From a virus (Duplodnaviria; Caudoviricetes), in the IMG/VR virus record IMGVR_UViG_3300045947_000123, positions 1 to 40,411 of that record: 40,411 bases of DNA. One strand, written 5' to 3'. Below, piece after piece: positions 1 to 40,411 of the stretch. The position numbers and the translations under genes were made by a program. Every line of letters begins with the position of its first letter. Position 1 is the first letter of the stretch. The notes under the pieces were generated by a model. It was not told the DNA's origin. It ran no database searches and worked only from the letters and a program-made list of their open reading frames with translations.

Positions 1-127
1 GACCGCCGCGCCTCACTTGCCATACCCTGACGTCCCGACGTTGCCATTCCGTCACTGCCGCGAACACCAAGCCGTGCCACGACCGCCACGGCTGACCCGA
101 CCACGGCTGACCTAGTCGCGCCTCGCG
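1..127. repeat. Terminal direct repeat, left copy (circular assembly overlap)
   Basis: 1-127 is identical to 40285-40411; 127 nt is a typical assembler k-mer overlap, implying a circular or complete genome of 40284 bp. Confidence 0.95.
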
Positions 128-437
128 TCACCCAGCCAAGCCAACACCAGTCCTCGCCGTAGCCTCGACCGCCAAGCCACATCCGGCCAAGCGCCGCCTA
201 CGCAAACCGTGCCACACAGGACATGCCGCGCGTACCCTCGACCGCCCCGCCTCGACCGCCGCCCACACCCAACCGGCGCTGGCCCCCACTGCCGCGCGTC
301 CCCAGCCACGACCGCCTGGCCCCGCGCCACCCAGCCAGACCCCGCCTAGCCGCACCGGGCCACGACCGCCCAACCCAGCCAGACCCCGCCCGACGACGCG
401 ACGCCGTCGCTTGCGTTCCGCGCGATGCCTCGGCCAG
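1..437 (-). repeat. GGY-NN pentamer array, 5' part (putative guide ncRNA array)
   Basis: Minus strand reads in 5-nt register, e.g. GGCG GTCGT GGCCC GGTGC GGCTA GGCGG GGTCT GGCTG GGTGG CGCGG GGCCA (370->317); delimiter gaccgcc/cactgcc on + strand at 1, 53, 81, 167, 240, 254, 287, 310, 364. Confidence 0.9.
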
Positions 438-914
438 CTACTGCCTGGCGCGTGCGAGCCGCGTGGACAGCGACTCGATCCGCGCCACCAGCTTCGACAC
501 ATCCCGCTGCAACCCAAACGCGGCGGCGTACCCGAGCGCGCGTTGCGCGGACGCCGCCGCCCGGTCGAACTCCTGCGCGAGACACTTCGCCGCGAGATCC
601 TTCTCCGTCAGGATCCGCGTGACGCTGACGTACCCCTGTTCGCGCGGATGCTCTGGGTCGTGCGTGTAGAGGGGCACCTCGACCGTCGTGTTCTGAATCT
701 CCACGCTGTACACCACACTGCGAATCAGCCGACGTGCCGTCTGTCGCCAGTGCTCCAACGCCGCCGCGTTCACATCCCACTCGAACTCGTCGTGCAGCGG
801 CGACGACGGATCCTTCGCATCCCCGATCACCTCGTCGGGGGTGAGTCGGCCCTCATGCTCTAGCTGGCGCAGGCGCGCGATGACGCGACGACGACGCTCA
901 TCCCCGACACTCAT
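438..914 (-). CDS. 158-aa hypothetical protein, partner of the RAMP/Cas7-like protein
   Basis: ATG overlaps the upstream stop (ATGA at 911-914); globular-looking sequence LTPDEVIGDAKDPSSPLHDEFEWD..ARRLIRSV; its stop codon abuts the array. Confidence 0.85.
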   Translation of the reverse strand: MSVGDERRRRVIARLRQLEHEGRLTPDEVIGDAKDPSSPLHDEFEWDVNAAALEHWRQTARRLIRSVVYSVEIQNTTVEVPLYTHDPEHPREQGYVSVTRILTEKDLAAKCLAQEFDRAAASAQRALGYAAAFGLQRDVSKLVARIESLSTRLARARQ

Positions 915-1732
915 GGAGCGTCCTCGTCGGCCTCATCGTCGGCCTCGACCTCGGCCTCGATCTCCTTCGGCAGTGCGCTCCCACTCACTTGGCGACGATC
1001 CAGTTCTTCCGTGTACCAGCCGAACAACTCCTCGGTCTCGTCGTCGTACGGCGTCAGCTTGGTCATGAACTCCATCTGCGCGCCGCGCCCCATTGTGGTC
1101 ACGATGCGCTGGAATTCGTGGTCGGCGGGATCCACGATGCGGAAGCTCCCGTAGTCGCCCGCCCCCTTCTCACTGCGGTGATCGCCCACCCCGACGTACA
1201 TTCCCGCTGCCGCCACGAGCCGCACGATGAGCGCCTCGGTCAGGATCGGACGCACATACCGCAGCGTGAGGTAGCAGGCCCACTCCGGCAGGATCGCGCG
1301 CGTGCGGATGTCCGGCGTCCGGTTCATGTCCGCACTCCGCACGCCGGTCATGTACAGATGCGGGAGTCCGTAGAGGCCGATGGTGTAGCCTACCGCATGC
1401 ACGAGCCGCCCGATCTGCGCCTTCTTCGTGCCCGGCAGATCGAGCGCGGCGGTCGCGAGGGACTTCTTGAACCCGACACCGGGATGCCCGAGATACGTCG
1501 GTTCCTTCGGATCCTTCAGCACCAACGGTGAGTCGCGGAACTCCTGCGGCACGTCGTGCTTCAGTGAGCCCTGGCGGGCGGCGGCATTCTTCCGGCCCGC
1601 TGGAAGCAGAAGCTCCCGCTTCGCCTTCGCCGCCATCCGATTCGCGACGAACGGCGTCGTCCCGATGAGCGCGAGGTGTAGGCGTCCCTCGTTGACCTCG
1701 ATGATCGTGGTCTCGCGTCTCTCCTTCGCCAT
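911..1732 (-). CDS. RAMP/Cas7(Csm3)-like protein, 273 aa
   Basis: AAGGAG RBS; motif order LHLALIGTTPF (beta1-P), YLGHPGVGFKKSL (like the RAMP IPGSSxKG helix), RAILPEWACYLTLRY, and glycine-rich loop GMYVGVGDHRSEKGAGDYGSFRI; acidic tail. The fold call is inference. Confidence 0.7.
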   Translation of the reverse strand: MAKERRETTIIEVNEGRLHLALIGTTPFVANRMAAKAKRELLLPAGRKNAAARQGSLKHDVPQEFRDSPLVLKDPKEPTYLGHPGVGFKKSLATAALDLPGTKKAQIGRLVHAVGYTIGLYGLPHLYMTGVRSADMNRTPDIRTRAILPEWACYLTLRYVRPILTEALIVRLVAAAGMYVGVGDHRSEKGAGDYGSFRIVDPADHEFQRIVTTMGRGAQMEFMTKLTPYDDETEELFGWYTEELDRRQVSGSALPKEIEAEVEADDEADEDAP

Positions 1733-1744
1733 GGGACCTTCTCC

Positions 1745-2596
1745 TTATGCCGCCTGAGGGGGCGGGAAGGTGTGGCTGTCGGACTCGTCCGGTTCCGGTT
1801 TCCCCCGCCCCTGCAACTGTTCCGTCAGCGCATCGAGCTTCGACTTGGGTGGGACGGTGTCCGGCACGACGGAGACGATCTCCACCGGGATGTCGTCCAG
1901 GGGCAGGCCCAGTTCTGCACGCTCATCCAGGGCTACCGCCCGCTGCAACTCGACGCTCGCGGGCAGCAGTTTGGCGAGGCGGCGCAACACGGTCTTCGCG
2001 GCCATCGCTTCGTAGTCCGTGACCCACGGGCCCGTGGTCGCGGCGCGTGACCGCTTGCGGATCGCGTCAATCTCCCGCTTCCACATCCACTCCCACTGGA
2101 CGCCCCCCTCGCGGAATCGCGCAATGGCATAGACCGCGATGAGCTCCCCGGCCTCGTCGCCTTGAAACGGCTTGTGCTCCAGCACGGGCTTCATGCCGTA
2201 CGCGAATTTGAAGGAGTCCTTCGCGTGAACCACGCGCACCTCGATGGACTCGATGCGCCCGCTCCGGCGCGCGAGATCGAGGAGTCCCTTGTAGCCGGGG
2301 ATGAGCGTCGCCGTGCCCTTGAAGGGCACGAGGTAGGCGTACCCCAGGACGCCGTCGGGTTCCAGCCCCAGCTGCGCGGCCTGCAGGATCGCATTCGCGA
2401 GCGAGGTCTTGCTGCAGTCGAGGAGGTCCGGCGTTCGCACGCACGAGGTCAGTGCCACGCGCGTGAGCCGGTCCACGGTGAGATGTTTCGGGAGCGCGCG
2501 CGCGATCTCCTGCCGCATGTCCCCGAGCAACGCGCGCACGGTGTCCACCTTCTGCTTCAGCGGGACCATCTGCGTCTTCGATTCGGTCTGGGTCAT
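1745..2596 (-). CDS. recT: RecT-family ssDNA annealing protein
   Basis: ARALPKHLTVDRLTRVAL, AAQLGLEPDGVLGYAYLVPF, GYKGLLDLARRSG, PWVTDYEAMAAKTVLRRLAKLLP; start trimmed to MTQTESK (ATGA overlap). Confidence 0.95.
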   Translation of the reverse strand: MTQTESKTQMVPLKQKVDTVRALLGDMRQEIARALPKHLTVDRLTRVALTSCVRTPDLLDCSKTSLANAILQAAQLGLEPDGVLGYAYLVPFKGTATLIPGYKGLLDLARRSGRIESIEVRVVHAKDSFKFAYGMKPVLEHKPFQGDEAGELIAVYAIARFREGGVQWEWMWKREIDAIRKRSRAATTGPWVTDYEAMAAKTVLRRLAKLLPASVELQRAVALDERAELGLPLDDIPVEIVSVVPDTVPPKSKLDALTEQLQGRGKPEPDESDSHTFPPPQAA

Positions 2597-3492
2597 GTGT
2601 CGCGTCCCTTCTGGCGGCGCAGCGTGCGGATGGTCGCGGCCTCGACCGTGTAGGCGCGCCGGTCGTGCGCCATCCACGAATAGACCGTGCCGTTGGGGAG
2701 GACTCCCCGTTCCGCAGTGCCCAATGCGCCACGCAACATGTTTTCGGACTGCAGTTTCTCCGCCTCCCAGTACTTGATCTGACGCAAGGCCTCCTCTCGG
2801 TTCTCATCCCACCCGATCGCCTCGCCGGGCAGCGGGATGACCAGCCCCGGCTCGTGCCGGGGATACAGCCGCTGGAGCAGTTCGCGCGTGCGGGGACTCG
2901 CGTCGGGAGGTGGCGGGACGCCCGTCTCCACCGTGCGCCAGAACGCATGCTCTTGCGCGAGCAAGGCATCGATGAAGGGCTGATTGCGCGGGACATCCAA
3001 CCAGCGGAACTTCTGTCCGCCAAAGAGCACGGCGAGCGAGGCGTACTCCGCCGTCGAATACACCGCCAGCTGGTGCTGCACCTGGACGAGGTAGAGCAGG
3101 GGCGCGTCCCCATCCGCCCACTCGTCCTGCTTCCAATTCGCCGCCGTTTTGATCTCCAGCAGGCCGAGCGGCGGACCGGGCAGCACCCGGTCGAGCGTGG
3201 CGAGACACCAGGACTCGCTGGGATGTCGCTGGATGTTGTAGGGCCCCGGATCCTGCACGAGCCGCCCGGTGTCGTCCGCGTACTTCTGCGCGATGACGGG
3301 CTCCAGCCGGTGGCCCCACTCCAGGTACTCGCTCTCGTCGGGCGCGATCTCCGCGACGCCGGTCTTCTCACACCAGAGGGCGAACAGGCTCTTCCAGGGG
3401 CTCACGCCCGCGATCACGGCGGCGTCCGACGAACCGACGCCGGTCCGGCGTTCCGCGAGCCACTGCGAGCGCGCGTCCGTCGTCGTGGTCAT
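2593..3492 (-). CDS. yqaJ: YqaJ/lambda-exonuclease-like viral recombinase nuclease
   Basis: WLAERRTGVGSSDAA, WGHRLEPVI, ATLDR..LLEIKT (PD-(D/E)XK), YLVQVQHQL; adjacent to recT. Confidence 0.93.
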   Translation of the reverse strand: MTTTTDARSQWLAERRTGVGSSDAAVIAGVSPWKSLFALWCEKTGVAEIAPDESEYLEWGHRLEPVIAQKYADDTGRLVQDPGPYNIQRHPSESWCLATLDRVLPGPPLGLLEIKTAANWKQDEWADGDAPLLYLVQVQHQLAVYSTAEYASLAVLFGGQKFRWLDVPRNQPFIDALLAQEHAFWRTVETGVPPPPDASPRTRELLQRLYPRHEPGLVIPLPGEAIGWDENREEALRQIKYWEAEKLQSENMLRGALGTAERGVLPNGTVYSWMAHDRRAYTVEAATIRTLRRQKGRDT

Positions 3493-3809
3493 CGTGGTCC
3501 CTCCTCGCGTCCGATCTCCGCCAGCATCGCGGCGTGTCCGGCGAGCGCCTGCGGCCATGTGGCGTATCGCACCGTCGTCCCGTTGTGCTCGTCGGTGCTG
3601 AAGATCATGGTTTCGAAGATGTGGCGCGGCCCGTCCTTCGACCAGGCGTGATCCAACCCGAGGAAGACGGTGGACACCACGGTCCCGTCGGCATACCGAT
3701 CCTGTTGGACGATCCGTCGCGAAGTGTGCTCTTCAAACCATCGGGCCCAGGTGAGGAGGTCGACGGGGACAGCGACGTTGTCCTCGTTCAGGATGTAGTA
3801 CTCACTCAT
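3489..3809 (-). CDS. Phage hypothetical protein
   Basis: 106 aa, VSTVFLGLDH..FETMIF motif; GGGAG RBS; stop overlaps the yqaJ start. Confidence 0.8.
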   Translation of the reverse strand: MSEYYILNEDNVAVPVDLLTWARWFEEHTSRRIVQQDRYADGTVVSTVFLGLDHAWSKDGPRHIFETMIFSTDEHNGTTVRYATWPQALAGHAAMLAEIGREEGPR

Positions 3810-3854
3810 GGCCGCTCCCGTGAATGGCAGTAGCAGGGACAGGTCGATGGGCAG

Positions 3855-4043
3855 TTACGCGGGTGCGTCAGGACGCAGCCGGGACAACGCGCGAAGCTGC
3901 TGATCGACCGTGGCCTCCAACCGTTTCGATTCCACGAGTGACGCCCGGTCGCGCCGCTTGAAGTAGAGCGTCTGCCAGAAGCGCATCTCACGAGTCACTG
4001 TCTCCAGCTGAAGCAGGTACTGGAGGCGCTCGACTTCGTTCAT
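3855..4043 (-). CDS. Small helical hypothetical protein (62 aa)
   Basis: MNEVERLQYLLQ...; ATGA coupling with upstream ORF. Confidence 0.65.
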   Translation of the reverse strand: MNEVERLQYLLQLETVTREMRFWQTLYFKRRDRASLVESKRLEATVDQQLRALSRLRPDAPA

Positions 4044-4201
4044 GCGTGCGGCGTCGGCTTGTCCCGACGCTCGTCGCGCCGCTCCCGACGCTCGTCGCGC
4101 CGCAGTTCGCGCCGCTCCGCTTGGAAGTCTCGGTAGATCAGCCACAGGATGCCTGCGCCCACCACCAGGATGCCGACCGTCATGCCCAGGAACCAATCCA
4201 T
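4040..4201 (-). CDS. Small single-TM protein with Arg/Glu-rich tail (53 aa; not in the ORF track)
   Basis: MDWFLGMTVGILVVGAGILWLIYRDFQAERRELRRDERRERRDERR; GGAGG RBS; 21-bp tandem duplication at 4062-4103. Confidence 0.65.
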   Translation of the reverse strand: MDWFLGMTVGILVVGAGILWLIYRDFQAERRELRRDERRERRDERRDKPTPHA

Positions 4202-4215
4202 CGCGTGCCTCCGTT

Positions 4216-4938
4216 TCAGTCGTCATCGTCTCGGCGGAATGGATGCTTGCGCTCGCGCCACTTCCCCGGTGCATGATCGGGATCGTCGGCCGGCACCTCG
4301 ACCAGCCTGAATCCTTGGGCCCGGAGATCGGCGCGCGCCGCCTCCGGCATCGTGTCGGGGATGATCCGCTCGATGTGGGTGGGCCGCATCGCGAAGAAGA
4401 CACCGGGCCGCAGGATGTGCCCGCGTCCCGCGCACTCCTCGCACGGGCTGAGGCCTGGCAGATCGGCCGCTGCTGGACGGTCCTGGACGCCGCTCCCCTC
4501 GCAGGGGCGACACATCTCCGTGATCGTGCTGGGGTGCGCGAAGAAGACCCACGTCGTCCCGATCTGGAACCACTTCGGGATCTGGCCGGGGATCCGCTTC
4601 GACACGCCGAACATCGCGGCTTCCGTCGCGAACGTCCCCGGCGTGTAGAAGGCGTCGCCCACCCAGACGAGGCCGGCCGTCTCCACCTCCAAGACCTTGC
4701 CGAGCGGACACCACTCGCATCGCACAGGATCGCCGCTGGCGCAGACCGGCGCGGCGTGGAGGATCTGCTTCGGCCGGATCCGCTGGAGCCCCCGCGTGAA
4801 TCGCGGCTCGTGCTCGCACAGCGGACACGGCATCAGCCGGATCGGGAACCGGCCGCAGGCGAAGCCGGCTCCGTCGCCGACGAGGTAGGTGCCGCCGATC
4901 TTCCGGTACCCGCACTGCCGTCGCACCTCAACCGCCAT
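4216..4938 (-). CDS. Cys-rich phage hypothetical protein (240 aa)
   Basis: RRQCGYRKIGGTYLV N-terminus, several CxxC pairs including CxxCxGxG motifs; GAGGAGG RBS. Confidence 0.75.
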   Translation of the reverse strand: MAVEVRRQCGYRKIGGTYLVGDGAGFACGRFPIRLMPCPLCEHEPRFTRGLQRIRPKQILHAAPVCASGDPVRCEWCPLGKVLEVETAGLVWVGDAFYTPGTFATEAAMFGVSKRIPGQIPKWFQIGTTWVFFAHPSTITEMCRPCEGSGVQDRPAAADLPGLSPCEECAGRGHILRPGVFFAMRPTHIERIIPDTMPEAARADLRAQGFRLVEVPADDPDHAPGKWRERKHPFRRDDDD

Positions 4939-4950
4939 CGGTCGCCCTCC

Positions 4951-5316
4951 TCATCGACGTTCCCGGAGTTCGACGCCCGGGATCCCGACGGCATCCATGA
5001 ACGCGACGGGCGTCAACCGGCGGGTCTTGCACCACCAGAAGTGCAACGTGAACGGATGCGTGTTCACCCATTCCGTCGTCGGCGGGAACACCTGGATCAC
5101 CTCCGCATCCGGCGGAAAGAACATCTCGCGGACCAGCTTCGTCTCATTCCAGTCGGGCAAGCGAGTGCGCGTCGAGAACGAGACGTGCTTCCAGACCTCG
5201 CCGTCGCCAAACTCCTGGTCGTCGGACTCGATGATCCGCAGTCGGCCGACCTGATAGATCGGACTGTCGGAGCCCAGCGAGGGATGCGTCCAGGCGATAG
5301 GATCCGGCTTCTTCAC
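4951..5316 (-). CDS. Conserved phage hypothetical protein
   Basis: WKHVSFS..RLPDWNE..FPP..WVNTHPFTLHFW motif; GTG start overlaps the upstream stop. Confidence 0.75.
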   Translation of the reverse strand: MKKPDPIAWTHPSLGSDSPIYQVGRLRIIESDDQEFGDGEVWKHVSFSTRTRLPDWNETKLVREMFFPPDAEVIQVFPPTTEWVNTHPFTLHFWWCKTRRLTPVAFMDAVGIPGVELRERR

Positions 5317-5642
5317 CCATCCCTCCGTTCGCCGGGGAGCGGCCCGCTCATCTCGCGGTAGCTCGCAGCCGTCATCAACACGAGCCACGGTGTCTCGACC
5401 CCGCGCCCGCCCCGGCGCTTCACCAGTACCATGCCGATCTTGTTCCGCTGGGTGCCCTGTCGTTCCGCCTCGACGGCGAGCCGCTCCAGTTCCGCGAGCG
5501 AGCAGACGCGACGGTGCTTGACTTGGCAGACGAGCCCATCATTCTCGACATCGACCTCTTCGCCGCTGTTCGCCCAGTGGCGCGTGCCGCCGATGATCCC
5601 GGCAGCGGCGCGTTCCGCCGCCTTCCAGGGACGCTCACTCAT
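5313..5642 (-). CDS. Putative PD-(D/E)XK Holliday-junction-resolvase-like nuclease
   Basis: WKAAER..., DVE..VCQVKHR, followed by a hydrophobic strand and WLVLM; 109 aa. Confidence 0.6.
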   Translation of the reverse strand: MSERPWKAAERAAAGIIGGTRHWANSGEEVDVENDGLVCQVKHRRVCSLAELERLAVEAERQGTQRNKIGMVLVKRRGGRGVETPWLVLMTAASYREMSGPLPGERRDG

Positions 5643-5827
5643 TCACCCGTCCTCGCGCGGCCCGGCGGCGGGCGGACGGCGATCATGGCCCGATAGCAGT
5701 CGTCGCACACCATCGCGTCGCCGGGTCTTGGCGTCCATCCATTCTCGATCTGCTCGACCCGTGCTTCCTCGTCGGTCCACGCTTTCACAAAGACGCGGTG
5801 ACAGCGGGCGCATTCGTAGGTGCTCAC
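5639..5827 (-). CDS. Small Zn-ribbon protein (62 aa)
   Basis: YECARC ... VCDDCY; GTGA coupling. Confidence 0.65.
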   Translation of the reverse strand: MSTYECARCHRVFVKAWTDEEARVEQIENGWTPRPGDAMVCDDCYRAMIAVRPPPGRARTGE

Positions 5828-6957
5828 GGCGTCCACGGGAGCGGCGGGATCGGGGGGCGCGGGAGCTTCTCGGCTTCCGGCGTGAGCAGAGCGCGGGCAC
5901 TGTCCCCGGTCGTGTTGCCGTCCTTGCTCCCGCAGCCGCTCTTGATCCAAATGTCGCTGTACTGGCCGTTCGTCCAGCGGTTGCTGACGATGTTCCGGTC
6001 AACGCGGTTGTCGTGCGTGTACTCCGGGGGCGACGTGCTGCTCTGGTACCACGCCACGATCCCGGTGTTGCCTTCCGTCCACCCCAGCTGCGTCAGGTTG
6101 GGGTCCAGCACCTTGTTCTCGGCGGCGAGGCAGTAGGCACTGCCCGTGATCGATACGCCGCACTGGCTGGTGCGGATGCAGATGTTGCGAAGCGCCTGCC
6201 CGTAGTCGCTCCGGCCCTCTAGGATGATGCCGCAGCCGGACCCGCACGAGCCGCCGACGATGTAGTTGTCGGTGACCTTCGCGTATTTGCTGCCGCCGCC
6301 GATGTTGATGGAGTCCTCGACGCCGACGTTGTCGCGGGGGTTGGAGTGCTCCAGTTCCGGCGTGATCTCGAAAAAGTTCCGGTCGATGATGACGCCATCC
6401 GATTCCGGCCCGTCCTTGTTCACCGGGTAGCACTGGATGTGTTGCCCTCTCGGATTCGGGCCGAGCGGGTTCTGCCCGTAGTTGCCCCGGATGGTGATCG
6501 CGTAGCAGTTCTGCGCCACCATGTGCGACTCGTTCTGCGCGAAGGCGCAGCCCTGGATCAGGATGTCCCGCGCGCCGTTCTTCATGTACACGCCGTGACT
6601 CTGGTCAGTGCCCGCGCGTGAGCGGCCCGTCGCGATGATCGAGTTCACCACCTTCACGCGGCGCGTGCCGTCGATCAGGACGCCGTGCCCGTGGACCGGG
6701 CCGATCAGGCAGTCCTCGATCACCACGTCGTCGGCGGCGACGATCCCGTGGCCGTTGGGGCTGGTGACCCGGAGCCGGTACAGCCGCTCGCCGGTCGTGG
6801 CCGTGATCGGACCGACCACGTCGGTGTAATCGCCCGGGTCCGGCGGCTCCGGCTGGGGCGGCGTGCCCGCTTCCAGCGCCGCGATGCGCGACTCCTGGTC
6901 GTCCACCCGCGCGACGAGCGCCTCGAACTCCGGCTTGGTCGGGACTTCGACACTCAT
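5824..6957 (-). CDS. Right-handed parallel beta-helix (pectate-lyase-like) protein
   Basis: Repeated strand/Asn-ladder motifs (VVIEDCLI, VKVVNSII, ILIQGCAF, ITIRGNY, VIIDRNFF, VTDNYI); N-terminal coiled coil plus Pro linker; GGAGGA RBS. Confidence 0.8.
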   Translation of the reverse strand: MSVEVPTKPEFEALVARVDDQESRIAALEAGTPPQPEPPDPGDYTDVVGPITATTGERLYRLRVTSPNGHGIVAADDVVIEDCLIGPVHGHGVLIDGTRRVKVVNSIIATGRSRAGTDQSHGVYMKNGARDILIQGCAFAQNESHMVAQNCYAITIRGNYGQNPLGPNPRGQHIQCYPVNKDGPESDGVIIDRNFFEITPELEHSNPRDNVGVEDSINIGGGSKYAKVTDNYIVGGSCGSGCGIILEGRSDYGQALRNICIRTSQCGVSITGSAYCLAAENKVLDPNLTQLGWTEGNTGIVAWYQSSTSPPEYTHDNRVDRNIVSNRWTNGQYSDIWIKSGCGSKDGNTTGDSARALLTPEAEKLPRPPIPPLPWTP

Positions 6958-7078
6958 CGCCAGTTCCTCCACCGCCGCCACCACGGGCCTCGCGCTCGCC
7001 GCGCCGCGCCCAGCTGGAGGAGTCGGATCACGAGCAGGGAGTCGAGGTCGAGGACGGTGTAGCCGTCGGGGATGGTGA

Positions 7079-7369
7079 TCACCCGGTGGCCTCCTTCAGG
7101 TAGCCCGCCCGGCGGAGGATGCTGCGCGCCTTCGCGATGGCTTCCGCCTGCCGCCGGGACCGAATCGACGGCGGCTTATAGCGGTCTGGAGACTTCATGT
7201 AGGCGGCGATCTCGCGCCAGACCGGCTCGCTGGGCACGAGGCCCCGCAAGACCTTGTTGACGTAGCCCGTCTCGCGGCCAATCGCGAGCGCGAGCGCGTG
7301 CCGGGTCATGCGCCGCTTGCGAAGGAACCGGAGGACGGTGGCCTGACGATGGACGGCAGACCCTGCCAT
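7079..7369 (-). CDS. Cro-like HTH regulator
   Basis: MTRHALALAIGRETGYVNKVLRG HTH; first gene of the leftward operon, divergent from the cI-like gene. Confidence 0.7.
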   Translation of the reverse strand: MAGSAVHRQATVLRFLRKRRMTRHALALAIGRETGYVNKVLRGLVPSEPVWREIAAYMKSPDRYKPPSIRSRRQAEAIAKARSILRRAGYLKEATG

Positions 7370-7574
7370 ATGTTGCAGACCTCCCACTGCGGATGAAGCT
7401 CCGAGTACCCAGGTCGAATACCTCGCTCACGCGGCGCGTGTCAAGCGGGTCGTGGGGTTGGCGGTGCGCGTCTTCACAAGCTCGCTTTTCTGAGGGTTTT
7501 TCACTACTTGTGGGGAGTGACATATGTCAGTCATCATGTTTCATAGGTCACAGGTGCCGTGAAGGAGGCCTAGA
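7370..7574. promoter_or_regulatory. Divergent lysis/lysogeny control region
   Basis: Lower-GC intergenic stretch; TTGACA on - strand at 7439-7444; perfect palindrome TGACATATGTCA at 7518-7529; AAGGAGG RBS before 7575. Confidence 0.6.
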
Positions 7575-8072
7575 ATGATCCCCATGGAAGAGTTTCCCGG
7601 CGTCACGGAACGGCTCCGCGCCGCGTTCCAGCGGTTGGGCTACTGGGACGCCGAGCGCGAGGCCCCGCAGATCGCCCGGTTCTGTCGCGCCTATCCGCAG
7701 TACGATGTGCGCCACGTGGCGAACTGGGTGAATTTGCGCGTGAAGCGCCGTCCCTCGTTGCCCAATCTCGCGCGGCTGGCAACGGATCTCCGGGAGTCGA
7801 TGGCGTTCCTCCTGTTGGGGCCCGCGCTCTTCGCTCCGGCCGAGTGGGAACCGCTCATCGCGCACTTCGCCCAGCACGTCGAGGGAGGCCAGCCTTCCCA
7901 GGAGAATGTTCCGAATGTGCGCCGACGACGCCGACGGTCCCGCACGAATGCCGTCCGAGTTCATCCGCCGGGGGCATCCGTGGCCCTACCTGATCGCGGC
8001 GTGGCAGGCCGTCGAGGACGTGCTGCGCGAACCCGCGCCCGCCCGTCCGGCGAGACTGGCTCTGCTGGCTGA
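7575..8072 (+). CDS. CI-like XRE-family HTH repressor
   Basis: ERLRAA..IARFC..VRHVANWVN..RRPSLPNLARLATDLRESMAFLLLG matches the XRE pattern; no S24 peptidase domain visible. Confidence 0.7.
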   Translation: MIPMEEFPGVTERLRAAFQRLGYWDAEREAPQIARFCRAYPQYDVRHVANWVNLRVKRRPSLPNLARLATDLRESMAFLLLGPALFAPAEWEPLIAHFAQHVEGGQPSQENVPNVRRRRRRSRTNAVRVHPPGASVALPDRGVAGRRGRAARTRARPSGETGSAG

Positions 8073-8412
8073 CGGGGTGCTGATCGTGAATCCCGCCGAC
8101 CGCATCACGCACGTCTACCGACGGCCCACGTTGATCGGCGCATCCTCGCGGGATCTGCGCGGCCAGCTGCTCGTGGACAGCTTCCCCCGGGAACTCGTGG
8201 CGGGCTGGCATCAAACGATGGAGGACGCCGTCGCGTTGGGCGCGTCGCTGCCGATGAACTACGCGCTGTGGATTGACAGGTATGCCGCTTACGTCGTCCG
8301 CACGGCGTTGGTGGTGCCGTCCCCGGAGCCCCGGGCCCATGTGGCGCTGCTCATCTGGCATCGCGGACTGCGCGGCATCGGGAACGGGGAATGGGCCGAG
8401 CCGACCGTCTGA
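7915..8412 (+). CDS. PAS-domain-like protein
   Basis: LLADGVLIVNPADRITHVY..LIGASSRDLRGQLLVDSFP matches the PAS consensus (DGv.v.d.dgrI..vN....lG....el.G..l.d..p); AGGAG upstream. Confidence 0.65.
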   Translation: MCADDADGPARMPSEFIRRGHPWPYLIAAWQAVEDVLREPAPARPARLALLADGVLIVNPADRITHVYRRPTLIGASSRDLRGQLLVDSFPRELVAGWHQTMEDAVALGASLPMNYALWIDRYAAYVVRTALVVPSPEPRAHVALLIWHRGLRGIGNGEWAEPTV

Positions 8413-8436
8413 CTCCCAACGAAGGAGGCCTCCCAC

Positions 8437-8802
8437 ATGCGGCAAGCGATCATTCTGGAAGCGGCGGACCTCAAGCTGTTATTGAAGGGGCTGCCCATCC
8501 GCCTGCATCTGAGTGACGGACAAGTCGTGGATCTCGCCGCCGAGCGGTCATCGGCCCACAACGGCACGAGCCCGAGCCGCCCCCCGTCCAGCAAAGTGCC
8601 GTGTCCCTACTGCCAGAAGCTCGTCGCGGGACTGGGCTCGCACATTCGCGGGATGCATCCCGGCAAGGGACTCGTGGCGACCGGCGGCGTGAAGTGCCGC
8701 TTCTGTACGAAGCGGTACCCCACGCCGCACTCGGCGGCACGGCATGCGGTGATGAGCCACTCGACCCAGTCGAAGGCGAAGCCGGAGAAGGCGAAGCCGT
8801 GA
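8437..8802 (+). CDS. Protein with two C2H2 zinc fingers
   Basis: CPYC..LGSHIRGMH and CRFC..AARHAVMSH; AAGGAGG RBS. Confidence 0.75.
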   Translation: MRQAIILEAADLKLLLKGLPIRLHLSDGQVVDLAAERSSAHNGTSPSRPPSSKVPCPYCQKLVAGLGSHIRGMHPGKGLVATGGVKCRFCTKRYPTPHSAARHAVMSHSTQSKAKPEKAKP

Positions 8803-9005
8803 AGCGGTGTGAGGCCTGCGGACGCTCCTACTACCGGCGCAACCTGACCGAACTGTGGGTCCGCCAGAATCCCGGCCATCGCGCGGGGTGGGTCAAGCGG
8901 CTCGTGCGCATCTGCACCACCTGTCAGAACGCGCAGCAGGCCAGTCGCATCCTGAAGATGGTCCGCGTCACGGTGACCGTCCGGCAGATCCACAAGAGTG
9001 CGTGA
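8799..9005 (+). CDS. Small Zn-ribbon protein (68 aa)
   Basis: CEACG...CTTC; GTGA coupling. Confidence 0.6.
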   Translation: MKRCEACGRSYYRRNLTELWVRQNPGHRAGWVKRLVRICTTCQNAQQASRILKMVRVTVTVRQIHKSA

Positions 9006-9063
9006 CCGGACCCTGTCGCGCAGTGTGCTTCCGTGCCGTGCCTCTAACTGGAAAGGACGCAAG

Positions 9064-9414
9064 ATGCCGCAGCAGCATCGTCTGCCATGGCGAGTGACCG
9101 CGACGGCGGCTGTCCTGACAGCGCTCCTCCTGGGGATCGTGGCCCCGGTGTGGGCGCAGGGCAGCGTCTGGGTGAACCCGTACACGCGAAGCGACGGTTC
9201 GTACGTCCAAGGCCACTACCGTTCCGCGCCGGACGGGAACCGCTCCAATAACTGGTCGTCGTATCCGAACGTCAACCCGTACACGGGACGGCAGGGGACG
9301 CGCGATCCGTACAGTTCCGGCTCCGGGTCCGACTCCTCGTACGGGCAGAGCCTCTACGGCTCGTCCGGCTCGTCGTCCCGGCCACGCTGCACGTCGTCGT
9401 ACTTCGGCTGTTAA
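9064..9414 (+). CDS. Secreted small protein with signal peptide
   Basis: Signal peptide ending VWA; VNPYTRSDGSYVQGHYRSAPDG..NVNPYTG motif; Ser-rich tail. Confidence 0.75.
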   Translation: MPQQHRLPWRVTATAAVLTALLLGIVAPVWAQGSVWVNPYTRSDGSYVQGHYRSAPDGNRSNNWSSYPNVNPYTGRQGTRDPYSSGSGSDSSYGQSLYGSSGSSSRPRCTSSYFGC

Positions 9415-9471
9415 CGGAGCCGCCAGGAACACCGGGGCGGCGGGCTCCCGCCGCCCCCGCGTTCCCAACGC

Positions 9472-9720
9472 ATGACACGCCTGCGTAGCCCTTGGGCCTC
9501 GGTCACGGTCGGGCTGTTCATGGCCGTGATCAATCTCGTCATCGCGGGCTGGCAGTACCAGCGGGGCGCACACTGGATGTATCCGCTCGTCGGCGTGATC
9601 TCGGCGGCGGTCGTCACCTACACCACGATAGGATTGCTCCTGGCCTGGCGCGATTTCCAGCGTGCCCACCGCCAGTATCTGGACGCCGTGCTCCGGGAAG
9701 CCGAACGGCATCGGAACTGA
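9472..9720 (+). CDS. Two-TM membrane protein
   Basis: Two hydrophobic helices, 82 aa. Confidence 0.65.
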   Translation: MTRLRSPWASVTVGLFMAVINLVIAGWQYQRGAHWMYPLVGVISAAVVTYTTIGLLLAWRDFQRAHRQYLDAVLREAERHRN

Positions 9721-9827
9721 AAGGACGGACAACGGTGGACGAGTTCGTCGTGGTGGTGAACGTGGGGTTTTTGCTTGGCGTGGCGGTCCTCCTCATCGTC
9801 TTCTTCAGAAGCCGCCGCCCCTAGATC

Positions 9828-10022
9828 CTATCCGAACGGCAGCGGCACCCCCGCCAGCCGCAGCAACGCCATCACCACGATGAGAGCGAAGATCAACCCG
9901 ATGATCTGGAGGATCAGCCCTCCGACGGATGGGGCGAAGTGCGTGACCACGAGCTTCGCCACATACCACAGGATCACCAGGACGAGGACAAGCGCCAGGA
10001 TCTGAATCAGTCCGGCGATCAT
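9828..10022 (-). CDS. Two-TM membrane protein (holin candidate)
   Basis: MIAGLIQILALVLVLVILWY...; last gene of the late operon; GGGAGG RBS. Confidence 0.6.
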   Translation of the reverse strand: MIAGLIQILALVLVLVILWYVAKLVVTHFAPSVGGLILQIIGLIFALIVVMALLRLAGVPLPFG

Positions 10023-10297
10023 GGTCCCTCCCCCCGCCGCTCGTTGGGTGGCGGCGGCATCAGCAGTCGGCATTCCAGCCACGTCGCGTGACGGTACGGG
10101 GGGCCGCTCACCACGCGCACCTGATCACACAGCAGCGAGCCCCCGCCACGCAGCGGATAGACCACGTCTCGGGCCACGGATTCGACATCGGGACAGTTCG
10201 TGCCGACCCGCACGCGATGCTCGATGTCGAGCCCACGAGTCGCCCCGCAGCCCGCCACGATGAACAGCAAGGCAATCAGGGATTGCCGTCTGGACAT
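10019..10297 (-). CDS. Putative lipoprotein
   Basis: Lipobox VAGC after a hydrophobic signal. Confidence 0.6.
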   Translation of the reverse strand: MSRRQSLIALLFIVAGCGATRGLDIEHRVRVGTNCPDVESVARDVVYPLRGGGSLLCDQVRVVSGPPYRHATWLECRLLMPPPPNERRGEGP

Positions 10298-10494
10298 CCG
10301 CCCGGGATCACCTGGAACTGCCCCGACTCACCGTAGTAAACCCGATTGCCCCGGTCGCAGAACGTGAAGACCCCGCCCGCGTCCCCGCCCCCGTGATAGA
10401 TGAGCCGTGTCCCGGGCGTGAGCTTCACGGGGTGTTCCTTGCTGCACCCGACCAGCAACGCGGCGAGGACGCCCACTATGCCGAGCGCCCTCAC
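10276..10494 (-). CDS. Putative lipoprotein
   Basis: VRALGIVGVLAALLVGC lipobox; GTGA coupling. Confidence 0.6.
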   Translation of the reverse strand: MRALGIVGVLAALLVGCSKEHPVKLTPGTRLIYHGGGDAGGVFTFCDRGNRVYYGESGQFQVIPGGCPDGNP

Positions 10495-10676
10495 GGGGCG
10501 GTCTCCGAGAACGGCCCCACCGGGCAGTTCGTGTTCACGAAGCTGGGCAGCGTCAGGGCACTCTGCGGGGCTTCGTTGAAGCAGTGGATCTCCTGCTCCG
10601 CCGCTTCGCGGGTCGTGCATCCCTGGCAGGCCGCTGCCACCAGGATCAGACTGACGAATCCGACGACGTATCGCAT
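10491..10676 (-). CDS. Putative lipoprotein
   Basis: MRYVVGFVSLILVAAAC; AAGGAGG RBS. Confidence 0.65.
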   Translation of the reverse strand: MRYVVGFVSLILVAAACQGCTTREAAEQEIHCFNEAPQSALTLPSFVNTNCPVGPFSETAP

Positions 10677-10725
10677 AGACCCTCCTTTTTACGGACTTGG
10701 CTGAAGAGCGGCGGCGAGCGTTCCG

Positions 10726-12627
10726 CTATGGCCTCCTCAACACCAACAACCACGAAAAGCCGAACCCAAAGACCGACGAGTTGCTCGCGTTCGCCGTGTT
10801 TTGCGCCCATTGGACTGTGATCGCGCCCGCCGTGCCGCCGGGAAGGTAGAGTCCCGAAAACATCAGTTCGTCAACGCCGCCGCTCCCCACCAAATCTATA
10901 GATGCCCCGGCTCCGATCTGGGCGGTGCGCGTCCACACATCACTGGCGTTCCACCGCCCATTCATGGGCGTCCACAGCAGGGTGCCACCCGCCGGGCACG
11001 TCAACGCCATCTTGATATCCGGGGTCGTGTTGCTCTGGTAGCAGAATTTGCCGAGGAAGTGGACCGGCTCCGCCGCGCCAACCGAGAAGAACAATTCATC
11101 GTCGTTCTGGAGGACGGATGAATTGTTGACGATCTCGGTCGTGCCCTTGGTGATTAGCGCGATGCTCGTAAGCCCGGAGCCGAGATTACCCCAGGCCGCA
11201 TGCCCGCCGACGGACTTGAGGAACTGCCCCGCCAAGCCGAGCGCGAGCCGCTCCGGGGCGGACGCGCCGCGCCGCAGGAGATCCCCCTGTGTCGTGAGGA
11301 TCGTCGCGAGCCGGTCCGCCATAGACCGCCAGGCCGGAGTCCCCGCGAGCACAGTCAGGAGGTCGTCGGCCGAGCCGACCGGGAGCCGCCCGACGGCGTC
11401 GGCGGCAGTCCCGACGAGCAGATCCCCCGCTGCGTCGATGATCGACAGCGGCACAGCAGGCGCTGGCGGAGGGGGCAGCGCCGCCCACCGGACGCCACCC
11501 GTCTGCGTGGAGTCCGCCGTGAGCACCTGCCCGTCCGTCCCGACCGCTTGGCGGATCACCGTGTCGGCGGCAGACGCGACGATCAGATCCCCCTTCGCGT
11601 CCACGATGGTCGCCGGGATGCCGGACCCGGCGGGCGACGGACTCCACGCCGCCTTGCCGGAGACGACGCTGAGGTACTGCCCCTCCGTGCCGATGGGGAG
11701 CCGTTCCTCCGCGCCCGCGACACTGCCCTGGATCAGATCCCCTTCGGTCGTGACCGGCGACAGCGACGGCGCGTCCTGCCACGCCGCCTTGCCGGAGGCG
11801 GCGACACCGAGCAGCTGGCCGGTCGTGCCGATGCCCAGCCGCTCGTCCGTGCCGGCGTCGCTGCCTTGGATCAGATCCCCCTTGGTCGTGATCGGCGGGG
11901 TCTGCCACGCCGCTTCGCCCGCGACCACGGCGAGGAACTGTCGCTGCGCCCCAATCGGCAACCGCTCTTCACTCCCCGCGTCACTGCCCTGGATGAGGTC
12001 ACCCTTCGCGACCACGGGCGACGGCGTCGGGGTCTGCCACGCCGCCTTGCCGCCCGCGACGGTGAGCACCTGGCCGGTCGTGCCCACGGGCAACCGTTCC
12101 GGTTCGCCGGCCACATCGCCTTGCAGCAGATCCCCCTGCGCGATGATCGGCACCACCCACGGGTCCACCGCTACCACGCTGCCGGTGTCATCGATGGCGA
12201 TGACCTTGCCCTGGTTCGCCGGATCGTCAGGGTCAGGAAACTCGATCCCGCCCGGCGTCCCCGGCGCGACCGCGAGGGCGCGGTCCAGGCGCTCGTCCAG
12301 ATCCTGAATCGCCAGGTACGCCTTATCGAAGATGCCCTCGACGGATTCCGCCGGGAGCCGGTCGCCTTCGATGAGGTTCACCTGCTGCGTCTGATCGGTG
12401 GACCGCAAGAAGAGGATCTCGACGCCGGTCGCGGGGGCCACGCCGAATGTGACGTTGCCCCCCGCGCCGGAGCCCACCCCGGAGATCGAGTACCCGCTGA
12501 CCTGAAGGACACCGTCGAGGTAGATGTCGAGATCGGCGGCGGCGGCGATCAGGAAGGTGTACGGGTAGACGGTGGCGGCACCGTTCCCGACGTACTCGAT
12601 CTGGTTGTGAGTCGTGGTGACGGTCAT
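10726..12627 (-). CDS. Tail fibre protein (633 aa)
   Basis: T7 gp17-like N-terminal adaptor ([22 protein letters not shown]); seven GDL..RL..G..GQ.L....W repeats; true start MTVTTT at 12627, so the ORF-track extension to 14415 is spurious. Confidence 0.85.
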
Positions 12628-15600
12628 CGTGTCAAGCTCCGCAGCAGCATCGAGTCGGGACGGTCCTCCCGTCGGTCCTCGTCCCGCTTGCGGAACCGCG
12701 CGTCGCGCGCCGCATCGATGGACCGCTGGATGTCGGGATTCTTGTCCTTGATCTCGACGAGCGCCGCCTGGGTGTACTGCCGGATCTTCAACTCGATCTC
12801 CCACGCTTGCCGCTCTGGGCTGTAGCGCGTCTTGTAGTCGTCGGTGTTGATTAGCCCCGACAGCGACTGCTTCAGGGTTTGCCCGTCGAGCTTCATCGTG
12901 CCGCGCCGGACCGCCCACTGGTCCCGCTCCTCCGGCGTCAGCGCAATCCGCTCCTCCACTGTGTCCGGCAACCCCGGCACGTTCGCGCCGGACGCGACGA
13001 TCTCCTTCAGCACCGGGTCGTCCCGCAGGGGGCTGACCCCGATGGGCCCGTACACCCCGGTCATGTACAGCTTGTTTCCCCAGAGATCCCGGCGGGGCGG
13101 CACGCCGTCGGACAGCAGCGGGATCTGCGCGCGGATCCGCTCCATGATGGTCCCGGCCTCCGCGAGCGTCGGGTCCATCACGGCTTCCGTCTGGCGGAGC
13201 ATGCCGGAGTAGGGGACGAGCGACATCAGGAAGCTCGATGCCCGCACGTCCCCGCCCCGCTCCGGGTCCGCGATGAACGCCATCGTTTCCGCAAGCCCTT
13301 TCACGAACGTGCGGCTGGAGAGGTTCTTCGCGATGGCCCCGACGATACCTGTCGCGCCGTCCATGAACATGTCGCCCCGCGAGTCGCCTTCCGCATTGGC
13401 GACCGCGTCCGTCCAGTCGGCCGCGAGGCCGAGCAGCATGCCGATGGGCTCCGTGCGGTTGTACGAGACGTACTGGCCCCCGATCTTCAGGGAGTACGGT
13501 CGCCACCCCTGCGATTCCAGTACCCGCCGCATCTCCGGGTCGGTGGGCCCGGCCCCGGTGATGAGGCCTTCGTACGCCATCAGGCCCGCGACCCCCATCG
13601 TGAGACTGCCCATCGCGACCTTCGCCGCCGCGAGATCCCGCTTCGCCAGATCGTTCCCCATGAGATCGTTCCGCAGGGACTTCTTGAAGAGGCCGAGCGG
13701 CGTGCGATCCGTTGCGTACTTCGTGATGTTGAGCGGGGTCCGCACGAACGGCATCACGATCTTGCCGCCCACCGTCTGGGTGAGCGCCTGGATGCGCTGC
13801 CCCGTCTCCCCAAGCTCGTTGGTGAACGTCTGGTAGAGCGCGAAGTCGTCCGCCGCCTTCTTGATGGAGAGCGGCGGATCCGTCATCAGCTGCGTCATGC
13901 GTCGGGTCACGGCGTCCGCGTAGGCCTTGCCCTGCAGCCCGCGCCCCGCGACCTCCTGCGTGGCATGTCGGAGGGCTTGCGCGCGAAGCTCCGCCCGGTA
14001 GTTGATGACCTTGAAGAAGTCGTCCGTCCCGACGAGGACGCGCGACGGGAACCGCACGAGGTTCCCCAGCCAGTCCACGGCTTTCCCGGCGGGCCCGGTC
14101 AGGTCGAACGATTCCGCACTGAGGGCCCGCTGGTGGGGCAACTCCATCTTGCCCGTGGCGGCGCGGCGTCCCTCCGCCATCTCGTCCGCGAGCGTCACGA
14201 ACTGGGACTCGCCTTCCTTGAAGCCTTTCCACGCGAGCCGCCACGCATCGCCCACCGAGCCGAGGACGCCGTGCAGCATGGCCCAGGCCTCCCCCTGCAC
14301 CACGCCGGGATCCCCCCCCTTCATCTCGCGGAACGCCCCCATCCACTCCGCCAGCTGCCGCTCTGGGATCGCCCAGAGCGTGGTCGCGGTGTTGCCGACC
14401 ATGTTCGCCATCCACGTCTTGGGGCCCGACAGGAGGCCGTTGACGTAGACCTCCTTGAACACGCCCCAGGCTCCCGGCTTGCTCATCTGCCGGGCGACGA
14501 TCGCCAGCTGATCGGGATCCTTGAAGTCAGCAATGGCGCGGGCCACCATCTGGGGATCCACCCCGCTGGTCTGGTCCCGCAGCAAGAGTTCGAACTGCTG
14601 GAGGAACTGCGTCATGCCCGACGTGGGATCGTTCATCGCGGACAGCGTGCGGCCCGCTTCCGTCTGGATGCCGATTCGCTGCGGGTCCACCTGCCCGTGG
14701 AGGTACAGCTGCTGCATCATGGCCCGCACGTCGTCGGGATCCCCGGTCTGGAGGGCTCGCTGCGCGAGCGCTTTCAGCTGGATGCCGGAGTTCGCGAGCG
14801 TCTTCACCACCGCCACGGCGTGCGCGTCCTCCAACGTCGTGCCCGGCGCGATGGCCCGTACGGTGTCCATCGACACATGCCCCTGATCGATGAGCGCTTG
14901 CGCTTCGGCCTGCACTTCCGGGTGAGTGCGGGGCCCACCCCGGCGCGCCGTGATCACGGCGTCCGCGTATTGCTGCGCGAGCGTCTGCGGGGTGTGTGGC
15001 CGGACCGCCGGGGCACTGGCGAGGGGGCCCTCCGTCGTCCGAACCGCCGTGGACGCGACTTCGGGCGAGAGCTTGCCCCGGAGCATGTCGGTCGCCTTCA
15101 TCATCAGCTTGACGGTCGCGGGTGACACGAGCGCTCCGAGGCCCGCCCCGATCATCGCGTTGCGGATCTTCTCGTCCGCCGTCTCGCCCTGCACACCGCC
15201 GACCGCCGCGCCCAGCGAGGCCTGCGCCAGCATGAACATCAGGGCGGCGTTCTGGCTACCCTCCTGGCTGTCCTTGAACGCACTGAGATCCATCCCCGAG
15301 TGTTCGAAGACCTCGCGGAGCGTGGTCTTGAACGGCTGGGAGCCCAGCATCGCCGTCTTTTCGGCGAGCGCCCGTTCCTCCCGCGTCAGACTGCGTGGCG
15401 ACTTCGCCGCCTTCCTCGCCGCCTTCGCGATCTCGTCCTCGACCTTCTTCGCGACCCAGAGCGCAGCCTGCACGTCGGAAGGTTGCACGTTGTTCCGGCG
15501 GGCAAACTTGCGGATGATCTCGGCGGTCGCGCGGTACTGCGCGGGCGTGAACGCCCCGATGAGTCCCATCTTCTGCTGCCCGGTGGCGGGATCCATTTCT

Positions 15601-17894
15601 GGGATCCGGTTCCCCGCTGCGTCGAGCACGAACTCCCACTCTTCGGTGTCGGGGTTGAGTTCCTGCTTCCAGACCGGGGCCTTGTGTTCCGGGTAGAAGA
15701 TTTTCTTCATCCACGAGTCGAGCACGATGCACGTCGGATCGCCCAGCAGGGCACACTTGAAGTTCTGGATCTTCAGGGCGTCCTTGCCGCCGATCTGTTC
15801 CCCACGCAGGGCGCGCAGCACGTTCTCCCGCTGCGACTTCATCATCCCGATGGTGCGCTCCGGATGGCCCTTGCGCGGCCCGATGGCGCGCTCGACGCCG
15901 GCATAGCCGTCCCGCTCGTACACCTCCCAGACTTGCCGGAACGTCTCCAGGTTGCTGTTCTCGATAAACTTCCCCGTCTCCGAGAACGCGGCGGCGGGCC
16001 GGAGTGGCGAGAGCGCGGCGATGACCCCAGCGGCGGCGTCGGCATCGGGCACGGGGATCGTCTCGCCGGCAGCGTTCACGAAGGGTCGGGTGCCGGGGTA
16101 GAGTGTGCGGAGCGTATCCCCGAACTGGTGATACCAGAGCGCGCCCCCCTTCCGCACGCCGAGCTTGAAGAGCCGGGCCATGCTGCGGGTGTCCGGCGGC
16201 TCCTTCGGGCCGCGCGCGCCGCCGATCTCGTTCTGCAGCACCTGGGAGAGCGTTGTCGCCACCTCGACTTCGAACGGGCTGACAACCTGCTCCGGGTGGA
16301 ACGCGACCCAGACGCGATGCGGCTCTGTCCCCGAGAGCTTCCCGCCGATGTGTGTGATGCCGTCGTAGCCCGCCGCCTGCAGGATCTGCGTGATCGTGCG
16401 CTTGTCGAGATTGAGCGCCCCACGTTGGAATTCGCGATACAGCTCCTCGCCCGTGAATCCATCGGCGCGATAGAAGCTCCCGATCCATGCGCCGGTCGAG
16501 GCCTCTCCGGTGACTTGCGTTGCCACGTCCGCGAGTCGCCGGATCTCCTCTTGGGAGAATGTGGCCTCCATGTCGAATGGACGCTTGATATCGAGGTACG
16601 CCGGCCGGACGTTGGGCGCGATCTCCGGCGTGCGCGACACGCTCTCGGCGTACTGGCTCGCGACCGTCGGGCTTTCGGTGAAGTAGAAGCCTGGGCCAAC
16701 CAAGGACTCCGTGCTCGCCTTCCCAATGTCGAACTGCTCGAACGCAGCTGGGGTGCCGTGATACACCCGCGTCGGTCGCCCACCCTGCGCGACAGCGGTG
16801 TCGCGCAGGCCGGCCACGTCCGCGACGCGGAGGTGTCGGCCCATGCCCGCGACCTCGCGGACCAGCTGCTTGACCTCTCGGGTTGCGCCCGTGAGGTTGC
16901 CGACGATCCCCATCTTCCCGGCGAGGGTGCCGGGCGGCAGGCCCATCTCCATGCCCGCCACGAGTTCCGGCACCATCCGGGTGTTCGCCACGAAGGCCTG
17001 GATGTCCTCTTCGGGGAAGCCCGCCGCGCGCAGGCCGATCGTGATCGGCGCGAAGACGAGGTTGGCGATGTCGCCCACTCCGGTCGCGGGGACGTTGATG
17101 GCATTCAGGGCCAGGTCCGTGAAGACCGCGAGGTTGCGCGCCGTGCGGTAGACCGGGTTGCGGTCCTTGTCCGGCACGCCGGCATACATCGCGTCCACGA
17201 TGGCGACGGCGGGCTCGATGGGTCGGACGCCTTGCAGGCCGATGCCGGACAGGAACTGCGAGACGGTGGCGGCGGTGGATGGGGCCGGAGCCGTCGGAGC
17301 GGCCGACGGCGGCTCCCCCTTGCGGATCCCGAGGAAGGCTTCCGCGACGCCGTCCCCCTCCGGCGGCATGACCACGGTGGCCTGATCTTCCGGCTGGGCC
17401 GGGGGCGGCGCGGCCTCCTGCGCGCGCGCGGTCCGCTGCGCCTGCGTCTCCCGCTGCGCCTGGAGTAGGGGACTCTCGAAGTCGTACACCCGCTGCCGCT
17501 GGAGCGAGACGTAGTCGTCCGGCTCGATGGTGCCGCGCCGGAAGGCGTCATCCAGCTGCGTCCAGAAGTCGGGCGGGGCCGCTTCCAGGTCGTCCCGAAT
17601 GGCGAACGGCGGTTGCGCGTCGGGGCCCCAGCCGACGACGCCGGACGCGCGCCCGCCCCCGACGAACCCCGGCTCCGGCGCGAGGATCCCCGTCGCCGCC
17701 TGTGCCGCGAGAAACTCCTCCTCCGCCATCGGCGCGAAGTCCCCGCGCATCGTCATCCGACTGGATCGCCGCTGCGCGGACGCGACGGCGTCATCGAGCG
17801 AGAGGAACGGTCCCTCCAGGTCTGCGCCCGTCACGCCGCTGACGTTGAAATACTCGCCGTCGCGCTCGATGGTTTCGGATCGCTCGTGCGCCAT
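12624..17894 (-). CDS. Large internal virion/ejection polyvalent protein (~1756 aa) with an ADP-ribosyltransferase-like domain
   Basis: Position before the tail fibre (gp16 slot); VYHGT..GPGFYFT..YL.IKRP..AGYDGI ART-like motifs; large helical C-terminal region. Confidence 0.8.
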
Positions 17895-17895
17895 C

Positions 17896-19683
17896 TCATC
17901 CCTTCTTCGGTGGGCGGATGCCCGGTTGCGGCGGCGGACCCGTGGGGTTGCCGGGCGGGCCTTGCCACCACCGCCAGATCGGCTCCAGGAGGCCCCCGCC
18001 GCCCGACGACGGCGGTGGCGGCTCCGACTCCGTCGGGCCGGCCGGCTTCTCGGTCTTCTTGAGGATGCGGAAGATCGAGTAATAGAACTCCGCCGTGCGC
18101 TTGCCCAGCTGCCCACGCTCGTACGCCTGCCGCACGTCCTCGTCGGACTTGTACGGCAGGGACTTCAGGAGTGTGTCCATCCGGGCCATCCGGTGCCCGA
18201 TCATCTCGCCCGCGACGAGGAGGGGATCGAGGGACGTATCCGCACGCACGCGCGTGAGGAACTCGTTGACGGCGTCGTCCGCCAACATCCCGGTCTTCAC
18301 CGCTGTCTCGTCGCCCTGATAGCGGTTGCCCCGCTGGAGGAACGACTCGATCGTGCCCTTGGCCTGCTTGATGTCGTCCTCCCGTTGCTTCTCCGCTTCC
18401 GTCTTCGGGCGTTCCCGTTCCGCTTTCCGGTCCTTCTCCATCTGCAGCTGCAGATTCGACAGCTTGTCGTAGTCCCCCTCGTCCAGCCCGGGCTCCCCGC
18501 GCGTGTTTGCGGCGAAGTAGCCCGCGAGCGTGTGCTGCGTGACCGGCGTGCGATTCGTGAGGATGTCCACCCGCAGCTTGGTGTAGATGGCCCCGTCGGA
18601 CGGGCGCGCCTTCTCCGGCCTGAGATAGCGCTGTTGGTAGGCTTCGTGGAGGGCCAGCAGCTGGGCATGGTTCGTCTCGCCCAGGGCCCGCTTCATCCCA
18701 TTGATCCGGTCCACCATGTCGAGGCCCGCGCCGCCCGTCTTGAAGTTCGTGACGATGTTCGCGCGCTCGTCCATGGCGAGAGCGTCCTGCTGCTCCTTCG
18801 TTTTCCGGTCGTCTTCCGACCGGAGGAAGACCGCATCGGAGCGAAGCGTGCGGACCCGGTTGTCGGTGTACTCGCGTAGCTGCCGCTGTCCGTGCGCGTC
18901 GAGATCGAACGTGTCGCCCGCGTCGAGGCGATCCTGCACGGCGAGCGGATGATCGTGCGCCCAGGTGTAGGCGCGTTCCGTCTTGACCTTGTAAATGGAC
19001 TTCTCGCGGAGCTTGGAGACGTAGTCGTGGGGGTGCAGGCCGCTGTTCGCGGCCTTGAGGAGGCGCGATTCGAGGTCTTCCTCGTGCAGCCGCTGTTGCG
19101 GGAGGGTCAGCTTCGGGTCCGTGGCGAGCGTGCTGAGGCGCGTCACGTCCTGCTCCAGCTGCGCTTGGTGCCGGTTCACGAGCTTCGTGCGCGTGGTATC
19201 CGCGACCTCACCGGACTTCGTGCGGAGCAGCGTCGAGAGCTTGGTCTGCAGGCCCGCGCGCACGTTCGCGTTGGACGCCATCTTCATGGACTCAAGGGTG
19301 CGCTTGTTCCACATCTGGTTGAACGCGGGGCGGAGCGTTTGATCCGTCTCGGACACCTTCAGCCGCTCGAAATCCTCATCCACGTTCACGGTGTGCTCCG
19401 TGTAGAGGCTCTCGATCTCGGCGGCGTCGTTCGCTTCCCGCTTCTTGGCTTCGGCGGCGACGATCAGGGTCGCCACGTCACTACTGACCTTCGTCCCGGT
19501 GGCCGCGAAACGCGCGAGGGCTTCGTACGGGGCCGCGACGGCGTCCGCGTCCATAGCCGGGAGCGGCAACGCGCGCGGCAGATAGCCCGTCTCCACCGCT
19601 GCCGCCGAGGCCGAGGGGAGCCCGCGCGAGAGCGGGATCCGGCTGGGCGCGTCTTCCGGGGGCGTGAGCAGCGAGAAGCGCAT
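17896..19683 (-). CDS. Internal virion protein (gp15-like slot), 595 aa
   Basis: Helical, charged; synteny in the ejection-protein block. Confidence 0.65.
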   Translation of the reverse strand: MRFSLLTPPEDAPSRIPLSRGLPSASAAAVETGYLPRALPLPAMDADAVAAPYEALARFAATGTKVSSDVATLIVAAEAKKREANDAAEIESLYTEHTVNVDEDFERLKVSETDQTLRPAFNQMWNKRTLESMKMASNANVRAGLQTKLSTLLRTKSGEVADTTRTKLVNRHQAQLEQDVTRLSTLATDPKLTLPQQRLHEEDLESRLLKAANSGLHPHDYVSKLREKSIYKVKTERAYTWAHDHPLAVQDRLDAGDTFDLDAHGQRQLREYTDNRVRTLRSDAVFLRSEDDRKTKEQQDALAMDERANIVTNFKTGGAGLDMVDRINGMKRALGETNHAQLLALHEAYQQRYLRPEKARPSDGAIYTKLRVDILTNRTPVTQHTLAGYFAANTRGEPGLDEGDYDKLSNLQLQMEKDRKAERERPKTEAEKQREDDIKQAKGTIESFLQRGNRYQGDETAVKTGMLADDAVNEFLTRVRADTSLDPLLVAGEMIGHRMARMDTLLKSLPYKSDEDVRQAYERGQLGKRTAEFYYSIFRILKKTEKPAGPTESEPPPPSSGGGGLLEPIWRWWQGPPGNPTGPPPQPGIRPPKKG

Positions 19684-20486
19684 CAGGCCGTCCGTCCGTA
19701 CCGCAGAAACGGCGAGGCGGCGGCGGACGCGCCCCCGAGGAGCGAGGTGCCGACGTTGTACATGCCCGCCGTCCGCACGTTCCCGGCCTGCATCGAGAGC
19801 ATGTTCGCTTGGCCGAGCGATGCGGCGGATGCCGCTGCGCCACCGAACCGACGCAGCTGGAGTTCTTGCCGCAGGGCATCGGCCCGCATGCGGCCCTCCG
19901 CCGCCGCGAACGCCCCGCCTGCCTTCGCGCCCGCCACGTCGAGCGCGGTCTGGTAGTCGTTCACGCTGAGTTCCTGGCCGACGGTGTCGGCGTTCTCCAT
20001 CAGCACGAGCAGGGGGGAACCCGTCGTGTCCACGCCACTCTTGCCGATCGCGGCGCGCACGTCACTCTGCGTCCGGTCGTATGCCCGGCGGATCGCGGCC
20101 TCGCGGATCTCCCCGGCGGTCTGGGCGGCGCGCGCCTGCTGCGTCGCCAGCTGTTCCTCCGCCTCCGCCATCGTCAGGATCCCCGCCGCCTGCCGCTCCA
20201 TCATCTGGACTTCCAGGTCGGACAGCTGCTGCTGATAGGCGGCTTGCTGCTGCTGGAGCGCGGCGTTGTACTCCAACGCGCCGGCCTGCGCCTGCGAGGA
20301 GGCATAGGCGCTGTACGCGCCGATGGCGGCGGACATCAAGGCCGCGACGCCGGCCACGATGGCGACGACGCCCGCGCCTTCGTAGTGTCGGGCGCTCGCG
20401 GGCGGCAGCGGGAAGTCCGGCGGACTCAGCCGCAGCCGCGCCACGAGATCGCGCCGACACCGAGGGCACCCGACCTCGCGCCTCAT
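19683..20486 (-). CDS. Internal virion protein (gp14-like), Ala/Gln/Gly-rich
   Basis: Hydrophobic N-segment, QQQQAAYQQQ, GKSGVDTTGSPL motif; ATGA coupling. Confidence 0.7.
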   Translation of the reverse strand: MRREVGCPRCRRDLVARLRLSPPDFPLPPASARHYEGAGVVAIVAGVAALMSAAIGAYSAYASSQAQAGALEYNAALQQQQAAYQQQLSDLEVQMMERQAAGILTMAEAEEQLATQQARAAQTAGEIREAAIRRAYDRTQSDVRAAIGKSGVDTTGSPLLVLMENADTVGQELSVNDYQTALDVAGAKAGGAFAAAEGRMRADALRQELQLRRFGGAAASAASLGQANMLSMQAGNVRTAGMYNVGTSLLGGASAAASPFLRYGRTA

Positions 20487-20989
20487 GGCTCGCGCACCCA
20501 GACGTAGCGGATGTAGTCCTCCCCCTGGGGCCCGTACGCGCGCACCACCCCGCACTGCGGGCAGGGGGGATCGCAGCAGCCGTCGCGCCGGAACTCCAAC
20601 CACTCCGCGAAGCGCTGGCCAACGCGGAAGGAGGCGTCCACGAGGAACTCTACGCGCCGGGGCTGGTACTCCGTGATGAGGGCGCGGAGCTTGTCGAGCA
20701 GGAGCTTGATCGCCGTGAGCGGGTAGCGCGCGAGGTGCGGCGACGGCAGTAACCACGCGATGGCGAGCGAGCCGGAGGGCCACGGGAACATGAGGCCCGC
20801 GCAGCCGATGATCTGCTCCTCGATCCGCAGGGTCCAGCCCGGGCCCTTCGCCTCGTACAGGCGGAAGTTCTCCAGGGTATCGACGCCGGTCAGTGACCGG
20901 ATGGCTTGCCGCGTCAGTTCCATCGCGTAGGCGTCCTCCGCCCGAAACGGCGACAGGACGATGGTCGGGGTCTCAGTACTCAGCGACAT
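20483..20989 (-). CDS. GNAT-fold virion-associated protein (T7 gp13-like slot)
   Basis: IIGCAGL..AIAWLL..RFAEWLEFRRDG; directly downstream of tail tubular B. Confidence 0.6.
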   Translation of the reverse strand: MSLSTETPTIVLSPFRAEDAYAMELTRQAIRSLTGVDTLENFRLYEAKGPGWTLRIEEQIIGCAGLMFPWPSGSLAIAWLLPSPHLARYPLTAIKLLLDKLRALITEYQPRRVEFLVDASFRVGQRFAEWLEFRRDGCCDPPCPQCGVVRAYGPQGEDYIRYVWVREP

Positions 20990-23555
20990 CGGTGATCCCG
21001 AACAGGCCGAGCAGGGTGGCCGGGAAGGGGAGCGCTTGGACGACGATGTTGCGCGCCTCCGTGTCCCAGCCGAGCTTGGAGCTTTCGTAGTCGCCCGTGA
21101 ACAGGCCCGGCGGCGAGCCGAGCAGATCGACCGAGCGCCGCGCCGGTTGCTGGTAGCCGTTGATGCGGATCCCCATGGTGTCGATCGCGCGGATGCAGAC
21201 GCGCGGCTGGCGCTTCTTCTGCCCCTGGCTGGATCCCGAGGGGCCGGGCACCTCCGCCCGGAGCGTTTCGAACGTCGAGGTGTACGGCAGGCCGACCTCG
21301 ACCACCGACGCCGCCGGACTGATCACCACTTGCGCCGGGCCGACCGTCGGGATCGTCTGCTCCCCGTAGTACGCGCCGTCGCCCACGATGGCGACGACAT
21401 GGCCCCGGAGATGATCGAGCCCCGCAAAGGTGGTGGCGGGCGCGGCATTGTAGGTCAGGCCGCTATCGACGTTGAGGGCCCCGTAGTACCCGCCGCTGTC
21501 GTCCAGATACTCGATGTACCGGACGACGGTGCCGTTGACGGTGCGCTTCACGGACACCCAGACTTCCTCGCGATCCCCGTCGGGATGCGGAATCACGGCG
21601 ACGGACTCCACGATGCCGCTCCCGCCGATGGGATGCCGGTGCCAGCCGACCACGTCGTTACTGCGGTCGTACGAGAGCGCGCAGAGCAAGCCGTCACTGC
21701 GGACCACCCAGAGGAGAGGATCCGGCTCTCCCTGGAAGTCCATCTCCTCCATGACCTTGCCGCGCGGGAAGATGTGTTCCGCCAGCACGGTGAGGTCCGG
21801 CGCGACGTACGCATCGAAGTCCATCGAGAAGGCCAGCTCACGGAGCTTCCGACCGGACCGCTGGCAGAAGAGGATCGCGGAGCCGACCCGCACGGGGTTC
21901 ACGAAGTTAGACCCGTAGACCGTCTCGGACTTCGCGTCCACGTTGGTCGGCGTAATCGGAAGGTCCGCGCCGCCGGTCACACGGAACTCGCCGCCCTTGG
22001 TGCCGACGAGCAGGACGCGACTGGGCAACAGCCAGCGTCCGATGTTCACCTTGTTCGCGGCGATGGAGAATTCATAGGCGTCCCCCGACGCCGTCCCGAC
22101 CCCAAAGTTTTCGAAGTCGCCGCTCGCGCTCCCCCAGATCGTCTGGGGTTGCGCCGTCGTGGCCGCGAACACGAGCCGCCCCTCGTGGAAGGTGACCGCC
22201 GCCGGATACCCGCGCGTCGCGGACCACGCCGCGACCTCCAGCGTCCACGTCCCCGCCGCCGCTGCGGTGACATCGGACAGCACTTTCACGATCTCGCCCG
22301 CCACCACGGTCGAGGAGGTGAACCCGCTGATCTTCACGATGCCGTCGTTCAGCTTGACGTACTTCCCCACGTCCGTGCTGCGCCAGCCCGCGATACTGAG
22401 GGTGAGCGTGACCGCCGCCCCGACGGGTTCCTTCTTGTTGGCGGTACACGTCCCGGCGTTGGGCGAGCCGTTCAGGCCCCAGCTTTGGGACGGGATCGGA
22501 TTCGTGTTGGGGAAGGGATCGAGAATGTCCGCCGTCACCTGGGTCGGCGAAACGACCGTCTGGATGACCGCGCGACTCGCCCCAACGATGATGTGCCGGT
22601 CCACATCGCCCGCGAGGAACACGCCCGCGCTCGCCGTGAACGTCACGCCCGACCCACTGGTCGCGCCGGGCGTGAGTGTCGCCACGGGTTTCAGCTGCTC
22701 TTCCGCCGTCGGCGGTGGCAGGAAGACCACTTCGGTCAGCGTCCAGCTGGTGTGCCCCGTCCGCGTGATCTTGCGCGGCGCGTATGCGGGATGGGCGAGA
22801 TACATCACGTCCGCCGACTGCACCCACTTCAACCGGGGCAGATCGGCCACGAGGTACGGGGACGCGATCTCGTAGGGGGGCTGGAGACTCACATCATCGA
22901 GGTCCGCTGTCGCCGCGCCCGCCTTGTACCACTGCGGGTAGTAGCTCGTCCCTGGCACTGTGAACGTGACGCTGTGCGTGCCCACGGCATACGCGCTGTC
23001 ACTGAGAATCTCCCCGCCGCCCACGGTGGTCCCGATGCGGAACGTCAGCGGTGAGACGGACACGGTGAAGGTGATCGTCCGTGTTTGCCCCGCACTGCTC
23101 GTGGTGAACGCCGCGCCGCTGTTGGGACTGAGCCCCGCGAACGCCGTGCCGCCAAAGAGTCGCGCCTTCCCGGCGTTCCACGTCGCGGTTCCGGTTCCGG
23201 CGACGAACGGTGACCAGTTACTCAGATCGGTCGCGAACGTCCCGTTGAGGATCTGCTCCGTCACGATCTGCCCGTGGTTCATGAAGAACCGGATGTACTG
23301 GTTTCCGCACGCCAGCACATAGGCCTGTGTGTCGGAGAATTCGAACGGGATCAGGCGGACCCGATGCCCGGCCGTCCGCGTCGTCGCGACGTAGTGCGTC
23401 CCGGGCCGGCGCGTGATTGCGCCGTGCGGGAGTGCGACGAAGTTCTCCAGCGTCTTGCACGCATTCCCGTAGCGCTGGATGTCCACCCGACCATCGAGAC
23501 GTGGGCTGAATTCGCCCGCCGTGACCGCCGCCTGGAACGGACGCGCGCGCGGCAT
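20973..23555 (-). CDS. Tail tubular protein B (nozzle)
   Basis: AGEFSPRLDGRVD..ENF..PHGAITRRPGT, VQSADV, GYPAAVTFHEGRL, VGLPY. Confidence 0.92.
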   Translation of the reverse strand: MPRARPFQAAVTAGEFSPRLDGRVDIQRYGNACKTLENFVALPHGAITRRPGTHYVATTRTAGHRVRLIPFEFSDTQAYVLACGNQYIRFFMNHGQIVTEQILNGTFATDLSNWSPFVAGTGTATWNAGKARLFGGTAFAGLSPNSGAAFTTSSAGQTRTITFTVSVSPLTFRIGTTVGGGEILSDSAYAVGTHSVTFTVPGTSYYPQWYKAGAATADLDDVSLQPPYEIASPYLVADLPRLKWVQSADVMYLAHPAYAPRKITRTGHTSWTLTEVVFLPPPTAEEQLKPVATLTPGATSGSGVTFTASAGVFLAGDVDRHIIVGASRAVIQTVVSPTQVTADILDPFPNTNPIPSQSWGLNGSPNAGTCTANKKEPVGAAVTLTLSIAGWRSTDVGKYVKLNDGIVKISGFTSSTVVAGEIVKVLSDVTAAAAGTWTLEVAAWSATRGYPAAVTFHEGRLVFAATTAQPQTIWGSASGDFENFGVGTASGDAYEFSIAANKVNIGRWLLPSRVLLVGTKGGEFRVTGGADLPITPTNVDAKSETVYGSNFVNPVRVGSAILFCQRSGRKLRELAFSMDFDAYVAPDLTVLAEHIFPRGKVMEEMDFQGEPDPLLWVVRSDGLLCALSYDRSNDVVGWHRHPIGGSGIVESVAVIPHPDGDREEVWVSVKRTVNGTVVRYIEYLDDSGGYYGALNVDSGLTYNAAPATTFAGLDHLRGHVVAIVGDGAYYGEQTIPTVGPAQVVISPAASVVEVGLPYTSTFETLRAEVPGPSGSSQGQKKRQPRVCIRAIDTMGIRINGYQQPARRSVDLLGSPPGLFTGDYESSKLGWDTEARNIVVQALPFPATLLGLFGITDVAEY

Positions 23556-23559
23556 GCCG

Positions 23560-24750
23560 TCAGCGCACGTCGATCAGCTGCGTGTCGGTGACCACGTCCG
23601 GCGTGCCCTCCATGCCGTCCGTGCTCTTCGCCCCGTCGATCTTGAGGACGTACCCCTGGAGCAGCTGGCCCCGGAGGGTCGGCGTGTTCGTGATCGGCAT
23701 CGCCAACTCGGACGCGAGCCGCTCGACCACGGCATCGAGGAACTGCACGTCCCACTGCAGGGGATCCGCGATCCGCGCGATGTACTCGATGTTCACGCTC
23801 TCGGCATTCGTGAGGATCTCCCGTCCCTGGATCTCCCAGCGCTCCGCGTCGCCCAACTCGGGCGCTTCCGTGCTGACGCGGATGATGCGAAGGCAGTACG
23901 GGTCCGTCGGCAGCTGGAAGCGATGGGCATACCGCCAGATGGGAGCCCCGGCGAGTTCCGCGAGCGTGGCTTGCCGCACGGCAAAGCGCCACTTGTGGTC
24001 CCGCAGGACGGCATCGATGACGCGCGGGTACAGGAGCTTGACGACGCGCGCGTGCGCCGAATCGTCCTCGAACGTGGTGATCTGCTGATCGCCCAGCTTG
24101 ACCAGGGCCAGGTTCGCCACGTCCACCTGGGACGGCACGCTCGTGGGATGGACGGGCTGCGCGAGGGTGTGCCCCGCGAGATCCGTCTGGAGGATCTGGA
24201 ACGTGGTCGTGGCGTCCGGCATGACTTCCCAGGCCGGCGACACCGTCGCGACGCGCGTGGTCCCCGCGTAGTCGATGATGACCCGGGCTTGGTTATCTCG
24301 CGCGCCGGCCCCGCCGCCGCCGCCCGTCCCGCCGGTCGTCTTGATGACGCAGCCGTTGTAGTAGTCGTCCAGGTTGACCGCCGCGCTGTCGAGGGTGACC
24401 GCGCTCGCCGCGCCCGCCGCCGCCGTGGCACTGCGGAGGATCGGCAGGACGCGCGGCTGAAGAGCGAGCAACGTCGCCTTCGGTCCGCTCGCGACCTTCG
24501 CCGCCAGGAACACGAGCGCGGCGTCCAGTTCATCCCCGGTCAGCGTCAGATACGCGGAGCCGTTCGCCCCCGTGATGACGGACACCTCTTCGACACAGTC
24601 CGCGTACGCACCGCCGTCCTTGCTGATCTCCGTGTCCGGCGTCGTCGGGTCCGTCGGATCGCCGTCCGCATCGAGGTACGGGACCGGCACCGTGAAGCGA
24701 CAGCCTCGGATCGGATACGGGAGCGCGGCGTGCCCGGGATGATTCGCCAC
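23560..24750 (-). CDS. Tail tubular protein A (adaptor) with N-terminal extension
   Basis: C-terminal half VDVANLALVKLG..VLRDHKWRFA..FQLPTDPYCLRI..FLDAVVERLASELA. Confidence 0.85.
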   Translation of the reverse strand: MANHPGHAALPYPIRGCRFTVPVPYLDADGDPTDPTTPDTEISKDGGAYADCVEEVSVITGANGSAYLTLTGDELDAALVFLAAKVASGPKATLLALQPRVLPILRSATAAAGAASAVTLDSAAVNLDDYYNGCVIKTTGGTGGGGGAGARDNQARVIIDYAGTTRVATVSPAWEVMPDATTTFQILQTDLAGHTLAQPVHPTSVPSQVDVANLALVKLGDQQITTFEDDSAHARVVKLLYPRVIDAVLRDHKWRFAVRQATLAELAGAPIWRYAHRFQLPTDPYCLRIIRVSTEAPELGDAERWEIQGREILTNAESVNIEYIARIADPLQWDVQFLDAVVERLASELAMPITNTPTLRGQLLQGYVLKIDGAKSTDGMEGTPDVVTDTQLIDVR

Positions 24751-24753
24751 GCG

Positions 24754-25026
24754 CTACAGCCCGTACGCCGTCTCAAGCGCCGCGTAGGAGAACTGCTTCC
24801 AGGAGTAGCCGGCGCCGCCCGTGTTCCCGCCCTTGGCGTTCCCCGGGGCCGTCGTCGTCGTGACGGGCGCGTCGCCGGGATCGGGATCCTTCACGAGGTA
24901 GACGGACGCCGTGGCGTCGTCCGTCGCCTCCGGCTTGAGGATGATCACGGCGACGCGACTCGCGGCGCGCATGAGCGCCTCGCGGCGCGCGACGATCTGG
25001 CTGTAGGTGATCGCGGCCATCGCCAC
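24754..25026 (-). CDS. Hypothetical structural-region protein (90 aa)
   Basis: GGAGG upstream; in the head/tail operon. Confidence 0.7.
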   Translation of the reverse strand: MAMAAITYSQIVARREALMRAASRVAVIILKPEATDDATASVYLVKDPDPGDAPVTTTTAPGNAKGGNTGGAGYSWKQFSYAALETAYGL

Positions 25027-25032
25027 CTCCCC

Positions 25033-25062
25033 GCCCCGGCGGGATGCGTGCCCCGCCGGGGC
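25033..25062. terminator. GC-rich stem-loop
   Basis: gccccggcggg (25033-43) / cccgccggggc (25052-62) perfect stem downstream of the capsid-associated gene; no U-tract. Confidence 0.4.
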
Positions 25063-25078
25063 CCTCTCGTGTTGCCCC

Positions 25079-25555
25079 TTACCCCGCCCGCTGGTAGGCG
25101 AGGCAGAGCATCATCTCGCCCGCCGCCGGGCTGTTCGCGGTATCGATCATCACCTCCACGTCGATGCCGTTCTGCGAGTCGAGATCCAGGTAGCCCACCG
25201 CCGGGAGCGGGAGCGACTGCGCGAGCGCCGCCGCGCCCAGGTCGAGGTTGTCGGCAAAGGCATTGTCGTCCGCGACGACGGGCGTCCCCGCCTCGTTGAC
25301 GTGTGCCGCGTAGCCGACATGGAGGTCGGCGTTGGTCGTGCCCTGCGGACAGACGAGCCGCGAGAAGATCGACCAGACGCGGACCTTCCCCGGGGGCAGG
25401 CGGAACATCTTGGCCGTCCCGACGCCCGCGCCCGTGAAGGTCAGCGAGCCCGAGGAGTAGTGCATCTTGCCGCCCCACTTGTGGGGCGACTGCTTGATGG
25501 GCGGCGTGCTGGTGAACTGCAACCATTCGGCGGAATGCAACGGTGCGAGTGGCAT
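25079..25555 (-). CDS. Putative capsid decoration/cement protein
   Basis: 158 aa, beta-rich, immediately after the major capsid gene. Confidence 0.55.
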   Translation of the reverse strand: MPLAPLHSAEWLQFTSTPPIKQSPHKWGGKMHYSSGSLTFTGAGVGTAKMFRLPPGKVRVWSIFSRLVCPQGTTNADLHVGYAAHVNEAGTPVVADDNAFADNLDLGAAALAQSLPLPAVGYLDLDSQNGIDVEVMIDTANSPAAGEMMLCLAYQRAG

Positions 25556-25619
25556 CGTTCAGTTCCTCATCCCCGCGCCGGGCGGGCTCTGCACCACGCC
25601 CCGGCACGGGATCGCGGAG

Positions 25620-26483
25620 TTAGACGGACTCGTCGTACTCCACCGGGACGACGCCCGCGTTGTCCACGCGCGTCGCGCCAGCGGAGAGCAGGAACCGGAC
25701 CTGGGTCGCGCCGTTCAGGTCGTACCGGGGCTCGATGAAGTGCCGGATCTCGTAGCCGATGGCGAGCGCCATCGCGTCCTTCTGCCACGCGAACCCGGTG
25801 CGGATGTTGCCGGCGAGCGGCAGCAGCGTGCTCCAGATGAACTTCATGCCGAGGAAGGTGTCGATCTGCCCGGCCACGAGCGCGCGCACGCTGTTGAAGT
25901 CCGCGCTCGTCACCTCCGTGGTCGCCAGGAGGTCTTCCTTCCCGATGGGCGAGCCCACGAAGTAGCGGTCCTCCTCGACCACGTCGAGGACATCCAGCAT
26001 GCGGACGGCTTGCCGGAGCTTCGCGACGGTCAGCCCGGTGCCGCCGTGCGCGATGCTGTTGGTGAGGGCACTGGTCGAGGTCGTGTCGTCCTGGGCGACG
26101 AGCACGAGCGGCGCGTTGAACGCCGGGACGATGATCGTGTCCAGCGTCCGGTTCATCGCGTACGCGGCGTTCTTGACGTACTCGTTGGTCGGATCGATCA
26201 GCATCTTGGGCTCGTCCAGCACGTCGGTGACATCGGCCCAGCCGTAGTCCGCGAGCGAGCAGCGGACCCGGGAGTGCTGGCTGTTGACGAGCGGGGTCGG
26301 CGCGTGGCGCGTGGTCAACGCCACGGCGGCGGTCGGCGCGATCCGCTCCCAGTGCGTGGACTTGCCGACCACGCCGTCCCGCACGCGCACCGCTTCGCGC
26401 AGCTTCGAGGGGCGTTGCTGCGCGAGCGAGACGACGTTGTCTTTGTACTGGTGGACAAATGCCACCGGGATTTCGATGGACAT
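25620..26483 (-). CDS. Major capsid protein
   Basis: FVHQY..LAQQRPSKLR, AYAMNRTLDTII, TSADFN..ALVAGQIDTFLGMKFI, GATRVD; BPP-1-like podovirus MCP pattern and synteny. Confidence 0.93.
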   Translation of the reverse strand: MSIEIPVAFVHQYKDNVVSLAQQRPSKLREAVRVRDGVVGKSTHWERIAPTAAVALTTRHAPTPLVNSQHSRVRCSLADYGWADVTDVLDEPKMLIDPTNEYVKNAAYAMNRTLDTIIVPAFNAPLVLVAQDDTTSTSALTNSIAHGGTGLTVAKLRQAVRMLDVLDVVEEDRYFVGSPIGKEDLLATTEVTSADFNSVRALVAGQIDTFLGMKFIWSTLLPLAGNIRTGFAWQKDAMALAIGYEIRHFIEPRYDLNGATQVRFLLSAGATRVDNAGVVPVEYDESV

Positions 26484-26633
26484 GGCGGACACCCCTGTGG
26501 AACAGCGACCGTGAACGGCATCACGGCGGGGTGCCCGCCCAGCGGACCCACCTCACGCCCGTCTCGTGGGCGCTACGACTCCGCGTCCCTTACGGGGACG
26601 ACTCGCCGGACTCGCGGGGCGCGAGGTGCCCGG

Positions 26634-27476
26634 TTAGACGGCGGTGCCGGACACCACCTCATACAGCGCTTGCATCTCGGCCAGCGCATCCCGGTCGCCC
26701 CGGTGATAGGGATGCGTGCGATCGGCGCGGATCTCCGCGATCTTGCGTCGCGCATCGTCGGGGCCCATCGGCCCGCCGTGCTGCGCCGTCGGAATCGCGC
26801 CGTCCTCCTGGTAGTCCTTCCCGAGGCGATGCCAGAACTTCACCATCGCGGGATGATTGTTCAGGCCGGTCTGCTCCAGCAGCTGGAACACCTCCGGCCC
26901 CCCGACCCGCTTGATGGCGCGGCCCGCGATGGCGAGGTTGTGACCGAATGCGCCGCCCCATTCCTTCTTCAGTTCCGTCTCCCCGAACGTGCGGAGCGCA
27001 TCGTGCGCCAAGGCCGGATTCCCGGTCGGGGAGCCGAAATACATGTCCGCCAGTCCCGCGACCTGATCCTGCGTGAGGCCGAGTCGGTGGAACGTGGACT
27101 TCCACTCGCCCAGCCCCTTCTCGTCCGGCGTCAGCCCCTCCGGCATGGACAGGGTGTACTTCTCCGGCGACTCCGGCACGCCGCGCCAGGTGTTGACCTT
27201 CTGTTCGAACGCCGCCTTCTCCTGCGGCGTGGCGTTCTCACCGGGGAAGGCGACGCTCCGGCCCTGGTACTTCTGCAACTCGACGTGGCCGCGCGCGAGT
27301 GCCGCCACGTCCGTGTAGCGGGTGAGACTCTTATCGTCTTTCAGATCCGGCGGCAGGCCATCCCGCCAGGACGCGGGGGCGGCGGGCTTCCCCTCCGACG
27401 GCGGGGCCGTCGTCGTCCCGTTCGCCGTTGTCGCGGGGTCAGGTGTCGTTGTGGTCAGTAACGTCTCCGGCATCAC
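26634..27476 (-). CDS. Capsid scaffolding protein
   Basis: WRDGLP, GVPESPEKY, GLTQDQ, LKKEWG, GLNNHPAMVK; upstream of the MCP. Confidence 0.85.
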   Translation of the reverse strand: MMPETLLTTTTPDPATTANGTTTAPPSEGKPAAPASWRDGLPPDLKDDKSLTRYTDVAALARGHVELQKYQGRSVAFPGENATPQEKAAFEQKVNTWRGVPESPEKYTLSMPEGLTPDEKGLGEWKSTFHRLGLTQDQVAGLADMYFGSPTGNPALAHDALRTFGETELKKEWGGAFGHNLAIAGRAIKRVGGPEVFQLLEQTGLNNHPAMVKFWHRLGKDYQEDGAIPTAQHGGPMGPDDARRKIAEIRADRTHPYHRGDRDALAEMQALYEVVSGTAV

Positions 27477-27730
27477 GCCACCTCGTCCAGTTCCTCGATC
27501 ATCATCGGAGTCTCCGCCATCTTCAGCGCATCGAGGATCTGCTCAAACGGATCCCGCTGCCCGTCCCGAAACGCCGTCGCGTAGGGATCGCCCTCGACGA
27601 AGGACCGCCGACGGCAGAAGCGCTCCACCATCATCGCCAGCCAACGCGCCCCGTCCGGCGACGTGAAGAGGCGATGGATGAGCGCGAGTTCTCCGGCCTG
27701 CTCGCGATTGACGACGAGCGGCTCGCTCAC
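27473..27730 (-). CDS. Bbp19-like small protein
   Basis: LFTSPDG..L...F...S...DPYATAFRDGQR; between portal and scaffold. Confidence 0.75.
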   Translation of the reverse strand: MSEPLVVNREQAGELALIHRLFTSPDGARWLAMMVERFCRRRSFVEGDPYATAFRDGQRDPFEQILDALKMAETPMMIEELDEVA

Positions 27731-29433
27731 GCCGCCTCCGGCATCGCCTGCCCGTTCCGCGCCTGCGCCATCTCCTGGCCCGTCTTCGCCGCACCGCTCA
27801 CGGCGGCGAGCGCGGGCGCGGCTTTGCCGGCGCTCGTCGCCAGCCGCTCCATGGTGTCCATCTTCTGCGTCTGCTCCAGCTGCGCCTGCCGCTGGGCCCG
27901 CATCTCCGCGATCTCGATCTCCGAGCGGAACGCGCGCGCGGGCACACCGCTCGCCTCGCCCACCATCCGCACCACCTCGTCCAGCTTGTAGACATCCATC
28001 GCGGACGGATCCACCTGGGCGATGGGCAGCGTGACCGCGAAGGTCCGCTCCCAGGCCAGGACATCGCTGCCCTTCTGGGCGCGCGCGAGCGGGCCCTCCG
28101 ACACCACGTCGAGGTGATCCTCGCCCAGCTGCGCGGCCTCCAGCACTTCACTGGGCGGGGGCGGGAGCGCGCCGGCCTGGAACATGAGGGCGAAGGTCCG
28201 CATGACGGTCGGATTGGTGTGCTCGTACTCCAGCCGCCCGAGGGTCGGGCCCAGCACTCGATTCATCAACTCGTAGCGCCGCTCGGTCTCCGTCGCGGTC
28301 ATCGGCTGGTTGCTGGGCAATTGCAGTTGACCGTTGTAGAACATGTCGCGAATCGCGTTCTTCAGCTGCTCCGACTTGATCTGCCCGACCTGGAACTTCG
28401 CGCCAGACTCCAGCGGGATCAGGGCCGTGCGCGGATCATCCCGCACCGTCGTGATCGCGCCCGGCGTCGTGCGGACCGCGCCGATCACGCCGTGATGCCG
28501 GGCGAGCAGGGGCGGCTCAATCGCTTTCGCGATGGCCCGCAGTTCCAACTCCGTCATCCGGTTGAGGGTCCGAATGTCGGGGAGCGCCGTGTGGCCGGGC
28601 CCGCGCCCGTACGTCTCGCCGCTCGCCTTCGTCCACCGGGGCACGGCGAACGGGGCCATGTCGTAACCGCCCTCTTCCAGCAGGCGCTTGTCCTTCTCCG
28701 AGACGTAACAACTCTTCCAGGGCTTATCGAGCTTCTTGCCCCCGTACGCCCCGCCCCGACGCGGCGCGATCCAGTGGAGGAGTTCGACCGGGGTCTGGGG
28801 CTTCTCCTTCGCCATCGTCCCGAGCCGCTCCCCGCACGCCGTCGCGCCGAACCGCTCCAGCACCACGATGGCCGGAAGCGAGAACGTGTAGCCGAGCGTA
28901 TCGACACGCCCCTCCGCGTCCTCCGCGATGACGTACGTCCCGATGGGGATAGCCTTGAAGAGCATCCCCCGGAAGCCGGGGCCCGGCGCGCCCTCGTCAT
29001 CGCGCTCGACCATGAACACCGCCGCCGTGCCGAATGCCCCCAGGTCGAGGTAGGCCTCGAACGTCTCCGCGTTCCAGTTCGATTGCTGGAGGGCACTGTA
29101 CACACGCGCCCCGCAGAGATCGAGCCACTCCTGCACCGCTTGCACCCGATTCAGATCGTCGTTCCGCATGCGGAGCTTGAACCACCGCATCGCGGGAGAG
29201 GTGAGGGAGCCCTGGAGCGACGCGCCCAGGAGTCCGTTCGCGTGGATCGCCGTCGAGTCGAAGAGCCGCGTCGTCAGCTTCTCGCCCGGCGTCGCCGGCT
29301 TCCCGATGGCCCCGAGCTTGCGCGGCTGGATGTACGTCGCGCAGTCCCGCCAATCCGTCTCCCACGGGGCCCGCTGACTGACGAGTTCCCGGTAGGGTTT
29401 CAGGATCTGCTGAACGACATCCTCGACCGGCAC
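27727..29433 (-). CDS. Portal (head-tail connector) protein
   Basis: LFDSTA, WFKL, DLGAFGTA, PRW..GETYGRGP..ALPD, MTATE..R..LGP; T7-like connector family. Confidence 0.95.
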   Translation of the reverse strand: MPVEDVVQQILKPYRELVSQRAPWETDWRDCATYIQPRKLGAIGKPATPGEKLTTRLFDSTAIHANGLLGASLQGSLTSPAMRWFKLRMRNDDLNRVQAVQEWLDLCGARVYSALQQSNWNAETFEAYLDLGAFGTAAVFMVERDDEGAPGPGFRGMLFKAIPIGTYVIAEDAEGRVDTLGYTFSLPAIVVLERFGATACGERLGTMAKEKPQTPVELLHWIAPRRGGAYGGKKLDKPWKSCYVSEKDKRLLEEGGYDMAPFAVPRWTKASGETYGRGPGHTALPDIRTLNRMTELELRAIAKAIEPPLLARHHGVIGAVRTTPGAITTVRDDPRTALIPLESGAKFQVGQIKSEQLKNAIRDMFYNGQLQLPSNQPMTATETERRYELMNRVLGPTLGRLEYEHTNPTVMRTFALMFQAGALPPPPSEVLEAAQLGEDHLDVVSEGPLARAQKGSDVLAWERTFAVTLPIAQVDPSAMDVYKLDEVVRMVGEASGVPARAFRSEIEIAEMRAQRQAQLEQTQKMDTMERLATSAGKAAPALAAVSGAAKTGQEMAQARNGQAMPEAA

Positions 29434-29434
29434 C

Positions 29435-29704
29435 TTAGCGCCCCAGCAGACTCGGCCGCGAGAGCGGCGGCGGCGTCTCGTCCCCCGCGCCGCCCGTCAG
29501 CAGCGTCGAACGAAAGCCCTTCCGCTTCGCCTCGATGTCGCGCAGGGCCCGCACCTCTTCCGCGCGCCGCCGCTTCCCCTCCGTCGCGTCCGGATCGAAC
29601 GTCGGGAACTCCGGCATCGAAAAGCTGACGGCGGGCATCTCGGGGATCTCCGGCGGTTCCTGGTAGGGAGGGATCGGGATCTCCTGCCCGCCAAAGCAGC
29701 CCAT
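29435..29704 (-). CDS. Small virion-assembly protein (MG..P-rich..STLLTG..LLG type)
   Basis: MGCFGG...KGFRSTLLTGGAG..SLLG, typical of the gene before the portal in these podoviruses. Confidence 0.7.
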   Translation of the reverse strand: MGCFGGQEIPIPPYQEPPEIPEMPAVSFSMPEFPTFDPDATEGKRRRAEEVRALRDIEAKRKGFRSTLLTGGAGDETPPPLSRPSLLGR

Positions 29705-30198
29705 CACGCCACCTCCAAGCGATGCCACGTCGTGCGCGGATCCTCCGCGTACGGCACGAACCCCGCGAGCCGCGCGAAGCGCTCCACGCGCCGCCGGTAG
29801 TCCGGCGGATCGGCCTGGTCGATGCCGATCACCACCGTGCGGATCGCGTGCTCGCGCATGAGCGCCAGCCACTGACTCCAGAGCGCGAGGCCGACGCGAT
29901 ACTTCCCGTGCCACTGCTGCAGGCCCCGGAAGAACGAGCAGAGCGCGAGCCCCCCGGCGAGCTTCCGCCCCGCCAGGAACGCGACCGGCTCGCCGTCGGT
30001 CCACGCGACCACCACGAGCCGCGCGTCGTCCGGCACGTCGCGCAGGCCCGTGTCGCCTTCGCCCAGCGGATCGTGATCGGCCAGGATCGCGTAGACCGCC
30101 CCGGCGTTCGTGTCCGTCCATCCCGAGGTGAACGTCAACCCCGCCGCCATCGCGGGGCGCGGCGGCGGCTCCGGCAGCACGCGCAGCGTGTCGGTCAT
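29704..30198 (-). CDS. GNAT-fold-like protein (164 aa)
   Basis: VVAWTDGEPVAFL..HGKYRVGLAL..RFARLAGF. Confidence 0.55.
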   Translation of the reverse strand: MTDTLRVLPEPPPRPAMAAGLTFTSGWTDTNAGAVYAILADHDPLGEGDTGLRDVPDDARLVVVAWTDGEPVAFLAGRKLAGGLALCSFFRGLQQWHGKYRVGLALWSQWLALMREHAIRTVVIGIDQADPPDYRRRVERFARLAGFVPYAEDPRTTWHRLEVA

Positions 30199-30596
30199 GT
30201 GAGCAGGCTCCCGCTGGGCGCGCGGCGCGCGATCAGGCCGCGCGTGCGATCCGCCGACGCGCCCGTCGGCCCCTTGTCTTCCGCCGCCCGCGCCTGCTGT
30301 TCCAGCTGGCGCGTCGGGGGCACCGCCACCACCGGGATCGTCACCGTCTGCGGCGGCGGCACGAAGGCTTTCCCGCCGAAATGCGTGTCGATCCGCTTCT
30401 GCCACTGTGAGTAGGTTTCACCGCGCCGGTTCGCCTCCGCGATCTGCTGCGACACCTCGCCGCTCGTCGCCGCCCGGCCCAAGTACTTCCGGTAGTTCGC
30501 CTGGACGATCTGCTCCGCCTGGGCGAGCGTCAGGCCGGCCTCGCGCGGCCGCTTCGGCCCGAACAGATCCTGCGCGACGTTCCGCACGCAGCCCAT
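30195..30596 (-). CDS. Hypothetical protein
   Basis: 133 aa; coupled to both neighbours. Confidence 0.65.
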   Translation of the reverse strand: MGCVRNVAQDLFGPKRPREAGLTLAQAEQIVQANYRKYLGRAATSGEVSQQIAEANRRGETYSQWQKRIDTHFGGKAFVPPPQTVTIPVVAVPPTRQLEQQARAAEDKGPTGASADRTRGLIARRAPSGSLLT

Positions 30597-30937
30597 CAGC
30601 GATCCCCGCGCGGCGTCAACAGGGACTCGCCCGGCATCGCCCCCTGGACGCGCGCGTAGCGCGGCGCGACGCGGCGGCGCTGCGTGACGGCGACCCCTTC
30701 GCTCGTCCCGCGTCCGCCCGGGGCCCCGATCCCGTCACTCCGCCCGGCCGTCCCCTGGTCGCCGCGCGCGTCCGGCACTCCGGCGGGGCCCGCCGCCGCG
30801 TCCTTGTCGGCCTGGAGCTTCTTCGGATCCTTCGCCGGATCGTACGGGCCCCACTGCTTCGCGCCCCAGTCCCAGATCACCGTCTTGCCCTTCGGGGTGG
30901 TGAACGGGTACGGGGTCTGATAGCTGGGCCCGCCCAT
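30596..30937 (-). CDS. Hypothetical protein
   Basis: 113 aa; coupled in the operon. Confidence 0.65.
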   Translation of the reverse strand: MGGPSYQTPYPFTTPKGKTVIWDWGAKQWGPYDPAKDPKKLQADKDAAAGPAGVPDARGDQGTAGRSDGIGAPGGRGTSEGVAVTQRRRVAPRYARVQGAMPGESLLTPRGDR

Positions 30938-30938
30938 C

Positions 30939-31100
30939 TCAGTCCCCCTTCAGCATCGAGCCGCGTTTCACGCCGCGCCGCTTCTTCGCCTTGTTCACCG
31001 TCGCGTAGAAGACCTGCTTTCCCTTGTCCCCGCCGTACTGCGCCTGCATGGCCTTCATCACCGCCGCCCCCTTGCCCCCGAAATACTTACTGAGTGGCAT
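30939..31100 (-). CDS. Small basic phage protein (53 aa; not in the ORF track)
   Basis: MPLSKYFGGKGAAVMKAMQAQYGGDKGKQVFYATVNK; GGAG RBS. Confidence 0.7.
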   Translation of the reverse strand: MPLSKYFGGKGAAVMKAMQAQYGGDKGKQVFYATVNKAKKRRGVKRGSMLKGD

Positions 31101-31272
31101 CGGGCGGCTCCGTCGGGGGACACGTGGGCTCGCCGCGCCCCGGCTCCCCCGGCCGGAACTCCTGGTGGCTCACGTGCTGCGTCACGCCCGATGGCGGCGA
31201 CGCGATCAGTTCCGGCCGCTGCAACGCCGGCTCCGGCTCCGCATTCGGGTAGTTGGGATCCGGCATCCCGCT

Positions 31273-32724
31273 TCAGCCCCGGTACGGATCCCACGGGCCG
31301 ACCGGCTGCGGGGCCCACGGATCCCCGTCCGCTGCCGGCATCCGAATCCCCGCCTGCAGGATCCGCGCGTCCGCCGCGTTCCCGTACGGATCGAACTGCG
31401 TGATCGCCTGCAGCTGGTAGCGCTCCGGCTCCGGGTCTTGGAGCCCCACCGCCAGGTGCCCGAACGCATCCGCCCCGTGCGAACTCCAGTCGTGCGCGGG
31501 CTTCAGCCCAAAGCTCCGCGTCTCCTCATCCCACTCCTTGTGGTACTGCCCCAACGCCGCCAGCCCGCCGAGACACGTCACTTCATCGAAGTAACAGCGC
31601 GGGAACAGCACGCGCGCCGCCGTGATCCGCTCCAGCGGGTTCATCTTCGGGATCACCCGGAAATGCAGCGGCGGGTTCAAGTCCCGCGCAATCTCGTACG
31701 GGTTCTTCCCGCTCCCGAACTCCGTCTTCCGCACGTCGTGCGGCGCGGTGTGCGCCAGCCCCGGCCGGTACCCGTACCGCTTCCCCTGCACGAGCGCGTT
31801 CAGCTGGATCAGGTTCGACCCGCTCCCTTCGAAGTAGTCGATCAGCACCACCCGCCGCCCCACCTGCTGGTACCACCAGATCGCCGTCTCGTCCCGATAC
31901 CCCAGATCCCACGCCGTCTCCACCGGGTACCGCGAGTCGTACGGGAACCGCCCGATCCGCCCCTCCGCCCGCGCCCGCCCCAACTCCGCCTGGTAGTACG
32001 CGCCCGGCGTGTGCCCCTGAAACGCGCAGTAGTACTCCTGCTGGATCCGGTCCTCGTCCATCCCGGCCGCGCGTTCCTCCGCCAGATCCGCCGCCGTGAA
32101 CACCCCGTCCGTGTCGTCCACCGTCAGCCGCTGACAGAACCACGCCGGGTTCTGACTCGCCATCCGGTACAACGTCGCCCCGATATTGTCCGCGCCCCCA
32201 ATCGGCGTGTACGCGAACACCGCCCACCCCTTGTTCTGCCGGATGATCGGGGCCACCACCTCCCACGCCTGCGGGTGCTGCTTCCCGTACTCCGAGAACA
32301 CCACCCCCACCGGATTCGGCCCCCGCATGTCGTCGTACCGATCCGACCCAATGATCTGAAAACTCGCCCCGTTCACGAACGTGATCCGCATGTCCGTCTC
32401 GTTCCGACTCGCCACCAACTCCGGCGGAATGAACCGCAAGAACGGCTCCCCGTCCGTGATCCCCTCCCACACCACCCGCCGCCCCTGCTGGAACGTCGGA
32501 AACACGTAGTAATACGTCCCCACCCGCTGCAGCGCCGCACACACCAACCAGTTGAACGCCGTCGTGTCCTTCCCCGCCCGCCGATGCCACACCAACGCCG
32601 CGTACCGACACCCCCCCGTCATCGCGTCCCAGAACGCCTGCTGATACCGACGCGGCGCGTACCCGTGCGGCAACTCCGGCGTCGTCAGCGCCGGCCGGAC
32701 CGGCGTCCGCGCACTCCGCCCCAT
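31273..32724 (-). CDS. terL: Terminase large subunit
   Basis: Walker A WHRRAGKD, Walker B VVFSEY, coupling motif YTP, RNase H-like TAWDLG and SHGADAF. Confidence 0.95.
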   Translation of the reverse strand: MGRSARTPVRPALTTPELPHGYAPRRYQQAFWDAMTGGCRYAALVWHRRAGKDTTAFNWLVCAALQRVGTYYYVFPTFQQGRRVVWEGITDGEPFLRFIPPELVASRNETDMRITFVNGASFQIIGSDRYDDMRGPNPVGVVFSEYGKQHPQAWEVVAPIIRQNKGWAVFAYTPIGGADNIGATLYRMASQNPAWFCQRLTVDDTDGVFTAADLAEERAAGMDEDRIQQEYYCAFQGHTPGAYYQAELGRARAEGRIGRFPYDSRYPVETAWDLGYRDETAIWWYQQVGRRVVLIDYFEGSGSNLIQLNALVQGKRYGYRPGLAHTAPHDVRKTEFGSGKNPYEIARDLNPPLHFRVIPKMNPLERITAARVLFPRCYFDEVTCLGGLAALGQYHKEWDEETRSFGLKPAHDWSSHGADAFGHLAVGLQDPEPERYQLQAITQFDPYGNAADARILQAGIRMPAADGDPWAPQPVGPWDPYRG

Positions 32725-32813
32725 CTACCCGCCGTCCCCCGGATCCGTCGGCCCGTGACCCGCACCGTCCGCCGGCCCGCACGGCCCGGGCGCCCCCGCC
32801 TCACCCCCCGCCC

Positions 32814-33101
32814 TCACCCCGCCGCCCACGTCCCCGCCTCCGCCACCACCTTCACGTTGACCCCACTCCCCGCACACCGCCAGAACGGCTCCCGCACATG
32901 CTGCGGCGTCGGCCGCTGCAACGGCCCCGTCCCCGCCAACCCCACCGGCGGATTCGCCGGATCGATCTGCACCACCTGCGGCGGCACCACCCCAACGATG
33001 AACCCCTGCCCACACACCTCACACACCACCCGCGCCCGATTAATCGTCACCGGACTCGCCGCCGTCCCCTCCGGCATCCCACTCCACGCCACTTCGCTCA
33101 T
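32814..33101 (-). CDS. Hypothetical protein with CxxC
   Basis: MSEVAWSG start with GGGAGG RBS; VCEVCG. Confidence 0.5.
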   Translation of the reverse strand: MSEVAWSGMPEGTAASPVTINRARVVCEVCGQGFIVGVVPPQVVQIDPANPPVGLAGTGPLQRPTPQHVREPFWRCAGSGVNVKVVAEAGTWAAG

Positions 33102-33542
33102 CCCCGTCCCTCCCGCCGCCGCGGCGCGTCCCGCCGTCCCCCCCCGCAGATTCGCCAGATTCGTCCCCATCCCCGCCGGGCTCGTCTGCGTCGCCGGACC
33201 CGCCGAGGGGGGGACGCCCACCGAGGGGGTCTCCACGCGGTTTTCCGCTGGCTTTTTTCCGGGGGTGCCGGGGGGGGCGGGCTTCGCGCGCGTGTTAGGT
33301 GCGCTTAATCTTTCCCGGTCTTCGCTCATCGGTCGTGCTCCAGGTCGCGGGGCCGTGGATGATGACGGTCGAGACCGGGTCGGACGGCGCGCAGAACGGC
33401 GCGCCACGGGGCCTAGCCGCCCCCAGGCCGCACGTGGAGCGGGCAGGCCAGGGAGAGAGGCCGACGGCACATGGCCGAGGCGTCCTGTGCCCCCACAGGC
33501 GACCACCCATCGGCTGCCATAACCGATTGGTCATGCAGCGGA

Positions 33543-33929
33543 TCACCGCTCTGATGGCGGGGTTTCGCCATCGGTCACTTGCTTCGTCCACAATCCGTGA
33601 GCAATCGGCCCGCTTCCACGGGGTTGCACCTGGGCGTACGGCGCGATGTGGACGATCACGCGGGGCGCGACGGTCGGCATGCTCGATGCCGACGGCACCC
33701 GCTCTGCGCGGATGGCCTGCGCGCACAACCGCATCTCGCGCGCATCGGAGCCCGGAAGCTCGCCCCGCATGCCGCGCGTGAGCACCACACCGGCCTCGTT
33801 CACGATCTGATCCGTGAAGGCGAGCGCGCGCGCCACCAGTGCATCGCCAGTCGGGTCATGTGAGCGTGGCCGCGATTGTTTTCGATCTGCCGGCAAGCCT
33901 GACGACGAAGGCTTTTGGTGGGAAGTCAT
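33543..33929 (-). CDS. Hypothetical protein (terminase small subunit candidate by position)
   Basis: 128 aa, helical, upstream of terL; no motif recognised. Confidence 0.45.
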   Translation of the reverse strand: MTSHQKPSSSGLPADRKQSRPRSHDPTGDALVARALAFTDQIVNEAGVVLTRGMRGELPGSDAREMRLCAQAIRAERVPSASSMPTVAPRVIVHIAPYAQVQPRGSGPIAHGLWTKQVTDGETPPSER

Positions 33930-34273
33930 GCGGCGGGGCGGGCGGCGAGATCGGTGTAGGCCTGATGGCGCGTCTTGCCGACGCGGAGCAGCAGGCGACG
34001 GGCGAGGAGGACATCGCGATGGCTGAGCATGCGGTAGCGGCGATGGCGCTTGTCGTGGCGGTAGAGCGGGCGGTCGAAGAGGGCGCGTTTGCGAGAGAGC
34101 AGGCTCCAGAGGGCCCGATCATTCCGGCACGGGATGAGGATCACGGCTTGCGGGATGGAGTACATGGGTTCGATAGGGCGACACATCGCGAGGTGGTGAT
34201 CGAGCACCTCGCGGAGCCGCTGGACATCGGCCGCGAGGCTCGTCAGGCTCGATTCGGGCTCGTGTCCGCCCAT
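33926..34273 (-). CDS. Hypothetical basic protein, possibly DNA-binding
   Basis: 115 aa; MYSIPQAVILI resembles a wHTH start; ATGA coupling. Confidence 0.55.
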   Translation of the reverse strand: MGGHEPESSLTSLAADVQRLREVLDHHLAMCRPIEPMYSIPQAVILIPCRNDRALWSLLSRKRALFDRPLYRHDKRHRRYRMLSHRDVLLARRLLLRVGKTRHQAYTDLAARPAA

Positions 34274-34326
34274 CCCACACCCCCGCCCTGCCGCCCTTGC
34301 GATGCTGCCATGCTCACGATGGGGCG

Positions 34327-34356
34327 AGGGTACGAGGGAGGCGGGGCGCGTGTCAA
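34327..34356 (-). promoter_or_regulatory. Putative sigma70-type promoter upstream of the packaging/virion genes
   Basis: TTGACA (34356-34351), 18-nt spacer, TACCCT (34332-34327) in an intergenic gap. Confidence 0.45.
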
Positions 34357-34438
34357 AAGCACTGCTGGTAGGTCAGTGCTAGGCGCGTCGTGCTGGTGCG
34401 CACTGCTGGAGGGATGTGGGAAATCGGGGACCGGAACG

Positions 34439-34651
34439 TCATACCCCGAGCCCCGGGAGGTGGCGGGCGAGCAGCTGCTCCGCGACGGCGACGCGCATCA
34501 GGGTCACGTAGCGGTGGGAGTGGGCCACGCGGCGGCGGATCCGGGGCACCTTGATGCCGAGCTTCTCGTCCTGATAGATCCAGCGCTGGATGGTGCGCGG
34601 GGACAACTGCCAGGCCTGCGCCATCTCGCGGTAGGTGACCAGCTGCGTCAC
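34439..34651 (-). CDS. Small HTH (MerR/excisionase-like) protein
   Basis: LVTYREMAQAWQLSPRTIQRWI. Confidence 0.75.
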   Translation of the reverse strand: MTQLVTYREMAQAWQLSPRTIQRWIYQDEKLGIKVPRIRRRVAHSHRYVTLMRVAVAEQLLARHLPGLGV

Positions 34652-35265
34652 GGGACGTAACCCCGGGCGCGCCGGAGATCCTCCCGGCGGGCCATGATGG
34701 CCGCGAGCGGCTCCGGTCCGGCCGAGTCCGGTCCGGCCGAGGTGGCTGAAAGCCCCTCCGTGTCACGCTGTGACACCGGGACGGGAAGGGACGGGTTTGG
34801 GACGGGACGGGACGGGACGGGAGAAGGCCCTGTGACAACGTCGTGAGTCACGCGGCTGTCACGGTGTGACTCACGGCGTGAGTCACGCTGTGCGTCACGC
34901 ACCTCATCGAGGGTGGCCTGGATGCGCTCCCGACGGCGGTGTTGTCGGACGTTGTTGGCCCGCTTCCCGGCGGCGCGCTCGACGGCGGAGAGGTTGTGGT
35001 CGAGGTAGTCGTGGATCCGCCAGTCGACCCCGTCGGCGTCCCAGAGCTTCAGCGTCACCATCTGCGCGAGCAGGCGCTTCGACGGGCGCGGACAGCCCGG
35101 CATGAGGAGCGCGAGCGCCGGGCGCGAGATCCGCCCATCGGTGTCGTGCCGCTGCGCGTAACAGAGCGACGCGACGTAGAGCCCGAACACCGCGAGGGCA
35201 TCGGTCCCGGCCGCGATGAGCTTGTCGTGGTGCGGCAGCAAGTCATCGAGCTTGACCCAACTCAC
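34648..35265 (-). CDS. Putative phage replication initiator
   Basis: VSWVKLDD..HDKL..LYV..LCYA..TDGRI..WRIHDYLDHN followed by a low-complexity linker carrying repeats; GAGGAGG RBS, GTG start. Confidence 0.65.
   Translation of the reverse strand: MSWVKLDDLLPHHDKLIAAGTDALAVFGLYVASLCYAQRHDTDGRISRPALALLMPGCPRPSKRLLAQMVTLKLWDADGVDWRIHDYLDHNLSAVERAAGKRANNVRQHRRRERIQATLDEVRDAQRDSRRESHRDSRVTHDVVTGPSPVPSRPVPNPSLPVPVSQRDTEGLSATSAGPDSAGPEPLAAIMARREDLRRARGYVP
34758..34900. repeat. Iteron-like repeats within the rep gene (ori candidate)
   Basis: Clustered GTCAC/GTGAC and CGTGAGTCACG copies (34842-52, 34877-87) plus a (GGGAC)n run at 34778-34822. Confidence 0.55.
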
Positions 35266-35281
35266 GAGGCCTCCTCTCGAG

Positions 35282-35326
35282 CCAAGCACGTTGGATCTTG
35301 ACACCCAAGCTGCTTGGCTGTAGCGT
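35282..35326 (+). promoter_or_regulatory. Sigma70-type promoter with paired operators
   Basis: TTGACA 35298-303, 17-nt spacer, TAGCGT 35321-326; CCAA-N5-TTGG palindromes at 35282-94 and 35305-17. Confidence 0.7.
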
Positions 35327-35365
35327 GAGTCCACCATGCAGTCCAACACGAGAGAGGAGAACGCG

Positions 35366-35638
35366 ATGAACAGCGCACCCTACATCCTCAAGTTGACTGG
35401 CGGGCCGACTCGCCGGACCCAGTGGTCGTGGTTCCTCCAGAATCCACAATCTGGCGGCTTCGGCCAGAACGCAGGCGCAGGAGTATCCCGCGCGCGCGCC
35501 ATCTGGCAGGGGATCCGCGTCCTGCCGGTGGGCACGCGGTACGTCCTTGTCGTGAACGGGAAGGAGATCGGGGAGTTCATCCGGCGCGAGGTCGAGTACG
35601 CGCCTCGTGCCACCGGCATGAAGAGAGCGAGGGCCTGA
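35366..35638 (+). CDS. Hypothetical protein
   Basis: GAGGAG RBS, MNSAPYIL start; first gene after the promoter. Confidence 0.65.
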   Translation: MNSAPYILKLTGGPTRRTQWSWFLQNPQSGGFGQNAGAGVSRARAIWQGIRVLPVGTRYVLVVNGKEIGEFIRREVEYAPRATGMKRARA

Positions 35639-35641
35639 CCG

Positions 35642-35872
35642 ATGATCACCCGCGTAGACAACCACCTCGTGACGGCGTCGTACAAGGACTGCCCGCAGTA
35701 CGTCCGGTTCGTGGCACGGCCCGCGATCACCAGGGACGGTATCGATGGCTTGGTGATCACGCTCGTGGACAACACCCGGAAGGTGGGGCAGGAGCGGTCG
35801 CTGTCGCTCACCGGCACGGACATCGCGGCGCTTCGTGACCTCCTCAACGACTACTTCCCGAAAGGAGCCTAG
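35642..35872 (+). CDS. Hypothetical protein
   Basis: 76 aa, operon spacing. Confidence 0.65.
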   Translation: MITRVDNHLVTASYKDCPQYVRFVARPAITRDGIDGLVITLVDNTRKVGQERSLSLTGTDIAALRDLLNDYFPKGA

Positions 35873-35875
35873 GCC

Positions 35876-36055
35876 ATGGCGCGACGAGGGGCAGTCATCT
35901 ACACCGTCTGGATCCGGCACCTCGACGGCTCGCGTCAGGTGTCGCGGTTCTTTCACACCAAGCTCGCGGCGACTCGGTGGGCCCGGTTCGTGGGCGGCAC
36001 GTTGCCGGTCGCGTACCGGGGCGTCGAGATCACGAAGGAGACAACCCATGCCTGA
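35876..36055 (+). CDS. Hypothetical protein (59 aa; not in the ORF track)
   Basis: AAGGAG RBS; MARRGAVIYTVWIRH... Confidence 0.6.
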   Translation: MARRGAVIYTVWIRHLDGSRQVSRFFHTKLAATRWARFVGGTLPVAYRGVEITKETTHA

Positions 36056-36248
36056 CATCACGGTCGAGAACCACGGCAGCATCTGGATGCTGCGACCCAC
36101 GAGCCGCGCCGGGAAGCGGTGGATCCGCGAGAACCTCGCGCCGGTCGCGGAGTCCTGGCAGTGGCTGAACGAGGCACTGGTGGTCGAGCCTCGCTTCGTG
36201 CCCGACATCGTCTGCGGCGCGCAGGCGGACGGGCTAGAGGTGCGGTGA
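36048..36248 (+). CDS. Hypothetical protein (66 aa)
   Basis: AAGGAG RBS; ENHGSIWMLRP..W..EN..VVEPR motif. Confidence 0.7.
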   Translation: MPDITVENHGSIWMLRPTSRAGKRWIRENLAPVAESWQWLNEALVVEPRFVPDIVCGAQADGLEVR

Positions 36249-36451
36249 TGGCGAAGACCGTGGTGGTCCGCCTCACTGTGTCGGAAGCCGTGAACCTCTC
36301 CCATGCGGTGGGCGACAGCCTCCACAGCGAAGAGGATGCGCTGGCCATCTTCGCGGATGACCGGCGCGCCGTAAGCGCAGCGTATCGGGGCCAGCGGAAG
36401 CTGAACGATGCGATCCGCGCCGTGAGCGGCTTCACGCGGAAGCAGGCCTAA
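36248..36451 (+). CDS. Hypothetical protein (67 aa)
   Basis: TGATG coupling; GAGG RBS. Confidence 0.6.
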   Translation: MAKTVVVRLTVSEAVNLSHAVGDSLHSEEDALAIFADDRRAVSAAYRGQRKLNDAIRAVSGFTRKQA

Positions 36452-36616
36452 ATGGCCCACGAGTGCCGGCGCTTCGCGATCACGGAGGCCGGGGGCTTCG
36501 CGTGGCGGCAGTGCGTGGAGTGTGGCCGGAAGGAACGCGGGAAGCTCGTGAACACGCACGTGGCGGGCGGGCCGGAGAGCGAAGCGCTCCAGCCCCAGCC
36601 CCGCCGGGAGGACTGA
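36452..36616 (+). CDS. Small Cys/His protein (54 aa; not in the ORF track)
   Basis: HEC...CVECG; starts right after the previous stop. Confidence 0.5.
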   Translation: MAHECRRFAITEAGGFAWRQCVECGRKERGKLVNTHVAGGPESEALQPQPRRED

Positions 36617-36619
36617 GGC

Positions 36620-36976
36620 ATGGAACGGCTGCAGCTGCAGCAGCAGGTCGTCCAGCGACTCGTCAGCTGGTCGTGGACGCGGGACGCCGCGTTGCTCCGG
36701 TCGCTGGACCTGTTCGATCTCGTGCAGGCCGCGCGCGAGGTCTGCCGGAACGACGCGCCCCTGATCGTGGATCCGGCGGTCCGCTGCGCCGCGCATCCGC
36801 ACCTCACGCTCCGCTGTCAGGGGTGTGCCGGCGCAGCGGGCGGGAAGAAGAAGTCTCGGGCGAAGACGCGCGCGGCGCGGGAGAACGCCGTGCGCGCCGG
36901 CCGGGCGAACCGACGACGGGCCCGCGCCCGGGTCCGAGTGCTGTCCACCCCCACCACCAAGGAGGAGAACCGATGA
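36620..36976 (+). CDS. Hypothetical protein with Zn-binding and basic tail
   Basis: CAAH...CQGCAGAAGGKKKS..K..AARENA. Confidence 0.65.
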   Translation: MERLQLQQQVVQRLVSWSWTRDAALLRSLDLFDLVQAAREVCRNDAPLIVDPAVRCAAHPHLTLRCQGCAGAAGGKKKSRAKTRAARENAVRAGRANRRRARARVRVLSTPTTKEENR

Positions 36977-37347
36977 CCGAGCGACTGACCCCGTCCCCGG
37001 ATCTGCCGGATGCGTACGACCGGCAGCTGGCCGCGCTCCACGATCTGCCGGACGTGACCCGCACGAAGGCCACCACCGTGCGCGTCGTGCCCCCGCTGGG
37101 AGTCGGCGGCACCCAGGTCTTCATCGTCCAGACGTACCGGCAGGCCGAGCGTGGGGACACGATCTTCCTGGAGGTCGTGGGCAACACCGGAGCCGTCCGC
37201 CTCGCGATCCCGGCGAAGGTGGCGAACACCATCGCGCGGCAACGGGATGCTCTGACCGCGAAGACCCGCAGCAAGGCCGCGACCGCCGTCGCGAAGGAGC
37301 GCAAGGCCCAGGGCATCCAGCCCGCGTTCCTGAAGAGGGTCCAGTGA
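36973..37347 (+). CDS. Hypothetical protein (124 aa)
   Basis: AAGGAGG RBS; ATGA coupling. Confidence 0.7.
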   Translation: MTERLTPSPDLPDAYDRQLAALHDLPDVTRTKATTVRVVPPLGVGGTQVFIVQTYRQAERGDTIFLEVVGNTGAVRLAIPAKVANTIARQRDALTAKTRSKAATAVAKERKAQGIQPAFLKRVQ

Positions 37348-37571
37348 AGATGCTGACGTTCCTGAGTCTCGTCGCGCTTCTCGCGGGCTGCGCGACCGCC
37401 CCCGCGCCCCTCGCCTGCTCTGCCGCACTGACCGGCGACCAGTACGATCACGCCTGGTGGATCCGTGAGTGTCGCGGGCGGATGGGCGGCGGCGGGGGGT
37501 TCATCTCCCACGGCGAGGTCTGGCCGCTGCGGCTCCGCGCCATGCCGGGCGGTGGCATCGAGCCCTACTGA
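37344..37571 (+). CDS. Putative lipoprotein
   Basis: LSLVALLAGC lipobox; GTGA coupling. Confidence 0.6.
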   Translation: MKMLTFLSLVALLAGCATAPAPLACSAALTGDQYDHAWWIRECRGRMGGGGGFISHGEVWPLRLRAMPGGGIEPY

Positions 37572-37624
37572 TCTCGAACAGCCTCGGCACCGACGCCGCG
37601 CCGCCAGTACGGGACGCGGCGTCG

Positions 37625-37903
37625 TCACGTCCGCCGCCGGAGCCGCCCGCGAATCGCGAGAGGCGTGCAGCCACATTCCGTGACGCGCCACCGATCCGGT
37701 GGCATCGCCACCATCCGGCCCGCCGACCGGACATCAAGCTGCCCCACCAAGCCGTTCGCCGTGGCGAACTGGAACCAGTGACTCGCGGTTTTATGCCGCG
37801 TAGTCGCGTTGGCCCGGCGGGCCCCCTTCATGCGGAGGCTGCGCCAGACCCGCTTGGGCCGGACCTCGATGGTGAACACGTCACCGGCCTCCGGTGGGAT
37901 CAA
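37625..37903 (-). CDS. Hypothetical protein (92 aa)
   Basis: ORF with ordinary composition, convergent with the + cluster. Confidence 0.45.
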   Translation of the reverse strand: MIPPEAGDVFTIEVRPKRVWRSLRMKGARRANATTRHKTASHWFQFATANGLVGQLDVRSAGRMVAMPPDRWRVTECGCTPLAIRGRLRRRT

Positions 37904-38090
37904 GTGGGGGCCGGATCCGGCGGGCCGGGCGGGGCCCGGCGGCGCGCGTCCCGTGCCGCGTCAGCTGCGGACAGACATCCAGGGTGGTCGCGGTCCGGTC
38001 CGCCGCCCACTGCTCGCCACAGACGAGGCAGCGGAGGTGTCGGTGCTCTGCGTCGCGGGCGATCACGGCGACGGTCGCTGGGCTGGACAT
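37881..38090 (-). CDS. Small Zn-ribbon protein
   Basis: GGAGG RBS; LRCLVCG...C. Confidence 0.45.
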   Translation of the reverse strand: MSSPATVAVIARDAEHRHLRCLVCGEQWAADRTATTLDVCPQLTRHGTRAAGPRPARRIRPPLDPTGGR

Positions 38091-38214
38091 CGAGACACCT
38101 CCGGGGGTGGGGCTGAGATGGCACGCCTGGGCCACGCGGCGGGCGGGAGACGGCACGGCGGGCCCCGGGCCATGCCAGGAGTCAGGGGCGGCAGGCGGCG
38201 GGCGTCCTGGGGCG

Positions 38215-38500
38215 ATTTGCATAACCGATTGATGACGGATTGCGGACGGGGGCATGACCAATCGGTTATGCAAATGGTCATGCCCGTCCGCAATCCGTCA
38301 TCAAAAGTGTGGCCCACGGGACGGACGGCATGGACGGCAGCGTCCACGCACCCCACATTTTGCTGGGCTTTTTCCCCAGCGTTTCCACCCAGACGTGGGA
38401 GAATCCGATATCATGGCCGACAGGAAAACGCGAAATCGCCAGTGTTCATGCGTGTTCCAGATGGGACTTGACTCTCCGTCCGCAATCGGTCCACAATCTG
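38215..38500. other. Candidate attP/recombination region upstream of the integrase
   Basis: Lower GC and apparently non-coding; interleaved 17-, 22- and 11-bp inverted repeats; repeated CCGTCCGCAATC (38284, 38476) resembling arm-type sites. Confidence 0.55.
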
Positions 38501-38554
38501 ACAGGACGGAATGAGCCGTCCACAAAGAACACCGAGCCCAGGAGGCACGGACCG

Positions 38555-39847
38555 ATGTCCACGCAGCCCGCCGCGCATCGCGCCCATGACCGGGCACCCA
38601 AGTTCATCATCGACAAGCGCACCGGGTACCTCATCCTCGTCTACTACCCCGACCCCCAGAGCCCCAAGCGGAAGTACCTCTCCACCATGACTGCCGACAA
38701 GATCGAGGCCCAGCAGTTCGTGGAGCACCACCGGGACCGCATCGGAGCCCAACGGCGGGGCCACGAGACCATCGCGTCGAAGGATCAGGAGTCGTTCACC
38801 ATCGGGCAGGCGCTCGACATGGTCGTCGCGGACTATCTCAAGAATGAGTACGCGAACGCGGACGGGGTCAAGGGCACGTCCGCCCTCATCAAGCTGGAAC
38901 TGGGCAGCGTGCGCTGTCTGGCGCTCGACTTCGACCGGATCGAGAGCGCCCGCGACGCCTGGGCCAAGAAGGGCAAGAAGAAGGGCACGGTCAACCGCTA
39001 CATCGCTCTCGTGCGGCGCGGGTTCAAGCTCGCCGCCGAGCGCAAGCGGATCCCGCATGACCTCACCTTCAAACTCCCCCGCTACGATGAGAAGCCGTTC
39101 ATCCGCAAGGGGTATGTCACTCGACGGGAACTCGACCTCGTGATCGCCCACGAGCCGTGGGCGGCGAGCCGTGACCTCTACGAGTGGTCGTTCTGGACCG
39201 GGATGCGCTTTGGCGAGTCCACGGCTCTGAAGTGGGAGGACTACGACGAGGAGACGTTCACCATCCGTCTCCACGGGACGGACGCGAAGTCTGGCGAGGG
39301 GCGCGCCCTGCCGTTGCCCCCTGGTCCGCTCCGCGATCTCATCGAGCGTCGCCTCGCGGGCCAGCGGGGTCCGTACATCTTCCAACATGCGGGGGCCCAG
39401 ATCATCGACAAGGACCGCTGGGCCTGGGCCTGGAAGCGAGCCGGACTGCCGTTGCGCCCGGTCAATCCGAACCTGACGAAGAAGAAGAAGGGGGGCTCGC
39501 GGCCCCTGCCGGTCAAGCTCTTCCACGATCTGCGTCGGACGGGCGTGCGGAACCTCGTGCGCGCCCTCGTCGCCGTGAAGCACCCCACCCCGGAGCGCAC
39601 CGCGATGCTGATCTCTGGGCACAAGACGCGCGCCATCTTTGAACGCTACAACATCATGGACGAGTTCGAAGCGGCTCCGGCGCTCGTGGCCCTCACGCAG
39701 TATCACGCGACGCAGACTCCGCCGCCCGCGCCCCCGGCGGCAGGCGTCCCGGCGCGCGTCGTCGCCATCACGCGCCAGCCGCGCGGCTCATCCACGCGAG
39801 CAGGCCGCGCCGCTCAAACCGCACCGCGCGTCCGATCCGCTTCGTGA
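38555..39847 (+). CDS. int: Tyrosine recombinase / phage integrase
   Basis: Catalytic R (TGMRFGE), K (DAKSG), HxxR (FHDLRR), H (SGHKT), Y (ERYNI); AGGAGG RBS before ATG at 38555. Confidence 0.95.
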   Translation: MSTQPAAHRAHDRAPKFIIDKRTGYLILVYYPDPQSPKRKYLSTMTADKIEAQQFVEHHRDRIGAQRRGHETIASKDQESFTIGQALDMVVADYLKNEYANADGVKGTSALIKLELGSVRCLALDFDRIESARDAWAKKGKKKGTVNRYIALVRRGFKLAAERKRIPHDLTFKLPRYDEKPFIRKGYVTRRELDLVIAHEPWAASRDLYEWSFWTGMRFGESTALKWEDYDEETFTIRLHGTDAKSGEGRALPLPPGPLRDLIERRLAGQRGPYIFQHAGAQIIDKDRWAWAWKRAGLPLRPVNPNLTKKKKGGSRPLPVKLFHDLRRTGVRNLVRALVAVKHPTPERTAMLISGHKTRAIFERYNIMDEFEAAPALVALTQYHATQTPPPAPPAAGVPARVVAITRQPRGSSTRAGRAAQTAPRVRSAS

Positions 39848-40052
39848 ACGGGTACTCGTCGCGGTGCTCGTACAGGTAGCTGACCGAGATCCCCAGTAGT
39901 CGCGCCGCCTCACGGGCCGGGATCAGACGTGGTTCCCCTGATCCCGGCCCGTCGTCGTTCGCCTCCCCGCTCGTCTTCGCCAACTCCTCCGCGAGCGCGA
40001 TATGCGCCCGTGCGACGGCGTGATGAAAGCGTGCGTACGCTGCCTCAGACAT
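39768..40052 (-). CDS. xis: Excisionase-like HTH protein
   Basis: LIPAREAARLLGISVSYLY..PFTKRIGRAVRFERRGLLAWM; GGGAGG RBS; next to int. Confidence 0.8.
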   Translation of the reverse strand: MSEAAYARFHHAVARAHIALAEELAKTSGEANDDGPGSGEPRLIPAREAARLLGISVSYLYEHRDEYPFTKRIGRAVRFERRGLLAWMSRAAGA

Positions 40053-40284
40053 TCCGTGCCTCCCACGCCTCGCCGCGTTCAGCCAAGCCAGGGCAGGCCC
40101 AGCCGCGACCGCCGCGCCGAACGTTACCAAGCCAGGGCTCGCGTCGCCAACCCTAGACCGCCGGACCAGTCCGCACTCACCGCATCCGGCCTCGCCCGAC
40201 CGTGCCTGTCCTCACCGCACCTCGCCCGGTCAGACCAGGACCGCCGGACCACACCCAACCTGTCCACGCAGTCCAGCACGCCTG
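40053..40284 (-). repeat. GGY-NN pentamer array, 3' part (continuous with 1-437 across the junction)
   Basis: e.g. GGCG GTCCT GGTCT GACCG GGCGA GGTGC GGTGA GGACA GGCAC GGTCG GGCGA GGCCG; delimiter gaccgcc at 40107, 40156, 40239. Confidence 0.9.
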
Positions 40285-40411
40285 GACCGCCGCGCCTCAC
40301 TTGCCATACCCTGACGTCCCGACGTTGCCATTCCGTCACTGCCGCGAACACCAAGCCGTGCCACGACCGCCACGGCTGACCCGACCACGGCTGACCTAGT
40401 CGCGCCTCGCG
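40285..40411. repeat. Terminal direct repeat, right copy (identical to 1-127)
   Basis: Exact duplication of the first 127 nt. Confidence 0.95.

Follow-up and report, generated by a model that had tools for sequence, protein, structure and literature searches.

The repeat that crosses the join of this circular temperate soil phage genome, behind a RAMP-fold gene and its small partner, is best explained as an array of guide RNAs belonging to a VIPR system, a kind of gene silencing published in 2026 (10.64898/2026.04.26.720920); we put the probability of this reading at about 0.88. The window, i.e., the whole stretch of DNA analysed, is 40,411 nt long. The genes vipr and vap and the array follow one another head to tail on the same strand. 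The locus has the features of a VIPR system: a RAMP protein (Vipr), no CRISPR-Cas locus, vipr and vap carried by the phage, tracts of GGY/NN pentamers, and no self-target. The locus and its neighbors are laid out as follows.

1..445, minus strand: 5' part of the array, with GGCA-GTAG overlapping the vap stop codon, then a non-periodic leader of about 55 nt, continuing to the contig join
40050..40411, minus strand: continuation of the array (3' part) beyond the circular join (40285-40411 repeats 1-127)
371..390, minus strand: U0, a short tract of 4 pentamers that partly repeats the second half of U1
317..370, minus strand: putative guide unit U1, GGCG + 10 pentamers
174..227, minus strand: putative guide unit UD, GGCA + 10 pentamers
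88..142, minus strand: UE, a tract of 11 in-phase pentamers that contains a 10-nt duplication and follows two +1 indels
40182..40245, minus strand: putative guide unit UA, GGCG + 12 pentamers
40114..40162, minus strand: putative guide unit UB, GGCG + 9 pentamers
40065..40113, minus strand: putative guide unit UC, GGCG + 9 pentamers
438..914, minus strand: 158-aa Vipr accessory protein (vap candidate), from locus co-occurrence and phrog_15946
911..1732, minus strand: 273-aa Vipr (stand-alone RAMP, Cas7/Csm3-like), from fold, homology, thumb R145 and G-loop D184-H185-R186
1745-2596, minus strand: RecT, upstream context
2593-3558, minus strand: RecE/YqaJ exonuclease, upstream context
within 39768-40130, minus strand: excisionase-like HTH_17, downstream context
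within 38309-39847, plus strand: tyrosine integrase, downstream context

The original prediction had described positions 437 to 1 as a non-coding array with a 5-nt GGY/NN periodicity, and had proposed autocorrelation and a phased logo as checks. Both were carried out and both agree with it. Autocorrelation of GG on the minus strand from 437 to 1 gave 31 at lag 5, compared to 19.4+/-3.7 in dinucleotide shuffles (z 3.2; 1 of 1000 shuffles reached it), 36 at lag 10 (z 4.4; 0 of 1000) and 33 at each of lags 15 and 20 (z 3.8 each). Side peaks at lags 14, 24 and 29, i.e., 5n-1, are those predicted by -1 slips. A phased logo built from 70 pentamers in 8 hand-chosen in-phase tracts held 1.27, 0.96 and 0.75 bits at positions 1-3 (G 87%, G 80%, Y 94%) and 0.25 and 0.02 bits at positions 4-5, as expected from the claim that the last two positions vary freely while GG is mostly held; exact GGY occurred in 45 of the 70, equal to the family value of 0.62. 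Six tracts in the array reach 9-12 pentamers, where the VIPR criterion is at least 4 and typically 9-16 units. TRF was silent on the array, as expected because two of every five bases vary. Stop codons interrupt all six frames (2-6 per frame) across the 619-nt joined array and five chance ORFs over it had no Pfam match, which upholds its description as non-coding.

Units in the array are separated by a change of register. On the plus strand, GACCGCC starts at 1, 81, 167, 240, 254, 310 and 364, and the variant CACTGCC at 287 and 53; all of these starts had been listed correctly. A further variant, CTACTGCC at 438, overlaps the stop codon of the 158-aa gene. The array, about 685 nt in this count, holds 10 copies of GGCGGTC, compared to 22 on the entire minus strand of the 40,284-nt circle. 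Both parses quoted in the original prediction (370 to 317 and 87 to 64) are exact. Its rule that a unit is a delimiter plus a whole number of pentamers was too tidy, however: of the 12 intervals from delimiter to delimiter, only 3 fit 4+5n exactly, 5 contain a second -1 slip and 4 contain other indels. Instead of a 9-nt motif, the delimiter is more aptly described as a GGCR step of 4 nt that precedes a regular first pentamer, or as two pentamers sharing a G.

The array also does not end at base 1. Window bases 1-127 are identical to 40285-40411, and the IMG/VR record is that of a complete virus with direct terminal repeats, giving a circle of 40,284 nt. From base 1 (= 40285) the array runs on along the minus strand to about 40050, for roughly 630 nt of periodic sequence in all, and ends just before the excisionase-like HTH and integrase genes; the span of 1 to 437 given earlier therefore has to be extended across the join. 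Contigs from three other soil runs are identical to the window over bases 1-383, 1-650 and 1-811 and reach 469-881 nt beyond base 1. Since they carry identical letters, the ragged phase of the array is not an assembly error.

Among 53 ORFs compared with PHROGs we found portal, major head, tail tube, internal virion proteins, terminase, RecE/RecT and integrase, and no cas families. To judge from these genes, the window is a temperate podovirus-like phage; its two capsid relatives are fragments without vipr. PADLOC, run on 8 proteins, gave two marginal matches (E~0.004), on RecT and the HTH protein. Elsewhere in the genome, repeats at 34777-34900 (CGGGA x9 and GTGAGTCACGC-type 12-nt repeats) lie inside the replication-initiator gene, are likely origin iterons and account for a period-5 peak on the plus strand. 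Two interleaved perfect inverted repeats (17 and 22 nt) at 38215-38304, upstream of the integrase, resemble operator or attachment-arm sites; copies lie at 33518-33536 and 38476-38498, and a 19-nt part is found again in inverted orientation 4.7 kb off, close to the terminase region. In the terminase large subunit and the region upstream of it (31273-33300), third codon positions are extremely biased toward G/T and GC skew is strong.

The 273-aa ORF has 1874 homologs. Sequence searches of its product against Pfam, PDB sequences and PADLOC returned nothing, and SUSP1 Vipr was likewise without a PADLOC match. Its predicted structure (pLDDT 86.8, pTM 0.80) had 60 Foldseek matches at E<=0.001 (best E 8.7e-6), and the top matches were all of the Csm3/Cas7 family. 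Alignment of the model to Csm3 with VIA-align gave Z 9.2 over 150 residues at an rmsd of 3.7, where the background of the tool is 7-8; fold scores of 8-9 are only modestly above this background, which counts as a point against the assignment. The link to Vipr was seen in profile comparisons as well: HHalign to SUSP1 Vipr gave a probability of 94% (E 1.1e-7, 51 columns), the family HMM matched the single SUSP1 Vipr sequence at E 4.7e-10, and phrog_4652 was matched by both proteins. SUSP1 residues R138, D177 and R179 align to R145, D184 and R186 and are invariant in 101 of 101 homologs; D177 and R138 of SUSP1 Vipr are reported to be essential (10.64898/2026.04.26.720927). The position of SUSP1 W178 is W, F or G across the family and His185 in the window's Vipr (1 of 101), and SUSP1 H17, K33, E71 and M72 are without identical partners there, in an N-terminal alignment that is weak. 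The 195-aa SUSP1 ORF that we used has 9 of the 10 numbered residues checked from that paper, position 175 being V versus T in the paper. The 273-aa protein is thus a homolog of SUSP1 Vipr, a stand-alone RAMP-fold protein with an RRM core, thumb and G-loop. Homologs of Vipr at the level of about 50% are spread over many phyla.

Of 140 vipr loci, 98 encode a homolog of the 158-aa protein (phrog_15946) within the locus. The model of the 158-aa protein is mostly helical (pLDDT 90, pTM 0.48) and had no Foldseek match at E<=0.001; Pfam searches of 89 homologs showed nothing recurrent, and HHalign to SUSP1 Vap1 gave a probability of 0.1, i.e., no homology. Homologs were also seen in 27 Mycobacterium phage records (H11-H37), while the vipr search gave no Mycobacterium phage; these are possibly orphan vap genes. 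A role of the adjoining RecE/RecT genes in guide acquisition was considered and found no support, RecT being matched at 0 of 140 related loci; the pair is not kept beside related VIPR loci.

RNA contigs were uninformative. Four metatranscriptomes each held 1-5 short single-read RNA contig pieces, scattered over the array and the genes alike, and the single piece inside the array (37-187) is silent on strand, ends and level. Bases 1-2000 had no match to a sigma-70 promoter or a terminator, nothing in the window reached gathering score in Rfam, and folding z-scores of the leader, the 3' flank and two units ranged from -1.45 to +0.72, with no folding signal in the leader or 3' flank.

Comparison with related arrays, another check suggested at the outset, places the window in a family. 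Of 94 viral loci, 85 have a GG period-5 tract (GGnnnGG count of at least 15 in 300 nt) on the same strand as vipr, in most cases some 500 nt beyond that gene, and the count on the opposite strand of those loci was never above 13; among vipr loci from cellular genomes, 48 of 56 have arrays. That homologs of the RAMP gene are flanked by like architecture agrees with the idea that the repeat is a guide array. Two or more 4-nt steps occur in 113 of 118 distinct arrays drawn from 140 loci, with GGCA at 496 and GGCG at 313 of 1098 steps. GGCGGTC had been proposed as the delimiter, and in the family this holds in part: the step is GGCA or GGCG, the form that dominates most often is GGCA-GGC (46 of 113 arrays), followed by GGCG-GTC (27 of 113). 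Unit length between steps has its mode at 9 pentamers, and 472 of 839 units have 8-12. The window's array is more ragged than most of its relatives, and part of it may be decayed. No shared tail was seen by eye in 45 related flanks.

Several related arrays have features of their own. Loci L004, L005, L011, L051 and L060 carry staggered arrays of 2.1-2.9 kb with up to 37 GGCGGTC steps, and several of them have vap upstream of vipr. Three Alphaproteobacterial prophages (L125, L135 and L137) begin their arrays with a 7-nt step, GGATCAC, then one pentamer and GGCA, possibly a leader signal. The pentamers of L017 and L127 are rich in GGA, not GGY.

Searches with the window's own units gave no convincing target. 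The best own-genome matches of its six long units were 61-72%, under the 80% criterion for self-targets. IMG/VR was scanned with exact 16-18-base cores of five units, which matched 19 times for UB, 4 for UA, 13 for UD, 35 for U1 and 6 for UE; with these exact cores no full match was found, the best being 17/18 (UB), 19/24 (UA), 18/20 (UD), 18/20 (U1) and 20/22 (UE). A convincing target of UA was found in 0 of 50 related records. Matches of three units were rejected as chance: one of 22/24 for UA in a chromosomal bacterial hydrolase gene (metagenomes), those of 18/20 for UD in two mutually unrelated ORFs (one like an SPP1 portal, the other long and glycine/serine-rich), and the 20/22 match of UE, which lies outside a long sense frame.

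For related arrays, the dinucleotides of 467 distinct units (8-14 pentamers each) were read out and compared with both strands of the 140 loci (2.05 Mb, arrays masked). With one base skipped between dinucleotides, 7 of 467 units matched at 90% or more, whereas a skip of 0, a skip of 2 and reversed order each gave 2; 60 within-unit permutations gave a mean of 1.8 and a maximum of 4. The enrichment rests on few matches (7 vs about 2 expected), two of which share one site. Six of the seven lie in frame in long frames of phage genes, with the skip on the codon wobble base. Their targets include a prohead protease (24/26 and 17/18, from arrays L026:5300 and L015:5680 to L054), a methyltransferase (16/16 and 15/16 at one site, from L066:2971 and L103:5324 to L072:3264), a Sak4-like protein (19/20) and, from L057:5311 to L064:4757, the 3' end of another phage's vipr gene (18/20), i.e., VIPR directed against VIPR. 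Independent arrays here converge on one prohead-protease gene and on one methyltransferase site. The seventh match, from L038 to a 45-aa frame in L108, is likely chance and was dropped before the boundary count described below.

One unit was put to a genome search, that of L138 in a Bradyrhizobium prophage (array 4741-4879), picked before any match had been seen. It matched a virion-region gene of its own prophage at 18/20, with both mismatches in one codon, and matched 20/20 in 1 of 301 genomes of the genus, where the reversed control was without a match. The perfect site lies in a 48%-identical homolog of its own target gene, within a syntenic sibling prophage that lacks vipr at the syntenic place and had no vipr match in the 20 kb covered. 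The loci of this Bradyrhizobium guide-target set are L138, L177 and L238/L239. In a boundary count over seven cases, units agreed with their targets at 127 of 136 bases. For the three pentamers flanking the delimiters on each side, the figure was 17-25 of 84 bases at four offsets, which is background. Matches thus stop at the delimiters, and each unit is therefore an independent address. The idea that the delimiter yields individual guides is borne out to this extent, as a boundary of specificity in related arrays.

From these observations a mechanism can be proposed. The vap gene and the array would be read as one transcript, as their layout suggests, and one guide would correspond to the sequence from one GGCG/GGCA register slip to the next; its predicted effect is the silencing of a rival phage's gene. 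Judging from the published SUSP1 structure and the residues kept here, one Vipr protomer would bind each pentamer, with GGY buried and NN presented. The NN dinucleotides of a unit would read a DNA site two bases at a time with one base skipped, the skip falling on the wobble base and the match ending at the delimiter, as computed in relatives. The 4-nt step would break the register of the filament, so that each unit may assemble on its own. Binding would repress transcription without cutting, likely with help from the partner protein, as published VIPR assays suggest. Physical processing, in which cutting or trimming at the junctions between units would leave guides some 45-60 nt long, is somewhat favored.

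The closest competing account departs from the proposed mechanism at the cutting of junctions and nowhere else. It holds that the array stays uncut, one long RNA carrying tandem Vipr filaments, with the -1 slip as an insulator only, and forms a polyvalent ribonucleoprotein for several targets. The lack of a structured tail or ribozyme between units, in the Rfam and folding results given above, would fit this, as would a two-gene locus without a nuclease gene; in the available text of the VIPR paper, moreover, confirmation by sRNA-seq is stated for ribozyme and single-guide layouts and not for staggered arrays (10.64898/2026.04.26.720920). The fig. S18 legend of that paper, however, has "individual processed vrRNAs," and conservation of GGCR at most steps suggests a recognized site and not a change of spacing only. 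We regard the uncut array as rather unlikely, although a real contender.

Less probable still is a VIPR locus whose array has decayed for the most part, leaving few usable units or none. The extra slips or indels in 9 of 12 intervals, the internal duplications, the atypical His185 and the absence of targets for the window's scanned units all point that way. Against this, vipr and vap are intact and look like expressed ORFs, five clean units of 9-12 pentamers are left, the share of exact GGY equals that of the family, and target misses are to be expected since the host and its phages are not identified. A low-complexity coding repeat, a microsatellite, a replication iteron array or an assembly artefact at a contig end is very improbable. 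The region does lie at a contig end, in a GC-rich genome with further GG-rich stretches (32700-33300 and 34700-35000), but the stops in all six frames, the near absence of information at positions 4-5, the co-occurrence of the array with a RAMP gene in unrelated phages and the same letters in contigs from other runs that pass base 1 argue against all of these.

A guide-RNA array of a VIPR system, which we prefer, has a close counterpart in print. The fig. S18 legend cited above (PMC13142463) describes staggered vrRNA arrays with "1 nt overlapping positions," and literature searches for such arrays or for the system's full name returned only VIPR papers, of which partial text was available (10.64898/2026.04.26.720920, 10.64898/2026.04.26.720927, 10.64898/2026.10.15.759431, 10.64898/2026.10.21.760802). 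As far as that text describes them, staggered systems share with the window a phage-borne vipr and vap, GGY/NN pentamers, units of about 9-12 repeats and successive guides offset by a 1-nt overlap without a spacer, which the 4-nt GGCG/GGCA steps fit; nothing differs categorically, the window's copy being ragged and having GGCG-GTC at most junctions. Natural targets are predicted there for types II, III and V, and none is stated for staggered arrays.

The type II system of SUSP1 is similar in its homologous Vipr, with the thumb Arg and G-loop Asp/Arg kept, and in the 1-nt-skip, wobble-aligned code, seen here in the units of relatives (10.64898/2026.04.26.720920, 10.64898/2026.04.26.720927). SUSP1 guides are described, in a setting of satellite conflict, as directed against rival phages, with the vipr gene of these among the targets and a lower self-match (10.64898/2026.10.15.759431), a likeness to the window's relatives. 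In contrast, SUSP1 guides are described as separate RNAs of about 100 nt with a pseudoknot tail, its Vipr has 195 aa versus 273 aa with a C-terminal helical extension, and its Vap1 is unrelated to the 158-aa accessory protein. The window locus, with units that abut without a structured 3' tail and no Vap1 homology, is therefore not type II. Class 1 CRISPR backbone RAMPs (Csm3/Cas7, Cmr4) share the RAMP fold and a filament on guide RNA, but the window has no cas operon or repeat-spacer array and places specificity in interleaved dinucleotides instead of a contiguous spacer.

The VIPR system and its staggered layout are thus already in print and the window locus is one further member; what is added is the family comparison. 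In relatives, delimiter-bounded units act as independent guides under the 1-nt-skip code, and for the guide of one relative a sibling prophage holds a site without mismatches and its own prophage an escape within a single codon. These data supply a guide-target pair in Bradyrhizobium, a cultured genus, and make the separation and loading of tail-less staggered guides directly testable. Tentatively, and at less than even odds, staggered arrays may multiplex 10-35 guides without a tail, ribozyme or dedicated nuclease, the missing base at GGCR either insulating tandem filaments or being cut by an out-of-register Vipr. If true, tail-less multiplexing through the GGCR slip would separate guides in a way unlike the Cas6 or RNase III of CRISPR and would be a compact natural design for multiplexed gene silencing.
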